Source of the DNA: an uncultured Subdoligranulum sp.
GTDB taxonomy: Bacteria > Bacillota > Clostridia > Oscillospirales > Ruminococcaceae
DNA: 64,000 nucleotides
Direction of reading: 5' to 3'
Assembly: GCA_945830575.1 (NCBI GenBank)
Contig: CALZZE010000014.1
Coordinates: 117-64,116, forward strand
Shown here: piece by piece, positions 1 through 64,000 of the stretch
Numbering within the stretch: the first letter of the stretch is position 1
How the letters are laid out: the number at the start of each line of letters is the position of its first letter
Made by a program: the position numbers and the translations under genes
The notes under the pieces: generated by a model
Database searches by the model: none
Told to the model about the DNA's origin: nothing
The model's input: the letters and a program-made list of their open reading frames with translations, nothing else

Positions 1-2
1 AA

Positions 3-917
3 ATTCACTCGCTGCTCCCTGCAAAGATCAAACGGTATTGTGAGGTGTTTGGCGGCAGCGGCGCGGTGCTTTTCTCAAAACAGAAGATTGGCAGGGAACT
101 GGAGGTTTACAACGATTTTGACCGGAACCTTGTCAACTTCATGATGGTTATTCGGGACAGGCCCTATGAATTCCTGTACGAACTGCTGAAATGGAACGAC
201 AATTCCCACGAAGAATATGACATCATCAAGAATGTGTTCCACCCGTCCACGATGCAGAACCTCTGGGAACGGAAAAATGCGCGGACGTATGTGGATCATG
301 TCCTTCAGGGGAAATATGTGAACCGGGAACTGGCGTTTTGCAGAAAGCTGTTTGATGACACGGACTATCAGGACATCAAGCAGCTTCTGAAAGGCCGGTC
401 AGAACTGTACGATGTGAAACGTGCAGCGGCATTCTTCCGGCTCATCTATTACTCATTCCGCAGCAGCGGGAAATCCTATGGCGGCCAGGGCGGGGATCTG
501 TTCAGCATGGTCGATGTCCTGCTCAAGTGCAGCCGGCGTCTGGCAAAGGTCAGGATCCAGAATATGGATTTCGAGAAACTGATCCTGCAGTATGACCACC
601 CTGACACGGTGTTCTACCTTGATCCGCCCTATTACAAGACCGAGAAGATGTACGATGTGACCTTCGGAGAAGGCGACCATCAGCGGCTTCAAAAGGTCCT
701 GAGCAGCATACAGGGCCGGTATCTGCTCAGTTACAATGATTCTCCCTATATCCGGGACCTGTATTCAGGGCCGGGGCTGAGAATCGTCGGGAAAAAGCGG
801 CCAAACACCTATTCCGGCGTCAAGGACGCCATCTTTGAAGAACTGTTCATTATGAACTATAATCCGGGAGCGGATAGTTTGAAACCTGCGCAATTGTCAT
901 TGGAGGAGATCGTATGA
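3..917 (+). CDS. DNA adenine methyltransferase (Dam/D12 class); 5' end lies outside the window
   Basis: Frame is open from base 3 (IHSLLPAKIKRYCEVFGGSGAVLF, motif I FxGxG). Catalytic motif YLDPPYY; C-terminal QLSL. Confidence 0.9.
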   Translation: MHSLLPAKIKRYCEVFGGSGAVLFSKQKIGRELEVYNDFDRNLVNFMMVIRDRPYEFLYELLKWNDNSHEEYDIIKNVFHPSTMQNLWERKNARTYVDHVLQGKYVNRELAFCRKLFDDTDYQDIKQLLKGRSELYDVKRAAAFFRLIYYSFRSSGKSYGGQGGDLFSMVDVLLKCSRRLAKVRIQNMDFEKLILQYDHPDTVFYLDPPYYKTEKMYDVTFGEGDHQRLQKVLSSIQGRYLLSYNDSPYIRDLYSGPGLRIVGKKRPNTYSGVKDAIFEELFIMNYNPGADSLKPAQLSLEEIV

Positions 918-1180
918 CGAACAAAGAAATGGTAACGATGAAAAAACCGGACAGTCAGCTGCGTCTGTATCTGCCCAAAGAACTGTGTGACCGGGTCGGG
1001 ATCGCGCCGGGGAGGCCGGTGATCCTTTCCGGAACGGAGGACGGCATTTATATATCCAGCGCCAAAGCGGCGGAACAGGAATGCGTTCACCAGATGATCC
1101 GGGATATGGATATGACAGAACTGGAAAACCTGTGCGGCTTTCTCGGCGGGGAACTGCTGAACAGGCTGAATGGAATTTGA
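914..1180 (+). CDS. AbrB/MazE/SpoVT-like DNA-binding protein
   Basis: LRLYLPKELCDRVGIAPGRPVIL resembles the swapped-hairpin signature; overlaps the upstream stop. Confidence 0.6.
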   Translation: MTNKEMVTMKKPDSQLRLYLPKELCDRVGIAPGRPVILSGTEDGIYISSAKAAEQECVHQMIRDMDMTELENLCGFLGGELLNRLNGI

Positions 1181-1198
1181 GCAACAGGAGGAACGGAT

Positions 1199-1744
1199 AT
1201 GATTGTGAACATTTCGATGGAATACAAGCCGACGAAGTTTCAGCCGGACCCGTTCACCATTGTGGCCGTAGAGATGGTGCCCCACGATGTGTTCCGGCGT
1301 GTGATGGCAGCGCCCCTGACGGATCTGGAACAGATCGAAATCCACAAAAACGAGCTGGGCGTTGACCCCGATACGGGGGAAGCGTATGCCATGATTCTGC
1401 TGGATCAGGATGGGGAGGATGGCATCGTGGTGCAAAGCTCCGGCTATCCCTATTGCCGGTATGGCGCTTATGCACCGGAGATCCGGCCCAGCGTGGAGCA
1501 GAATATCCGCATTGCACTGGAACGGTGCATCGAGAGCCTGAACATGGACAAGGAGAACGCCATCCGGATGCCCATTATCAGCCTGAAGGAAAAGCTGGGA
1601 TTCCCCGTCAGCTGGGAGAACGGGCTGATGCAAACCGTTCTGGACGCTCTCGATGCCAACAGCGATGTGGAAGGGTATTCCTTTGAGGCAGACAAAATCA
1701 AAATCACGCTGACGGCGGTACCGGATTTCCTGCTTCAGCTGTGA
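1199..1744 (+). CDS. Conserved ICE hypothetical protein (DUF6329-like)
   Basis: GGAGG RBS; GIVVQSSGYPYCRY motif typical of this ICE family; family name from memory. Confidence 0.55.
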   Translation: MIVNISMEYKPTKFQPDPFTIVAVEMVPHDVFRRVMAAPLTDLEQIEIHKNELGVDPDTGEAYAMILLDQDGEDGIVVQSSGYPYCRYGAYAPEIRPSVEQNIRIALERCIESLNMDKENAIRMPIISLKEKLGFPVSWENGLMQTVLDALDANSDVEGYSFEADKIKITLTAVPDFLLQL

Positions 1745-1754
1745 GGAGGACCGC

Positions 1755-2606
1755 ATGAACAAAGTATGGAGAATTGCCGCCGTGATGGCGGCTTTTTTAT
1801 TGGGAATCCTCGCGGCAACGGTGAAAGTCGGAACGGGTGCCGTTTTCAGCCGGGAATACGATGCGCCGCTGGAAACGGACCCGCAGACGCTGGTGCAGCA
1901 ATCTATGGAAGTCGACGGCCTGCCCTATGACTTTCTCTCTGTGGAAAGCGAGACGGTACCCGGCGCACAGGACAGCCGGGAAATCCGTCAGAACATTGTG
2001 GTTCAGACTACCACCGCAGACCGGTACGAGATTTTGCAAAACCACTCGCTGGAAGTGCAGTATGACAAAGACGGCTATGAAGGAACGCTGCTGCTGGCGG
2101 AGGTTTGGGTGGATGATACGCCGGGTGCTGTTACCCAGGCATCGACCATGGTGATGCTGTCGGGGCCGGGCGATGAACAGGAGGAATCCGATCCCCAGCC
2201 GTCCTATTCGGCAACGCTGGTCTATGAGGGCGTGATTTCCAAAACGGAGCCGGGGCATCTGCATATCACGGCAAGATATCGCCAGTCCGCAACGCCTCTG
2301 CGCTATGCCGGGGCATGGATGCGAACCCTGAAAAGGGATGCCTCCTCCATGGAGGCCGGGCAGCTGGTAAAGAAATACTGGTTTCTGCCCGCAGCAGCGC
2401 TGGCCCTTCTGGCCGCAGGCATGGTTGGCTGGGCCGTCAGGATCAACAGAAAGAAGGAAACTGTGGAGGAATCCATGAAGGTGATTGAACCGAGAGACGA
2501 CCGGACGGTACGGCCGGAAAAAAGGATGGAGAAACCGCAGGCTGCGGCAACGCCCTTGAAGAAACCGGCGTTTCTGGAAAACATGGACCGCAGCGGAAAG
2601 GAGTGA
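1755..2606 (+). CDS. Membrane-anchored hypothetical protein
   Basis: GAGGAGG RBS; N-terminal hydrophobic segment and a second TM segment near the C-terminus. Confidence 0.65.
   Translation: MNKVWRIAAVMAAFLLGILAATVKVGTGAVFSREYDAPLETDPQTLVQQSMEVDGLPYDFLSVESETVPGAQDSREIRQNIVVQTTTADRYEILQNHSLEVQYDKDGYEGTLLLAEVWVDDTPGAVTQASTMVMLSGPGDEQEESDPQPSYSATLVYEGVISKTEPGHLHITARYRQSATPLRYAGAWMRTLKRDASSMEAGQLVKKYWFLPAAALALLAAGMVGWAVRINRKKETVEESMKVIEPRDDRTVRPEKRMEKPQAAATPLKKPAFLENMDRSGKE
1776..1798 (+). terminator. Intrinsic-terminator-like hairpin inside a CDS
   Basis: GCCGCC-GTGAT-GGCGGC followed by TTTTTT. Confidence 0.45.
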
Positions 2607-2612
2607 GGAAGA

Positions 2613-3200
2613 ATGGCCCGCATTATCAACGTATTACGGATTCAGGGACCGCCCGAACGGGTGATGGAGGTATGGGAGCGCATCAAGGACCCCCATGCAG
2701 GGCTTGGCAGCGTGGATTTCAACGCCATTACCCCGATGCCGGAATGGGTGGATCGCGGTGTTCTGGACCGGGACACAGAAGAAAAGAACAGTCCCGAAAA
2801 CTGCTGGCTCCAGTGGAGCAGAGACAACTGGGGCTGTGAATGGAATGCGCTCGACCCACAGGAAAGTGCCCGCCTGTATGATGGCGGCGACTGTATCCGC
2901 TTTTTCACGGAGGATGTCCCTGTGCAGGAACTGATCCGGAAACTGTCCCGCATGGAACCGGATCTGTATCTGGATTATCTTTGGGCCGGCGAGGATGTGG
3001 ACAGAGGTGCTGCGGCAGTGCAGTTTCTGGACGGGAACGTGACCATGATTTATGTTCCCACACCCGGAACGGGGCGCGCTTACCAGTTGGCCTTTGACAT
3101 CCTGCAGGAAGACCCGGAACAGTATGGCTATTCGGTGGATGCCGTAACGGGGGAGTATGTCTGGAGAGGAGGAACCGCCGTTGGGAGTGCTGAACATTGA
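2613..3200 (+). CDS. YubB/DUF1281-like ferredoxin-fold protein
   Basis: DFNAITPMP and WSRDNWGCEWNA motifs. Confidence 0.6.
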   Translation: MARIINVLRIQGPPERVMEVWERIKDPHAGLGSVDFNAITPMPEWVDRGVLDRDTEEKNSPENCWLQWSRDNWGCEWNALDPQESARLYDGGDCIRFFTEDVPVQELIRKLSRMEPDLYLDYLWAGEDVDRGAAAVQFLDGNVTMIYVPTPGTGRAYQLAFDILQEDPEQYGYSVDAVTGEYVWRGGTAVGSAEH

Positions 3201-3402
3201 CGGGGAGGGGATCATCCATCTTCGTGACAGGAAAATCGGGTATCTGATTCAGCAGGATGGGGCCATCGTGGACGCGGATGCGCTTGGCAGTTACGCGAAC
3301 CGCTGGCTGATGCAGCATGGCTTCCGGGTCTCGTGGGAGGAGGGCGTCATGCAAAAGCTGAATCAGCAGCAGGAAGAACAATTTGAACAACAGATTCTGT
3401 AG
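3187..3402 (+). CDS. Small hypothetical protein
   Basis: In-frame GTG at 3187 of track ORF 3157-3402; overlaps the upstream stop and fills the operon gap. Confidence 0.5.
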   Translation: MLNIDGEGIIHLRDRKIGYLIQQDGAIVDADALGSYANRWLMQHGFRVSWEEGVMQKLNQQQEEQFEQQIL

Positions 3403-3414
3403 GAGGAATATACG

Positions 3415-3729
3415 ATGGCGAAAACCAATAAGAACGCAGAAATGAACCTGCAGGTCCGTGTGAACTATGAACCGGAACAGGGCGCCACCAAAGCGGTTTG
3501 TTCCGCGACGCTGTATGGCACGTTTGCCATTCGCGGCATCCGGGTGGTGGAAGGGAAGAACGGCCTCTTTGTGCAGATGCCCCAGCAGAAGGATGCGAAG
3601 GGCAACTACCATGATCTGGCCTTCCCGGTCACGGCCGAGGCGCGAAAGGAACTGCATGGCGCAGTGCTGGCGGCCTATGAGCAGCACATCTCCCAGCGTC
3701 AGAATACCGGTATGAGCATGTCCATGTGA
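3415..3729 (+). CDS. spoVG: SpoVG-family nucleic-acid-binding protein
   Basis: FAIRGIRVVEGKNGLFVQMP...YHDLAFPVTAEARKEL matches the SpoVG pattern; AGGAGG RBS. Confidence 0.85.
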   Translation: MAKTNKNAEMNLQVRVNYEPEQGATKAVCSATLYGTFAIRGIRVVEGKNGLFVQMPQQKDAKGNYHDLAFPVTAEARKELHGAVLAAYEQHISQRQNTGMSMSM

Positions 3730-3744
3730 CAAGGAGGAAACAGC

Positions 3745-4077
3745 ATGAAATACAAAAAGATCTGGATGATGACGGTGACCTGCGCAGCGGTGATTGCATT
3801 GGCTGTCCCTGCGTTTGCGGAAGGTGCGGACGTATCGGCGGTGATTCAGGATACCTGGACTGCGGCGGCCACGCAGATCAAGACCGTGGTGAATACCGTG
3901 GTGTTCCCGGCCATGGACATGATCCTTGCCATTGCGTTCTTTGTGAAGCTGGGTACCTGCTACTTTGATTACCGCAAGCACGGGCAGATGGAATGGACCC
4001 CGCCGGTCATCCTGTTTGTCTGCCTGATTTTCACGCTGACGGCACCGCAGTACATCTGGCGGATTCTCGGCATCTGA
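3745..4077 (+). CDS. VirB2-like pilin (DUF3852-like)
   Basis: Signal peptide ending AFA, then two hydrophobic helices; position in the tra operon. Confidence 0.65.
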   Translation: MKYKKIWMMTVTCAAVIALAVPAFAEGADVSAVIQDTWTAAATQIKTVVNTVVFPAMDMILAIAFFVKLGTCYFDYRKHGQMEWTPPVILFVCLIFTLTAPQYIWRILGI

Positions 4078-4089
4078 GGAGGCGATACC

Positions 4090-4431
4090 ATGACGGACAA
4101 CGACCGGATCCAAACGGTCATGCTGTGCCGGGACCCTCTCCGGGCGTATGTGAACGGTGAGGAATACTGGCTTGTGAACAGCGTGGAGAACCTTGCGTCT
4201 TTCCTCCTACAAAGAAAAGAGGATGAGCATACGGTCATTACGGATGCAATGGATTGTTTCATTCTGGAAAGCCAGGGCAGTGATGTCGTCGATTGTGAAG
4301 CCAACCTCTGGCCGATGCTGGAATCCATTATGACGTTGGCACAAATCCAAACCGTTTGGCTGAAAGACCCTGTTGCAGCGACAAATCCGGAACTGAACGC
4401 TGCATACGGGCAGCGCGAACAGAAAATGTGA
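4090..4431 (+). CDS. Hypothetical protein
   Basis: GAGGAGG RBS; co-directional ORF in the operon. Confidence 0.6.
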   Translation: MTDNDRIQTVMLCRDPLRAYVNGEEYWLVNSVENLASFLLQRKEDEHTVITDAMDCFILESQGSDVVDCEANLWPMLESIMTLAQIQTVWLKDPVAATNPELNAAYGQREQKM

Positions 4432-4438
4432 CGGCAAT

Positions 4439-4470
4439 GCCCCGGTCAGAAACGGCCGGGGCGCTTTTTT
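4439..4470 (+). terminator. Intrinsic-terminator-like hairpin within the tra operon
   Basis: GCCCCGG...CCGGGGC then GCTTTTTT. Confidence 0.55.
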
Positions 4471-5335
4471 GGAGGTGATGATCATATTTATCTGGGATTT
4501 TGTGGCCGAGAATATTCTTGGCCAGATCATGGACTGGATGTATGCACGGCTGGTGGAAACCTTCGGCGAATTCTTCGGAATGCTCAACGAGATGGGTGCG
4601 CAGCTGTTTGATTATCCATGGACGCAGGCGGTGGTGACGCTGTTTTCCCGGTTCGGCTGGGCGCTCTATCTGGTAGGGCTGGTTGTGGGACTCTTTGAAT
4701 ATGCCATCGAAAGTCAGAACGGACGCGGGGATATCAAGGGTGTGGCTTTGGGAGCCATCAAAGGTTTTCTGGCCGTCAACCTGTTTACTACCGTTCCGGT
4801 GGAACTGTACCGGCTGTGCGTCACACTGCAGGTGAGCCTGTCTTCCGGATTGACCGGCCTGCTTGGTACGCCAACGGGAATTGCAGCGGCCGCCACCGAT
4901 GCGCTGGAATTCATCAACGGGCCAAACCCCATCAGCTCCATTGCGCTGGTGATTCTTTTGGGATACAGCGTGTTCCGCACGTTTTTCTCCAATCTGAAAC
5001 GCGGCGGAATTCTGCTGGTGCTCATCGTGGTGGGCAGCCTGTATCAGTTCAGCGTCCCGCGAGGGTACACGGATGGATTTGTGAACTGGTGTAAGCAGAT
5101 CATTGGCCTGTGTCTGACCACATTCCTGCAGACCACCATGCTTGTGGCCGGGCTGATGATTTACAAGGACAACATGCTCATGGGAACAGGGCTGATGCTG
5201 GCCTCCACGGAGGTGCCGCGCATCTGTGGTGCCTTCGGACTGGATACCTCCACGCATGTCAGTGTGGGAGGTGCCATGCACACTGCACAGACCGCGATCA
5301 GCACAGCACGGCTTCTCATTGGCAGTGTGGGATAA
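4469..5335 (+). CDS. VirB6/TrbL-like polytopic conjugation membrane protein (DUF6045-like)
   Basis: Multiple TM segments; GYTDGFVNWCKQIIGLCLT motif; context. Confidence 0.75.
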   Translation: MEVMIIFIWDFVAENILGQIMDWMYARLVETFGEFFGMLNEMGAQLFDYPWTQAVVTLFSRFGWALYLVGLVVGLFEYAIESQNGRGDIKGVALGAIKGFLAVNLFTTVPVELYRLCVTLQVSLSSGLTGLLGTPTGIAAAATDALEFINGPNPISSIALVILLGYSVFRTFFSNLKRGGILLVLIVVGSLYQFSVPRGYTDGFVNWCKQIIGLCLTTFLQTTMLVAGLMIYKDNMLMGTGLMLASTEVPRICGAFGLDTSTHVSVGGAMHTAQTAISTARLLIGSVG

Positions 5336-5355
5336 AGGAAAGGAAAACGACGATC

Positions 5356-5928
5356 ATGAGAAAAATTGAAAGTCTGGAACTGGAGAAATGGAGTGAGCCG
5401 GATGAAACAGGACATGTCCATCTGGTCGGGATGGAAAAGGCACAGGTGGCCTTTGACCGGCTGGAGGCACATTTGAAGGACGTCGGGATGATGCCGGACG
5501 AATACTTTCTGTTCAATGACTCCCGGTTCCGGAAAGAAGATACGCTGCCCCGGCATCGCGGCGTATTGTGCAATGTGGAGTTTGGGGCAAGTGAAGGGAT
5601 CTATCTGGACATTTGTCTTCTGACAGACCACAAACCGGTGCAGTTCGCAACCGGCAAAACACTGCGCGAAGATGCCGATGCCTTTCTGTGGATGCACCGC
5701 ATTGCGGCAGAATGTTCGCTGATGCTCAACGGAGGCGGCAGGGTGTACACCATGAAAGAACTTCCTGTCCTGTTGACAGAGGAGGAAGCAGGCGCAGTGT
5801 ACAACAGCGTGGATCTGGATTTGTGCAATCCCACCAACGGCGAGGAGGAACGGCTGCTGGTGTCGGCCCATGAGAAACTGGCGGCCGCATTGGGACGCGA
5901 TATCCAGTTGGACACGCCGAGGATGTGA
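5356..5928 (+). CDS. Hypothetical ICE protein
   Basis: Start moved to ATG 5356 (AAGGAAAGGA upstream); the track start 5110 overlaps the previous gene. Confidence 0.6.
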   Translation: MRKIESLELEKWSEPDETGHVHLVGMEKAQVAFDRLEAHLKDVGMMPDEYFLFNDSRFRKEDTLPRHRGVLCNVEFGASEGIYLDICLLTDHKPVQFATGKTLREDADAFLWMHRIAAECSLMLNGGGRVYTMKELPVLLTEEEAGAVYNSVDLDLCNPTNGEEERLLVSAHEKLAAALGRDIQLDTPRM

Positions 5929-6914
5929 GCAGGTATTTCTGCTCCTGCAGTTTCGGGAAGGATTCCATTGCAACGGCGCTGCTGGCACTCCGCACAGGGG
6001 AACCGCTGGACGAGCTGGTGTATTGCGAGGTGATGTTTGATGATGCCATTTCGGGGGAGGTGCCGGAACATCGGGATTTCATCTATGATAAGGCCATCCC
6101 GTACTTTGAAAAACGGGGGATTCCCACGAAGGTTCTGCGCAGCATTCACACCTATGTGAGCAGCTTTACAAGAACCGTCAGCAGAGGAAAGGCGAAAGGG
6201 AAAATCAACGGGTTTCCTTTGTGCGGGAGATGCCGGATCCAGCGGGACTGCAAGATCCCGCCGATTCGGAATTACCTGAACCGGCAGCCGGAAGACGCCG
6301 TCCAATACATCGGAATCGCCCGTGATGAGCAGGAACGTCTGCTCCGCCTGAAAGGAAAACAGGTTTCTCTGCTGGCCCGGTACGGGCTGGATGAACAAGA
6401 CGCAAAAACCATGTGCCGCAGGGAAGGGCTGTTGTCTCCGGTTTATGAATTCTCAAATCGGGGAGGGTGCTGGTTCTGCCCCAATGCCAAAGACCGGGAG
6501 CTGAGGCATCTGTATCAGCATCATCCGGATCTGTGGCAGAAAATGCTGGAACTGCAGGCCCTGCCCAACAAGGCCACAGAATATTTCAACCGAACGGAAA
6601 CCTTTACCTCCATTGACGAACGGTTTCAATGGATGGATCGGCAACTGACATTTTATCAGGAGGATGACGATATGATGACAAGAAATCAGGTAGAGCGCAT
6701 TCGGGAACAGTATCCTGCCGGGACCCGGCTGGTGTTGGAACGGATGGATGACCCCTGCCCGATCCCGGAAGGGACAGCGGGCACGGTGGTGGCCGTGGAT
6801 GATGCAGGCCAGATCATGATGAAGTGGGACAATGGCCGCTCGCTGAGTCTCGTGCCGGGTGTGGATTCCTTCCGCAGGGAGGCCCCGAAACAGGAACCGG
6901 CCATGAGCATGTGA
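5925..6914 (+). CDS. PAPS-reductase-family (PP-loop) protein fused in frame to a DUF4314-like domain
   Basis: SCSFGKDS PP-loop, CRIQRDCK and GCWFCP cysteine motifs. C-terminal YPAGTRLVL..MDDP..IPEGTAGTV..VDDAGQI...WDNG is DUF4314-like. Internal AGGAGG (6658-6663) with in-frame ATG 6672. Confidence 0.75.
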   Translation: MSRYFCSCSFGKDSIATALLALRTGEPLDELVYCEVMFDDAISGEVPEHRDFIYDKAIPYFEKRGIPTKVLRSIHTYVSSFTRTVSRGKAKGKINGFPLCGRCRIQRDCKIPPIRNYLNRQPEDAVQYIGIARDEQERLLRLKGKQVSLLARYGLDEQDAKTMCRREGLLSPVYEFSNRGGCWFCPNAKDRELRHLYQHHPDLWQKMLELQALPNKATEYFNRTETFTSIDERFQWMDRQLTFYQEDDDMMTRNQVERIREQYPAGTRLVLERMDDPCPIPEGTAGTVVAVDDAGQIMMKWDNGRSLSLVPGVDSFRREAPKQEPAMSM

Positions 6915-6924
6915 GGAGGGCAGA

Positions 6925-7194
6925 ATGTATACCTATCCGCACAACATGAGCGCCAAAGCGACACTGTGGCTTTGGACGCTGAAAGACCTTTCCATCAGCG
7001 GGAGCTGTCTGCTGGCAGGATTCTTTCTGTTCGCAGAGTTCAGCTCCTGCACAGTGCTGGTGGCGGGTGCCACCTATGCGTTTCTGACCATCCGGTTTGA
7101 CGATACCAGCATTCTGGATTTCCTGCGGTACTGTTTCTGCTTCTTTTTCGGGCAGCAGGAGTTTCTGTGGGAAGGAAAAAGGAAAAGCGTATGA
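6925..7194 (+). CDS. PrgI/VirB3-like small membrane protein
   Basis: Two hydrophobic segments, immediately upstream of the VirB4-like ATPase. Confidence 0.6.
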   Translation: MYTYPHNMSAKATLWLWTLKDLSISGSCLLAGFFLFAEFSSCTVLVAGATYAFLTIRFDDTSILDFLRYCFCFFFGQQEFLWEGKRKSV

Positions 7195-7221
7195 ACCGGG
7201 AACAGGATTTATGAAGGGAGG

Positions 7222-9678
7222 ATGTGTCCTTTGCCCAGACAGAAAAATACAAGAAGACTGATCAACAGCGAATCCATCGACCGGTTTGGCCTGAAAACCT
7301 ATCAGGGGACCACGCTGGTCTATTATCTGATCCGGCCCACCAATCTGTCGGTTCTCTCTGAAACGGCGGTCCGCCAGAAGGTACAGGAGCTGATGTTGGC
7401 CACACAGGCCATGCAGGAAGTGGAGTGGATGGCGCTGGATTCCAGAGAAAACTTTGAGACCAACCGGGAATACCTGAAGCGGCGGATCAGGCAGGAACCG
7501 GTGCCGGTCCTGCGCACCCTTATGGAAAAGGACCGGGCGTATCTGGATCAGATCCAGATCCAGACCGCAACCACACGGGAATTTCTGGTTTGTGTCCGTC
7601 TGAAAAACTACAATGAGAAGGAGGTGTATCCGTATCTGAACCGACTGTCCAAGCTGATGGAGGAGCATGGCTTTGACGTGCGCAGAGCAGACCGGGAGGA
7701 TGTGAAACGGCTGCTGGCCGTCTATTTTACCCAGAGTGTCGTCACCGAGCACTATGATGATTTTGACGGGGAGCGGTGGCTGTATGGCAAACCCGTTGAG
7801 CATCCGGTGCCCAGGCTGGCACTTCCGGGGAAGAAACAGAAAAAGAAGAAACGGCTGGCGAACTGGCGCGGCGGCAGTGAACAGGAACAGCAGCTGCTGG
7901 ATAAGGAGTTTCTCGACATGATCGCCCCTTCTGCGGTCCGGTTTGAGCAGGGACGCTATGTGTGCGGAAACATGGTCCGCTGTGTCTGGGCTGTGCGGGA
8001 ATACCCGGCAGTGACCAACCATACCGGTTTGCTCCAGCAAATCGGAGCAAAGGCGGGTGTCAGCCTGCACATGTATCTGCGGGAGGTCACCCCGCTGGAG
8101 CAGCAGCGGATCCTGGCCAATGCCGAGAAAATCAACAAGCTGCGCCGGGCCAATACCGAGAAGCTACAGGATATGGTGGAGGCCCAGAACAATCTGGAGG
8201 ATGTGGCCGCGCTGATCTCCAAGGCAAACCGGGACAAGGAAGCGTTCTTCCATGCGGCCGTATTTCTGGAATTGTGCGCACCGGACGTGGACCGGCTGCG
8301 GCAGCTGCAGGCAGAGGTGGAAGCGGCGCTCAACGCCGCGAAAATTACCGTGGATAAGCTGCTGCTGCGTCAAAGGGAAGGCTTTCTCTGCGTCATGCCC
8401 AGCGGATACAATGTGTTCCGGGAACAGTTCGAGCGCGTGCTGCCTGCCGGCAGTGTGGCAAACCTGTACCCCTTTGCGTATTCCGGCAAGACTGATCCCA
8501 ATGGTTTCTACATCGGCAAGGACAAATACGGCAGCTCAGTGATCGTGGATTTCGACCGGCGAGGTCAGGACAAAACCAATTCCAGCATGATCATTCTGGG
8601 CAACAGCGGCGAAGGAAAAAGCTATCTGCTCAAGCTGCTCCTGACGTGCCTTTTGGAATCCGGCAAAACCGTCCTTGTCCTGGACCCGGAAGCGGAATAT
8701 GAGGAACTGACCGATGCGCTTGGCGGATGCTATCTGGATCTGATGAGCGGCGCTTATCGAATCAACGTCCTCCAGCCCCGCCGTTGGTCCGAAACCGGGG
8801 ACAGCGATGCCGCCGCACCCAATGCGTTCCGGCAGAAAACCATTCTCAGCCAGCATATCTCGTTTCTGCGTGATTTCTTCCGAAGCTACAAGTCCTTCAC
8901 CGATGCGGAGATCGACACCATTGAAATCATCCTCCAGAAGCTGTATGAACGGTTTGGCATCACAGAGGAAACCGATTTCCAGCAGCTGACAGCGGAGGAT
9001 TACCCGGTTCTGTCGGATCTGCATGACCTGATTCTGGAAGAACTGGAGGAATATGACCCGGCCAATCGTTCTCTGTATACCGCAGAGATGCTGCAATCGG
9101 TGGCACTGGGCCTGCACTCCATGTGCAAGGGCACCGACAGCAGCTTCTTCGATGGTCACACGAACATTTCCTCGGAGCGGTTTCTCGTATTTGGCGTGAA
9201 GGGATTGCTGGAGGCCAGCCGGGAGATCCGCAACGCCATGCTGTTCAATGTGCTTTCGTACATGAGCGGAGAACTGCTCACAAAGGGCAACGCAGTGGCC
9301 GGCATCGATGAGCTGTATCTGTTCCTGTCCAACCCGGTGGCGGTGGAGTATATCCGAAACATGATGAAACGGGTACGCAAAAAGGATTCGGCGCTTCTTT
9401 TGGCCAGCCAGAACGTGAATGATTTCCTGCAGCCCGGCATCTCGGAAATGACCAAACCGCTGTTTGCCATCCCGACTCATCAGTTCCTGTTTTTCCCCGG
9501 AAGCATCAACCGCAGGGAATACACAGAAGCCCTGCAGCTGGAGGAAAATGAGTATGATCTGATCTCCACAAGCAGACGGGGAACCTGCCTGTATAAATGC
9601 GGCGTGGAACGCTACCATCTGGAAGTCCGGGCACCGGAGTACAAGGATAAGCTCTTTGGCACAGCAGGAGGTCGATAA
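7222..9678 (+). CDS. virB4: VirB4-like conjugative ATPase
   Basis: Walker A GNSGEGKS, Walker B AGIDELY, RVRKKD...LLASQN; 818 aa. Confidence 0.9.
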   Translation: MCPLPRQKNTRRLINSESIDRFGLKTYQGTTLVYYLIRPTNLSVLSETAVRQKVQELMLATQAMQEVEWMALDSRENFETNREYLKRRIRQEPVPVLRTLMEKDRAYLDQIQIQTATTREFLVCVRLKNYNEKEVYPYLNRLSKLMEEHGFDVRRADREDVKRLLAVYFTQSVVTEHYDDFDGERWLYGKPVEHPVPRLALPGKKQKKKKRLANWRGGSEQEQQLLDKEFLDMIAPSAVRFEQGRYVCGNMVRCVWAVREYPAVTNHTGLLQQIGAKAGVSLHMYLREVTPLEQQRILANAEKINKLRRANTEKLQDMVEAQNNLEDVAALISKANRDKEAFFHAAVFLELCAPDVDRLRQLQAEVEAALNAAKITVDKLLLRQREGFLCVMPSGYNVFREQFERVLPAGSVANLYPFAYSGKTDPNGFYIGKDKYGSSVIVDFDRRGQDKTNSSMIILGNSGEGKSYLLKLLLTCLLESGKTVLVLDPEAEYEELTDALGGCYLDLMSGAYRINVLQPRRWSETGDSDAAAPNAFRQKTILSQHISFLRDFFRSYKSFTDAEIDTIEIILQKLYERFGITEETDFQQLTAEDYPVLSDLHDLILEELEEYDPANRSLYTAEMLQSVALGLHSMCKGTDSSFFDGHTNISSERFLVFGVKGLLEASREIRNAMLFNVLSYMSGELLTKGNAVAGIDELYLFLSNPVAVEYIRNMMKRVRKKDSALLLASQNVNDFLQPGISEMTKPLFAIPTHQFLFFPGSINRREYTEALQLEENEYDLISTSRRGTCLYKCGVERYHLEVRAPEYKDKLFGTAGGR

Positions 9679-9761
9679 TTGTCAGGTTTCTTTGTTGGGT
9701 TTGGTGATACCAATTCCCTGTGGTTTCTGGTATCGTTAGAATAGAAAGAGAGGTACCGAAC

Positions 9762-9968
9762 ATGAAGATTCCTGTACAGAGATGCCCGTGGTGCGGCAGC
9801 ACCGAATTCGTGGTGGGATATCAGGGGTATGAGGCCATGATGACCTACACGCCCGGAGGATTCACCGGGAAGAAAATCAAACATCTGATCTGCAAGAACT
9901 GCGGCATCGTGGTGGCCAGTCAGGTGGCGAACACCGCCAAATATGCGGATGCCCGCAGAGCGTGGTGA
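9762..9968 (+). CDS. Small zinc-ribbon protein
   Basis: CPWC...CKNC; GAGAGG RBS before ATG 9762. Confidence 0.6.
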   Translation: MKIPVQRCPWCGSTEFVVGYQGYEAMMTYTPGGFTGKKIKHLICKNCGIVVASQVANTAKYADARRAW

Positions 9969-9971
9969 GCT

Positions 9972-11057
9972 ATGGAACAAACTGAATATCATTCGCGCAC
10001 AGCAAAGACGGTTGCCGCATTGCTGTGCGCAGTCTTTTTGCCGCTGATGCTGATTATGACAGCAATTCTCTGCATGGCTGATGCGGCAGCGGAGCATAAC
10101 CGGAGTGCAGTGACAGCGTGCTTTGACACTGCAGTGGCAATCCCGGCATCGGCAGACATCACGTTCCGGGAGCACATTTTCCAGATGCGGGACTGCTTTG
10201 CCGTGTTGGACAGTGCAGCCGGGGAGCTGGAGGTGCCGGAGGACGTTCCCCCGCTGGATACCACATTGGTCAAATCCCTGTTCTACTGGCTGAACTACGG
10301 GAACGAATCTGTCCGGCTCAGTGAGGAGCAGGCAGCGTCCTTCGTGGCGTGCTTTGTCCGCTTTGAGGAACGGACACGGGAAGTGGAACGCACAGAGGAC
10401 CCCGGCGAAGACCGGCCCGAAGACCCGGAGCCGACACCGCCCCCGGAGGAGGAATCGGAGCAGGAACCGGAACCGGTGACGGAAACGTATCAGGCGGCAA
10501 TCCCGCTGATGGAATTGCCGGACATCTTTCAGAATCTCGCCAATCATCTGAACCGCAGCATTGATCTGCAAACCCAGTCAGGCTGTCTGGAAATCTATTA
10601 CATGGTGCGTTACGGGGAAGCCTCACGCGGCGGTGCAACGGATGAACTGATCGATATCCTGATCGACGGGGAATCCGAGTACATTGGCGGTGCGGCGGGC
10701 AGCCCGTTTGCGGAGGATTGGCGCGGTCATGTGACCTGTGAATTTGGCAATGGGCATCGGGGAATTGATCTCGCGTTCCCCACGGGAACGCCGATTCGTG
10801 CGGTGGCATCCGGTACGGTGGTGCTGGCACGGTATGGCCATTACAGCTACGGAAACTATCTGGTCATAGATCACGGCGGCGGGGTGACAACATTATACGC
10901 CCATTGTTCCGCTTTGACGGTGGCAACCGGCCAGACAGTTTCGGCAGGACAGGTCATTGCCAGAGTGGGATCTACCGGAAACTCCACCGGCAGCCACCTG
11001 CATTTGGAAGTTAAGCAAAACGGAACATTGGTAAACCCAAGAACTTTTATTTCATAG
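9972..11057 (+). CDS. M23-family peptidoglycan endopeptidase (conjugative hydrolase)
   Basis: N-terminal TM; HRGIDLA and HLHLEV zinc-binding motifs; GSTGNSTG. Confidence 0.9.
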   Translation: MEQTEYHSRTAKTVAALLCAVFLPLMLIMTAILCMADAAAEHNRSAVTACFDTAVAIPASADITFREHIFQMRDCFAVLDSAAGELEVPEDVPPLDTTLVKSLFYWLNYGNESVRLSEEQAASFVACFVRFEERTREVERTEDPGEDRPEDPEPTPPPEEESEQEPEPVTETYQAAIPLMELPDIFQNLANHLNRSIDLQTQSGCLEIYYMVRYGEASRGGATDELIDILIDGESEYIGGAAGSPFAEDWRGHVTCEFGNGHRGIDLAFPTGTPIRAVASGTVVLARYGHYSYGNYLVIDHGGGVTTLYAHCSALTVATGQTVSAGQVIARVGSTGNSTGSHLHLEVKQNGTLVNPRTFIS

Positions 11058-11075
11058 AAAGACGAGGAATAGAGA

Positions 11076-11690
11076 ATGAAGAAAGCAGAATTGATTCAGA
11101 AGGCAGTAGAGTATCTGGTGGAAGAGGGAACGAAGAATACCAGTTCCGGAAACTGGGTGATCGAAGCGGAAGAAGTGGCTGAGGCTCTCAATGTGAGCCT
11201 GGATACGATTTTGGAATATGGCGATGAGATCGCAGACGAACTCGTACTTTGTGAGCCTGTCTCCGGCGTTTCCTATACCTCTGAAGAGGGGAACTTCGAT
11301 ATGGATTTCTTTCTGGACTACTGCGAAAACGCGAAAGAAGAAGAGACCATCCGGGCGCTTCTCATCCTGCCGGAAAAACCGCCCCGCCGGATCGATCTTG
11401 ACAATACGCTGAAAGCGCTGCAGAAAGCGGTCGGCGGGTATGTGGAATCCCTCACAGTGGAACCGGATGTGACGTTCCTGCTCAATGAGGAAGGCAAGCT
11501 GAAGGGACTTCCGGCCAATCGCCATTACCGGGGTGACATTCTGGTCGGTCCGGTTTTGGTCTGCGGTGTGAAAGGGGAACACTTCTGCTCGCTGAGAGAA
11601 GATCAGATGGCGAAGTATGAGCAGATGTTCCAGGAATCGGAAACGTTCACGCCCAGAGAGCAGTTTGGTCTGGTGTTTTACACTTTGTGA
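11076..11690 (+). CDS. DUF3846-domain protein
   Basis: LQKAVGGYVE...NEEGKLKGLPANR...DILVGPVLVCG. Confidence 0.7.
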   Translation: MKKAELIQKAVEYLVEEGTKNTSSGNWVIEAEEVAEALNVSLDTILEYGDEIADELVLCEPVSGVSYTSEEGNFDMDFFLDYCENAKEEETIRALLILPEKPPRRIDLDNTLKALQKAVGGYVESLTVEPDVTFLLNEEGKLKGLPANRHYRGDILVGPVLVCGVKGEHFCSLREDQMAKYEQMFQESETFTPREQFGLVFYTL

Positions 11691-11703
11691 AAAGGAGTGA
11701 GCA

Positions 11704-12561
11704 ATGCAACTTCGTGAAGCGAAACAACCGGAATGGGACCTTTGCTTTTCGGATGACAAGGAAGATGAAAAGCGAGGCTGTATCGGCCATATCCGGATCG
11801 ATTTCGGTAGGAATGGCAACGAGTGGTGGCATACCTGGTGGTCTCATCAGGAGAGCATGGTGACGCCGGAATTCATCAAGGATCTGAATCTTGTCATCGA
11901 TGGCATACACCGAAGCGGCCCGCTGCAGAACCTGTCAACGATGAAAAAGTTCTGCTACGCGCATCCCGAAGCGAAGATGGGGGAGAGCTGGGACAGGGAT
12001 GCCTATTGTTTTATGGCAGAGGGAGAGCAGTTTGCCTATGCGCTGAGGCTCTCCTTTACCGGCTATCACATTTACGCATACGCCTACGATGCTGAGATTC
12101 TGCGCCATTATCTGGACCCGGCGTATCAGCCGAAATACACACTGATGGAAGTGAAACAACGCGGAATGACTGCCTATATCAAGGCAAGGAATATCCAAAA
12201 CGCGCTGCAGGCGGCACGGATTGTACGCACGCATCTGAAAGCCGGGAAGTGCCTCAAACCGTTGGAGGATGAATTTCTTGGCCCGGTACTGGATGCGGAC
12301 GAGTACGGAAGGCAACTGTCCGGGTGGAAAACGGAACCATGTGTCCGGGGCACGATTTCCATCGACATGGAAGGCAGGACCTTTTCCTTTGAGGACCGGG
12401 ACAACCCATGGGCGGAATACTCGCTGAGGCACATTTCTTCTGCGGTATACCGGGCGGATCGGAAACGTGTCCTTGACCCGTTGGACCGTTGGGACATTTT
12501 CAGCAAATCCATCGCAGGACATGAGCTGACGCAGAATCAGGGAGTGAACATGACACCGTGA
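11704..12561 (+). CDS. Hypothetical ICE protein
   Basis: AAGGAG RBS; 285-aa ORF in the operon. Confidence 0.6.
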   Translation: MQLREAKQPEWDLCFSDDKEDEKRGCIGHIRIDFGRNGNEWWHTWWSHQESMVTPEFIKDLNLVIDGIHRSGPLQNLSTMKKFCYAHPEAKMGESWDRDAYCFMAEGEQFAYALRLSFTGYHIYAYAYDAEILRHYLDPAYQPKYTLMEVKQRGMTAYIKARNIQNALQAARIVRTHLKAGKCLKPLEDEFLGPVLDADEYGRQLSGWKTEPCVRGTISIDMEGRTFSFEDRDNPWAEYSLRHISSAVYRADRKRVLDPLDRWDIFSKSIAGHELTQNQGVNMTP

Positions 12562-13154
12562 AAAAGGAAACCGTAGAAGACCTTTACCGGAACCTGCAGC
12601 AGAGTTTCGATCACTGGCACATTCTGTATACGCAAGGTGGGAGTGACCCGTTCTGGGCAGATGGCGTGAACCTCAATCTCGTCAGAAACCATATTCTTTA
12701 TTATCGTAAGCGGATCGACGAACTCAGCCCGGATGAAACGAGGCGGGATTTGTATCATCGGGAACTCCCGCCGATTGTGGAATCGGAGTATATGGCAAAT
12801 CCGGAAGAGATTCGGCAGAAAGCCAAAGCATCGCTGCAGAAGCTGGAGCAGGATGAGAACTACCGCTATCTGGCCCGTAAAGAAAAGACCTTGACGCCAA
12901 AACAGATTGAGGCGGCCAATATCCATTCCCTTGTTGCGTATGTACAGGGTATCAGAACCGCGTTGGAGAAAGACGATCTGGTAACGCTGCGCCGGGCAGG
13001 CGATGTGGACTGGATGGTGAAATGTTTTGCGGAACGCGCTGAGCAGGTCCGGCAGATGAAACCTCCGGAGAATGAACAGCTGTCCCTGTTTGCATTTCTG
13101 GAACCGGAAGATGATTTGGACGATGAGGCTCCCGTTTGGGAGCCTCAATTTTAA
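12558..13154 (+). CDS. Hypothetical protein with QLSLF motif
   Basis: Overlapping GTGA start/stop; helical; NEQLSLF near the C-terminus. Confidence 0.6.
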   Translation: MKKETVEDLYRNLQQSFDHWHILYTQGGSDPFWADGVNLNLVRNHILYYRKRIDELSPDETRRDLYHRELPPIVESEYMANPEEIRQKAKASLQKLEQDENYRYLARKEKTLTPKQIEAANIHSLVAYVQGIRTALEKDDLVTLRRAGDVDWMVKCFAERAEQVRQMKPPENEQLSLFAFLEPEDDLDDEAPVWEPQF

Positions 13155-13168
13155 CGAGGAGGGACACG

Positions 13169-14122
13169 ATGAAAGAATGGAATGACTTGAAAATTATTGG
13201 CGTGGATCAGGGATACGGCAACATGAAGACGGCCAATACCATCACGCCCACCGGACTGGTGGCCTATGACGAAGAACCTGTGTTCACCGGCGATACGCTC
13301 GTCTTTGGCGGAAAGCATTACCGCATCGGTGTCGGGCATAAGGAATTCGTGGTGGACAAGACCGCAGATGATGATTTCTACATTTTGACGCTGGCGTCCA
13401 TCGCCAAGGAACTGCGCTGCGCTGAGTTGACAAAGGCAAAGGTTCATTTGGCGGTTGGTCTGCCCATGACATGGGTTGGCCGCCAACGGGAACAGCTCAG
13501 GGCGTATCTGCTTCGGAATCAGGAGGTGACGTTCCTTTTCAATGATGAGGAATATCAACTCCAGATGGACGGCTGCTCTGTTTTCCTGCAAGGATATCCT
13601 GCGGTGCTCGGTCTTGTGGGAGAGCTGCAGGGGGATGTGCTGCTGGCTGATGTGGGAAACGGCACCATGAATATTCTGTACCTGAACGATGGCCGCCCGA
13701 ATCCCGCCAAGGTGTGGACCGAAAAACTCGGCGTGGAACAGTGCGTCATTGCAGTGCGCAGCGCGGTCATGAACGAATTCGGCGTGGTGATCCAGGACCA
13801 TACCATTGAGCAGGTACTGCGTACCAACAAGGCTCCCATCAACAAAAAGTATCTGGACTGCATCCGCCTGACGGCAAAAGAGTATGTGGCACAGCTGTTC
13901 ACTGTGCTGCGCCGGCATGAGTATGACCCGGACCTGATCCGGCTGGTCGTAGCAGGCGGCGGGGCCTGTCTGGTCAGGCATTTCGGAAAACAGAAACACA
14001 ATATCCAAATCGTGGATGACCTGTGTGCCGCCGCCAAAGGGTACGAGTTCCTTGCGTTGAAAAAGCTGGAGAAGGAGGAGACTGGAAATGGGAGAGCGAA
14101 AGAGACTGTCCATTTGGTTTGA
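13169..14122 (+). CDS. parM: ParM/StbA actin-like partition ATPase
   Basis: IGVDQGYGNMKT (phosphate 1), ADVGNGTMN (phosphate 2), VAGGGA (adenosine), AAAKG; GAGGAGG RBS. Confidence 0.9.
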   Translation: MKEWNDLKIIGVDQGYGNMKTANTITPTGLVAYDEEPVFTGDTLVFGGKHYRIGVGHKEFVVDKTADDDFYILTLASIAKELRCAELTKAKVHLAVGLPMTWVGRQREQLRAYLLRNQEVTFLFNDEEYQLQMDGCSVFLQGYPAVLGLVGELQGDVLLADVGNGTMNILYLNDGRPNPAKVWTEKLGVEQCVIAVRSAVMNEFGVVIQDHTIEQVLRTNKAPINKKYLDCIRLTAKEYVAQLFTVLRRHEYDPDLIRLVVAGGGACLVRHFGKQKHNIQIVDDLCAAAKGYEFLALKKLEKEETGNGRAKETVHLV

Positions 14123-14381
14123 CATGGATCTCATTGACCAAAGGCAAGCGTATGAGCTGCTGAAAGCCAAAGCAGAACAAACAGGTCATTCATATGGGCA
14201 GGTCATCACAGACGCGATGCTCCAAAACAAGGATTGCAGCACTGCCTGCGTAGCACGGATTCTGAAAGGCGTTGAAGACCTGTTGAATAGAAGCAATACA
14301 GGAAATCAGCCGAATGGAGCAACTTTGGCTCCAAAGAAAGACCCGGAAATCGACATAGACTGGTCGTTTGTTGGGTCATAA
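14088..14381 (+). CDS. Putative ParR-like adaptor / DNA-binding protein
   Basis: Small ORF overlapping parM; N-terminal KRLSIWF beta-strand followed by helices. Confidence 0.55.
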   Translation: MGERKRLSIWFDMDLIDQRQAYELLKAKAEQTGHSYGQVITDAMLQNKDCSTACVARILKGVEDLLNRSNTGNQPNGATLAPKKDPEIDIDWSFVGS

Positions 14382-14458
14382 GGCTCCAACTTGGCTCCAT
14401 GTTTGCGGAGATTTCACGGGGAAAGCCGTTTTGGCCAGCTTTGGCTCCAAAATGGAGC
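14314..14458. repeat. Clustered GGCTCCA / TGGAGC motifs (possible parC or relaxosome binding sites)
   Basis: GGCTCCA at about 14327, 14382, 14393 and 14443; complementary TGGAGC at about 14315 and 14453. Confidence 0.5.
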
Positions 14459-14760
14459 TACAAATCTGCAGGGTTTGCCCTGTCCGATTATGAAGCAGGA
14501 GAAAGCAGCGTGTCATTTTCGTCCCCACGCTGCCCGCACACCGCGCCGCAATGCGGCCCGGCAGGCTTTTGGAAGTGTTTCATTTTGGAGGATTTGAACC
14601 CTTTTCCGGAATCATGTGTGTCATTTGCCACGTTGTGGAGCAGTTTCTGCCGAAGTAACGACTTGTTTTGTGTTTCAGATATGGAGGAACCGATGACCAG
14701 TATCCGGGCACCCCCCAAAACAACAGCGTTCGAAAAGAAAAACAGCGAGACAAAATTCAA

Positions 14761-14787
14761 AGGGCTTCTCCGCAGTGGAGAAGCCCT
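14761..14787. promoter_or_regulatory. Perfect 11-bp inverted repeat in the candidate oriT region
   Basis: AGGGCTTCTCC-GCAGT-GGAGAAGCCCT, just upstream of the relaxosome genes. Confidence 0.45.
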
Positions 14788-14803
14788 CATTTTTGGGAGG
14801 TGG

Positions 14804-15274
14804 ATGATGACTGGCCATGATGTCGAGAAAGGAAAAGAAAGAAAACCGAAACGCGCAACAGGATTTCGGGTCAGTGAGGAACTGAGCGGGCAAATTGAGC
14901 AGGCCAGAAAGCTGGATGGCAGCAAGTCATTTCAGCAGTTCTGTGAAAAAGCGGTGCGATTCTACATCGGCTACCTGATGGCAGAGGAGCATGAAGACTA
15001 TGTGACCCTGACGATGCGCAGCACGTTGACAGGATTATTTGAAAAATTTGAAGCTGACCTCAAGCGTTCCAATTTCAAGGTGGCGGCATCCGTAACCGAA
15101 CAGGCCATGGCGCTGATGCTGGCTACACAATTCACACCCGAAGAACTGCGCAGAATTCGGGGAAAGGCAATCGGGCAGATGAAGCAGTATGGCGGGCCGC
15201 CGCCGCTGGAAGTGATTCAAAAAGAACTGCCTGATGCGGAGCAGGGAGGTGAAGGCGAATTCCAAGACTGGTAA
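14804..15274 (+). CDS. Ribbon-helix-helix-type relaxosome accessory protein
   Basis: GGGAGGT RBS before ATG 14804; TGFRVSEELSGQIEQAR resembles an RHH; directly upstream of the relaxase. Confidence 0.6.
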   Translation: MMTGHDVEKGKERKPKRATGFRVSEELSGQIEQARKLDGSKSFQQFCEKAVRFYIGYLMAEEHEDYVTLTMRSTLTGLFEKFEADLKRSNFKVAASVTEQAMALMLATQFTPEELRRIRGKAIGQMKQYGGPPPLEVIQKELPDAEQGGEGEFQDW

Positions 15275-16392
15275 CCAAATGGAAATATCAAAAACAGGGC
15301 AGCCGGCATGAGGGAAACTATGTCCGATACATTGCCACAAGGGACGGGGTACAGAAACCCGGCTCAGAGGTATATCTGCGGTATATGGCAGGGCGGCCGG
15401 GATCCCACGGGCTGTTTTCCTGGTATGGATCTGATTTGTCACTGGATCGAATTGCGAAGGAAGCGGGGCAGCATTCGGGTCCGGTCTGGAACGCAATCTT
15501 CTCATTGAAACGGGAGGATGCGGCCAGAGTTGGGTATGACAACGCAGACGCATGGCAGGCGCTGCTCAATGCCAATGCATCCTTCATTGCCAATGAGATG
15601 AACATTGAGGTTTCCGGGTTCCGATGGTATGCGGCCTTTCATGATGAAGGCAATCACCCGCATGTGCATTTTGTGGCCTATGCAGAAAAAACGGGACGGG
15701 AATACCTTTCGGAAAAAGGAGTACAGCATATCCGGTCCCGGATGGCCCGCGAAATCTTCAAGGAAGAACTGCATGAGATCTACGTTCTGCAGACACAGGC
15801 CCGTGGAGAACTGGATCAGAAGGCGCAGCGGGAATTTCATGATGCGGTGGAAAAATTGAAGGGGGCCTCCCTCCCTGATCCACGCATGATGGAATTGATT
15901 CCCCGGATTGCAGCAGCGCTGCAGCGACACAAGGGGAAAAAGGTGTACGGGTATCTTTCCAAAGGCACGAAACAGTTGGTGGATCAGGCGGTTGACATAT
16001 TGTCCGGGACACCGGAAGTGGCAGATGCCTACGCCAGATGGTGGGAACTGCGCAAACGGGTGCTTGAAACTTACCGGGATGATACCGGCGAGATCCCGCC
16101 GCTGTCCACCCAGCCGGAATTCAAGAAGATCCGCAATATGGTTGTGCGGGAAATCTGGAAGACGGTGCAGGAACAGGAGAATCAGATGGCAGGAGAGGAG
16201 AACAGTACCATGGCGCGGAGCGGGGTCTGCACACAACGGATCCTGTGGGGGCTGGCGGACTTGTTCTCGGTCAGAGAGCCGAAGAAAAGCCCCGCTCTGA
16301 ACGCCAGAGTGGACCGGAAACGGCTTCGGTGGCTGCACCAAAAGAAAATCGCCCTCGGCCAGGCCGGGGACGATCTGGAAATCAGGTTTTAG
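15259..16392 (+). CDS. Relaxase, MOB-L/MobP3 type, with probable ATT start
   Basis: In-frame IPRLVTKW...YVRYIATRDGV...YMAGRPGSHGLF, NAIFSL, RWYAAFHDEGNHPHVH. GGAGGTG SD lies 7 nt before ATT 15259, with an in-frame TGA at 15250. Confidence 0.85.
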   Translation: MPRLVTKWKYQKQGSRHEGNYVRYIATRDGVQKPGSEVYLRYMAGRPGSHGLFSWYGSDLSLDRIAKEAGQHSGPVWNAIFSLKREDAARVGYDNADAWQALLNANASFIANEMNIEVSGFRWYAAFHDEGNHPHVHFVAYAEKTGREYLSEKGVQHIRSRMAREIFKEELHEIYVLQTQARGELDQKAQREFHDAVEKLKGASLPDPRMMELIPRIAAALQRHKGKKVYGYLSKGTKQLVDQAVDILSGTPEVADAYARWWELRKRVLETYRDDTGEIPPLSTQPEFKKIRNMVVREIWKTVQEQENQMAGEENSTMARSGVCTQRILWGLADLFSVREPKKSPALNARVDRKRLRWLHQKKIALGQAGDDLEIRF

Positions 16393-16673
16393 TAGCGTTC
16401 CTGCCGCATCATGGCATCTTCGCACATGGCATACGCAAGTTCGGGAGTCCGGGCGATAAAGCAATAATACTGACCGTGTTCAGAGCAGTATTCGTATTCG
16501 ACACCAGTCTCAATGGGAGTCAGACGCTCCTGTCCGGGAAATAAAGGCAAAGTCATGATGCATCGCACTTCCTACTATATATTCTGCTGTGCAGGCCGCA
16601 CAACGCTACTTATTGTATCACACAAAGGCAGAAATGCCAATAGACGAACCTATCAGGATAGAGGTGAAGACAG

Positions 16674-18050
16674 TTGGGGCAAAAAAGCCGATTCTCAAGG
16701 GAACAAATCCAAAGGGCAAGAGGAATGCCGCTTGTACCTTTGTTGCAGGCCCGTGGAATCCACATGAAACAGAAAGGTCGGGAAATGTATCTTACGGACC
16801 AGCGGTATCGCGGCATTACAGTCAACGGGTCAAAGTGGTACTCCCATTATGAACGAACCGGGGGCGGCCCGGTGGAGTTTCTGCAGCGTTATGGAGGAAT
16901 GTCGGAAGAAGGTGCGATTGAGGAATTGCTTGGCCTGTCGCTTTCGATTCCCCGTGATTCTCACGCGGTCAGAGAGCAGGAGAGAAAGAAAGCGTTCGCA
17001 TTGCCCGCCGCCGCGCCTGATCATGAACGGGCGCTGCATTACCTGACGAAGGTACGGCTGATCGCGCCGGACATCGCACAGCATTTTCTGGATACAGGCC
17101 AAATCTATGAATGCCTGTCCACGAACCCGACCTGTACGCTGCACAACATTGCGTTTGTAGGGACAGACCGAAAAGGTGTCCCACGGCAGGCGCACTGCAA
17201 GGGGATGGCGCGTGGCAGCGGTTTCCGATTTGATGTGGAGAACAGCGATGGAAGATACGGATTCGGGCATTACGGGAAAAGTGACAGACTGTATGTTTTT
17301 GAAGCGGCGTTGGATCTGCTCAGTTTTCTGACATTGTACCCGGATCGCTGGCAGGATCACAGCTACGTGGCGCTGGGCGGGGTTGCAGAGCACGCCATGA
17401 TGACGATGCTCCATTGCCATCCCGGATTGCAGGAAGTGATTCTCTGCCTTGACCATGACCCCGGCGGACAGATGGCAACGATGCGGCTGCGAAAGGCGCT
17501 GCTGGACAGGCCTGTCCGGGTTTCTGTCCGCCAGCCGGGTCAGGAAAAGGACTGGAATGAGATGCTGTACCACAGGGCCGGGTTCTCCTTTCTTCCGGCC
17601 AGTGACGATAGGCAGTTGGCCGAAATGAAGGAATACGCGGCACAGTTGTACGTGGAAGTGATGACGGCAGACAGGAACAGGGTGCCGTCAGAACGGGCGG
17701 AATTGGCATTGACACAATTCGAAGTGAACAATGACCTGACGGCGCTGCACCGCTGCGCAGTTTGCGCCGGCGTTCAGGCCAGAAGGCTTTGGGAAATGAC
17801 CGGAGCGCCTTTCACGGCGGATGTATTTGAAACCGGAACCTGTGTCCAGGCAGCGTTGGACAACCCGTTCTACAAGGCCGTCCGACAACTGGAACAGATA
17901 CGGGAAGATGAGGCACGGTTTCCGTGTTTCACGAAACCTCAGTGCCACACGCTTGCGATGGAATGGATGACGCTTGCGGGACAATGTATGGTGCAGAAAT
18001 TGCAGGAAGAACAGATGGAGCAGGAAAATCAGGAGGAACTGTCATGGTAG
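16674..18050 (+). CDS. DUF3991 + TOPRIM primase-like protein
   Basis: VFEAALDLLSF, LCLDHDPGG and KDWNE TOPRIM motifs; GAGGTG RBS with TTG start. Confidence 0.8.
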   Translation: MGQKSRFSREQIQRARGMPLVPLLQARGIHMKQKGREMYLTDQRYRGITVNGSKWYSHYERTGGGPVEFLQRYGGMSEEGAIEELLGLSLSIPRDSHAVREQERKKAFALPAAAPDHERALHYLTKVRLIAPDIAQHFLDTGQIYECLSTNPTCTLHNIAFVGTDRKGVPRQAHCKGMARGSGFRFDVENSDGRYGFGHYGKSDRLYVFEAALDLLSFLTLYPDRWQDHSYVALGGVAEHAMMTMLHCHPGLQEVILCLDHDPGGQMATMRLRKALLDRPVRVSVRQPGQEKDWNEMLYHRAGFSFLPASDDRQLAEMKEYAAQLYVEVMTADRNRVPSERAELALTQFEVNNDLTALHRCAVCAGVQARRLWEMTGAPFTADVFETGTCVQAALDNPFYKAVRQLEQIREDEARFPCFTKPQCHTLAMEWMTLAGQCMVQKLQEEQMEQENQEELSW

Positions 18051-18060
18051 GAGGTTGCAA

Positions 18061-19248
18061 ATGATGAGAGCAATTTTGAGAAATGAAAAACACCCGGAGT
18101 ATGGGGCGGTAACGATACCGTTCCCGATTCCGGCTGACCAATATGACCGCTGCATCGAGATGCTGGAGGCGATAGAAACCGGGAGCATTTTGAGCCCGGA
18201 CTGCCGGGTGGTCGCCATTGGGGACGGATTGCCGGTCTTGCAAAGGCTGGTCGGTACCGATGTCAATGTGGATGAGCTGGATTACCTTATGAAACGATTG
18301 GACAGCTTTCAGAGAGCGGAAATTGCAAAATTTCAGGGAATGGCTGAGGTGCTGGATCTGCGCAGCGTTTCGGACTTAATCAATCTGACGTTCTGCTGCG
18401 ATCAGGTTACCGTGATTACGGATTTCCGGAATCTGTCATCTGTGGGGAAAGGCCACTATCTGACAGTTCGTGGCGGCTGTGCGCCGAGTTCAGAGATTGT
18501 CTCTCTGGATGGACAGAAGCTGGCAGAGGACCTGATCCGGAAGGGAACGGGGCATATTACGCCATATGGTGTGATTTACGACAACGGTATGGAACTGAAG
18601 CAGGTTTACAAAGGCACCGAATTTCCGCTGTATTCCTATCATCCACAGGAAATGGTGGTGGGTGTGTCCCCTGCGGGGCAGACTGATCGGGAAACGTTGA
18701 TGATGCTCCCAATGGCGGAAAAAGAATTGGAACGTGCTATGAGACGGAACGGGATGAGCATCCATGAGAAAGTCATGGTGCGCTTTAATGAAGTGACCGA
18801 CTTTGCGCTTTTCAAGACGGCGGTTTAGTTCTCGCACAATGATATGAGGAGCATCAATGCATTCATCAAGCTGGTAAGTCCTCTGGATGGGCCTGAAATC
18901 GAAACATGGCAGGCGGCTGTGAACTATGCGGGGGTACGGTCGATGGAGGAGTTCCTTGCAGTTGGACGGAATCTGGATCTGTTCTATTACTGCTTTGACG
19001 TATCGATCCCGGAAGAATATGGAAAGCGAATCATACAGGAGTCGGGACACTTCGATTATGACCCGAATCTGGATGACTATTACGATTACCGAAAATACGG
19101 CGAGGACAGGATCCGTCAGGAACAGGGCGTTTTTTTGGAACATGGGTACTTTGTTTATCTGGGAGAACAGCCCTTTTGGGAGCTGATGCAGGAACAGGAG
19201 CAGAATAGGGAAACTCTGTCCCAGGAACAGGGGATAGGCTTATATTGA
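18061..19248 (+). pseudogene. ICE protein with an ArdA-like C-terminal region, interrupted by an in-frame TAG at 18826-18828
   Basis: Track ORFs 17974-18828 and 18844-19248 share one frame, separated only by the TAG. No SD before ATG 18844. C-terminal YYDYRKYGED...GY is ArdA-like. Confidence 0.55.
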
Positions 19249-19265
19249 AATAGGTAGAGTGAATG

Positions 19266-19291
19266 GCGCCGGGAACGAATCCCGGCGCTTT
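19266..19291 (+). terminator. Terminator-like hairpin upstream of virD4
   Basis: GCGCCGGGA-ACGAA-TCCCGGCGC-TTT. Confidence 0.45.
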
Positions 19292-19325
19292 CATATATAA
19301 AAGGTTAGGAACGGAGGAAATAACA

Positions 19326-21077
19326 ATGCAGCCGGAATATTGGATGATTCTGATTTGCGGGAGCGCACTGCTGATGCTCGCCCTCGTATCCAAAGCTGGA
19401 AAATCCAGTGGGTTGGACAGCATCAAAGGGAAAACGGTTGGGGACGGTCAGCATGGTACGGCGCGGTTCGCAAAACCGGAAGAAATACAGAGAATGTACC
19501 ATCAGGTCAGGTTTACACCACGTGACTGGCGCAGAGGAAACAGGCAGCCGGAGTATCAGGGGCTTGTACTGGGCAGCATCAGTCATGGGAAAAACGTCTT
19601 TGCTCTGGTGGACGGCGATGACGTTCATTGCATGATGATCGGTGCGGCCGGTGTCGGCAAAACCGCCTTCTTTCTGTATCCCAATCTGGAATACGCCTGT
19701 GCCTGCGGAATGAGCTTTCTTTGCACCGACACCAAGGGAGATCTGGCGCGGAACTATGGTGGGATTGCGCAAAAATACTACGGTTACGATGTGGCCGTGA
19801 TTGATCTGAGAAATCCGACACAGAGTGATCACATCAATATTCTCGATATGGTCAACAAATACATGGATCAATGGAAGGCCGACCATGAGAATCTGGCAGC
19901 AAAGGCCAAAGCGGAGAAGTATGCCAAAATCATTGCGAAAACCGTTGTTCTTGCGGGAACCTCCGGCGATTTCGGTCAGAACTCCTATTTCTATGACGGC
20001 GCAGAAGGACTGATCGCGTCTGTGATCCTGTTGATTTCTGAGCTGTGCCCGGCGGAAACCAGACATATCGTTTCCGTGTATAAGCTGATACAGGACTTGT
20101 CCGGTCCGCCAACGAGACCGGGATCCAAAAACGCTTTTCAGATGCTGCTGGATATGCTACCGGAGGATCACAAGGCACGCTGGTTTGCCGGCTCTGCGGC
20201 CAGCGCGGGAGATCAGGCGGCGGCATCTGTGGTGTCCACCGCCATGTCCCGTCTGAACGCGTTCCTTGACAGTGAGATGGAGCAGATACTCTGCTTCGAT
20301 ACCAAAATTGATACTGAGAAGTTCTGCAAAGGCAAATCTGCGATCTTCATCAATCTCCCGGAGGAGGACAACAGCAAGTATTTCATGGTATCGCTGATCG
20401 TGCAGCAGATGTACCGTGAAATCCTTGCGGTAGCCGATGAGTACGGCGGTAAACTGCCCAATCGGTGTATGTTCTTTCTGGATGAGATCGGCACGATCCC
20501 CAAAATTGAATCTCTGGAAATGGCATTTTCCGCGATCCGTTCACGCAGGGTCAGTATCGTGGGAATCATCCAGAGTTTTGCGCAGCTGGAGCGCAACTAC
20601 GGAAAAGAAGGAAGTGAAATCATCCTCGATAACTGCCAGGATACCATCTTCGGCGGGTTTTCGCCCATCTCCTCCAGTGCAGGCAAGCTGTCCGAGGCGC
20701 TTGGTGAAAAAACCGTGATGACCGGAAGTATCAGCAAAGGGAAAAATGATCCCTCACGCAGCCTGCAGATGACAGGACGCCGCTTGATGACCCCGGATGA
20801 ACTGCGCAGTCTTCCGAAAGGACAGTTCATTGTGATGAAGACCGGCCAGCATCCTATGAGGACCAGACTGAAACTGTTCCTTGACTGGGGTATTACCTTT
20901 GAGGAGGCGTATGAGGTGCCCAGAAAGCAGATCAGACAGGTGTGCTATGCAAACAAGACGATGCTGAAACAGGCCGTGGCAGAGCATTATCCGCGTATGG
21001 AGGAACCGGATCATGCAGGCTTGTCCCGGCAACGTCTTTCTATTCGCCAGAAGGGAGAAGAAGATGGCAGCGTATGA
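19326..21077 (+). CDS. virD4: VirD4/TraG type IV coupling protein
   Basis: N-terminal TM, DGQHGTARFA, Walker A GAAGVGKT, TDTKG, FFLDEIG, RSRR...IIQSFAQL, LMTPDEL. Confidence 0.92.
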   Translation: MQPEYWMILICGSALLMLALVSKAGKSSGLDSIKGKTVGDGQHGTARFAKPEEIQRMYHQVRFTPRDWRRGNRQPEYQGLVLGSISHGKNVFALVDGDDVHCMMIGAAGVGKTAFFLYPNLEYACACGMSFLCTDTKGDLARNYGGIAQKYYGYDVAVIDLRNPTQSDHINILDMVNKYMDQWKADHENLAAKAKAEKYAKIIAKTVVLAGTSGDFGQNSYFYDGAEGLIASVILLISELCPAETRHIVSVYKLIQDLSGPPTRPGSKNAFQMLLDMLPEDHKARWFAGSAASAGDQAAASVVSTAMSRLNAFLDSEMEQILCFDTKIDTEKFCKGKSAIFINLPEEDNSKYFMVSLIVQQMYREILAVADEYGGKLPNRCMFFLDEIGTIPKIESLEMAFSAIRSRRVSIVGIIQSFAQLERNYGKEGSEIILDNCQDTIFGGFSPISSSAGKLSEALGEKTVMTGSISKGKNDPSRSLQMTGRRLMTPDELRSLPKGQFIVMKTGQHPMRTRLKLFLDWGITFEEAYEVPRKQIRQVCYANKTMLKQAVAEHYPRMEEPDHAGLSRQRLSIRQKGEEDGSV

Positions 21078-21324
21078 GAGAATCTACATGGACGACCTGC
21101 CGCAGAGAGCGATTGCGCTGTGGCTGTATTTGTCCCGGCGGGCCAATAAAGACGGCCAGTGCTGGCCCGGCATCAATCGAATCGCAAGGGAGCTTCATAT
21201 GAGCCGCAGTACGGTGAAGCGGGCGATAGACGATTTGGAGGCGAGTCACTGGCTGACAACCGAGCAACGCTGGCGCAAGAATGGTGCCAGTACAACAATG
21301 TTGTTTACTCTCCACAAGCAGTGA
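21064..21324 (+). CDS. Winged-helix (HTH_36-like) DNA-binding protein
   Basis: LWLYL...CWPGINRIARELHMSRSTVKRAIDDL. Confidence 0.8.
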   Translation: MAAYERIYMDDLPQRAIALWLYLSRRANKDGQCWPGINRIARELHMSRSTVKRAIDDLEASHWLTTEQRWRKNGASTTMLFTLHKQ

Positions 21325-21465
21325 AGTTGCGAAATGGATGAAAACAAGATTCGGGGGATAGGTGTACCCATCTGAAGGAACCCCCAGGGGTTCATGGTGG
21401 ACCACCAAGAATGGAGTTATTTTATATATTACTAATACAGAAAAGAGAGAATAGAGAGTAGCGTG

Positions 21466-21708
21466 TTACTTAATTTCCTGATCTAATGATTCAAAGACAG
21501 GGTCAGAGAAGAAGTCACAAAGTGTAATGTTCAACCCATCACACAGCTTTTTAATCGTGGTGATGGAAATTTGTCTGCGAGATGGATCCATCATACTGTA
21601 AACGGTGGAAGGTGTGACACCGGCCAGATTGGCCAGTTCATTGGGTCGGATCCCTCGTTGGTCGCATAATTGTTGAAAACGAATCGTAACGGCATCTTTT
21701 ACCATCAT
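21466..21708 (-). CDS. XRE/Cro-C1 family transcriptional regulator
   Basis: ELANLAGVTPSTVYSMM...ITTIKKLCDGLNITLCDFF; GAGGTG RBS before ATG 21708. Confidence 0.85.
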   Translation of the reverse strand: MMVKDAVTIRFQQLCDQRGIRPNELANLAGVTPSTVYSMMDPSRRQISITTIKKLCDGLNITLCDFFSDPVFESLDQEIK

Positions 21709-21744
21709 ACGAATAATCACCTCAATATGATGGTACACAAAAAC

Positions 21745-21770
21745 ATGCAGCTGCGTGTACGCAGTTGCGT
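21745..21770. promoter_or_regulatory. Tandem near-palindromic 12-mers (candidate XRE operators)
   Basis: ATGCAGCTGCGT (21745-21756) and ACGCAGTTGCGT (21759-21770); the second overlaps a -35 box. Confidence 0.5.
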
Positions 21771-21793
21771 AACACGAGGGAAATCACTATAAT
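21765..21793 (+). promoter_or_regulatory. Sigma-A-type promoter facing the recombinase gene
   Basis: TTGCGT-17 nt-TATAAT. Confidence 0.6.
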
Positions 21794-21865
21794 AAGAGCG
21801 TAATTGGAATTCTTAGTTACTTGGAAATAGTCAGGGATTATTTCTGGAACTTATGACAAAGCGGG

Positions 21866-21892
21866 TATCCCCCATTTGGATAATGGAGGATA
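21866..21892. repeat. Left inverted recombination site (IRL)
   Basis: TATCCCCCATTTGGATAATGGAGGATA; its reverse complement matches 23304-23330 at 26/27 positions; dyad arms flank an asymmetric core. Confidence 0.85.
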
Positions 21893-21927
21893 CCCGCAAA
21901 AACCGATACTGACACTATTTTTAGTCT

Positions 21928-21956
21928 ATTTTATCACACCCGCGTTGCCTTTTCAA
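21928..21956 (-). promoter_or_regulatory. Outward-facing sigma-A-type promoter inside the invertible segment
   Basis: Minus strand reads TTGAAA-17 nt-TAAAAT with an extended -10 TG. Confidence 0.7.
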
Positions 21957-22114
21957 TAAGGAATGTTGCGAAAGAGGGCAGGTTTTGCCCCAATTTGTCA
22001 CAATATACAAATCCAGTGTTTTCGTTTTCCTGAAATTCACGAATTTGTTATCGTTCTCAACCCTTTTCCAATAGGTTAAGCAGTCAATTTGCAGTCAAAA
22101 TGGAGGTAGACAAG

Positions 22115-23284
22115 ATGGCGCGACATGGAGAGAATATTCATAAACGGCAGGATGGCCGGTGGGAAGGCCGGTATATGAAAGGCAAGGACACCAAAGGGAA
22201 AACGGTATGGGGCTATGTGTATGCAAAGACCTATCCTGAGGTAAAGAAGAAACTGATACAGAAAAAAAGTGAAGAGTCTTTCTATTGCCTTAATGCAGAT
22301 GACCCCACTTTTATGGATCTGTCAGAAAACTGGCTTGGTACCATTCAGAATGGTGTAAAAGAATCTACGCTGGCGCATTATCGGTATACACTGACGAGAT
22401 ATATATTACCTGTGTTGGGATTTGAAAAAATAAAGAGGCTGACTGAATATCGGATAGAGCAGGCCTTTTTGCAAATCGTTACCCCTAACGACCAGAAACA
22501 TAAGCCTTTAGGCCATTCTCTTGCCAAGGAATGCTTGACGATTATACGGAGAATCTGTAAATACGCTTGCCACTTGAGACTGATACGGCCTTTGGAAATA
22601 GAGGTGTGTCTGCCGAAACCGATAGAGGCAAAAACCGTTCCGCTTTCCGTGGAAGAACAAAACCTCCTGAAAAGGTATGTGATGAGCAACGTAACATCGA
22701 GAAAAATCGGCTTGGTATTGACCATGCAAATGGGATTGCGCATAGGAGAGGTCTGTGGGCTTCAATGGGGCGATATCGATGTTCAGAACGGAATTCTGAC
22801 CGTAAACCGTACCGTCCAGAGGATATCCTGCGGAGAGGGACATTCCAAGGTTGTCATTCAGACGCCAAAAACCAAATCATCAACGCGGATGATCCCCATT
22901 CCGGCTTGGCTGATCCCGACGTTGAAGAACCTCCAAACAGGAAAAGAGGATGATGTGTGGTTTTTATCCGGGCGACGCGATAAACCGGTGGAGCCTCGAT
23001 GCTATCGGAAGAGCATTCATGTCTATCTCAAGGCCGCGAAGGTTCGCCAGATCCATCCCCATGCATTACGTCACACATTTGCCACCACCTGCCTTCAAGC
23101 TGGTTGTGATGTAAAGACATTGAGCCAACTCTTGGGACACTCAGACGCAGGCATTACGCTGAAACGGTATGTTCACACCGACTTTGACAGGATGCGCTGG
23201 GAAATCGCACGCATTTATGATGGCCGATGTCACACGACCTTAGGGGGTCACAAATCAGTCTGTTCGTTCGGAAATAAACGATAA
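22115..23284 (+). CDS. Tyrosine recombinase (integrase/invertase)
   Basis: N-terminal arm-binding-like KRQDGRWEGRY; GLRIGE (R), PKT (K), HALRH (HxxR), LGHS, catalytic RYVH; GGAGGT RBS. Confidence 0.92.
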   Translation: MARHGENIHKRQDGRWEGRYMKGKDTKGKTVWGYVYAKTYPEVKKKLIQKKSEESFYCLNADDPTFMDLSENWLGTIQNGVKESTLAHYRYTLTRYILPVLGFEKIKRLTEYRIEQAFLQIVTPNDQKHKPLGHSLAKECLTIIRRICKYACHLRLIRPLEIEVCLPKPIEAKTVPLSVEEQNLLKRYVMSNVTSRKIGLVLTMQMGLRIGEVCGLQWGDIDVQNGILTVNRTVQRISCGEGHSKVVIQTPKTKSSTRMIPIPAWLIPTLKNLQTGKEDDVWFLSGRRDKPVEPRCYRKSIHVYLKAAKVRQIHPHALRHTFATTCLQAGCDVKTLSQLLGHSDAGITLKRYVHTDFDRMRWEIARIYDGRCHTTLGGHKSVCSFGNKR

Positions 23285-23303
23285 GACAAAGAAAAAAATA
23301 TAA

Positions 23304-23330
23304 TATCCTCCATTATCCAAATGGAGGATA
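23304..23330. repeat. Right inverted recombination site (IRR)
   Basis: TATCCTCCATTATCCAAATGGAGGATA: perfect 10-bp arms around the 7-bp core TATCCAA, inverted relative to IRL. Confidence 0.85.
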
Positions 23331-23415
23331 CGACAGCCTGAGTGGACTTCACGGTGTCGTGGATAGAGTGTCGCAATATTGGAGACCGATACATAACGCC
23401 AAGGGGTTATGCTGC

Positions 23416-24303
23416 ATGACAGACCTTCTCGAACGGAAAAGTGTTGAGGAAATCAGGGACTCCAAAAACTGTATCTATTTGTTGGATGACGAGGATATGT
23501 TTAGTCAGCTGGGACATAAGGTGCTTCTCTCGCGAAAGGTCCCATGCTTGTTGAATGTCGCCAAGATTCGCTACAACGGACAGACTGAACTGATCTATTT
23601 GACGGAGGGACTTCAAAACTATCTTACCATCATGCCAACGCTTCCCAGAGATGGTGTCTATATGCTTTGCGCAAAAGTGATGGAATCGGTGTTGAAGGTA
23701 AAAAATCAAGGATTCCTTGCAGTGGAGAATCTTGATATCTCCATGGACAAAGTATATTTTGACCCGAAAACCTATGAAGCCTACTTGGTTTATCTGCCGT
23801 TATCCGCCGGAGAGGGTGAAAATGGGCCGCTGTTTGAAGCTGAATTGCGTCATTTGCTCTTGCAGTTTGTAAAGCAGTCCTCCACGATTATTTCCGAACA
23901 AGAGCGCTGTATTGTGGATGCGCTGACGAACGGAACAGGGGGCGGCTTGGAAGGAATCGCGAAGATATTCCAGAACACCAAGCAAAGCTCCCCTGTGCAG
24001 GAGAGGAGTCTGCAGCTGATAAGCATGAACCCCAATTTGCAGATCACCTTTGCAATGAGAGGTCAGGCCGCTACCATTGGCAGACGGAAAGGCTGTGATT
24101 TGACGTTGGATTTTTCCAATCAGATCAGTCGTCTGCATTGTACTCTGAAGAAAAAGGATGATTCTTTTTATATCAAGGACGAAGGAAGTTCTTTTGGTAC
24201 GGGATTAAATGGAAAGAAGATTCCGGCCATGAAAGAGATTCCGGTAAAGAACGGTGACGTTTTGATGTTGCCGGGAATTAAGTTCAAAATCAACATAAGG
24301 TAA
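23416..24303 (+). CDS. FHA-domain protein with N-terminal DUF6382-like domain
   Basis: C-terminal TIGR...ISRLHC...IKDEGSSFGT FHA motifs. Start is either GTG 23359 or ATG 23416. Confidence 0.8.
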   Translation: MTDLLERKSVEEIRDSKNCIYLLDDEDMFSQLGHKVLLSRKVPCLLNVAKIRYNGQTELIYLTEGLQNYLTIMPTLPRDGVYMLCAKVMESVLKVKNQGFLAVENLDISMDKVYFDPKTYEAYLVYLPLSAGEGENGPLFEAELRHLLLQFVKQSSTIISEQERCIVDALTNGTGGGLEGIAKIFQNTKQSSPVQERSLQLISMNPNLQITFAMRGQAATIGRRKGCDLTLDFSNQISRLHCTLKKKDDSFYIKDEGSSFGTGLNGKKIPAMKEIPVKNGDVLMLPGIKFKINIR

Positions 24304-24313
24304 GGGAATACCT

Positions 24314-25384
24314 ATGGGAAAACCATTACTGGTTATTGCGATTTCCGATGAAAGCTATCTGTCTCCTCTGGTGGTGGGACTTGCAGTAAAGCTGTACGAA
24401 ACGGCGGATATTGAGGTTATTTCCGACACTGCGTATTTTGAGGAGTTTTTTACCTGCCCCAGAAAAATCGACTTACTGATTACAGATGAAGCTTTCCACC
24501 GTGCGGACTTGAAATGTCATAGTATCCAGAGGACGGTAGTCCTGTCAGAAGAAATGGCAGAGGATTCACAGGAGGATTGCAATACACATATTACGGATGG
24601 GCGGCAGGTAGCATACATATTCAAATACCTGAATTTGCCAGTTTTAATCAGTAGCATTATCCCCCGTGAATGGATTGGAACAAAAACACAGGGGGCGGTC
24701 ACGCAAATCATTGCCGTGACAGCCGCAGAAGGCGGAGCGGGCTGCACGACGGTGGCCATGGGAATTGCCGCTTGTTTAAAACAAAGCCTTAAACGAGTTT
24801 TGTTTGTCAGCGCGAGAACGCTTCAGGATTTCCAGAGTGTTCTGCAAAATCGAACCCCGCTCTCGATTCGCGGCTGTTCCGGACTAAGAGCTGCAACGCC
24901 GAAGGTTTATTACGATCTCAAACAGGAAATCCAGAAAGAATGGTTTTCTTTTTTGCCGGCACTTCCCTCTTCGCGCTATTCGCTTAATATTACAGAAAAA
25001 TCTCTTGGAACCTTTCTGCAGGCGGCTCAGAAATCCGGTGAATATGATGCAATCATTGTGGATATAGGCAATGAACTGACACCTGGAAACATAGAATTGC
25101 TCGACTTGGCATCAAAGGTGTTGGTTATTACCCGTCAGGCAGAGTCTTCCGCTGCGAAGCTGGAAATGCTTTTACATAATATTAACTGTAGTGATTCCGA
25201 ACGTTTTCATTTCGTATGCAATCAGTATGATATGGCCCGTTCCAATGCGCTGACAAATGGATCTTTCTCAGGAAGCGTGAAAATTGAGGAGTATATCTCT
25301 GAATTCAAAGAGCTGGAAACGGTTGGCGTAAAAGAGCTTGCAAAGAACTCTGACCTGCAAAAAATAGCGTATGCGTTAATGTGA
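24314..25384 (+). CDS. MinD/ParA/CpaE-like protein with degenerate Walker A and receiver-like N-terminus
   Basis: AAEGGAGCTTVA (Lys replaced by Cys), YDAIIVDIG. Confidence 0.65.
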   Translation: MGKPLLVIAISDESYLSPLVVGLAVKLYETADIEVISDTAYFEEFFTCPRKIDLLITDEAFHRADLKCHSIQRTVVLSEEMAEDSQEDCNTHITDGRQVAYIFKYLNLPVLISSIIPREWIGTKTQGAVTQIIAVTAAEGGAGCTTVAMGIAACLKQSLKRVLFVSARTLQDFQSVLQNRTPLSIRGCSGLRAATPKVYYDLKQEIQKEWFSFLPALPSSRYSLNITEKSLGTFLQAAQKSGEYDAIIVDIGNELTPGNIELLDLASKVLVITRQAESSAAKLEMLLHNINCSDSERFHFVCNQYDMARSNALTNGSFSGSVKIEEYISEFKELETVGVKELAKNSDLQKIAYALM

Positions 25385-25394
25385 GGAATATGAC

Positions 25395-25652
25395 ATGAAA
25401 GATACAGCAGTAGTCGTGGTGAGAAGAAAGCTGGAAGGCCGGATTATGGATTCAGATGTGGAGGTTCCGCTGAACATCTCTGCGAATGAGCTTGTCAACG
25501 CGCTGAACAGTGCCTACAATCTCGGAATCCATACAGAGGACTACCGAAACTGCTATCTTCGTTGTGAACGTCCTATTGTGCTGCTTCGCGGGGAAAGAAG
25601 TCTGAGAAGTTTTGGCGTCAGAAACGGAACGCTGATTCACTGCAACGAGTGA
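25395..25652 (+). CDS. esaB: EsaB/YukD ubiquitin-fold T7SS component
   Basis: 85 aa; DVEVPLNISANELVNAL...SLRSFGVRNGTLI; directly upstream of essC. Confidence 0.8.
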   Translation: MKDTAVVVVRRKLEGRIMDSDVEVPLNISANELVNALNSAYNLGIHTEDYRNCYLRCERPIVLLRGERSLRSFGVRNGTLIHCNE

Positions 25653-25662
25653 GGGATATGCC

Positions 25663-28600
25663 ATGGATATGCAGTATAAAGCAATATTGGCAAACAAAAC
25701 GATATACAAAGAGATTCCTCTTCCTGCCAATGCGACAACGGTTTCTGTCGGAACGGCGCCAGGGGTCGATGTTCGGCTGTCCAAAAATCTGTTTTTTGAA
25801 CAGTTTGAACTTTTGTTTACCAATGAAGGCAGTGATTGGGTAGTCACTTGTTCGCCCAATGTGTATATCAGCGCGGGATCTTCCAGCAAACTGCCGCAGA
25901 AGCAGCTTGTTCACGGAGATGAATTGCAGGTCAAATACCATTCCACCGATGTAGAAATGGTATCCATGAGTATTATGGTCGACTTTGATGAGGTTGATCA
26001 GGATTTTTTCCGGGCAATCGATTTGAAGGACCATACAAAGGTGATGATTGGCGGAGCCAATCAGTGTGATATTCGGATTACTGACAAAGAAGTAGCCAAT
26101 GATCTGGTGGCCCTGACGGCACAGGGACAAGGGTGGCAGTTGGAAGAAGTCCGCTCAAATTACGGCGTCTATGTGAATGGAACCCGAATCCAAAGAAAAG
26201 CCCTCTTGCGTAATCATGACTTTTTTGCGTTGGATAAGTACAAATTCTTCGTCAGAGGGAGCAGACTGTACACTACTGAAGCGCCTGAAATTCAGGTGCA
26301 TGGCTTGGCGCAGCGTTTGGAAAAACCATCTTCCAACAGTTTGGCCTATCCAAAGTTCAACCGAACGACCCGAATGAAAACCAAACCTAATACAGAGGAA
26401 ATCACGGTTCTTGACCCTCCCGAAATGCCGCAAAAGCCGCAGGAAAGCTTGGTGGCAACGCTGCTGCCGGCATTGGCTATGCTGGTAGTTACTGTGGTCA
26501 TTCGCGGTATGATGAGCAGCACGTCAAGCTCTTTTGTGTTGCTTAGTGTCTGTACGATGGGCATCGGAATTGTGACCTCCATCGCCAATTATATCTCCAA
26601 TAAGAAAAAATATAAAAAAGAGGTGGAGGAGCGAAGAAAAAAATTTACATCATATATAGATCAGAAGAAGCAATTCATCGACACGGCCCGCCAGGAAGAA
26701 TTGCGGGACTTGGAACAGATGTATTACTCTGATATGCAGGATGCAAAGCATATTATGGAGTTTTCGGATAAGCTGTTTGACAGAACCGCCAGCGATGATG
26801 ACTTTGTGGAGGTGTACCTGGGAAAAGGAAGCAGAACATCCCTGCGTCAAATCAAGTATAAGGAGCAGGAAAAAATCGAGGTCGTGGACGATCTGGCACA
26901 AGTACCCGAAAAAATTAAAGAAGATTATAAGGAATTGGAAGGTGCGCCGGTCACGTTGGCACTTTCCAAATATGATGCGGTTGGTGTGGTAGGATCCTAT
27001 CGTCAGAACTTCCAGATGCTTAAGAATATGACGATGGATCTGGCATCCAGACATTACTACACAGATCTTCATTTGTATTATATCTGTTCTGAGGAACATG
27101 CTGCTGAAATTAGATGGGCGCGTTGGCTACCACATACCGAGAATGCTGCGCTGGGAATCCGCAATATCGTCTGTGATACAGCCAGCAGAAATTTGATTTT
27201 TGAGCAGCTATTTGTACAACTGTCGGCCGAAAAAGAACGAAATAGCAAAAATGATACTGTACAGGAGAGAAGTGTTCTCTTCGTCTTGGATGATATGGGC
27301 ATCAACCAGCACCCCATCTCCCAGTATATCAGGAATTGTAAAGAAAAAGGAGTGACATTTGTCTTTTTCAGCTCCTGCCCGGAGTACATTCCGCAAAACT
27401 GTGGTGCGCTGATCCGCATGGGTGAAAATAATGGAGAAGCGGAGCTGATCCAGAGTGATGACAGCCAGAATGTGCAAAAATTTGTTTACGATGTATTGCC
27501 GGATGCGCTGGTGGAACAGGCTTGCTTGAAATTGGCGCCGGTCTACTGCGATGAGGTGAGTCTGGAGGGAAGCCTGACCAAAAACTATAGCTTCTTCCAG
27601 ATGATGAATATTTTTGGGCCGGAAGATTTGGATTTGCAAAAGAACTGGGATTCGGCCAATATCAAAAAAACCATGCGGGCGCCGCTGGGCATCAATGCAA
27701 AGAAAGAGACTGTATATCTGGACCTGCACGAAAAAGCGCATGGCCCCCACGGTTTGGTGGCTGGCACGACAGGTTCAGGAAAATCGGAAATTTTGCAAAG
27801 CTATATTCTGTCGATGGCGATTCACTATCATCCTTATGAAGTGGGTTTCCTGATTATTGATTTCAAGGGCGGCGGTATGGCCAATCAGTTCAGGAATCTT
27901 CCCCATATGCTGGGCGCGATCACGAACATTGATGGAAAAGAAATTGACCGTTCTTTGAAGTCTATCAAGGCAGAGTTACAGAAACGCCAGCGCCTGTTTG
28001 CAGAATACGATGTAAACAAGATTGATGATTACATCGAAAAATTCAAGCAGGGGCAGACAAAAATCGCGCTGCCGCATCTGATTATCATTGTGGACGAATT
28101 TGCGGAGCTCAAAGCAGACCAGCCGGAGTTTATGAAGGAACTCATTTCCGCTGCCCGTATTGGCCGCAGTCTTGGCGTTCACCTGATACTTGCAACGCAG
28201 AAACCCTCCGGTCAGGTAAATGAGCAGATTTGGAGTAACTCGAAGTTTAAGCTTTGCTTAAAGGTTCAGAACCAGGAAGACAGCAAAGAAGTAATCAAAT
28301 CACCTCTGGCTGCAGAAATTCGTGAGCCGGGCCGTGCGTATTTGCAGGTAGGGAATAATGAGATTTTTGAGCTTTTCCAATCTGCTTATAGCGGGGGACC
28401 ATCGAAAGCTGATGAAAATGTTGCGGAGCATGAGTTTTCTCTTCAGGAATGCAACCTGTGGGGGAAACGGGATGTCATTTATCGGAAAACAAAAAATAAG
28501 ACTGGCGAAGAAGGCCGGGGTCAGACGCAGTTGGACGTGGTTGTTGGATATGTAGAAAGCTATTGCGAAACTTCCAACATACAAAAGCTGGCGAATATTT

Positions 28601-30210
28601 GTCTGCCACCTCTTCCGGAAGTGCTGCCTTATCAAATGGCGGATACAAAAGCGAAACAAAACATTGAGGTGGGCGTGGGCTTGTATGATGACCCGGACAA
28701 CCAGTATCAGGGCAAGGTAGTTCTTGATCTCACTGCGAGCAATACGATGATTATCGGTTCTTCCCAATATGGAAAAACCAATCTTCTGGAAGTTCTTCTC
28801 CGGGGATTACAGGAACGGTATACACCTCAGCAAGTGAATGTTTACATCCTGGATTTTGGCTCCATGATTCTAAAAAATTTTGAGAGATCTCAGCTTGTTG
28901 GTGGTGTGGCCTGTGCCTCTGAAGATGAGAAAGTCAAAAACCTCTTCAGACTGATCATGCGCTGCCTTGCAGAACGTAAAGAGAAACTGTCTAAGGTAGG
29001 AGTCAGTTCCTTCGCTTCTTATCTGGAAGCCGGTTATACGGATATGCCGCAGATTGTAATCATGGTCGACAATTTTGTAGGACTGAGAGAACTGTACCTG
29101 TCCGACGATGATGTCTTACTTCCGATTTGCCGGGATGGACTATCTTACGGTATCAGCGTTATTATGACAACATTGCAGAGTTCAGGCGTTGGTTATCGGT
29201 ATATGAGCAACTTCGCACAGAAAGTGGTTTTGTACTGCAATGACAGCGGGGAATACTCCTCGGTTTTCGACAGATGCCGTATGCAGCCAAGCAATGTTCC
29301 GGGACGCGGATTGATTGAATTGGATAAGACAGTTTATGAGTTCCAGTCATATTTGTGTTATGAAGCAGACAGAGAAATTGAAAGAGTCAAGGCAATCCGA
29401 GAGGAAATTGCCGGTGCAAACCGTCGTTTTGGTGAGATGAAGGCAAAACCTATTCCAGAAATTCCGACCGTTCTTGATATGGCCTATGTGCAGCAGAACT
29501 TCAATGAGCAACGAGAACCATATCGTATTCCTATTGCCATGGATTATGAATCTGTGGAATGGGTTATGCTGGATCTGCGCAGGATTTCTACAATTTGTGT
29601 CACTGGACGCGAAAGGTTTGGGAAAACCAACTTCTTGAAACTGGTGATGAATCACTTACAGAACAATCTGTTTGATGAGCCTTCAGAAGTTTTCATATTT
29701 GACGATTACCGCCGTCAGCTTGCAGATTTCACGAAATATGGCATGGTTGAAAAATATACGGTGGATCGAAGCGAATTGGATATTGTGCTGGACCAGATAG
29801 AAGCTGAATTGAAAGAACGCCAGAAAATGGTTCGGGATGGACTCGACATTCAGGATGAGCCATTGCTTCTGTGTGTGCTTCAGGATGAGGATATTCTTAC
29901 AGCGGATGGGCTTAAGAAAGCGCAGGCGGACATCATTCGGCGTATTGTAAAAAATTATGGAAAACTGAAAGTATGCTTTATCTTTGCGGAGGTGGAAAAT
30001 GCGGCTTTCGGATACAGCGCACCGGAAGGAATCAAGCTGGCAAGAGAAAGTGCCTTCACCATTTTGTTTGATGATTTGGCAAATCTCAAACTTGTGGATG
30101 CGGGGACTGCGAATATCCGCAAGTTCAAGAAACCAGTTTCGTTGGGAGATGCGTATCTGATTACAGATAAGAATGTTATCAAGCAGAAAGTAATTCATGC
30201 AGAAGAATGA
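25663..30210 (+). CDS. essC: Type VII secretion ATPase EssC
   Basis: N-terminal FHA-like region, TM hairpin, three P-loop domains (GTTGSGKS with IIVDEF, GSSQYGKT, GRERFGKT), RSLGVHLILATQKP. Confidence 0.95.
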   Translation: MDMQYKAILANKTIYKEIPLPANATTVSVGTAPGVDVRLSKNLFFEQFELLFTNEGSDWVVTCSPNVYISAGSSSKLPQKQLVHGDELQVKYHSTDVEMVSMSIMVDFDEVDQDFFRAIDLKDHTKVMIGGANQCDIRITDKEVANDLVALTAQGQGWQLEEVRSNYGVYVNGTRIQRKALLRNHDFFALDKYKFFVRGSRLYTTEAPEIQVHGLAQRLEKPSSNSLAYPKFNRTTRMKTKPNTEEITVLDPPEMPQKPQESLVATLLPALAMLVVTVVIRGMMSSTSSSFVLLSVCTMGIGIVTSIANYISNKKKYKKEVEERRKKFTSYIDQKKQFIDTARQEELRDLEQMYYSDMQDAKHIMEFSDKLFDRTASDDDFVEVYLGKGSRTSLRQIKYKEQEKIEVVDDLAQVPEKIKEDYKELEGAPVTLALSKYDAVGVVGSYRQNFQMLKNMTMDLASRHYYTDLHLYYICSEEHAAEIRWARWLPHTENAALGIRNIVCDTASRNLIFEQLFVQLSAEKERNSKNDTVQERSVLFVLDDMGINQHPISQYIRNCKEKGVTFVFFSSCPEYIPQNCGALIRMGENNGEAELIQSDDSQNVQKFVYDVLPDALVEQACLKLAPVYCDEVSLEGSLTKNYSFFQMMNIFGPEDLDLQKNWDSANIKKTMRAPLGINAKKETVYLDLHEKAHGPHGLVAGTTGSGKSEILQSYILSMAIHYHPYEVGFLIIDFKGGGMANQFRNLPHMLGAITNIDGKEIDRSLKSIKAELQKRQRLFAEYDVNKIDDYIEKFKQGQTKIALPHLIIIVDEFAELKADQPEFMKELISAARIGRSLGVHLILATQKPSGQVNEQIWSNSKFKLCLKVQNQEDSKEVIKSPLAAEIREPGRAYLQVGNNEIFELFQSAYSGGPSKADENVAEHEFSLQECNLWGKRDVIYRKTKNKTGEEGRGQTQLDVVVGYVESYCETSNIQKLANICLPPLPEVLPYQMADTKAKQNIEVGVGLYDDPDNQYQGKVVLDLTASNTMIIGSSQYGKTNLLEVLLRGLQERYTPQQVNVYILDFGSMILKNFERSQLVGGVACASEDEKVKNLFRLIMRCLAERKEKLSKVGVSSFASYLEAGYTDMPQIVIMVDNFVGLRELYLSDDDVLLPICRDGLSYGISVIMTTLQSSGVGYRYMSNFAQKVVLYCNDSGEYSSVFDRCRMQPSNVPGRGLIELDKTVYEFQSYLCYEADREIERVKAIREEIAGANRRFGEMKAKPIPEIPTVLDMAYVQQNFNEQREPYRIPIAMDYESVEWVMLDLRRISTICVTGRERFGKTNFLKLVMNHLQNNLFDEPSEVFIFDDYRRQLADFTKYGMVEKYTVDRSELDIVLDQIEAELKERQKMVRDGLDIQDEPLLLCVLQDEDILTADGLKKAQADIIRRIVKNYGKLKVCFIFAEVENAAFGYSAPEGIKLARESAFTILFDDLANLKLVDAGTANIRKFKKPVSLGDAYLITDKNVIKQKVIHAEE

Positions 30211-30221
30211 GGGTGCATGTT

Positions 30222-30542
30222 ATGGCGGACAACTCTACGGCCAGTGCTGGTGCACATGTGGATTATCTGGACAGTTCCGGCTTTGATGAAGCAATAAAAG
30301 CTTTTGAAACGGCCTGCAACAAGTACAAGGATATCAAATCGTCGGTAGAAAGAGAAACGGCATCTCTTCTTTCCGTTTGGGAAGGTGAGGGTGCAGCCCA
30401 GTTTGAAAAAGACTACAGACTGATTTATCAACAACTGGATGATATTTTGGATTTGATGTATGACCTTTATAACGGATTGATTGAGGCTCAGGCCGCCTAT
30501 CTGAAAACTGATCAGGAACTGTCCAAACAATATACTGCATAA
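30222..30542 (+). CDS. WXG100-family protein
   Basis: About 106 aa, helical, central WEG motif; follows essC. Confidence 0.85.
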   Translation: MADNSTASAGAHVDYLDSSGFDEAIKAFETACNKYKDIKSSVERETASLLSVWEGEGAAQFEKDYRLIYQQLDDILDLMYDLYNGLIEAQAAYLKTDQELSKQYTA

Positions 30543-30556
30543 AGGAGGACCGTTCC

Positions 30557-31024
30557 ATGAGCAAACAAACGGCAGCGATAAAAGCGAAAATTAATGCGGT
30601 AAAAAGAGAAAAGAGTGCGGCAGAGAAGGAACTTCGAAAACAGAAACAGAGACTGAAAGAAGTTCAGGAACTGGAGAATGGAATTCAGGATGTCTCCAGC
30701 AGTCATTGTTCAATATTCAATAACAACCTGTATCAGGGTACAGGTCAAATGTGTTCTTTGATTGAATGGACTGGAATTCGGAATAAAGCGTTCGAAATCG
30801 AATCGACACAGAAGGAAAAAGACCTCTGGAGCGATCCGTTGCTGGAGAATGCGGAGGACAGCCTGAGACAGGAGCGCAATGAAGTGCAGCGGAAAATCAA
30901 TGAGCTTGAACAGAAAATCGTGTCTTTGGAACGGGACATTGAGAATCTCCAACGTTCGCTCAAGTGTGCAGAGCAAAAGGAGCAGGAAGAAAAGCTTGCG
31001 ATGCAAAAGCAGGTAAAAGCTTGA
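30557..31024 (+). CDS. Coiled-coil WXG100-like / effector-partner protein (DUF5082-like)
   Basis: AAGGAGG RBS; helical hairpin with central EWTG. Confidence 0.6.
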   Translation: MSKQTAAIKAKINAVKREKSAAEKELRKQKQRLKEVQELENGIQDVSSSHCSIFNNNLYQGTGQMCSLIEWTGIRNKAFEIESTQKEKDLWSDPLLENAEDSLRQERNEVQRKINELEQKIVSLERDIENLQRSLKCAEQKEQEEKLAMQKQVKA

Positions 31025-31049
31025 TTCTGAGAGAGAGGGGGGATCCAGA

Positions 31050-32738
31050 ATGGGATCCATTACGATCAATTACAACCAGTTGGAAACCACAAAACGTTAT
31101 TTCAGGAATTGCTCGAATACAGCAGATAATTATGCAAAGGATCTGACGAGGAAGTACTCAAATAAAGCAAACCGGATTACGGGGGGAAGTTCCTTCAACC
31201 TCTCCCAAGCAGGCTATTATGTGGATCGGAAAATCCGGGAACTGGATGACAAGTCAATAAACTTCAAGCAGTTTTCCCAAAAAAATGATAGCTTTTGTGG
31301 TGTTGCCAAACGTGTAGACCGTGAAGTGAAACAATCGATTGAGGTCCGGCAGCATGACTACATGAATACCCATGACATGCATGTGTCGCCCTGGCTTGAA
31401 AGAATCATCAATTGGTGGGTTGATCTGGAGAACAGCAATCCCTTTTTCGCGGCTATCGGTGATGTGATCAATAATATTCAGGCTGGTTTTGCGAGCCTGA
31501 AGGAAGAGATCCGATACTGGTACAACTGCGCAGGTGGCCGTCAGGTACTCGATACGATCGGTGCAGTAATCGTGGCCGTGGGCGCTGTTGTGGGCGCTGT
31601 TGTGGCAGTTCTTGCCGTGCTTGCGGCATCGGGAGTCTGGGCAACCATAGCGGCAGTTTGTGGTGTTGTCCTTGCCGTTATTGCGGCTGTGGACGCTGGA
31701 GTGAATCTGGCTAACACGGTTCGACAAAACGAAGCGTTTGCAAATGGGGATAAAGCGTGGGCTAGTATTTATGGCGGGCTTGACAAGTTCAGCGACTGGG
31801 TTAAGTTTACCAATTTTGGGTCGGCAGAAGAAAATCAACGCTGGGGACGAGTGGCGTTTGCTGTAGAAGTCACGCGGTTTGTGTGCGAATGCGTAAAGAT
31901 CATTGACGGCTTTGTACAGTTGAGCGCGAAACTGGCAAATGTTCATCAATACTTAAAGAGCAACGGAGGTTTTTCGGGAATCTGGAAAGGAAAACATCTG
32001 CAGGACGGACAAATAGTTAATACCATTGTAGTCAATAAGGATGGGACCTATGGGAATGCTCCGACCGGATTGAAGGGGATTCTGAATATCTGGAAAGACG
32101 GAACGGCAAATATGCCCGACAAGATCCGGAAAGGATTCCAGTTTACGGATGAACTGAAAACCTGGAAAAACATCAAAAAAGTCACAGATGGTACGAAGTC
32201 GGTCCATTCGTATCTGACGACATTATTTGATTTCGGTGCAGGTATTACCGCCGCAAAGGGAATTTACGAATTAACAAAAAAGTATGGAGCCGGTTTCACA
32301 GGCACGATTGATAAAACGGGTCTGATTCAAACAACATCCGAAGACCTCATAAAGTTCAAGTGGAGCAAAGAAGTTTTTGGAAAAAGCGTGATTGGTAAAT
32401 TTGAAAAATTAAAAAAGTATCCTAATTCGTATTCGACTATGGTCAATGTGTCGGAAATAAAAAACTCAATTAAAGTACCAGCCGTGAATTCCGTCATGCC
32501 ACAAGCAGTAAGAGTTACACTGCCCAAACTGCCAGACTATTCGAATATTGCAGTAAAATTCCCGGAACTGGAACACCGATACAACTTTAGACTGAATCCT
32601 ATTGAACCTGGAAGAGGACTGATTCCTGCCATAACAATACCGCACATCCCATCCATTGATGTGAAACCAATTGCTCCGCTCCGCCCGGCATCACACTTTT
32701 CTTTCCCGGCAGAAATGCTGGCAGGAGGCTTGACATGA
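31050..32738 (+). CDS. Putative T7SS effector (helical N-terminus, hydrophobic core, unknown C-terminus)
   Basis: MGSITINYNQL resembles WXG/LXG N-termini; long Gly/Ala/Val hydrophobic stretch at about aa 170-220; follows two WXG-like genes. Confidence 0.6.
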   Translation: MGSITINYNQLETTKRYFRNCSNTADNYAKDLTRKYSNKANRITGGSSFNLSQAGYYVDRKIRELDDKSINFKQFSQKNDSFCGVAKRVDREVKQSIEVRQHDYMNTHDMHVSPWLERIINWWVDLENSNPFFAAIGDVINNIQAGFASLKEEIRYWYNCAGGRQVLDTIGAVIVAVGAVVGAVVAVLAVLAASGVWATIAAVCGVVLAVIAAVDAGVNLANTVRQNEAFANGDKAWASIYGGLDKFSDWVKFTNFGSAEENQRWGRVAFAVEVTRFVCECVKIIDGFVQLSAKLANVHQYLKSNGGFSGIWKGKHLQDGQIVNTIVVNKDGTYGNAPTGLKGILNIWKDGTANMPDKIRKGFQFTDELKTWKNIKKVTDGTKSVHSYLTTLFDFGAGITAAKGIYELTKKYGAGFTGTIDKTGLIQTTSEDLIKFKWSKEVFGKSVIGKFEKLKKYPNSYSTMVNVSEIKNSIKVPAVNSVMPQAVRVTLPKLPDYSNIAVKFPELEHRYNFRLNPIEPGRGLIPAITIPHIPSIDVKPIAPLRPASHFSFPAEMLAGGLT

Positions 32739-33361
32739 GAAAATACTTTACGGTGGATGAAAAGCAGTATCAGTCTCTGGCAAAGCAATGGTTGAAACGC
32801 TCCCCCGAAATGAAGAAGTGGAAATGGATCAGCCGGATGTTTTACATCGGCGCGGTTGCCGCGTTCTTCTGGATGGTGTGGTACCTTTTTCCGTCATCTA
32901 CGCAAGACACAATGATCGTGGTCATGAGTGTGGTGATGGGCCTCCTTGCGGCTCTGGTTGTCGCATGTGTCGGGGTGGTTGTTTCTAAAAGCGGAGTCTC
33001 TGTTTTGGGCGGTCAGGCATATTATATGTCGCAGATGCAGTTGTGTTACGATGAAGAAAATCTGATTCTGGCATATCACCCCTATCTCGACAGGTCTGAC
33101 CTTACCAGTATTGGTGTTAACACGGTCCCTTTCTCAAAAATTGAATCCGTAGAAATAGAAAAAGATACGTCTCTGGTTACAATCAATGGTTCGTGTACCT
33201 TTGACCTGTACAGAACCGTCGCAGGGCAATCGGTGAGGATGGAAGAATCAGACAGAAAATACAAAAAATGGTCCAGTCTCCGATTCTTTATGGCGATTCA
33301 GGAAAAGGCGGCGTTCTATCAAATGTTACAGGAACATAGAATTCCGATCAAAGAAATGTGA
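32735..33361 (+). CDS. Two-TM membrane protein, candidate immunity protein
   Basis: ATGA overlap with the effector gene; two TM helices followed by a soluble beta-rich domain. Confidence 0.55.
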   Translation: MRKYFTVDEKQYQSLAKQWLKRSPEMKKWKWISRMFYIGAVAAFFWMVWYLFPSSTQDTMIVVMSVVMGLLAALVVACVGVVVSKSGVSVLGGQAYYMSQMQLCYDEENLILAYHPYLDRSDLTSIGVNTVPFSKIESVEIEKDTSLVTINGSCTFDLYRTVAGQSVRMEESDRKYKKWSSLRFFMAIQEKAAFYQMLQEHRIPIKEM

Positions 33362-33370
33362 GGTGTGACA

Positions 33371-34720
33371 ATGGATCAGATAGAGTGTCAGGAATATCTT
33401 ACCCGGGCACAGGTTTTGATGCAGCAGGGCCAGTATGAAGCGGCACTGGAACAGCTGGATGGTGCGGAACAAAGCAACCGGATGGAACAGGATGTTTATC
33501 TGAGCAAGGGTATTTGTTATGCAAATCTGGATCAGATTCAGCAGGCAGAGGAGCAGTTCCGGAAAGCGCTGAAACTCAATCGGAAAAATGGCCTTGCGAT
33601 GTTCCACCTTGGAAACATCTATATGATGACAGGACGCAGCCAGGATGGCCTTGAAATGTATAACAACGCCATCGGATGCGGTTACAAGGATCCACAGATT
33701 TTCTTTACCTTGGGACTTTACTTTGAAGAAGAAGATAATGTGGAGATGGCACTCCGCAATTATGCGAAAGCCTATCAGACAGAGCCGACCCGTGCGGATG
33801 CACGCATCCGCCGTATTTCCCTTTTGCTGAGAACTGGACAGCTTGAAGCCGCCTTGCAGGCGATTGACGAGATGATCGTATTTTGTCCGGATGTATTTGA
33901 AGGATATCATGCTCGTTTCATGGTCCTTATGCAGATGGGGAATCTGGAAGAGGCGGAAAAAACAATCAAAAGTGCCATGGAGATGTTTCCCAGCGATGTG
34001 GGATTTGCAACGGACTATATAAAGCTGCTGCTTGCTCAGGGAAAGTCCCAGGAGGCAACTGCCTATATCGAGGACGTACAGCAAAGGATGGAATTCAGCG
34101 ACCCGGAAAAAGCTGAATTGGAATTGGAGAAAGCGCAGATTGCCTCTGAAAAAAATGATTTGGAGGGAACGATCGCATCGCTTACGAAAGCAAAACAACT
34201 TTCCGGTAAAGAAAATGTGGAGCTGACGCAAAAAGCGGAGTTCCTTTTGGCAAACTGCTATATGGCCAAATCCCAGTGGGAACAGGCGCTTGCGGAATTA
34301 AGGCTTGTCAAAAGTGATACTTACAAAAGTGAATTCAGTGCGGCTGTTTTATATATGGAGCCGCTGGTGCTTAAGCAAATGGGCAGTCAAGAGGAGGCTG
34401 TAAAACAATATCGGGAAGCAATCAAGACACTTCGGGCTTTGTCCATGGCGAATCCGGGACAAATCGACTACACGATTTACCGCATCTTCTGCCACCGAGA
34501 TATTGGTGAAACCGAAAAGGCATTGGATTTGTGTGATTATCTGGGAAAAATTGCCGGAAACATCGCAGAGGTTCATACGGCAAGAGCAACTGTCTTACGG
34601 GTAATGGGCCGAAACGAAGAAGCAGCAGAAGAAGAAAAGATTGCAGCCCAATTAGGCGGAGTCAGTCAGGAAATCTCTGAAAAGTTGAACCAAAAACAGG
34701 CAGGGAATGAAAATGGGTAA
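33371..34720 (+). CDS. Tetratricopeptide-repeat protein
   Basis: Repeated TPR patterns (GQYEAAL, YLSKGICY, FHLGNIY, AIGCG); GAGGT RBS favours ATG 33371. Confidence 0.9.
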   Translation: MDQIECQEYLTRAQVLMQQGQYEAALEQLDGAEQSNRMEQDVYLSKGICYANLDQIQQAEEQFRKALKLNRKNGLAMFHLGNIYMMTGRSQDGLEMYNNAIGCGYKDPQIFFTLGLYFEEEDNVEMALRNYAKAYQTEPTRADARIRRISLLLRTGQLEAALQAIDEMIVFCPDVFEGYHARFMVLMQMGNLEEAEKTIKSAMEMFPSDVGFATDYIKLLLAQGKSQEATAYIEDVQQRMEFSDPEKAELELEKAQIASEKNDLEGTIASLTKAKQLSGKENVELTQKAEFLLANCYMAKSQWEQALAELRLVKSDTYKSEFSAAVLYMEPLVLKQMGSQEEAVKQYREAIKTLRALSMANPGQIDYTIYRIFCHRDIGETEKALDLCDYLGKIAGNIAEVHTARATVLRVMGRNEEAAEEEKIAAQLGGVSQEISEKLNQKQAGNENG

Positions 34721-35006
34721 CCGTCTTATTGTGAATCAGGAAGCGCTTGCGCAGGCAAGTCGTACATATCATACAGCGGCATCAGATATGACAATAGTAT
34801 GTACTGATTTGGAGAAAGCGCTTGCGGACCTGAGACAGAAATGGAAAAGCACAGGCAGTCAGGAGTTTTTCAAGGAATTCGATGACACATGGAAGACAAA
34901 CATGAGCAAGTACACTTCTGTGATAAACCATATGTCAGAGAATGTCGTGGATGCAAATCACAGGTATCAGGAAATTTTTGATGAGGCATACCGGCTACGT
35001 TTGTAA
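34707..35006 (+). CDS. WXG100-family protein
   Basis: 99 aa; LIVNQEALAQAS start; central WKSTG (variant WXG). Confidence 0.75.
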   Translation: MKMGNRLIVNQEALAQASRTYHTAASDMTIVCTDLEKALADLRQKWKSTGSQEFFKEFDDTWKTNMSKYTSVINHMSENVVDANHRYQEIFDEAYRLRL

Positions 35007-35125
35007 TTCTGATTTCGGTGTGAAAGAACTCAGCAAAGAATCCCGGGAACCGGGGAAATTGATGCTATCGCCGGACAAAAGCAATTGTTCGGTGTGTAGA
35101 CAATATATTTTGGAGGTAAATCATT

Positions 35126-35425
35126 ATGGCTATGCAAATCAGAATGACTCCGGATGAGCTTCGCGCTGCTGCGGATTTTATCATGGAGCGCAAGGACGCG
35201 ATTGCTCAGGAGGTCGCTTCCTTGAAGGGAAAGATTGATGAAGTGACGGGTAATTGGGAAGGCGCTGCGCAGAGTTCCTTTATTGAAACGTTTGAATCGC
35301 AGCTTTACCCGATTCTGAATGAGACTGCTCCTCAGGTGATGGAAGGGCTGTCTGCGCAGCTCAAGGGCGGCGCGGATGCCATCGAGCAGGCTGACGAAGA
35401 GGTTGCGAAGGCCTTCCGTGGTTAA
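35126..35425 (+). CDS. esxA: WXG100 protein, EsxA-like
   Basis: QIRMTPDELRAAA...NWEGAAQSSF...ADAIEQADEEVA; GGAGGT RBS; followed by a terminator. Confidence 0.88.
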   Translation: MAMQIRMTPDELRAAADFIMERKDAIAQEVASLKGKIDEVTGNWEGAAQSSFIETFESQLYPILNETAPQVMEGLSAQLKGGADAIEQADEEVAKAFRG

Positions 35426-35457
35426 TCAGACAACACAGTGCGTGTATTGAAATGAAT

Positions 35458-35503
35458 AAAACCGGGGGCGCTTCGCCTTGCGGGAACGCCCCCGGTCATT
35501 TTT
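35458..35503 (+). terminator. Intrinsic terminator after esxA
   Basis: ACCGGGGGCG...CGCCCCCGGT followed by CATTTTT. Confidence 0.65.
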
Positions 35504-35519
35504 CAAAAGGAACAGGTTT

Positions 35520-36035
35520 ATGATAAACGAAAAGCAAACCGTACGAAGTAAACAACTGGTTCAGGCTGAGAGAAAAAATAAAACCATCGCGGTGATGATA
35601 AACCTGTTGTCAATCCTGATGGGGTTGACGGTTGTAATAAACTTTATTTTCGGAAACAGAGACTTTACGCAATTGCTTACAGGGGGTATTGTGGCCCTTA
35701 TGCTTGCAGAATTTGCACGGAAAATGACGGGTCATCCGCATTATGAACCGTGTTTGGCCGATATCTGGATTGAGAATGATTCCATTTGTTTATGTTATCA
35801 AGAGCAGGGAAACGGGCAGACAAAGACAATTCGTATACCAAAAGAGCAACTCGTTTCGGTGGAATATAGTGATCAGTTACAGTGTTTCCGATTCGGGTTT
35901 AGAAACAAGATTGGTGGCAGTTCAAATGGAAACAGTCATTTGTTCTATATTTTAGATGGGCAACAAGAGCGTGTTGAAGGAATAATCCAGGAAGTATTTC
36001 AAGGCGCTATTCAATATATGGATCGGAATCCATAA
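35520..36035 (+). CDS. Two-TM membrane protein
   Basis: Two hydrophobic helices and a C-terminal beta-rich domain; same layout as 32735-33361. Confidence 0.6.
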   Translation: MINEKQTVRSKQLVQAERKNKTIAVMINLLSILMGLTVVINFIFGNRDFTQLLTGGIVALMLAEFARKMTGHPHYEPCLADIWIENDSICLCYQEQGNGQTKTIRIPKEQLVSVEYSDQLQCFRFGFRNKIGGSSNGNSHLFYILDGQQERVEGIIQEVFQGAIQYMDRNP

Positions 36036-36061
36036 TACAATGGTTAAAAACGGGGATTCTT

Positions 36062-37177
36062 ATGACACTTTTTAAGCAGACGTTGGGTGGAAATCTTCGC
36101 TATAAGGTTGAAGACGATTGCATGCTGTCTCAGTTTGAGTTATACAGGCTGAAATCTATGCCGTCAAACAATTTGATAGAGGTGGAGCAGTCCAAAGCTG
36201 GAGAGGTCAGTTACACGATTTCAGGAATGAGTGTGCTTTCGACGGAACTGCGTGTAGGAATCACAGAATCTCGAATGGCGGAAATCGTGAAGCAAACGAT
36301 GGAAGTCGCCGATCATATTCGAGTTCTGGGATTGTCGGAACACAGAATCATTTTATCTCCGAATTATGTTTATGTGGATGGCAAAACCAAATCCTTAAGG
36401 TTTTTGTACCTTCCGGTCAATGGTCAATTATTAGGATATGACCTCTTGTTATTCGTAAAGGACATTATTTTGCAGTCGAAACTCGACGGACCTGTTCGAA
36501 TGAAATGGGATGCATGGTCGAGTCGATTACATTCTGATGGGAATTATACAAAGTATGTTCAGTCTATGCCGCTTATTGCGGTACAGGGAAATTCTGCAAT
36601 ACCAGATGACCCCAAAACGGTTATGGAAGATGGGGTAGACCCGTTGTTTCAGGACTGGCAGGGAGCTCCACAGGGCAGTGATACGAGGAACTTCTGGCCG
36701 GAGGAGCCGCCTACTACAAACGATGGAGAAAGTGTTTTGTCCGATTTCCCGGATTATGCCAGCGATGGCATGGACGACGATGAAGCCCCCACGGGTTTGT
36801 CCGACGACCAGAAATTCGATGCGATGGACAAGTCTGACGGTACATTTTTTGAATCCATGAGCGAGAGTGCCAGCAATATGGTGCGGGCAAGACTGATTCC
36901 TTTGGCTGGCGGAAACCCTGTTGAAATCACCAACAACAGCTTCAAGCTGGGCCGCAGTCGGCAGCGTGCAGATTACTGCATCGAAAACAACAGCATCAGC
37001 AACGTTCATGCAACCATTCTGCGGACGGGAAACCAGTTCTCGTTGAAGGACAACCATTCCACAAACAGTACTTATGTGGATGGAGTCAAGGTTGACCCGG
37101 ATGGAGCAGGAGCTCCGCTGACCAACGGCAGTGTGATACGGCTGTGGAAGCTGGAGTATCGGTTTGTGATTTTGTGA
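36062..37177 (+). CDS. FHA-domain protein (DUF6382-like N-terminus, acidic linker, FHA)
   Basis: FKLGRSRQRADY...ISNVHA...LKDNHSTNSTYVDG FHA motifs. Confidence 0.85.
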   Translation: MTLFKQTLGGNLRYKVEDDCMLSQFELYRLKSMPSNNLIEVEQSKAGEVSYTISGMSVLSTELRVGITESRMAEIVKQTMEVADHIRVLGLSEHRIILSPNYVYVDGKTKSLRFLYLPVNGQLLGYDLLLFVKDIILQSKLDGPVRMKWDAWSSRLHSDGNYTKYVQSMPLIAVQGNSAIPDDPKTVMEDGVDPLFQDWQGAPQGSDTRNFWPEEPPTTNDGESVLSDFPDYASDGMDDDEAPTGLSDDQKFDAMDKSDGTFFESMSESASNMVRARLIPLAGGNPVEITNNSFKLGRSRQRADYCIENNSISNVHATILRTGNQFSLKDNHSTNSTYVDGVKVDPDGAGAPLTNGSVIRLWKLEYRFVIL

Positions 37178-37188
37178 CTGGTGAAGCT

Positions 37189-37950
37189 ATGAATTATACA
37201 ATGAGTGCCGCAACCAATGTGGGTTCGGCAAGACCGACCAATCAGGACGGTGTAATTGTTCAGTATGCGGTAAAGGAATCCCACACATTCCTTTTGGCGG
37301 CCGTCTGTGATGGCATGGGCGGCCTTGAAGATGGAGAGGTTGCCAGCGCAACGGTGACCCTTGCGCTGAAGCAATGGTTTGACCGGAAATGTGCTGAGGA
37401 GTCTGTTCGGGATATTCACTCTCTGATGAATGACCTTGCAGATACACTGGGAACGCTCAATGAGCACCTCAAAGAATATGAAGTGCAGAGACGGACGCTG
37501 ATTGGAACGACATTGTCCTGCCTGCTGGCACTGGACGATGCCTGTGGCATATTTCATATTGGAGACAGCCGGATTTATCGAATTGATACGGCACTCTGTC
37601 AACTGACAACAGACCACACAGTCGTGGCCCGTGCCGTGGCGGAAGGTACAATGACAATGGAAGAGGCTGCGGTCAGTGCGGACCGCAGCAAGCTGACCCA
37701 GTGCTTTGGCGCGTCCAAACGATATGAGCCGGAGATTTTCTTTGATTCCGTGAAGCCAAACACCACGTTTTTGATTTGCAGCGATGGATTCCGGCACCGG
37801 CTGACAGAACAGGAATTGCAGATGAGGTTCAGCCCTTCTGCGCTACAGGGAGAACAGCGGATGCAGTTCCTTTGCGACCAAGCCATTCAGGACGTGATGC
37901 GCCGTGGTGAGAAGGATAATATTTCGGTTGTATTAGTCAAAGCAGATTGA
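37189..37950 (+). CDS. PP2C-family Ser/Thr phosphatase
   Basis: TNQD, AVCDGMGG, HIGDSRIY, LICSDG, DNIS. Confidence 0.92.
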   Translation: MNYTMSAATNVGSARPTNQDGVIVQYAVKESHTFLLAAVCDGMGGLEDGEVASATVTLALKQWFDRKCAEESVRDIHSLMNDLADTLGTLNEHLKEYEVQRRTLIGTTLSCLLALDDACGIFHIGDSRIYRIDTALCQLTTDHTVVARAVAEGTMTMEEAAVSADRSKLTQCFGASKRYEPEIFFDSVKPNTTFLICSDGFRHRLTEQELQMRFSPSALQGEQRMQFLCDQAIQDVMRRGEKDNISVVLVKAD

Positions 37951-37951
37951 G

Positions 37952-39643
37952 GTGAATGCTGTGCTGGCGGTTGGGACAGTACTGGATAACAAATATGAAA
38001 TTATCAAACAGATTGGCAAGGGCGGCACCTCGTTGGTCTATTTGGCGATGAATCAGAAGCTGAATCAGCAGTGGGTTATCAAGGAAATCCGCAGTGAACT
38101 GGACGCAGCAGCCAAAAACCGTATGCTGCAGGAAGCCCGTTTGATGATGACCTTTGATCACCCGGCGATTCCGCGTATTGTGGACATTCTGGACAATACC
38201 TACATTGTCATGGATTACGTTTCGGGCCAATCGCTGGCCCATGAGTTGAAAGAGCATGGGCCGGTTTCTCAGGAAACAGCGGTGGAGTGGGGAAAACAGA
38301 TTTGCAATGTGCTGGTTTATCTGCACTCTCAGGATCCCCCCATCATCTACCACGATTTGAAACCCGGCAACATTATTCTGAAAATGCCCGAACGAAATCT
38401 GAAGCTGATTGACTTTGGCGAGGCCCGGAAATGTGTGAACGGGAATGCCCCCGGCGGTGGCAAAACAAGGGAATACGCCGCGCCGGAGCAGCAGACGGAA
38501 ACAAGAGGCAACACGGATCCCCGCACGGATATTTACTGTTTCGGCACCACGATGTACCGGTTGCTGACGGGGCAGTTTGTTCCACCTTATCCGGAGCCGG
38601 TCGGCTCGATCCGGGAGCGGTTTCCACAGCTGCAAATCTCCAAAGGCATGGATAACATTATCCGCAAATGTACCCGGAAAGACCCGGACAGGCGCTTTCA
38701 GTCTGCGGAGGAGCTGATGCAGGCGCTGGATAACATCGTGCTGTGGGACGAAGATTATCTGGCAAAGCAGAAAAGAAAAATCCATCTGTGTGTTGGTTCA
38801 CTGGCCGCAGCGGCGGTGATGCTTGTGGCGGGAATTGGATTCAACCGGGGCGCAGCTTTTCAGGACAGCCAAACCTATGAAAGTCTCATTGGAACCGAGG
38901 CGGCGCTGGGGTATGAAAGCCAGGTCAGCAATTATCTTGAGGCAGTTGCGCTGAATGGACAGGATACCAGAGCGTACACCAAGCTGGTGGAGGCGTACCA
39001 AAGCAACGGCGTGTTCGGGGATGAACAGAGCCAGCAGCTCGGAAATGCCTATAATGCCAACAAGGCAGGATTTACCATGAGCGATCCCGACATGGTGGAG
39101 CTGAACTATCAGATCGGTCACTTGTACTTCAATATGTATACCGGGGACGGCAATGCATTCCGCTCGCGGATTCAGAAGGCACAGGGATACTTTACTTATG
39201 TGGTGGAATATGGCTCTGCCACAGATGAACATTATCAAATTGCCAGCAGCTATAAAACGCTGTGCGACTTTTTTACCAGCTTTGTGCTGAATGACAGCAG
39301 TGTTCTGGAGCCGACAGAGGAAGATTATCGAGCCATGATGGCAGCCATTGAGACCTGTATGGAGGACATGCAGGGCTATGCCTCCAGTGATGCCGCTTAT
39401 ACCCGACTGACCCTGTACCAGAAAATCATGGACGCGGTGAATACCAATATCCGGGGCTTTGCGCAAAACGGCATTGAGCAGACGGAGGTCCGCCAGCTTG
39501 TCCAGAATACGCTGAATCATGTCAGAAACGAAAGCGTGACGCAGCCCACATCGGTGGCACTGCAAACCAGCATTGTGGACCAGGGCGAGGACGTACTGGA
39601 CAACATCACCCGCGAATACGACAGTATGAAGAGAGGTAACTGA
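37952..39643 (+). CDS. Hanks-type Ser/Thr protein kinase with TM and extracytoplasmic helical domain
   Basis: GKGGTSLVY, WVIKE, YHDLKPGN, LIDFG, YAAPE, DIYCFG; TM at about aa 280-300. Confidence 0.92.
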   Translation: MNAVLAVGTVLDNKYEIIKQIGKGGTSLVYLAMNQKLNQQWVIKEIRSELDAAAKNRMLQEARLMMTFDHPAIPRIVDILDNTYIVMDYVSGQSLAHELKEHGPVSQETAVEWGKQICNVLVYLHSQDPPIIYHDLKPGNIILKMPERNLKLIDFGEARKCVNGNAPGGGKTREYAAPEQQTETRGNTDPRTDIYCFGTTMYRLLTGQFVPPYPEPVGSIRERFPQLQISKGMDNIIRKCTRKDPDRRFQSAEELMQALDNIVLWDEDYLAKQKRKIHLCVGSLAAAAVMLVAGIGFNRGAAFQDSQTYESLIGTEAALGYESQVSNYLEAVALNGQDTRAYTKLVEAYQSNGVFGDEQSQQLGNAYNANKAGFTMSDPDMVELNYQIGHLYFNMYTGDGNAFRSRIQKAQGYFTYVVEYGSATDEHYQIASSYKTLCDFFTSFVLNDSSVLEPTEEDYRAMMAAIETCMEDMQGYASSDAAYTRLTLYQKIMDAVNTNIRGFAQNGIEQTEVRQLVQNTLNHVRNESVTQPTSVALQTSIVDQGEDVLDNITREYDSMKRGN

Positions 39644-40182
39644 TGATGTCAAATATCTTTTCGATTCTGTCGATTGTCTGCTTTGCACTGGCGGGTATTC
39701 TGGCAATCGCAGCGGTAGTGCTATTCTTTGCGCTGGATGTGCGCGGCGTGTATGAGGAATTACAGGGGCGTGCGCCTGTCAAAAAGGAGCGGCGAAAGAA
39801 GGAAAAGCCGCAAAAGGAAACGCCCACCCAAACCGACCGGGAGACGCCCACACTCGTACAGGACGAGGCAGTCACGGTGCTGGACAACGGCGAGTTGGAT
39901 TTGGATTCGCTGGTGACCTACTATGAACCGGGAACGGAATTCGGGGAGGAAACCACCGCGTTGGATGCGGAACAGCCAACGGCGGCCGAAATCGGGGAAA
40001 CCGAAATGCCCACCGTCATGGGAGAGGAAGAGGCTCCTACGGCGTTGGAGGACACACCCGAAGAAGCATTGACTTCGTTGGAGGAAGCGGACACCGCAGC
40101 CGACCAAACACAAACCGGGTTTGTATTGCAGAAGGACATTGTACTGACCAATCGGGAAAAGGCATTGTACCAACTGATTTAA
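39643..40182 (+). CDS. Membrane protein with acidic Thr-repeat tail
   Basis: N-terminal TM; about 8 E-x-x-T-x-x-(D/E)-like units. Confidence 0.7.
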   Translation: MMSNIFSILSIVCFALAGILAIAAVVLFFALDVRGVYEELQGRAPVKKERRKKEKPQKETPTQTDRETPTLVQDEAVTVLDNGELDLDSLVTYYEPGTEFGEETTALDAEQPTAAEIGETEMPTVMGEEEAPTALEDTPEEALTSLEEADTAADQTQTGFVLQKDIVLTNREKALYQLI

Positions 40183-40222
40183 TATAAAAATAGAGGAAAT
40201 TCAACTGGAGGATTGATGAAAT

Positions 40223-43200
40223 ATGAACCAAAGTACCTACACATTGGGTCATAGGATTCTCGCCCTGCTGTGCGCGTTGGCATTGGCCATTGGCTTGATG
40301 CCCACCGCAGCGTTGGCGGAAGCGGTTATGCCGTTGACGGAAACAGCGGTAACAGGAGTGACCCTGAAAAATGGAGAAACCCCTGTTACTGAGCCAATCA
40401 CGATTTACACCACAGCACCGAACAACACCCTGACGCTCACTGCGACCGTGGAGCCGGAAGGAGCTGTCGGAGATGTGATCTGGACAAGCGGCAATCTGGA
40501 GGTTGCCACCGTTGACAACAATGGTGTTGTGACTGCGGTTGCTGCCGGCACTGCTACGATTACAGCCACCGCAACGAATGGCACGGATAGCACTGATGAT
40601 GACATGCCGGAAACCTGCACCGTTTCTGTCAAAAAGCACGTTGATACCATCACGCTTACACCGGCAACGACTGTGCTGACGATTACGAATACCGTGTCAA
40701 ATCCTACCACGACCATTGCCGTAGCATATGGGCCTGAAGATGCAGATGAAGCCGAGAAAAGTGTGACCACTTGGGAAAGCAGCGACAGCACTGTTGCAAC
40801 TGTCGCAAATGGTTCAGTAACCGCACTTAAAGCTGGTAAGACAACCATCACAGCGAAAAACAGCAATGGTGTAAGCGGCCAGTGCGAAATTACCGTCACG
40901 GAAACGACCGCCACGGGGATCACGATTAAGCAGGGAGATGCTGTGGTCAGTACCCCGTTGGAGGTTGTCTATGGTGAGTCGGTACAACTGACAGCGGCGG
41001 TGGAGCCTGAGGGTGCTGTTGGTAATGTAGAGTGGAGCAGCAGCAATCCGGAGGCGGTTTCTGTTGATGAGACTGGCAAGGTGACGGTCAACAACGTTGT
41101 TGATGACGAGGTTACCATTACAGCTAAAATTGGTGGACAGTTTGCCACTTGCACAATTGAGACCAAGAAAAAAGCTGTTGAGATCACGAACATTGTGTTC
41201 GCGTCCCGTCAATACGACGGAAAAACAAGGCTGTCGGATGTGCCGACCATCACCTTGAATCCCGCAGTAGAGAATGCCGTTGTGGAAGGGTTGACTTTCA
41301 CGGTGGAATCTTCCGATGCAGGGGAAAATAAGATTGTCTCGGTGACTTGCGGTAGCCTTTCTATCAAAGATGACCCCAATTATCAGGTGACCATGCATCA
41401 GGGTTTGGAACCGACCATCACGATTATCCCGAAGCCCCTCAATGTCATCTTGTCAGACCAGACTTACAACGGGACGAGCACATATTCCGGGGTTGTTGCT
41501 ACTGTTGGTGGATTGATTGAAGAGAACGCTTCCACAGAGTATCAGGTTACAGCTTCCGCACAGAGTAAGATTGATGCGGGAAACGACAAAGCCGTTACCA
41601 TTACATGGCCGGATGATGACCGCGATATCACAAACTATACCTGGCCTACTGAGGGGAACCTAAAGGTTAACCCGAAACCCATCGCATTCAGGGTAAAAGT
41701 CGACAATAAGGGATATGATGGAACAACCGCAGTGAAAGCCATCTTATACAATACCACAACGGACGCTCCGGTGGGTGATGACGTAAGTACGCAACCAGGA
41801 ACAGGCACTTTTACCAATTCGCTTACAGAGGATAATCTGGAATTTATCGGCACTGGCGTCATTGATAATGACACGGAAAATGTTGGCGTGAAGCTGAAAG
41901 AAAATGCAACGGTCAGCATTTCGTTGAATAGAACTGAGACTACCAATTACGTCCCGAAGTTTACAATCGACTCTGCGAATATTACCAAGAACAGCTACCC
42001 GGAGGATACAGGTTTTGCCCTCCCGAATGCAGACTATACGCAGAATACCACCGAAGGAAGTATCCGGTGGTACAAAGTTGAATCGGAAAACCGTACAATT
42101 GGTATTGCGGCAATGAGCGGCTATGCGATTGCCAGTGAAGAAGGAGGAGCCTACGCCAGTTCCATTTCGGTGTCCCCGTCTGAAAATGACGCGGTGACAG
42201 TGTTTGTGAAAAACACTGCCGACAATACGCTTTCTAAGGAAATAGTAAACAATATTAAGGTGGATTATACAGCCCCGTCTATTGATACGGAAGGAGCAGC
42301 AGGAAATCTTGCTTTTGGGCAGGACGGCAGTGTTACTTATACCATCAAAGTGACCGATGAAGATTCCGGAGTGAATCCGGAAACAGTGCAATACTGCATC
42401 AGCAACAGCAGTTCTTCCAGCGATGGAGCTGAATGGACGCGGGCTGTTGTGGATGGGGATGTTGACAACAATGGTTACACCTTTACTGTTACCGCGCCCA
42501 AGACTGGCTATGTGTATGTAAAGGCTACAGATAACGTTGGCAACACCTATGAAACCAGCTCTATCCGTGCTTTGGTACTGGAAACGCAGATGCCGACGGT
42601 GACAGCAACCTGTGCTGATGCAGGAGATGCCGCAAAGACCCACACTATCCGGTGGACCGCCTCGGATGCTGAGGAAGCTGGCAGTGATCCGTATTCCTAT
42701 TCCGGCATTCGGTTGGTTATTTATGAGTTGAAAAAAGATGGGACAGTAGTCCAGACAGGCAAACTGAAAGAGAACGACGCGCCCACAGAGATGTCTGGCC
42801 TGCCAAGTGTGCGCGCATGCGATGAGAACTATCTTATAGACAATGCGCAATTGGACGGGGAATACACCCTGACCGTCACCGCAACGGATTTTTGTGGTAA
42901 TTCCCAAACCAGTGATCCGCTGACATTGCAATTCGATCATACGCCTCCGACGGTAACTGTTGCCATGTCCGGCGGCGTTGAGATGGATGGAACATTTTTC
43001 TACAACGCCAACAACTGTGGTATTACCATCACAGTTGGCGATAACTATCTGGCGCAGGGGGTCTCCTATACAGCGGCGCTGGAAGGAATGGATAATAGAA
43101 CCGGAACATTGAGCGGCGGAGCAAACGTCATTGCATTCAGTAAGGAAGAGGTAGCAGCTTCCGGGGACAGCGTTTCCAAAACCCTGACGCTCTCACTGAC

Positions 43201-46200
43201 GGATAAAGCGGGCAATACAACGTCTGAAATAACTACCCGTGTCGGTGTGATTGGTAGCGGTATGCAGGCTTTCTTTTCGCTGGATACTACCCCGCCCCGC
43301 CTGACTGTGGTAACCACCAGTGTGGCTACCAGCGGCTTGTATACGGATACCAACGCAGCTTACTACAATGCGGATTCTGTCACAACTACCTTCACCATCG
43401 TGGAAGCCAATATGCCTGCACAGTGGGATTTGAGCTATACAGCCGATAACTCCACTCAACCTGCGGATATGGCGGCATCTGCCGAAGGAAATGTTTCTGT
43501 TATTCTGACGGAAGAAGGAACGTACTCCAGTATTGCGGTTGCTGGACAGGACAAGGCTGGGAACAAGCTCGAATTGGACGCCATTTCTCCGAATCCAGAG
43601 GATGTGGTCACCTGCAGCAACGGGAAAGCGGTACTGACCTATGCCAAGGTGCTTGACCGCACTGCGCCAACGGCGGTGATTACCTATCCTGCTACGGCTA
43701 ACCCTTTGTATCCCAGTGATGAAGGAGAAAACACCGGCACGGCGATCTATTATAATTCCGATGCAACTATTGAAATTCAGATAGCCGACACATATGGCAC
43801 TATAGCAGTTCCCATTGATCTGGCCAAACTGACTGCTAAACTGAATGGAAGCACGGGAGTGACGGTTTCTAATTCAGGGGCAGCCAGCGTATCGGTCACG
43901 GAGGACAGCCGGAACACGGTTGCCGTGTTCGGTACGGATCGCGCAGGAAATACCCTTCAGGTGAAGGAAATCATTGACGGAAAACAAGGCAGTGAAACGC
44001 CTCTGGTTAGCGCATTGGATTCCTACGCCTCTGTCTACACTGTAGTCCGGGATACCGTGGCCCCGGTGTTGACGCTGGATTTCAATAACACTGACACCAC
44101 CGGCTCCTATTATGAGGCCGATAAAGGCACCCACTACTACCCTGAAAATGGAAAATACCGTGCGTATTATGGCAATACCGTTACGACAATTATCCCGTTG
44201 GTGACGGCAATCGTTGATGCAAACGGCGTTGATTTCTCCAGAATATTCTCGGCCACAAATGAGAGTGCGTTTGCACCCCTTGGGGCAGATAAGACGAACT
44301 ATGGTGTAAATGGTTCGGAGCGGGCGATGGTGGAAGAAGTGACCAGGGATGGAGACTACCTTTTCTTCATCTACGGTACGGACAAAGCCGGCAACGCTCT
44401 CGTGGTCAAAGAAAACAAAAAGACCAGTGATGTGGATGTGGATAATGAGGGAACTCCTGGATGCGGTGATGTAGAGCATAAGTATAGCACATATCCGAAG
44501 ACATTGGATACCAAAGCTCCGGAAGTTGTTTTGAGCTATGCTTTCGCGGATGACACTCCGCTGGAGGCAACGCATTACTACGACAACAACGCCTATTACA
44601 AAAATTCTTTTGCTGCGACTTATGCCTACTCCGATGAAAACGGCATTGATTTGACCAAGGTTTTCAAGACGGTGGCCGCCAGCGAGGGAAGTGGATTCGG
44701 CGCTGTAGGAACAAATCCGATTGATGTTTCGGACAAAATTGAAATCCCGGCCTCTGTGGACAATAACGGCCATTATCAGTTCGGTGCCTACGGTGTCGAC
44801 AAGGCGGGTAATGCACTGACCGTGAAGGAAATGAATACTTCCGGACCGGCTGTGCAGGCTCCCGATTCCACCGGAAGAAATGCCGACAACAAGTTTGTCA
44901 GCATTTATCATAAGGTGCTCGATACAGTCAACCCGGTTGCGACCATTACGGTTGATGCGGGGAACTCTCTGCGCAAGGAACTGCAAACCAACTACAACAA
45001 CCGGTATTACTTCAACGACAGCTTTACCACGACGATCTCTGTTGCGGAAACCAACTATGATGCTGCGAAAGTAACGGCTCGTGTTGGCAGCGTCAACAGC
45101 AGCACAGTAGAACAAAACGGAAAAACGCTTCAGACACAGGAGGTCTCGGCAACATCGGTGCTGACTACACACGAGGCCGCCAGCCCGTATATGTATTCGC
45201 AACAGGTAACCGCTGATGGTGTATACTGTTTTGATCTGAAAGGCGTCGACCGTGCGGGCAATCAGATTGTCCTGAATGGTGGGGATCGTGCTGCTAATTT
45301 TGTACAGACGGTAGTAAATGACACAATCGGTGATGAACTTACAGAGCGTTATGTCACATATGCGTTTGCGGAAGATAAGACGGCTCCCGTGCTGAATGTG
45401 ACCATGAAAGACGCCAACAACAAAAACAATGGTTTCAATCAGCAGACGGGCAACTTCTATGAAGCAACTCTTACCTCTGTCGGGTATCAGCTGAGTACGA
45501 ACTATCCGTATCGTTCCAGCAAGGTTGCAGATTTTGCCTTCACGACAAAAGACAACAGTCCTGTTACGGTTTTGTACAAGGTGGACTCCACCGCAGCAAA
45601 CAGCAACTTCGCTTACGAACGCAATGGTGCTGCGGGAATGATTGGACAGGCCGGAGCTGCTGGAGCAGAGGCCTATGTAGATGGTCTTGCCTACACCCAG
45701 CAGACGGCAGATAAGGAACAGATCCTCCAAATCAACTCCCTGTTGATTGAAGATTTGGCCGGCAACCAGGTATCCTATTCCAAGACGGAAAACGAAAACA
45801 AAATTTATCTGGATGTGTCTGCCCCGACCGATGACCAGTTGCAGCCTGTCGTTCGTTTGAGCTATCCCAGTCCTGTGACCCAGAATACGATGAGCCACCG
45901 TGACATTAGCGGCGTGAATCTGTATAAGGACACCGTTGTTGTAACCGCAGATGTGATGGATCCGTACACCAATGCATCGCAGGAAGCGAGAGGCTCTGGT
46001 TTGTACCGGGTGTATTATAAGGTCACCGTGAACGGAGAATCGCAGACAGGAAAGGTTGGCATTCAGACCGGCAGCGGGAAGTCTGCTGTGGCAGCAGATG
46101 ATGGCGTTTACTACATCGATTACAATACCACAGGACAGTCCGGCCCGGTGAATGGCGGAAATGAAACGCTTACCGCATCGGATAAACTGACGTTTACGTT

Positions 46201-48070
46201 CAATCCCAACGATGGCGTGTTCAACTACAACAGCATTGTTCTCACGGTTTGGGCAGTGGATAACGCCAACAATGAGATTGCCGATGCCAATAAAGCAATT
46301 TACAAATTTGGTGTTGATGTTACCGCGCCAATCATTGAAATCAGCTATGATAACAATGACGCCGAAAACGAGAAATACTTCAAGGCTGACCGGACGGCGA
46401 CTGTCGTTGTGACAGAGCGCAATTTCGATGAATCCAAAATTGACATCGTTACAGAATCGAATTCCATCAGTGGGTGGTCCTATTCGGCTGGCGCGGCCGC
46501 GAACGGCGATGAGGATAAGTGGACATGCACCATCAGCTATAATGTGGATGGTGTCTATACACTGAACATCTCCGGCGCGGACCAGCTTGGTATCAACGCT
46601 GCTTCTGTGACTTACGATGGCGTAGCACCGCAGAGTTTTGTGATTGATAAAACCGCACCTGTGGTGGATGTGACCTTTGACAACAACGATGTGCGCAACG
46701 GGAAATACTATAACCAGAGCCGCACTGCTACCGTTTCTGTCACAGATGTCAACTTCAATGGCGTCAATGCCATTGATGTGAGTGCCGCAGTGGGCGGCGC
46801 TGCCCCGGCGGTTTCCTTCAATGGACTTACGGCAACCCTTCCCTTTACCACGGACGGAACCTATTCCTTCCGGGGTACAGTGACAGATATGGCCGGTAAC
46901 GTGTCTCAGGAATTTACCGTAGACGAATTTGTGATCGACCAGACTGCGCCAGAGCTGAGCATTGAAGGTGTTGAGGATTTGGTGGCTTATCCGGGCGAGG
47001 TACTGCCCCGCATTGTGTTCAGCGATCAGAACTATGAAGGCAACACCATTCAGCTTCTCAGAACCGTACTGGATCAAAAGAATGTGGATGTATCCGAGTT
47101 GATTGTCCCCAATGGCGGCGTGACCGCTGGAGCAGATGGCTTGGGTACCGGATCCATCTCCTATGAGGATTTGGAACATGTACAGGAGAATGACGGCATT
47201 TATACTCTGACGGCTTCTGTGACAGACCTGGCCGGAAACTCCACGGAGGATGAAGTGACCTATTCGGTCAACCGCTTCGGCTCTGTGTATGTGTACAGCG
47301 ATGCGCTGACCAATATGATTGGCGCATACAAGCAGAAGGCTGATGAAGGTCTGTACATCTCTGCATACAATGTTTCTCCGTTGATTGAGGATTCCACCAA
47401 GCTGCAAATCTCCTGCGACGGTGCTTCTTTGAGCAATCAGAACAGCAAAGCTGTTGTGACCGGAGGCGCTCAGGCCGGCAACAGTGGCTGGTATGAGTAT
47501 CGCTTCGATATCAGCGGAAACGACTTGACTGGAGATGGGCGATACGAAATCACACTGTCGGATAAGGACGAGGCGGGCAATACCAAGACCAATGCGGAAA
47601 ACCCCATTTGGTTCTACATTGATGCTACCAAACCTTCTCTGGATAGCGTCATTGGCCTCGAAAACAGCATCGTCAATGCGGACAGCCAGACGGTTTCCTT
47701 CATGGCGAGCGATGCAATTGCCTTGAGCAGCATTCAGGTTTACATCGATGACGAGCAGATACAGCAGGCAGACGATTTTGAGACGACGGCCTACGAAAGT
47801 GAGTTCCAAGTGGGTACAGGTCTGCGGCACAGGATTCGGTTTGTCATCACCGACAAGGCAGGCAATGTACTGGATACCGATGAGGATTCCTTTGTACCTT
47901 CCTACACCTTCAACAAGGTGATGACGGTATCTACGAATTTCTTTGTTCGCTGGTTTGCCAACACACCGCTGTTTGTGGGTTCCATTGCGGTTGGTGCAGG
48001 CGGCATTGGTACGGCTGCATTTGTGTTCATCAGAAAACGGCGTCGCATGACTGTTTCGGAAGATGATTGA
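40223..48070 (+). CDS. Giant (2615 aa) Ig-like-repeat surface protein
   Basis: Signal peptide; Big_2-like repeats (WTSGNLEVATVD, WESSDSTVATV, WSSSNPEAVSVD); YDG-type motifs; more than 10 D(K/R/L/M)AGN Ig-like repeats; C-terminal TM plus RKRRR. Confidence 0.9.
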   Translation: MNQSTYTLGHRILALLCALALAIGLMPTAALAEAVMPLTETAVTGVTLKNGETPVTEPITIYTTAPNNTLTLTATVEPEGAVGDVIWTSGNLEVATVDNNGVVTAVAAGTATITATATNGTDSTDDDMPETCTVSVKKHVDTITLTPATTVLTITNTVSNPTTTIAVAYGPEDADEAEKSVTTWESSDSTVATVANGSVTALKAGKTTITAKNSNGVSGQCEITVTETTATGITIKQGDAVVSTPLEVVYGESVQLTAAVEPEGAVGNVEWSSSNPEAVSVDETGKVTVNNVVDDEVTITAKIGGQFATCTIETKKKAVEITNIVFASRQYDGKTRLSDVPTITLNPAVENAVVEGLTFTVESSDAGENKIVSVTCGSLSIKDDPNYQVTMHQGLEPTITIIPKPLNVILSDQTYNGTSTYSGVVATVGGLIEENASTEYQVTASAQSKIDAGNDKAVTITWPDDDRDITNYTWPTEGNLKVNPKPIAFRVKVDNKGYDGTTAVKAILYNTTTDAPVGDDVSTQPGTGTFTNSLTEDNLEFIGTGVIDNDTENVGVKLKENATVSISLNRTETTNYVPKFTIDSANITKNSYPEDTGFALPNADYTQNTTEGSIRWYKVESENRTIGIAAMSGYAIASEEGGAYASSISVSPSENDAVTVFVKNTADNTLSKEIVNNIKVDYTAPSIDTEGAAGNLAFGQDGSVTYTIKVTDEDSGVNPETVQYCISNSSSSSDGAEWTRAVVDGDVDNNGYTFTVTAPKTGYVYVKATDNVGNTYETSSIRALVLETQMPTVTATCADAGDAAKTHTIRWTASDAEEAGSDPYSYSGIRLVIYELKKDGTVVQTGKLKENDAPTEMSGLPSVRACDENYLIDNAQLDGEYTLTVTATDFCGNSQTSDPLTLQFDHTPPTVTVAMSGGVEMDGTFFYNANNCGITITVGDNYLAQGVSYTAALEGMDNRTGTLSGGANVIAFSKEEVAASGDSVSKTLTLSLTDKAGNTTSEITTRVGVIGSGMQAFFSLDTTPPRLTVVTTSVATSGLYTDTNAAYYNADSVTTTFTIVEANMPAQWDLSYTADNSTQPADMAASAEGNVSVILTEEGTYSSIAVAGQDKAGNKLELDAISPNPEDVVTCSNGKAVLTYAKVLDRTAPTAVITYPATANPLYPSDEGENTGTAIYYNSDATIEIQIADTYGTIAVPIDLAKLTAKLNGSTGVTVSNSGAASVSVTEDSRNTVAVFGTDRAGNTLQVKEIIDGKQGSETPLVSALDSYASVYTVVRDTVAPVLTLDFNNTDTTGSYYEADKGTHYYPENGKYRAYYGNTVTTIIPLVTAIVDANGVDFSRIFSATNESAFAPLGADKTNYGVNGSERAMVEEVTRDGDYLFFIYGTDKAGNALVVKENKKTSDVDVDNEGTPGCGDVEHKYSTYPKTLDTKAPEVVLSYAFADDTPLEATHYYDNNAYYKNSFAATYAYSDENGIDLTKVFKTVAASEGSGFGAVGTNPIDVSDKIEIPASVDNNGHYQFGAYGVDKAGNALTVKEMNTSGPAVQAPDSTGRNADNKFVSIYHKVLDTVNPVATITVDAGNSLRKELQTNYNNRYYFNDSFTTTISVAETNYDAAKVTARVGSVNSSTVEQNGKTLQTQEVSATSVLTTHEAASPYMYSQQVTADGVYCFDLKGVDRAGNQIVLNGGDRAANFVQTVVNDTIGDELTERYVTYAFAEDKTAPVLNVTMKDANNKNNGFNQQTGNFYEATLTSVGYQLSTNYPYRSSKVADFAFTTKDNSPVTVLYKVDSTAANSNFAYERNGAAGMIGQAGAAGAEAYVDGLAYTQQTADKEQILQINSLLIEDLAGNQVSYSKTENENKIYLDVSAPTDDQLQPVVRLSYPSPVTQNTMSHRDISGVNLYKDTVVVTADVMDPYTNASQEARGSGLYRVYYKVTVNGESQTGKVGIQTGSGKSAVAADDGVYYIDYNTTGQSGPVNGGNETLTASDKLTFTFNPNDGVFNYNSIVLTVWAVDNANNEIADANKAIYKFGVDVTAPIIEISYDNNDAENEKYFKADRTATVVVTERNFDESKIDIVTESNSISGWSYSAGAAANGDEDKWTCTISYNVDGVYTLNISGADQLGINAASVTYDGVAPQSFVIDKTAPVVDVTFDNNDVRNGKYYNQSRTATVSVTDVNFNGVNAIDVSAAVGGAAPAVSFNGLTATLPFTTDGTYSFRGTVTDMAGNVSQEFTVDEFVIDQTAPELSIEGVEDLVAYPGEVLPRIVFSDQNYEGNTIQLLRTVLDQKNVDVSELIVPNGGVTAGADGLGTGSISYEDLEHVQENDGIYTLTASVTDLAGNSTEDEVTYSVNRFGSVYVYSDALTNMIGAYKQKADEGLYISAYNVSPLIEDSTKLQISCDGASLSNQNSKAVVTGGAQAGNSGWYEYRFDISGNDLTGDGRYEITLSDKDEAGNTKTNAENPIWFYIDATKPSLDSVIGLENSIVNADSQTVSFMASDAIALSSIQVYIDDEQIQQADDFETTAYESEFQVGTGLRHRIRFVITDKAGNVLDTDEDSFVPSYTFNKVMTVSTNFFVRWFANTPLFVGSIAVGAGGIGTAAFVFIRKRRRMTVSEDD

Positions 48071-48107
48071 TGCCTTAGAGAATGACCAGATGTAGCATCT
48101 TCGGTTG

Positions 48108-48140
48108 AAAGGCGCCTCCGCGCAAACGGAGGCGCCTTTT
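48108..48140 (+). terminator. Intrinsic terminator closing the T7SS cluster
   Basis: AAAGGCGCCTCCG-CGCAAA-CGGAGGCGCCTTTT. Confidence 0.8.
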
Positions 48141-48168
48141 ATGGTGTAGATGCATAGGGGAGGACAAA

Positions 48169-48693
48169 ATGCAATATCCAATTCTCACTGAACCGATCAA
48201 GCACGAAACCATCATTGGATACCGAACAGATTACACAGGAATCGTTGAGTATCGTTTTGCACAGGGAACCGATACGGTTTTGACTTGTGCATCCATCATG
48301 ACTCCTGATTTCATTACCTCCAGTCTGAACGGATATGGATATACACTCCTGTCAGAAATTCGGGAAACTACGTTAGTGCCGGGCGCGAGAGTGGATGTGC
48401 GTGAAAAAGAGAGTCAGCAGTTGGTCTTTTCTTATCGGTATCTTGGCATTGAAAGCCGGGAAATTGTGATTGGAGGACAGGTGATTTCGGTGGGATGCCA
48501 TCCGGGAAAATATGTCTTTGCTAAAGAACGACTTCAGGTGGCCAGAATGAAAAAGGCAAATGTATTTTACCACATTTTACCGACCACGAGACCGGAAACA
48601 GAGTCGTATTTTGAGTGTGAATTCTCCTGGCAGCTTACCGGACTGGAAAAGGCAGCGATTCTCGCGTTTCCCATATTAAGTTATTGGCTGTGA
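48169..48693 (+). CDS. Hypothetical protein
   Basis: GGGAGGA RBS; 174-aa ORF. Confidence 0.6.
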   Translation: MQYPILTEPIKHETIIGYRTDYTGIVEYRFAQGTDTVLTCASIMTPDFITSSLNGYGYTLLSEIRETTLVPGARVDVREKESQQLVFSYRYLGIESREIVIGGQVISVGCHPGKYVFAKERLQVARMKKANVFYHILPTTRPETESYFECEFSWQLTGLEKAAILAFPILSYWL

Positions 48694-48853
48694 GATGGGG
48701 GAATAGGATCTCCGGCAAGGAAGTGTAATATAGCAGTGTCTCACATATAAATTCCTCAAAGGAACATCTCACAGGGCATCAGAGACACAGGGACGGGAAA
48801 ATAGTGATACTGAGCATCGATATGTAGCCTTAGTGTTGATTGGAGAATAATCA

Positions 48854-49702
48854 TTATGTCCCGTGCTTCCTGTCAAAAGCCAGTATCTCTCTTGCGTGTA
48901 GTTCTTCCAAAGCAGGGATATCCTCATCGTCGGCAAAGTCGGCCGAATCGGCCACACCCAGAACCACTCCTAAGATCTTGACGTTGTCATCCTCGTTCTT
49001 TTCGCCATATGGCAGATTTGGGTTGATTGAGTGCAGCTTGTGGTGAATCATGCGCTTGACAACCGCACCGTCTGCTGTAGAGCAAACAACAATATCTCCA
49101 TCATCAGCCGAAGTGGCGTACCGAATGTACAGGAGATCGCCATTGTAATACATGGGTTCCATGCTGGCTCCAGATACACGAACAATCGCGTCCGCATGCC
49201 GGTTTCTGTTTGTTTTGCGAACAAAACGATACTCAGGTTCTACATCACCAAAGGGACAACCAGCTCCGGCGGCTACTGGAGTTGGCTCCAGCTCAATGAG
49301 GATGTAATCGGCACGCAAAGCTGTATCGTGAGCGTTTGTTTCCTCTTCCAGCAAGGTTGCAATCATTTTGCTTGCAATGTTTTGGCCGGAGGCACTGAGC
49401 TTCCGGTATTGGTTTACCAACTGTTTTTCCTTTCCGGAAAGAGCATTGGTGTCCTGAATTCCAAAAAGTTCAGACAAAGGAATCCCTAATACTTCACAAA
49501 GCCCGCCCAGGGTATCAAAATCCGGGCGGGATTTGTTTTTCTCCCAACTCGCAATGGCAGCTTGAGTCAGCTGGAACATCTCTCCGAGTTCACGCTGTGT
49601 CAAGTTGTTGTTTTCCCTGTATTTTCTAAGAGTTTCACCGAAGGACGGTCTGCTGCTTCGATTGCCGATGGCAGTCTGATTGGCGTTCTGATACGTTGTC
49701 AT
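48854..49702 (-). CDS. XRE-HTH / S24 peptidase (LexA/CI-like) repressor
   Basis: HTH LTQRELGEMFQLTQAAIASWE; AAG cleavage site; SGASMEP (Ser) and VVKRM (Lys). Confidence 0.9.
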   Translation of the reverse strand: MTTYQNANQTAIGNRSSRPSFGETLRKYRENNNLTQRELGEMFQLTQAAIASWEKNKSRPDFDTLGGLCEVLGIPLSELFGIQDTNALSGKEKQLVNQYRKLSASGQNIASKMIATLLEEETNAHDTALRADYILIELEPTPVAAGAGCPFGDVEPEYRFVRKTNRNRHADAIVRVSGASMEPMYYNGDLLYIRYATSADDGDIVVCSTADGAVVKRMIHHKLHSINPNLPYGEKNEDDNVKILGVVLGVADSADFADDEDIPALEELHAREILAFDRKHGT

Positions 49703-49736
49703 TTTGAGGCCCCCGATATGACGTTCTATTTAGTTC

Positions 49737-49766
49737 AGTATATCACAGCCGGGAAACAAGAATCAA
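49737..49766 (-). promoter_or_regulatory. Promoter of the S24 repressor gene
   Basis: Minus strand TTGATT-18 nt-TATACT with an extended TG. Confidence 0.55.
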
Positions 49767-49826
49767 GAGGAAAACAAATATTATTTATAACAGTAACAAA
49801 TTAAAGAAATAATATTTATAAAACTA

Positions 49827-49855
49827 TTGAAATTCGGTATCGAAGGGGGTATAAT
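49827..49855 (+). promoter_or_regulatory. Promoter of the ImmA/IrrE-like gene
   Basis: TTGAAA-17 nt-TATAAT. Confidence 0.7.
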
Positions 49856-49878
49856 TTAGGAAAAAACTGGAAGGAACC

Positions 49879-51873
49879 ATGAGGACGATGAGTGAAAGAG
49901 AACGACTTTTATCGCACGGATTGAGATGCAACGAGAAGAAAACCCTCATGGAACCGCCATGTGATAAGTCAAATCCGGTCTGTGAGCAACCGATGAAAGC
50001 CTATGATGTTTTTACGAAGATGGGATTCGACTCGTTTTCTATTCTGTCTGATTTCGTCATGGCTTCGCAGGAACGGATTCGGAGAAAAGGAATCCTTCAA
50101 GATGCAAAGGCAATTCGGCTGATCAACTGCGCCTACTCGAAAACAGAATGTGCCTTTGGACAGCCGTTAAGAGAAACAAAGGTTGACTTTCTATTTCGGG
50201 GAACCCTGTCTTCGATGCAGCACACAACACACGGCTTGCAGCCTCTGGACGGGGAAGAGGCTGATGTCTGGTTTAGAATGCAGTGTGTTTTTGATTTGTC
50301 TCCATGTACCGGAGCCTGTAAGCATCTGCGCATAGGTCTTGAAGAGGATTGGCCAGAACAGGAGAGTGACAGCCGTCTCGACATGAATGAGTACCTGTTG
50401 CCGATTATTTACGCACAGGATTACGAGAAGGCGGCACAGATGCTTCTGGACGAGTACTTCCCTTGGGCGGAGAATATGCCGGATTTTGTGTTAACGGGGG
50501 AGAAACTTGCCTGCCAGATGGGGCTTGAAGTGCGAGATGTACGTTTCGCTGACCCGGATTTAATCGGACAGGTGTATTTCGATTTTTCAGAAACGAGGCT
50601 GGTATCGGAACAGGGAATAGAATACACGGAACGAATCAGACCGCTTACAATTCTTGTGGGCAAAGATCATTGCACATCGCCGTATATACGAAATACGACA
50701 ATTTTGCATGAGTGCTGCCATGTGTATTTCGACAAGTGGTTTTATTTCCTTCAGATGATGACACAGAGAACATACGCTGCGTTTTCCAACCGAATGGAAA
50801 AGAAGTGGGAGCAAAGAAACACACCGGTGACATGGATGGAACTTCAGTGTTCCAAGCTGCCGGCCTATCTGGTTTTGGAAAAAAGGAAAACAGAGGCTGT
50901 CATCCAAAAGACGATAAACGAAGAAGGCGGAAAACGAACCTCGCTTGCAATTCATAAGGCGATAAACAACTTGTCATCGCAATTCGGGGTGTCGCCGTCA
51001 ATGGCCAAATATCGCATGATTGAGTTGGGCTATCCGGAGGCTGAAGGTGTATTGTGCTACATGGACGGCGAGAGAGTGCCGGACCACATGTGTGCAGGCC
51101 GATGGAAAAAAGGAATCACCTACACAATATCGGCAGCGGATGTCATTTCCCTTTGTGACAGCAATCCTGCTATAGCGCATTTGGTCAATAGCGGAAAGTA
51201 TGTTTATGTGGAGGGGCATCTCTGTCAAGCCAGTGAGAAATACCTCTTTTTGGATCGGCAAGGCGGCATTCACTTAAAAGAATATGCAAGGCAGCGAATC
51301 GATGCCTGCTGTCTGCCGTTCCGGCGTGCAGGATATTCAGTTGGCGTCATTTTTTCCGGAAATTGTGCGGACAGAAATAAAAAGAAACCTGTTACAGATA
51401 GATACCGTGCACAATACAAATTGGATGCGGAGCAGGGAACTCTGGAATATGATCTCGAAAACAATATTCTTTCGGATGACAGCTGGCTGTGGGGGGAGTA
51501 TGTTTATGAGATGCCGGACCAGTTTGACCGAGCGGTAACCGAGATTATGGCTCGAAAAGGTGTTACGCAGGAGGCGTTGGCATTGGAACTCGGTATTGAT
51601 CGTAGGATGGTTTACAAAATACTCCACAGCGACTCGCCTTCCATGGAACAGTGTGTTGCAATATGCGTTGCGCTGAAATTACCCTATTTCGTATCTGAGA
51701 AAATAATCGAAAATGCTGGTCTGAGATTCAAAAGGACGGATAAGCACCACCTGTACAGACAGATGTTGGTACAATCCCACCATTTGACAGTGGAACGTTG
51801 TAATGACATTCTCACGCGAAAAAAAATGCTGCCATTTTTCCCGAATTCGGAGACAAATATCGGAGTGAGCTGA
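49879..51873 (+). CDS. ImmA/IrrE-family metallopeptidase with C-terminal XRE-HTH
   Basis: RNTTILHECCH (HExxH); FGVSPSMAKYRMIELGY; C-terminal VTQEALALELGIDRRMV. Confidence 0.8.
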   Translation: MRTMSERERLLSHGLRCNEKKTLMEPPCDKSNPVCEQPMKAYDVFTKMGFDSFSILSDFVMASQERIRRKGILQDAKAIRLINCAYSKTECAFGQPLRETKVDFLFRGTLSSMQHTTHGLQPLDGEEADVWFRMQCVFDLSPCTGACKHLRIGLEEDWPEQESDSRLDMNEYLLPIIYAQDYEKAAQMLLDEYFPWAENMPDFVLTGEKLACQMGLEVRDVRFADPDLIGQVYFDFSETRLVSEQGIEYTERIRPLTILVGKDHCTSPYIRNTTILHECCHVYFDKWFYFLQMMTQRTYAAFSNRMEKKWEQRNTPVTWMELQCSKLPAYLVLEKRKTEAVIQKTINEEGGKRTSLAIHKAINNLSSQFGVSPSMAKYRMIELGYPEAEGVLCYMDGERVPDHMCAGRWKKGITYTISAADVISLCDSNPAIAHLVNSGKYVYVEGHLCQASEKYLFLDRQGGIHLKEYARQRIDACCLPFRRAGYSVGVIFSGNCADRNKKKPVTDRYRAQYKLDAEQGTLEYDLENNILSDDSWLWGEYVYEMPDQFDRAVTEIMARKGVTQEALALELGIDRRMVYKILHSDSPSMEQCVAICVALKLPYFVSEKIIENAGLRFKRTDKHHLYRQMLVQSHHLTVERCNDILTRKKMLPFFPNSETNIGVS

Positions 51874-52110
51874 GCCACAAACATAGAGTTGCCCTCATGT
51901 ACTGCATATTCGGATCGGGATATTTCTTTGTGAGGAGGCTGTTTTCTTATTCCTGTATATGCAAAGCTCTCTACCACCGAACAGGTGGAAGCATGCAGCA
52001 AGCAGCAACGGGTGGGGGAGCGCCCATGCTTTCTACAGTCCAAAAAACGGGGGAATTCCGCTTCCGGACAAAAAAAGGACAAAACGGGAAAGAAAGCACA
52101 TCTTTGCCGC

Positions 52111-52139
52111 TTGACATCCGACCGCAACTCGCGGATAAT
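52111..52139 (+). promoter_or_regulatory. Promoter of the tetR/adhesin operon
   Basis: TTGACA-17 nt-GATAAT. Confidence 0.6.
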
Positions 52140-52191
52140 AGGATATATAGTTTAGCGAACGATAAAGAACGAACAAGGAGGGCAAACGCCC

Positions 52192-52824
52192 TTGCGAAAG
52201 GCAAAAGAAGAGATATACAAGGCCAAAAAGGAACAGATAATGGAGCAGTGCTTCGATTTCTGTGCCGAAAAAGGCCTGGCCAATGTGGGAACACGGTCGA
52301 TAGCAGAGGCCTGCGGTTTCCGGGGCCCGAATCTGTATTGGTATTTCGAGAGCTTCGATGAGCTTATTATCCAGTCCACAGAATACTGCATGAGCAAGGT
52401 GGAGGACGAGTTCATGGAGAAAGCGCCCACCGATGTGGAGAGCCTGTGGCGGTTCATTGATGAGATACCCTACTGGACGGCGGAGAAGCACGGGAAGAAG
52501 TACCGCCTGATGTATCAGGTGTATACCAGCCCGGAATACCGGGAATACGGCAAGAAGTTCTTTGCCGGAGTGGACAAGAGGTACGCCGAATATGCCCGGA
52601 CGCTGGAAGGAAAACTGGGAATCCCCAGAGAAAAGCTGACCTCCCTGATTTTCATACTGATTCGTGCCTGTGTGCATTACGCACTGTTCGAGGACGAGTT
52701 TTATCTCAAGGCGCAGACAGACATGCTGAAAGAGACGCTGAAATTCTGTCTGCAAAAGTACAACCCGGGGGCAAAACCGGGTGTTTCTGGTGAGAATAGG
52801 AACGAAACGGAGGAAACCACATGA
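52192..52824 (+). CDS. TetR/AcrR-family regulator
   Basis: EKGLANVGTRSIAEACG...NLYWYFESFDEL; AAGGAGG RBS with TTG start. Confidence 0.85.
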   Translation: MRKAKEEIYKAKKEQIMEQCFDFCAEKGLANVGTRSIAEACGFRGPNLYWYFESFDELIIQSTEYCMSKVEDEFMEKAPTDVESLWRFIDEIPYWTAEKHGKKYRLMYQVYTSPEYREYGKKFFAGVDKRYAEYARTLEGKLGIPREKLTSLIFILIRACVHYALFEDEFYLKAQTDMLKETLKFCLQKYNPGAKPGVSGENRNETEETT

Positions 52825-55541
52825 AGAAACATTTGTTTGGCCTGCTGCTGGCCTTATTCCTGTCGGTAGGACTGCTGCCGACAGTGGCACTGGCGGAAGG
52901 TGAAATACCTTATCTGGACGAAACCGGAGCACGGCAGAACTGTACCAGTGCCACGGTGGTGACCAGCAGCGATACCACATGGACCAGCGGTTGGTATGTG
53001 GTAAACTCCAATGTGACAATCGGTACCGCAGAGGCCGAGCAGCGTGTCACTGTCGAAGGCGAAGTCCACTTGATTCTGGCGGATGACTGTACCCTTACCG
53101 TTAATGGTGGAATTCAAGTGGAGGGTGATACAAGATACAGTGGCGTAAATGCTTTAACAATCTACGCTCAATCCACAGGCAACAAAATGGGCAAATTGAT
53201 TGCTCAAAATGCGGCGTATGGTTACGCGGCGATTGGCGGCGGTAGGGGGGAACAGGCCGATACTGCTGGCGGCATCATCACTATCAATGGCGGTAATGTA
53301 TCGGCCACTTCAGAAAATCCTTCTGCTGCCATTGGCGGAGGTGGACGTGATGGCGGCGCCGCCGGTGGCAATATCACTATCAACGGAGGAATTGTCACTG
53401 CAACTTCCAGAGGTTTAGGAGCTGGCATTGGCGGAAACGGCGGCCCGGTAAATGCTGGCAGCGGCGGTATCATAACTATCACCGGCGGAATTGTAAGAGC
53501 CGAAAGTAATGAAAGCACTGGTATTGGTGGCGGCACAAAACATCCTTCAACGCTAGGCAATAGCGGAAAGATAACCATTACCGGCGGCACCATCACCGCT
53601 ATAACCAATAGCACAAATGCTCCAGGCATTGGTGGCAACGACCTAAAGGATTCAAACAATTCAATCACAATCGCTAATGGGAAAGCGGTTGTATTTGCAA
53701 CCTCCATTAGCAACAAAGCCAATCAAGATAGTTGGTCCGGCATCATCTTTGAAGGAAACGAAGGCAAGGTTTACGGCTCCTCCGTCACGCCCGTTGTGGA
53801 TTTCACCATTGACAGCGGCAAAAATCTGTGTATCCCGGAAGGTTCTGTACTAAACATCTCCGGCATTTCCGCCACGAATGAGGGCGGCATATATGTGGCC
53901 GGAACCCTGAGCGGCTCTCCGCTGGGAGGCAACCTGTATTATCCGCTGGTGCTGACCAGTGACATAGCAGCTGACAAGGCCTATTCGTATGGCGGCAAGA
54001 CCTACGGCAAGGCGGGAGAAACCATCACTTTGACTGGCACCAATATTCCTGTGGGTAACAAAGCAATATGGAATACCACACCCACCGTGACATTTGCGGG
54101 CGACAGTTTTTCTATGCCGGCCGAAAAGATGACTATTACAGCAACATACGCCCCGAAAACCTATCAGATTACTTACAACACAAACGGAGGCGACAGCGTC
54201 TCTTCTGGAACCTACACCTACGGAACCGGCGCGACCCTCCCGACCAACATCAAGAAAGCCGGGTACACCTTCAAAGGCTGGTATGCAAGTTCCGCTCTCA
54301 CTGGAAACCCGGTCACCACCATCGGGCCAACCGAAACGGGCGACAAGGCTTTCTGGGCAAAATGGAAAGCAAACACCTACACCGTCAAATTCGACACGGA
54401 CGGCGGTTCTGCCATCGCGGATAAGACCATGCAGTGGGAGGATACCGTACTCACAGGTGTCGCCACACCTACCAAAACCGGCTGGGAGTTCCTTGGCTGG
54501 AAGTACAATGATGCCCCAGTCAATGCGAACACCAAGTACAGCGATTTGGGTGTTGCAGATACCGTGCAGTATGTCCAGCTGAAAGCCCAGTGGAAGGATG
54601 TAGCGGCACCCGTCATCTCCGGCGTCGAGAATGGCAAGACCTATTGCCTGACTCGTACCGTGACCGTGTCCGACAATGTGGGCGTCGTGAGAGTTACCGT
54701 GGACGGAACTCCCGTCACTGTTGATAGCAACAATCAGTTTGTTCTGAGCCCGAAAGAGACTCCGCAGGCAATCATTGCCAAGGACGCGGCGGGCAACACC
54801 TCTGCAAAGATGATTGTCACCGTCAACAGTGAGCACAAGGGCGGCACGGCCACCTGTGTAAAGAAAGCTACCTGTATCCATTGTGGAACGCAGTATGGCC
54901 CCCTCGACAGGGACAAACACAACCTTGAGTATATCCCGGCCGAGGGCGCAACAGTGACCGCAACCGGCAACAAGGAATACTGGCATTGCAAGGATTGCGG
55001 GAAATACTTCTCCGACGAGAACGGCATGAACAGTGTTGCACTGAGCGATACCGTCATCTCGAAATTGCCGCCGTCCATTATCGATGGCGCCGGCCAGAGC
55101 CTGACGGCAGGGGAGTGGAAGGAACTTACTTTCCGTTCTAACGCGGCGTTTGCCGACTTCGTCCGTGTGGAGCTTGACGGCCATACTGTAGAGAGCAGCC
55201 GGTATACCGTCAAAGAAGGCAGTACCATTGTGAGTCTGAAAGCCGATTATGTGCGGACACTATCAGCCGGGGAACACACCCTCGGCATCGTGTCCACGAA
55301 CGGCACGGCAACCACTACCTTTACCATCCATGCGTCGGCTGCGTCTGACAATTCGCAGGCTTCTCCGGAAGGAAATGTCAGTGCCTCTGTAAACACCCCT
55401 TCGGCCAACAAGAATCCTTTGAGTGTTCCTCCCACGGGGGACGATAGCCCCTTGGGATTGTGGGTTGTAGCCCTCGTTGTCAGTGGCGTGCTGCTGAATA
55501 TTCTGGGCGTTGTCTTGAAGAAGAGGCGCTCAAAGAAGTAA
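52821..55541 (+). CDS. Sortase-anchored surface protein with Gly-rich repeats and InlB B-repeats
   Basis: Signal peptide; AIGGG/ITINGG repeats; two YNTNGG/FDTDGG...GY.F.GW B-repeats; VPPTG + TM + KKRRSKK. Confidence 0.85.
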   Translation: MKKHLFGLLLALFLSVGLLPTVALAEGEIPYLDETGARQNCTSATVVTSSDTTWTSGWYVVNSNVTIGTAEAEQRVTVEGEVHLILADDCTLTVNGGIQVEGDTRYSGVNALTIYAQSTGNKMGKLIAQNAAYGYAAIGGGRGEQADTAGGIITINGGNVSATSENPSAAIGGGGRDGGAAGGNITINGGIVTATSRGLGAGIGGNGGPVNAGSGGIITITGGIVRAESNESTGIGGGTKHPSTLGNSGKITITGGTITAITNSTNAPGIGGNDLKDSNNSITIANGKAVVFATSISNKANQDSWSGIIFEGNEGKVYGSSVTPVVDFTIDSGKNLCIPEGSVLNISGISATNEGGIYVAGTLSGSPLGGNLYYPLVLTSDIAADKAYSYGGKTYGKAGETITLTGTNIPVGNKAIWNTTPTVTFAGDSFSMPAEKMTITATYAPKTYQITYNTNGGDSVSSGTYTYGTGATLPTNIKKAGYTFKGWYASSALTGNPVTTIGPTETGDKAFWAKWKANTYTVKFDTDGGSAIADKTMQWEDTVLTGVATPTKTGWEFLGWKYNDAPVNANTKYSDLGVADTVQYVQLKAQWKDVAAPVISGVENGKTYCLTRTVTVSDNVGVVRVTVDGTPVTVDSNNQFVLSPKETPQAIIAKDAAGNTSAKMIVTVNSEHKGGTATCVKKATCIHCGTQYGPLDRDKHNLEYIPAEGATVTATGNKEYWHCKDCGKYFSDENGMNSVALSDTVISKLPPSIIDGAGQSLTAGEWKELTFRSNAAFADFVRVELDGHTVESSRYTVKEGSTIVSLKADYVRTLSAGEHTLGIVSTNGTATTTFTIHASAASDNSQASPEGNVSASVNTPSANKNPLSVPPTGDDSPLGLWVVALVVSGVLLNILGVVLKKRRSKK

Positions 55542-55560
55542 AGCCAAATAACAAGATTCA

Positions 55561-55605
55561 TCCCTCCTGTCAGGCTTCGGCGTCCGGCAGGAGGGATTCT
55601 CATTT
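55561..55605 (+). terminator. Terminator-like hairpin
   Basis: TCCCTCCTG...CAGGAGGGA followed by TTCTCATTT. Confidence 0.5.
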
Positions 55606-55941
55606 CCTTTCTGGTACGAACTCCATCAGATGAAGGACAGAGTCTTTCCAGCTTCCTCCAATTCAGACGTATTCGTTGTCACGGCAGGAGTAAGTAGGAC
55701 AGTTCATGTCCGAGGTTGTCGGATTGTGTGGGGCAAATCGGTGCAAACCGAGCCATAGCCTACTACCGTTTGACTACGGATGACTTGATTTCAATAAAAT
55801 ACTGTAAAAGAGCCATGATCGACAGTGAAAACTGCCCGGTCACGGCTCTTTTTTGTGCAGTATATGCCAGAGAAATGACTTGCTATATTCCGGCAGCAGA
55901 GCGAACATACACATACCCAAAAACTACATTTACACGGAGGT

Positions 55942-56229
55942 ATGAACATGAACGGATTACATTACACACTTGCAGGGGAACAGCGGAAACAGATGGCGCA
56001 GGTCATTTCGGAGATCATCCAGGAGAAAGCTGTTTACAAGAGAGTTCCCACCTGTGCTTATCAGATGGGCTCCTTCACCATCAGCAAGGACGGTGTTCTG
56101 AGTTGGACGGAGGACACCGATGCAGAAACGGTCAAGGGTGTGGTTGCCGGACTGCAGATGATGGGCTTCACCACCAAGACCGAACTTCACATTGCAGAGC
56201 AGAATGATTCCTCAGAAAAGGCTACATGA
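55942..56229 (+). pseudogene. Truncated N-terminal fragment of a conserved mobile-element protein (copy 1)
   Basis: GGAGG RBS; ends 2 codons after the repeat boundary; about 90% identical to 63437-63677. Confidence 0.55.
55983..56223 (+). repeat. 241-bp direct repeat, copy 1
   Basis: Manual gap-free alignment to 63437-63677 gives about 22 mismatches. Confidence 0.9.
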
Positions 56230-56437
56230 ATACTATGATGAGGTGGAGATTTGCCAGAGTTCTGCCAGGGTGCATTTCAAGGGTGCAATGCAGATACGAA
56301 ACTGCCAGATGGTTGACCGTTCCGATTTGGTTGTCTGCTGCATTGCGCATCACAGCGGCGGCGCATATCAGACGGTGGAGTATGCCCGCCACCAGGGCAA
56401 AGAAAATGGCAATCTGGCAGATATGCTTAATCTGTAA
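56222..56437 (+). pseudogene. C-terminal fragment of a SLOG/DUF1273-like protein
   Basis: RNCQMVDRSDLVVCCIAHHSGGAYQTVEYA; no start of its own; begins at the repeat boundary. Confidence 0.5.
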
Positions 56438-56549
56438 AGGTACTTCCATCGTTTCTTTTGACGGAGCAAGGCAGAACAACAAATCTGTTTGAATTTTGCA
56501 TACCGATTTGATAGAATAAACCCATAAAAAAGATTTGGAGGTGCCTGAT

Positions 56550-57350
56550 ATGCAGGAAGCGGGAACCATCACGATTGTTTCCAACAAGCAGGAAGTTGTG
56601 CTGAACATCAGCCAGATCCTTTATGTACAGATGAAGGGAAATTTTGCCGATATACACATCTCGTGGGAGCTGGTCTATCCAACCAGAATCACCCTCATCG
56701 AGCTGGAAGAGATCCTTGGCGACAATTTCATCAAGGTGAAACGGGGCTGCTTGGTATCCGTATTGGCGATCCACAGCGTCACGGATAAGATCAATCTATG
56801 CAACGGCGAATCGCTGGATTATGTGGTGCGGAATAAAAAAGAGATTCTCGCAAAGCTCCATGCTAAACAGCAGGACATGATCCGCAGCTTCAACGAGGAT
56901 GGGATTCCCGCCACAGAAGATCAGTACCATGCCCATTACCGCCTGTTTGATACCATGCCTTTTGCGTTTGCGGACATCGAGATAGTGTTCGACAGCAGAT
57001 GCCACGCCATCGACTGGGTGTTTCGGTACGGCAATTCCGCCCTGGCGCAGTTGGAAAAGCTGCCATTAGAGAAAATGATCGGCAACTCCTTTGGAAGTCT
57101 GTTTCCCAATATGGATTCCAAATGGCTGCGAAGCTACGAGCGTGCCGCGCTGTTTGGAGAAACCCTGCAGATCATTGACTACAGCCCGGAGATCGACACC
57201 TATCTGGAGGTGATTTGTTTCCCCACCTTCAAGGGTCATTGCGGCTGTATTCTGTTTGATATTTCGCAGATCAAGTCCTTCCGAAAGGCTACCGATACGG
57301 AAAAAGCGCTGGCGATTTATTTTGAAAAGCTGGCATACGGAAATCAATGA
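56550..57350 (+). CDS. LytTR DNA-binding domain + PAS-like domain regulator
   Basis: ILYVQMKG...LEEILGDNFIKVKRGCLVS (LytTR); FRYGNSALAQLEKLPLEKMIGNSF (PAS-like); GGAGGT RBS. Confidence 0.85.
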   Translation: MQEAGTITIVSNKQEVVLNISQILYVQMKGNFADIHISWELVYPTRITLIELEEILGDNFIKVKRGCLVSVLAIHSVTDKINLCNGESLDYVVRNKKEILAKLHAKQQDMIRSFNEDGIPATEDQYHAHYRLFDTMPFAFADIEIVFDSRCHAIDWVFRYGNSALAQLEKLPLEKMIGNSFGSLFPNMDSKWLRSYERAALFGETLQIIDYSPEIDTYLEVICFPTFKGHCGCILFDISQIKSFRKATDTEKALAIYFEKLAYGNQ

Positions 57351-57713
57351 GAAAAGCGGCGCAACAACGTGACAAATCGACATCCGAAAACTGCTGTGCT
57401 CACTGTTATGACTGGCTGACAGAGGGTTGCGGCCCATAAGACAACCTATCTGCCGTGAACGCGGCAGTTTTTTGCTATTTCGTCACGATAATAGAAATAT
57501 TTGTTGCAAATCGCAAGGATATAAAAAGATTCACCAAATCATGGTTGAAAAATGTGCTGAAATATAATAGAATGTAGTTTGGAATGATTTGGATGAACAT
57601 GGAGACTTTTGACATAAGTCCGGCAAGCCTGCCCGGACTCTGAGAAATACCTCATCGGCGCCGTGACCATAACGATGACAAAGTCCCATTATCCATAAGG
57701 AAGGAGAGCGGCT

Positions 57714-58253
57714 ATGAGCGGCAATTTTGAAAGGAAAGAGATAAAGAAAAACTGGCTGATCCCTGTGCTGATGGCCGGCATTGTGATCTGCATCGGGGTG
57801 ACGATCTGGGCGTTGTTTTTCCGACAAAGCGGCGAGGCGTTGGTCCCGGATTACGCGCCCCAGGAAACGGAGCAGAACGCCCGGCCCATCGAAGGCGACG
57901 ACGGCGCCAAGCTGGATGCCCCGGAGGGCGGCGGCGCGATCAGCCTGGAATATGACAGCCATGTCACCGTCGACCTGTCGGATGGCAAAGCCTATTTGAG
58001 CTACGCCAACCCCGGCAAGTCCACCCAGGACATTGTCCTGCGCATTGAAATTCAGGATACAGCGGTGATCCAGTCCGGCACCATCCGACCCGGCAATCAG
58101 GTCAGCGAGCTGGAACTGTTGGATGGCGCGGCTGACAAGCTGCAGGAGGGCGTTTATGACGCCGTGTTCCGCATTTTGAGCTATGACCCCGTCACCGGCG
58201 AGAAAGCCATGGTCGATACTCTGGCAGAGATTACCGTGACGGTACAGCCTTGA
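57714..58253 (+). CDS. Membrane-anchored protein, paralogous to 61449-61958
   Basis: N-terminal TM; YANPGKS..IVLRI...SGTIRPGNQV resembles YLTNPAEN..LKLRV...TGLIKPGQYV. Confidence 0.7.
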   Translation: MSGNFERKEIKKNWLIPVLMAGIVICIGVTIWALFFRQSGEALVPDYAPQETEQNARPIEGDDGAKLDAPEGGGAISLEYDSHVTVDLSDGKAYLSYANPGKSTQDIVLRIEIQDTAVIQSGTIRPGNQVSELELLDGAADKLQEGVYDAVFRILSYDPVTGEKAMVDTLAEITVTVQP

Positions 58254-58299
58254 GATTCCGCCAAAGACGTGATTCGGAAAACCGAGGAGAAAAAACGAA

Positions 58300-58821
58300 A
58301 TGAAAAAATTTGTTTCCATTTTCCTTACTCTTGCGCTGGTTTTGGCCATGAGCACCACCGCCTTTGCGGCAACGATCGAAAGCAATCCCGATTCCCGGGA
58401 CATCGACGTGAACGCAAAGTATGTGGGCGGTGTTTCCGTTCCCACAAGGTACAGCGTGGATCTGACCTGGGGGGCGATGGAGTTCACCTACACCGTCAGC
58501 GGCACCAAGACCTGGGACCCTGAGACCCACACCTACACCACCAGCACCCAGCCTGTATGGACGGCCAGCGGCAACACCATCACCGTGACAAACCATTCCA
58601 ACACCGACATCACTGCGTCCTTTGCCTTCTCGGCGCTGACTGCCTACAACACCGTGACCGGCAGTTTCTCAAGCGCAAGCCTCACGCTCCCCACGGCGGA
58701 GGGCAAGGCGGTCAACGACGCTGTGCTTACCGGCCAGACCTCGTTCACTCTCGGAGGAACACTTGCAAGCGATATAACGGATTTTACCAACGTCGGTACG
58801 GTCATTGTAACGATTTCGTAA
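58300..58821 (+). CDS. Small secreted protein with a shared beta-rich (WxL-like) domain
   Basis: Signal peptide ending AFA; SVDLTWGAMEFTY...ITVTNHSN...VGTVIVTI. Confidence 0.75.
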   Translation: MKKFVSIFLTLALVLAMSTTAFAATIESNPDSRDIDVNAKYVGGVSVPTRYSVDLTWGAMEFTYTVSGTKTWDPETHTYTTSTQPVWTASGNTITVTNHSNTDITASFAFSALTAYNTVTGSFSSASLTLPTAEGKAVNDAVLTGQTSFTLGGTLASDITDFTNVGTVIVTIS

Positions 58822-58839
58822 GTATAAGGAGGAAACCCA

Positions 58840-60162
58840 GTGAAAAGAACAACCAGACGCCTTTTGGCGGTATTTCTGTCCCTGTTTCTGGCGGCAGCCA
58901 TGCCGGTTCAGGCATTCGCCATGCAGATATTTGTGAAGACTCAGACGGGCAAGACCATTACTATCGAAGTGGAGCCGACAGATTCCATAGGAGCCATCAA
59001 AGGAAAAATTTTTGAAAAAGAGGGAATTCTGCCGGAAAACCAACTGCTGATTTTCAACGCAGAGCAGCTGGATGAAAGAAAGACGCTGTCGGATTATAAC
59101 ATTCAAAAGGAATCCACGCTTCATTTGGAGCTGCAGACGACCGACACGGATGTGCGGGAGATCACTATAACGGGTGTCTACCAGGCCGGCACAACAGCGG
59201 ACGAGAAAATCTCCGTGGATATTGTGTGGGATGCGATGGAGTTCACCTACGCCGCCCCATCGCAGGGGACATGGAACCCCGCTGCCCACGCCTATGAAGG
59301 TGCGACAGAAGGCGGCTGGTCGGACAACACCCCCGCCATCACCGTCACCAATCATTCCAACGTTGCGGTGAACGCCACTTTGGCCTTCACCGCTGCTGTT
59401 GACGGCGTAGTCGGTGCCTTCACCGAAGCCAGCGGCACTGAAAATGACAACATTCTGAACCTTGCCACCGCCGAGGGGACGGAGGTTGCCAATGCTCCCA
59501 CCGCAACTGCAAACTTCGGCATCAGCGGTACGGCAATCGACGCGACCAAGACGCTCGGCACCATCACCGTGACCATCAAAAATGTCATCGACACCTTTGC
59601 AGAGCTGCAGGCGGCGGTCAACGCCGGCGGCACCGTCAAGCTGGGCGGGAATATCACTTTAGGGGATGAAACCCTTGTTGTGGGCAGCAGCGTCCCTGTG
59701 ATCCTTGACCTGAACGGATACACGCTGACTTCCAATAGCAATGCGCATATCCAAGTTCAGCCGGGTGTCATCTGCACCGTCAAGAACGGCACCGTTACGA
59801 ACACTTACAGCGATGGTGAAGCAGTACATAACTTCGGTACCCTTACCGTTCAAAACTGCACGCTGAATGCGAATAACTACTTTCCTTTGTATAACTGTTG
59901 TACTGCCACCGTGACGGACAGCACGCTGAACGGAAAAATCATCGGAAATTCGATTTGCAACGATCATGCGTACTCCGATACTGTCACCCTGACCCTCAGC
60001 GGAACCGTGCGTATGGATGGCGGTATTTATAACAATTACAACACATCCGTCGTTACCGTCCTCCCCGGTACCTACAACTTTGCCCCCGCTTCCTATGTGG
60101 ATGCCAACACCCACACCGTCACCGACAACGGCAACGGCACATGGACGGTCGCTGCGAAATAA
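58840..60162 (+). CDS. Secreted protein: signal peptide + eukaryote-like ubiquitin + shared domain + beta-helix-like tail
   Basis: [19 protein letters not shown]...[17 protein letters not shown] at 58921-59133, right after AFA; remainder paralogous to 60193-61314. Confidence 0.9.
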
Positions 60163-61314
60163 GTGCGGCGATAATTGAAAGGAGTACATACCGTGAAAAA
60201 ATTCCTGTCTATTCTTCTTGCCTTTGTTATGGCGCTGTCCCTGTCCGTCACAGCCTTTGCGGCGGAAAATAACGGCACTTCCGGCACCGATATCACTGTA
60301 AACGGCACCTACATTCCCGGCACGTCCTCGGCGGATGAGACAATCTCCGTAGATATTGCGTGGGAGGCAATGAACTTCACCTACACCGCCCCGTCGCAGG
60401 GAACATGGAACCCCGCCACCCACGCTTATGAAGGGCAGACGGCAGGCGGCTGGTCGGACAACACCCCCGCCATCACCGTCACTAATCACTCCAATGTCGC
60501 GGTGAACGCCACTCTTGCTTTCACCGCAGATGTTACCGGCGTAGTCGGTACCTTCACCGAAACCAGCGGCACTGAAAACGACAGCGTTCTTGAGCTTGCC
60601 ACAGCAGATGGAACAACGGTTGAGAACGCACCCACCGCTACTGCCAACTTCGGCATCAGCGGTGCGGCAATCGATGCGACCCAGACACTCGGCACCATCA
60701 CCGTGACCATTGCAAAGGCTGGTGAATCCGGCGGCGTAACCACCTTTGAGGCACTGCAGGCGGCGGTCAACAACGGCGGCACTGTCAAGCTGGGCGGGGA
60801 TATCACTTTGGGGAATGATGTAATACTTGCTGTGAGCAGCAGCGTTCCTGTGATCCTTGACCTGAACGGATACACGCTGACTTCCAATAGCAATGCGCCA
60901 ATCCAAGTTCAGCGGGATGTCATCTGCACAATCAAGAACGGTACTGTTACGAATACCGCCGATAGGATGGAAGCAATAAGTAACTTCGGTACCCTTACTG
61001 TTCAAAACTGCACGCTGACTGCGAATGACTCCTATCCTTTGTATAACAACTGCATTGCTACCGTGACGGACAGTACGCTGAACGGAAATTACGACGGAAA
61101 TTCGATTTGCAACCAACAAGTGTACTCCGATACCGTCACCTTGACACTCAGCGGAACCGTGAACATGGCAGGTGGTATTTACAACCGCTATGCCGCTTCT
61201 GTCGTTACCGTCCTCCCCGGCACCTATAACTTTGACCCCACCTCTTATGTGGACGCCGACGCCTACTCCGTCACCGACCACGGCAACAGCACATGGACTG
61301 TTACTGCGAAATAA
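59197..61314 (+). repeat. Tandem duplication of about 1 kb (about 59197-60162 and 60331-61314)
   Basis: Long near-identical DNA tracts, e.g. GGCTGGTCGGACAACACCCCCGCCATCACCGTCAC and GATCCTTGACCTGAACGGATACACGCTGACTTCCAATAGCAATGCG in both copies. Confidence 0.85.
60193..61314 (+). CDS. Secreted paralog lacking the ubiquitin domain
   Basis: AAAGGAG RBS with GTG start; signal peptide ending AFA; same two domains as 58840-60162. Confidence 0.85.
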   Translation: MKKFLSILLAFVMALSLSVTAFAAENNGTSGTDITVNGTYIPGTSSADETISVDIAWEAMNFTYTAPSQGTWNPATHAYEGQTAGGWSDNTPAITVTNHSNVAVNATLAFTADVTGVVGTFTETSGTENDSVLELATADGTTVENAPTATANFGISGAAIDATQTLGTITVTIAKAGESGGVTTFEALQAAVNNGGTVKLGGDITLGNDVILAVSSSVPVILDLNGYTLTSNSNAPIQVQRDVICTIKNGTVTNTADRMEAISNFGTLTVQNCTLTANDSYPLYNNCIATVTDSTLNGNYDGNSICNQQVYSDTVTLTLSGTVNMAGGIYNRYAASVVTVLPGTYNFDPTSYVDADAYSVTDHGNSTWTVTAK

Positions 61315-61448
61315 ACCAGTTTCATAGCCAACAGCCGGAAGGGGCCGGAAGGACAGCCCCTTCCCACGGCTGTCCTGTTTGATCTGACGGCATCGGCTCC
61401 GTCCGGCGCCGCCACATGAGACAGGACAACCCAATAAGGAGACGCAGA

Positions 61449-61958
61449 ATGAACAAAAAACCGAAAACAAATAAAACCGTTCCCGTTCTCTGCGGGATGT
61501 TTGCGATTGTACTGGCTGTCATGGTCGCCGCCCTCTTTTTTGGCGGAAAGCAGGACACAGCGGGATTTACCCCGCCGCCCTTTGACGCCGCCGCCGTAGC
61601 AGGTGTGCCGGAGGTGCCGGAAAGCCTTGGCTACATCTCTCCGTATCAGGAAGGTATGGGCTACCGTTTTTCGGTATGCGGTAATGTGGTGATGGAGGGC
61701 AGCGCCGCTGCCGTCTACCTGACCAACCCCGCCGAAAACGAAGTGTGGCTGAAGCTGCGGGTGCTGGATGAAAAGGGCAATACCTTAGGCGAAACCGGTC
61801 TGATCAAGCCCGGCCAATATGTGAAGGATGTAACCCTGACCGGAAACCTCCCGGCAGACACGGAAATCAAGCTGAAAATCATGGGCTATGAGCCGGAAAC
61901 GTATTTCAGCGCAGGATCAGCAATCCTGAATACCTCCATAGGAGATGTATCGCAATGA
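61449..61958 (+). CDS. Membrane-anchored protein, paralogous to 57714-58253
   Basis: AAGGAG RBS; N-terminal TM; shared C-terminal motif. Confidence 0.7.
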   Translation: MNKKPKTNKTVPVLCGMFAIVLAVMVAALFFGGKQDTAGFTPPPFDAAAVAGVPEVPESLGYISPYQEGMGYRFSVCGNVVMEGSAAAVYLTNPAENEVWLKLRVLDEKGNTLGETGLIKPGQYVKDVTLTGNLPADTEIKLKIMGYEPETYFSAGSAILNTSIGDVSQ

Positions 61959-63067
61959 AAAGAATCATGGCATGGATGATGACAATGATCGTTGCCCTGT
62001 CTGCTTGCGTCACTGCCTTTGCGGCGGAATCCAATCTGGGCGGTGAAAACCGGCAGACCGACATTGGCGTATTCGCCCGGTATCATGACAACACACAATG
62101 GAATGCGGTTCCTGTGGATGATAACGGTCGGGGAACCACCACATTGCCCGGCGGAACGGTGATTACCGTCAGCGGTGCTTGGAAACCAGGCTATCAGCTT
62201 GTCATCGACCCCATCACGGAAACCGATGCTAAAAACTGGATCAGCGGTATTCTGGACGGCAAAGCGGCGAATCTCACCCCGCTGCACATCTATTTCATTG
62301 ACAGCAGCGGAAACACCATAGCGGCAGCCGGCGTGACCATCACCATGAAGCCGCAGTCGCAGCTGGCCGAACCCGTGGCATACTCCCTGACCAGTGAAGG
62401 GCAGACTTCCGGTCTGACTGTCACCGCACAGGACGGCGCTTTCACCTTTTCCACAGACGGCAGTCCGTATTATGTTCTCGGTGAGCGGGTAACGACACCC
62501 GCTGCCAAAACCTACGCCGTACAGGGAACGGTCAAGAGGAACGGTCAGCCGGTGGCGGGCATTACCATCGAGCTTCACAGTACGCCGAAAACCGATGTGA
62601 CCGACAGCAGCGGCAGATTTTCCTTCCGCGATGTGGAGTGCGGCAGGCACTCTCTGACGGCAATTGACAATGGAAATATCGTCGGTTATGTGGAGTTCGT
62701 GCTGACAGAGGGCAGCACGGCAAACCTTTCTCTTTCGAATGGGATCTATATAGTGACCACCAACATCCATGAGATTGGCATTCACCTGACGCTGAACCTG
62801 GCAGACAATGATACCATGAGCATGGCAAGTGTGACAGGCATACAAGCCGGTGGAAATCCTGATGGCGGAAACTCAGGAGATCCCGCAGGCGAAGCCGCTT
62901 TTGGTATACAAGCCGGTGGAAATCCAGATGGCGGAAACAAGGACAACACGAACAGTCCACAGACGGGCGATGACACAAACCTGCTGCTCTGGCTGGTATG
63001 GATGCTCATTGCGTTTGCAGGATTTGTGGCAGTGTTCGTTGATAGCCGAAAGAAAAGAACAGGCTGA
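61955..63067 (+). CDS. Sortase-anchored protein with carboxypeptidase-regulatory-like domain
   Basis: Signal peptide; VQGTVKRNGQPVAG...TDSSGRFSF; SPQTG + TM + RKKR. Confidence 0.8.
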   Translation: MKRIMAWMMTMIVALSACVTAFAAESNLGGENRQTDIGVFARYHDNTQWNAVPVDDNGRGTTTLPGGTVITVSGAWKPGYQLVIDPITETDAKNWISGILDGKAANLTPLHIYFIDSSGNTIAAAGVTITMKPQSQLAEPVAYSLTSEGQTSGLTVTAQDGAFTFSTDGSPYYVLGERVTTPAAKTYAVQGTVKRNGQPVAGITIELHSTPKTDVTDSSGRFSFRDVECGRHSLTAIDNGNIVGYVEFVLTEGSTANLSLSNGIYIVTTNIHEIGIHLTLNLADNDTMSMASVTGIQAGGNPDGGNSGDPAGEAAFGIQAGGNPDGGNKDNTNSPQTGDDTNLLLWLVWMLIAFAGFVAVFVDSRKKRTG

Positions 63068-63162
63068 AAAGTACAGTCTGTTTTCGTACCAGATACAGAG
63101 AAATGTCCATTCCTATGGTTTATTCTTCTGAGATTTTTATTGTTCATAAATCTAAAAAATCC

Positions 63163-63192
63163 TTGACTTTCAAAGAAAAGTCTTGGCATAAT
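63163..63192 (+). promoter_or_regulatory. Sigma-A-type promoter with an overlapping inverted repeat
   Basis: TTGACT-18 nt-CATAAT with extended TG; GACTTT-6 nt-AAAGTC overlaps it. Confidence 0.55.
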
Positions 63193-63436
63193 AGGGTGGT
63201 TTTGTATAAGTAATACTCAAGTTCCAGTTAGTCTATTTGAGTCTTGACAAGTGAAGAAGAAAGAGATATTGACCCAGGCGCGTTGATATCTCTTTTTTCG
63301 TGAAAGAAAAGACTACTCTCCAATTGCCCATAAAATGAAGAGTAGTCTATTCCAATGCCAGGATGGAGGGGGTGCATTTCCTGTGTATAGGGGGTGCAAT
63401 CGTTTCATTGTATCAAAATGGTGGTTACGATGAACT

Positions 63437-63677
63437 GCGGAAACAGATGGCACAGGTCATTTCGGAGATCATACAGGAGAAGGTCGTTTACAAGAGGGTT
63501 CCTACCTGTGCTTATCAGATTGGCTCCTTCACCATCAGCAAGGACGGTGTTCTGAGTTGGCCGGAGGACACCGATGCAGAAACGGTCAAGGGCGTGGTTG
63601 CCGGATTGCAGATGATGGGCTTTAATGCTAAGACTGAACTTCGTATTGCAGAGCAGACCGATTCCACAGAAAAGGCT
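63437..63677 (+). repeat. 241-bp direct repeat, copy 2 (gene fragment)
   Basis: Matches 55983-56223; lacks the RBS and start present in copy 1. Confidence 0.9.
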
Positions 63678-63848
63678 GCACCGGATGAAACCCCGGAGGA
63701 AGAAATCAAGGATTCGGCACCAGCATATCCAGATCCACGATCACTGCTTCTTTGCGTGCGTTTTTTCCCCACTTTTCCATACAGAACACCCCCGTTTCCT
63801 CTATTATACAGGAAACAGGGGCGTTTGAATAGGTTTTTTGACAAGCTG

Positions 63849-63880
63849 TGACCCGCCCATCCTTCAAGATGGGCGGGTCA
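63849..63880 (-). terminator. 13-bp-stem hairpin, probable terminator of the minus-strand gene at the right edge
   Basis: TGACCCGCCCATC-CTTCAA-GATGGGCGGGTCA. Confidence 0.55.
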
Positions 63881-63900
63881 AAATTTTAGCAGTGATCAAG

Positions 63901-64000
63901 TTAGTCGCGGGGAGAAGGATAATTGGCTTTGATCGCCTTGGAGACATCGAGGATCATTTCCAATTCCTGCTGTGAGCAGTCGTTGGCAAGGGAAATCAAT
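63901..64000 (-). CDS. 3' end of a gene entering from the right (possibly a regulator C-terminus)
   Basis: Minus frame reads LISLANDCSQQELEMILDVSKAIKANYPSPRD*, followed by the hairpin. Confidence 0.45.
   Translation of the reverse strand, partial: LISLANDCSQQELEMILDVSKAIKANYPSPRD

Follow-up and report, generated by a model that had tools for sequence, protein, structure and literature searches.

Organization of the gene and its locus

The gene described here (58840..60162, + strand, in a window of 64,000 nucleotides that comprises the whole stretch of uncultured Subdoligranulum DNA analyzed) starts with GTG, is preceded 7 nt upstream by the ribosome-binding site AGGAGG and encodes a secreted, ubiquitin-headed protein of 440 amino acids. 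Its first 27 residues (58840..58920, +) display, on inspection of the sequence, the charged, hydrophobic and AxA arrangement of a Sec signal peptide, with a signal peptidase I site predicted between AFA and MQ. Ubiquitin Met1 is residue 28 of the open reading frame (codon at 58921), such that the predicted mature protein of 413 amino acids would begin with MQIFVK; the initial annotation of a 27-residue signal peptide ending in AFA and followed directly by ubiquitin Met1 at 58921 is thus borne out by the sequence, by Pfam and by the AlphaFold2 model. The ubiquitin domain (residues 28-99; 58921..59136, +), which is of the Entamoeba type and lacks Gly-Gly according to Pfam, alignment, AlphaFold2, Foldseek and a tree, is followed by a flexible linker of 24 residues (100-123; 59137..59208, +; pLDDT <30 in AlphaFold2) and a body of two further domains. 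The first is a beta-sandwich (59209..59580, +) with the motif W-x-x-M-x-F-T-Y ... TVTNHSN and a weak FimA-pilin-like fold match, which is poorly modeled by AlphaFold2 (pLDDT 33-70), and the second is a small right-handed beta-helix (59581..60159, +), modeled with a pLDDT of about 90. No contacts between the domains are predicted in the AlphaFold2 model. The protein ends in ...GTWTVAAK, and no C-terminal anchor (sorting signal, transmembrane helix, SLH or beta-barrel) was found in it by sequence inspection and Pfam.

A gene for a LytTR regulator leads the conserved six-gene cassette to which this gene belongs; the cassette encodes two transmembrane proteins, three paralogs that are secreted and a candidate wall-anchored protein with SPQTG. 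The regulator gene (56535..57350, +), whose product carries a LytTR DNA-binding domain at its N-terminus but lacks a receiver domain, always heads the cassette. A terminator-like hairpin (57450-57467) then precedes a promoter-like site (TTGAAA-17-TAGAAT; 57545..57573, +; a consensus match only), and the operon-like run begins with a 179-residue protein that has an N-terminal transmembrane helix and a conserved position (57714..58253, +), followed by a 173-residue secreted protein that consists of the beta-sandwich domain alone (58300..58821, +). Downstream of the ubiquitin-headed gene lie a tandem paralog without ubiquitin (373 residues, 72% identical to the body; 60193..61314, +; probable start GTG at 60193, the open reading frame list giving TTG at 60175), a protein of about 170-180 residues with an N-terminal transmembrane helix (61416..61958, +) and a 370-residue candidate for wall anchoring with a signal peptide, CarboxypepD_reg, SPQTG, a transmembrane helix and an RKKR tail (61955..63067, +). 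The beta-sandwich domain is common to the ubiquitin-headed protein, the 173-residue protein and the tandem paralog.

The cassette is bracketed by two copies of a 249-nt direct repeat (left, 55978..56226, +; right, 63432..63680, +) that are 90% identical. Its gene order is repeated on contigs from many samples, and it is missing from another genome of the same genus (G110). The cassette is mobile, being carried on mobile elements.

The only sorting signal among the cassette proteins is the SPQTG of the 370-residue protein; with no match to a sortase family among the seven cassette proteins scanned and a FimA-like fold match that is weak, a sortase-assembled pilus was rejected. Compared with the WxL/Csc loci of lactobacilli and enterococci, the cassette is similar in combining secreted paralogs that share one domain, small transmembrane proteins and an LPXTG-type wall-anchored protein, but its shared-domain motif is WxxMxFTY ... 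TVTNHSN and it has no WxL domain. Assignment as a WxL cell-surface locus was rejected, there being no match to PF13731, DUF916 or DUF3324 at E-values up to 0.01 or up to 10, and none in NCBIfam, which holds no family for any cassette protein.

Identity and origin of the ubiquitin domain

The Pfam family PF00240 matches residues 30-99 of the protein with an E-value of 2.5e-21 and 75.6 bits (cut-off 25.4). An ungapped comparison over ubiquitin residues 1-72 yields 49 identities to human ubiquitin (49/72, 68%), a count that agrees with the initial annotation, although the length is 72 rather than the 71 residues given there. The same comparison confirms the previously noted substitutions L8Q, R42L, K48E and V70E, the retention of I44 and K63 and the absence of LRGG; K6, K11, K27, K29 and K33 are also retained. 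AlphaFold2 gives a ubiquitin fold for residues 28-99 (pLDDT 80-89), which matches solved ubiquitins in Foldseek with a TM-score of about 0.9, an rmsd of 1.2-1.5 Å and 68% identity, and a Foldseek search with the full model returned no matches but ubiquitins. Stretches of the domain, such as one of 15 residues, are identical to human ubiquitin, and this bears on the question of antigenic mimicry that has been raised for BfUbb, the secreted ubiquitin homologue of Bacteroides fragilis (PMC6194340).

In place of VLRLRGG, the domain has the tail ELQTTDTD, which reads on in frame into the body and of which TTDT is invariant across the 113-member family described below. The domain is predicted to be non-conjugatable, because it has no Gly-Gly, is fused in frame to the body and would lie outside the cell. 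Profile searches of the seven cassette proteins scanned gave no match to E1/E2/E3 or deubiquitinase families, and the matter of a conjugation partner in the same compartment is moot since the domain is predicted to be extracellular. As judged from the sequence, this is a genuine ubiquitin domain, eukaryotic in origin, and the earlier proposal of an exported, non-conjugatable ubiquitin of eukaryotic origin finds support in the Pfam match, the signal peptide, the missing Gly-Gly and the in-frame fusion.

The number of identities rises to 55/72 in comparison with Entamoeba histolytica ubiquitin, versus 49/72 for the human protein. Six of eight Entamoeba-specific residues are present (S22, A25, I26, E32, E52 and K54), and the human state is found at none of the eight sites. 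The Entamoeba sequence used here is presumably correct, since it reproduces exactly the phmmer bit scores of 4GSW_A with two different queries. In the tree, the ubiquitin domain falls into one clade with Entamoeba ubiquitin (SH-aLRT 88). The best single-ubiquitin match in the PDB is also 4GSW (102.6 versus 94 bits), as it is when another ubiquitin (L023) serves as the query (146.7 versus 134 bits); 4GSW is the ubiquitin of E. histolytica (PMC8588831). Among the eukaryotic types compared, the closest is therefore that of E. histolytica and not the human or consensus type, which upholds and refines the eukaryotic origin proposed in the initial annotation, and the domain was apparently taken up from an amoeba of the gut that resembled Entamoeba. 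Relative to its Entamoeba counterpart (4GSW), the domain has the same fold, but it is predicted to be extracellular, is permanently fused, lacks LRGG, carries K48E, L8Q, R42L and V70E and has no E1/E2/E3 context. Queries of a large protein index with the L023 ubiquitin, or with ubiquitin preceded by its signal peptide, were dominated by partial di- and polyubiquitin matches and yielded neither a donor nor stand-alone bacterial relatives. The ubiquitin segment has a GC content of 43.5%, versus 53-60% for the rest of the gene, and a GC3 of 0.54 versus 0.62-0.76; as a sign of foreign origin this dip is weak support, coming from 72 codons of Lys/Ile/Glu-rich composition.

Conservation, selection and the Ile 44 patch

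An assembly chimera or eukaryotic contamination would be consistent with the GC dip and with the contaminant polyubiquitins that exist in other assemblies, but this explanation is scarcely credible for the present gene. There are 113 full-length relatives (cluster representatives, 77-100% identity) in independent ENA, Logan and NCBI assemblies, and the junctions between signal peptide, ubiquitin, linker and body recur in all 113 of these, and on long contigs (up to 2.25 Mb). Furthermore, the domain continues the reading frame of a bacterial signal peptide, downstream of a bacterial ribosome-binding site, and has diverged along with its carriers under purifying selection. The mobile elements that carry it come from metagenome assemblies, those of pig gut among them, whose labels suggest gut cohorts.

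Ubiquitin is the best-conserved region of the protein among the 113 relatives, with a pairwise identity of 93.6% versus about 85%. Its dN/dS values of 0.07-0.33 (one near-identical pair, 0.73; dS 0.09-0.45), compared with 0.31-0.91 for the beta-helix, indicate that the ubiquitin domain is under purifying selection, and the strong conservation could be due in part to a compact fold that tolerates little change. Q62, K63, E64, K6, K11 and K27 are invariant throughout the family. The copy in this genome carries three private substitutions (E24G, G47A and G53R, each 1/113), which may reflect a slight relaxation.

Also significant is the state of the receptor patch L8-I44-H68-V70, which here reads Q8-I44-H68-E70 and is accompanied by L42 and E48. 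In the 113 relatives, Q8 is present in 96%, E70 in 100%, L42 in 73% and E48 in 90%. Most ubiquitin-binding domains depend on L8, I44 and V70; with the canonical patch first rebuilt and then frozen in the lineage, the partner is probably no canonical eukaryotic ubiquitin receptor. This weakens, for the present lineage, the earlier suggestion of host mimicry. In a mimicry directed at eukaryotes, the exposed ubiquitin would engage ubiquitin-recognizing molecules, whether those of the host or those of a gut protist that feeds on bacteria, for instance Entamoeba, and could thereby alter uptake, phagosome fate or immune signaling. We regard such mimicry as rather unlikely. It would be in agreement with a donor of the type of a bacteria-eating gut amoeba, with the stretches identical to human ubiquitin and the antigenic mimicry documented for BfUbb (PMC6194340), and with the observation that L8-I44-H68-V70 ('LIHV') is intact in most other prokaryotic members of the wider class, a conservation that is difficult to account for unless there is a eukaryotic partner. 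In the present family, however, the I44 patch has been rebuilt and fixed and it varies across the ubiquitin-headed subfamilies that share the same body, while the domain is predicted to be extracellular and the known ubiquitin receptors are cytosolic.

Between these subfamilies, each of the positions 8, 42, 44, 68 and 70 is variable, and the patch is the most variable face. It is conceivable, if doubtful, that gut Clostridia have turned the ubiquitin of an amoebal predator into a natural binder scaffold, displayed at the position where relatives have CBM26, in which the core and helix face are frozen and the beta-sheet face (8, 42, 44, 68 and 70) is re-tailored in each subfamily for different extracellular targets. 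Engineered binders (Affilin and ubiquitin variants) likewise use ubiquitin as a stable scaffold with changed beta-sheet-face residues, and Affilin chains are among the PDB matches of the ubiquitin domain; these proteins are man-made, whereas a natural equivalent is suggested here by the variability at the five positions. Were this so, the domain would be the natural counterpart of Affilin and ubiquitin-variant binders, and mobile elements would have spread a novel kind of bacterial adhesin head through the guts of humans and pigs.

The N-terminal slot and a proposed role for the ubiquitin head

The tandem paralog (60193..61314) lacks the domain, as was noted initially: in the alignment of the two proteins its signal peptide runs straight into the body, and the approximately 70 residues at the ubiquitin site are cleanly skipped. 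A phmmer search with this ubiquitin-less paralog as the query defines a large body family, made up of secreted proteins of Clostridia, with 2158 representatives at E-values up to 1e-3 (156 at up to 1e-30), the top match being itself ubiquitin-headed (P0110). Most of the best 150 of the 2158 are without a head, at least 15 have ubiquitin and four have CBM26 (E-values of 5e-10 to 8e-13), with CBM26 and ubiquitin occupying one and the same slot between signal peptide and body. The body itself has no match to a characterized family in Pfam, NCBIfam or Foldseek, and the reading of the cassette as a surface assembly consequently derives from gene context alone. A weak, sub-threshold match relates the beta-helix to the carbohydrate-binding beta-helix Cthe_2159 (E 0.012), and the model of the paralog gives in Foldseek a weak match to FimA-type pilin (E 4e-3, TM-score 0.19-0.36) and matches to beta-helix enzymes at E >0.1.

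In the reading that we favor, with moderate confidence, a non-conjugatable ubiquitin is displayed as the distal binding head of an extracellular assembly. The protein would be exported by Sec and its signal peptide cleaved, whereupon the first 72 residues would form a ubiquitin fold acquired from a eukaryote, joined outside the cell, through a flexible linker some 25 residues long, to the body of beta-sandwich and beta-helix. In the body family the head slot is usually empty and sometimes filled by CBM26 or by ubiquitin, and the six-gene cassette headed by the LytTR regulator gene would make the extracellular assembly. Ubiquitin is read as a binding head because the same slot holds the starch-binding CBM26 in some relatives; this shows that a binding module can sit there, not that ubiquitin binds anything. 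What we infer is that the protein lies at the surface, that its head binds and what kind of partner it has. Display on a surface protein, as originally put forward, is plausible, but with the qualification that the anchors are encoded by neighboring genes (the two transmembrane proteins and the SPQTG sortase substrate) and not within the protein itself, which may simply be released.

Ubiquitin is a stable protein that is used as a solubility tag, and the domain might serve only as a passive structural cap, that is, as a fast-folding, protease-resistant and solubilizing N-terminal module that aids export, folding or stability and has no ligand. In addition to these general properties of ubiquitin, the predicted flexibility of the linker and lack of docking in AlphaFold2 and the dispensability of the head for basic function, as most body relatives are headless, would be compatible with such a cap. 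We nevertheless consider it unlikely: surface residues that are dispensable for the fold (Q62, K63, E64, K6, K11 and K27) are invariant, the dN/dS of ubiquitin is below that of the body, the specifically rebuilt Q8/E70 patch is fixed instead of drifting and the same slot holds CBM26, a bona fide ligand-binding module, in relatives. The role as a folding module that had been entertained previously therefore fits the pattern of selection and the CBM26 swap less well than binding does.

Comparison with other bacterial ubiquitins

The secreted ubiquitin homologues BfUbb of B. fragilis and BoUbb of B. ovatus (PMC3352274, PMC5705921, PMC11467351) have no usable Gly-Gly and kill related Bacteroides (PMC5705921, PMC11467351). 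BfUbb is a free toxin of 76 amino acids that is imported by ButCD (SusCD) into the Gram-negative periplasm, where its target is a periplasmic PPIase (PMC11467351), and it is reported to be 63% identical to human ubiquitin and to have viral ubiquitins as its nearest relatives (PMC3352274, PMC5705921, PMC11467351). Compared through these published descriptions, BfUbb and the present protein (68% identity to human ubiquitin) are alike in that a eukaryote-derived, non-conjugatable ubiquitin of a gut bacterium directly follows a signal peptide. In contrast to the stand-alone protein of about 76 residues in a Gram-negative organism, however, the ubiquitin described here is the N-terminal domain of a 413-residue mature protein in a Gram-positive one, and it is of Entamoeba rather than viral type and encoded in a structural gene cassette with no visible toxin/immunity logic. 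The BfUbb analogy drawn in the initial annotation consequently holds for a secreted bacterial ubiquitin without Gly-Gly, but not for size, fusion or Gram type.

LytTR regulators often control bacteriocin loci, and the Gram-positive Clostridia are without outer-membrane SusCD. A BfUbb-like role, in which the ubiquitin domain would serve as a toxin module to kill bacterial competitors, could be proposed on the basis of the LytTR gene at the head of the cassette, the mobile and accessory nature of the latter and the activity of BfUbb/BoUbb against related Bacteroides (PMC5705921, PMC11467351). Such a role appears very improbable, since the SusCD import of a free 76-residue protein (PMC11467351) is set against a 413-residue fusion in a Gram-positive lineage, and there is no release site after ubiquitin, no obvious immunity gene and a surrounding of structural paralogs.

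Few eukaryotic proteins are as conserved as ubiquitin. In the literature searched, which lies outside subscription journals, BfUbb/BoUbb are treated as the bacterial exception and no description of a bacterial surface ubiquitin beyond Bacteroides was found. As for prior description of the fusion, no paper was found, and one relative already bears the public annotation 'ubiquitin-like protein'. The use of ubiquitin proposed here is a different one: a permanent domain, predicted to be extracellular, in a surface-type protein of a Gram-positive bacterium, which is carried on mobile elements, under purifying selection and of traceable Entamoeba-type origin, and for which the presence of CBM26 in the same slot, together with the rebuilt patch, offers a concrete handle on what a bacterial surface ubiquitin binds.

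The succession of signal peptide, ubiquitin and surface protein recurs in the genomes of at least 508 prokaryotic species. Of the 74 members of this class that were parsed, 70 have a signal peptide ending directly before ubiquitin Met1, with A, G or S at position -1 of the cleavage site in 71/74 and A, V, S or T at -3 in 68/74. As in the present protein, ubiquitin would thus lie at the mature N-terminus, in a predicted extracellular location, and a functional Gly-Gly is missing in most members. The C-terminal partners in the class are modules of surface proteins, among them autotransporter (8), SLH (6), Flg_new (6), fn3 (6) and IPTL-CTERM (3) domains. Most class members have a near-canonical ubiquitin (85-97% identity) with LIHV intact and an anchor at their own C-terminus (autotransporter, SLH, sortase signal or IPTL-CTERM), whereas the family described here is more diverged, has a rebuilt patch and lacks an anchor within the polypeptide itself. 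Three further sequences from 'bacterial' assemblies (L045, L072 and L089) are contaminant polyubiquitins on contigs of <400 bp. An example of the class is a plasmid gene of Ruminococcus albus 7 (NC_014824.1), which is annotated as 'ubiquitin family protein'.

A ubiquitin fold directly behind the signal peptide

The ORF at 58840-60162 (+ strand; 440 aa, with a GTG start 7 nt after AGGAGG in the ORF list and raw sequence) encodes a protein whose residues 1-27, as read from the sequence, are organised like a Sec signal peptide, AxA cleavage site included, and whose residue 28 is ubiquitin Met1. The domain matches PF00240 in Pfam (E 2.5e-21; 75.6 bits versus a cut-off of 25.4), is folded in the AlphaFold2 model (residues 28-99, pLDDT 80-89) and superposes on solved ubiquitins in Foldseek with a TM of about 0.9 and an rmsd of 1.2-1.5 Å. 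The initial annotation, which had placed a ubiquitin at the mature N-terminus after a 27-aa signal peptide, is thereby confirmed, and its list of changes holds exactly: L8Q, R42L, K48E and V70E are present, I44 and K63 are unchanged, and ELQTTD replaces the VLRLRGG of the human C-terminal tail, with the ungapped identity to human ubiquitin recomputed as 49/72. The tandem paralog (60193-61314, + strand) does lack the domain, since the body of the ubiquitin protein, a beta-sandwich and beta-helix, aligns with this paralog and with an upstream 173-aa protein across a clean gap at the ubiquitin position.

Origin of the ubiquitin

The single-ubiquitin PDB chain that best matches the window domain is 4GSW_A (102.6 bits, versus 94 for human ubiquitin), the ubiquitin of Entamoeba histolytica (PMC8588831). 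For L023, a less diverged gut relative, the corresponding scores are 146.7 and 134 bits. The Entamoeba sequence used here is taken to be correct, as it reproduces both 4GSW_A bit scores exactly. Eight positions set it apart from human ubiquitin (N20, S22, D24, A25, I26, E32, E52 and K54); all eight Entamoeba states occur in fifteen gut Clostridia loci and seven in four more, while the ubiquitin of the window has six and no human state at these sites. Two Bacteroidales MAGs also have six, and the canonical type is found in environmental Proteobacteria, Verrucomicrobia, Paenibacillaceae and archaea. Overall, the window domain agrees with the Entamoeba type at 55/72 residues versus 49/72 for human ubiquitin, where ‘Entamoeba-type’ denotes no more than the closest among the ubiquitins compared. 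In a quick maximum-likelihood tree, weak at 72 columns, Entamoeba ubiquitin groups with the family of the window in a 30-row clade (SH-aLRT 88) and the remaining eukaryotic references are interleaved with other bacterial groups; stronger evidence comes from the shared derived residues. A dip in composition (GC 43.5% in the ubiquitin segment; GC3 0.54 versus 0.62-0.76) lends weak support to this origin.

A scaffold with a modular N-terminus

For the body, neither Pfam nor NCBIfam yields a family match. Its beta-sandwich is poorly predicted and is followed by a small right-handed beta-helix modeled with confidence (pLDDT about 90); weak matches are to a FimA-type pilin fold (E 4e-3) and, below threshold, to Cthe_2159 (E 0.012). 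With the ubiquitin-less paralog as query, an exhaustive phmmer search returns 2158 representatives at 50% clustering, 156 of them at E up to 1e-30, and in most the body directly follows the signal peptide. Among the best 150, however, 21 carry an insert of approximately 70-250 residues between the two. This insert is ubiquitin in at least 15 of the 21, from examples close to the Entamoeba type (P0440, 61/72) through to highly diverged ones (P0397, 37/72), and in one more (P0439) gives a faint ubiquitin-like match; four representatives (P0379, P0382, P0407 and P0408) instead have a CBM26 starch-binding module, above cut-off at E 5e-10 to 8e-13, and one (P0435) has something else. The scaffold N-terminus is therefore a modular slot, open to a proven ligand-binding domain and with ubiquitin as one occupant. 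Every ubiquitin head on this body family is at least as identical to Entamoeba as to human ubiquitin. The presence of CBM26 in the place of ubiquitin hints that the scaffold family is tied to adhesion to particles or polymers.

Two human faecal contigs labelled ‘Bacteriophage sp.’, both unannotated (MT838868.1 and MT837052.1), also encode the beta-sandwich domain (38-42% identity to aa 110-261); the body family may be carried by phage-like elements as well, or these contigs may be misclassified.

A conserved and mobile cassette

More than 100 full-length relatives (438-450 aa, 77-100% identity, all with PF00240) are present in a large protein index covering ENA, Logan and NCBI assemblies. The collection indexes one of them, P0047, in 43 blocks; its contigs reach 2.25 Mb and include a record labelled pig gut metagenome. 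Gene order is constant on every contig inspected: a LytTR regulator, a 179-aa TM protein, a 173-aa secreted protein, the ubiquitin protein, one or two paralogs without ubiquitin, a ~170-aa TM protein and a protein of 218-370 aa. In view of these relatives and this constant order, the gene is no assembly artefact, an explanation to which we attach virtually no credence. The flanks of the cassette vary and include genes for a relaxase, MobC/NikA, a T4SS coupling protein, TnpV, Mob_Pre, a serine recombinase and AbiEi, which identifies it as cargo of integrative mobile elements. The gene is accessory, as it is absent from a same-genus genome (G110) and any ubiquitin match is confined to 7 of 201 genomes of the bacterial family.

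In the window, direct repeats of 249 nt (55978-56226 and 63432-63680; 90% identical) bracket the cassette and may be what its recombination or insertion left behind. These repeats fall within small ORFs of one repeated gene family (55942-56229, 95 aa, and 63363-63851). The regulator (56535-57350), always first in the cassette, has an N-terminal LytTR DNA-binding domain (aa 21-87) and no receiver domain, and resembles a LytTR regulator of the one-component kind; the C-terminal 180 aa match no Pfam family and look PAS-like by eye. The 370-aa protein (61955-63067) has SPQTG, a TM helix and RKKR at its C-terminus, and this SPQTG presumably belongs with the (S/P)PXTG motifs of Clostridioides difficile sortase B. 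A tandem 66-nt repeat within its gene (62837-62938) encodes GIQAGGNPDGGN. Just upstream of the cassette, at 52821-55541, lies the gene for a protein of 906 aa that carries Flg_new and Beta_helix_3 repeats; the closest relatives (L101 and L102) show it in synteny with the cassette, and the loci L107 and L108 have a 783-aa Beta_helix_3 protein within the cassette.

Purifying selection and the receptor patch

In an alignment of 113 cluster representatives, mean pairwise identity is highest in the ubiquitin domain (93.6%), with 85-87% in the linker, beta-sandwich and beta-helix and 80% in the signal peptide. Derived residues are at or near fixation (Q8 96%, T20 100%, F31 97%, L37 100%, N40 100%, E48 90%, E70 100% and likewise the TTDT tail), with L42 at 73%. 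Pairwise Nei-Gojobori dN/dS among seven DNA sequences is 0.07-0.33 for ubiquitin (dS 0.09-0.45), except for a near-identical pair at 0.73, and 0.31-0.91 for the beta-helix. The identity and dN/dS values of the ubiquitin domain indicate purifying selection in bacteria. The window allele, whose nearest relative is 93% identical, has three changes private among the 113 (E24G, G47A and G53R). The ubiquitin segment has a dS of 0.25 between the window and L101, where the beta-helix has 0.05, and again of 0.25 between L015 and L103, against 0.03; such strongly unequal values between domains of one gene pair mark the alleles as recombinant mosaics.

When 16 ubiquitin heads from the body family are compared, conservation extends over the core, the helix side (EVEP.DSI...K.KI.EK.GI) and TL.DY.IQKE.TL, while the five canonical receptor-patch positions (8, 42, 44, 68 and 70) are all among the 33 of 72 that vary (hypergeometric chance about 0.017, uncorrected for surface positions varying more). 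Within the subfamily of the window, however, the rebuilt patch is frozen (113 representatives). A patch variable between subfamilies and frozen within that of the window is what a binding face given new specificity in different subfamilies would show. The initial annotation had proposed an acquired, non-conjugatable surface ubiquitin, with host mimicry among its candidate roles, and is partly supported: the Entamoeba-type sequence and the lack of a conjugation tail bear it out, but mimicry of the canonical ubiquitin signal fits the patch pattern poorly, and we regard eukaryote-facing mimicry by the head as unlikely. The pattern fits an inert cap only moderately, and a passive folding or stability role seems quite unlikely, while a toxin resembling BfUbb, the secreted ubiquitin homologue of Bacteroides fragilis, is very improbable.

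The protein unites an export signal, a ubiquitin fold without conjugation tail, a flexible linker, purifying selection and a modular head slot, within a conserved, mobile cassette that combines a LytTR regulator gene with two TM proteins, three secreted paralogs and a single wall-anchored protein bearing SPQTG. On balance, we lean towards a joint reading in which the cassette would build an extracellular assembly, the ubiquitin head would be its distal binding module, and the partner of the head would be other than a canonical ubiquitin receptor.

Predicted secreted ubiquitins across prokaryotes

Scanning a single genome for each prokaryotic species yields at least 508 confirmed ubiquitin stretches, of which the best 80 were parsed. 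Among these, 74 matches have at least 15 in-frame residues upstream; a hydrophobic, signal-peptide-like run is found in 70, A occupies position -1 in 63, and 68 have A, V, S or T at position -3, which places a signal peptidase site directly before Met1 in nearly all. Pfam domains downstream of ubiquitin in 57 such proteins include the autotransporter beta-domain (8), SLH (6), Flg_new (6), fn3 (6) and IPTL-CTERM (3), as well as Big_2, cadherin-like, SpaA and choline-binding repeats, partners that are surface machinery. A cultured example is a plasmid gene of Ruminococcus albus 7 annotated ‘ubiquitin family protein’. Three candidates, from Streptomyces (L045), Hyphobacterium (L072) and Hwanghaeella (L089), were rejected as eukaryotic polyubiquitin contamination, being 347-391-bp contigs in isolate assemblies with tandem canonical repeats ending RGG|MQIF.

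Secreted bacterial ubiquitin homologues are already known, and the window protein is a further variant; the searchable literature yielded only the Bacteroides proteins BfUbb and BoUbb, and no paper on the widespread signal peptide-ubiquitin-surface protein class, of which this protein is an unusually diverged member. Its specific value lies in the Entamoeba-type origin, the head-slot swap with CBM26 and the rebuilding of the receptor patch.

Two soil Gammaproteobacteria, Dyella sp. OK004 (L092) and Dyella humi (L065), encode a signal peptide, an almost perfect ubiquitin and nothing more; the former, 71/72 identical to human ubiquitin (residues 1-72) and ending LRGG-stop, would be secreted as free ubiquitin, its Gly-Gly intact. 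Near-canonical domains also occur in archaeal MAGs, following a signal peptide in Methanothrix/Methanotrichaceae (L081 and L088; proteins of 340 to >1100 aa) and internal, with no preceding signal-peptide-like run, in Methanobacteriota (L075 and L100). An exception to the rule of Met1 right after the signal peptide is L009, from a genome of the same bacterial family (G011), in which ubiquitin follows an N-terminal domain of ~140 aa in a protein of ~640 aa (685-aa ORF) that ends in an SPKTG sortase-type signal.
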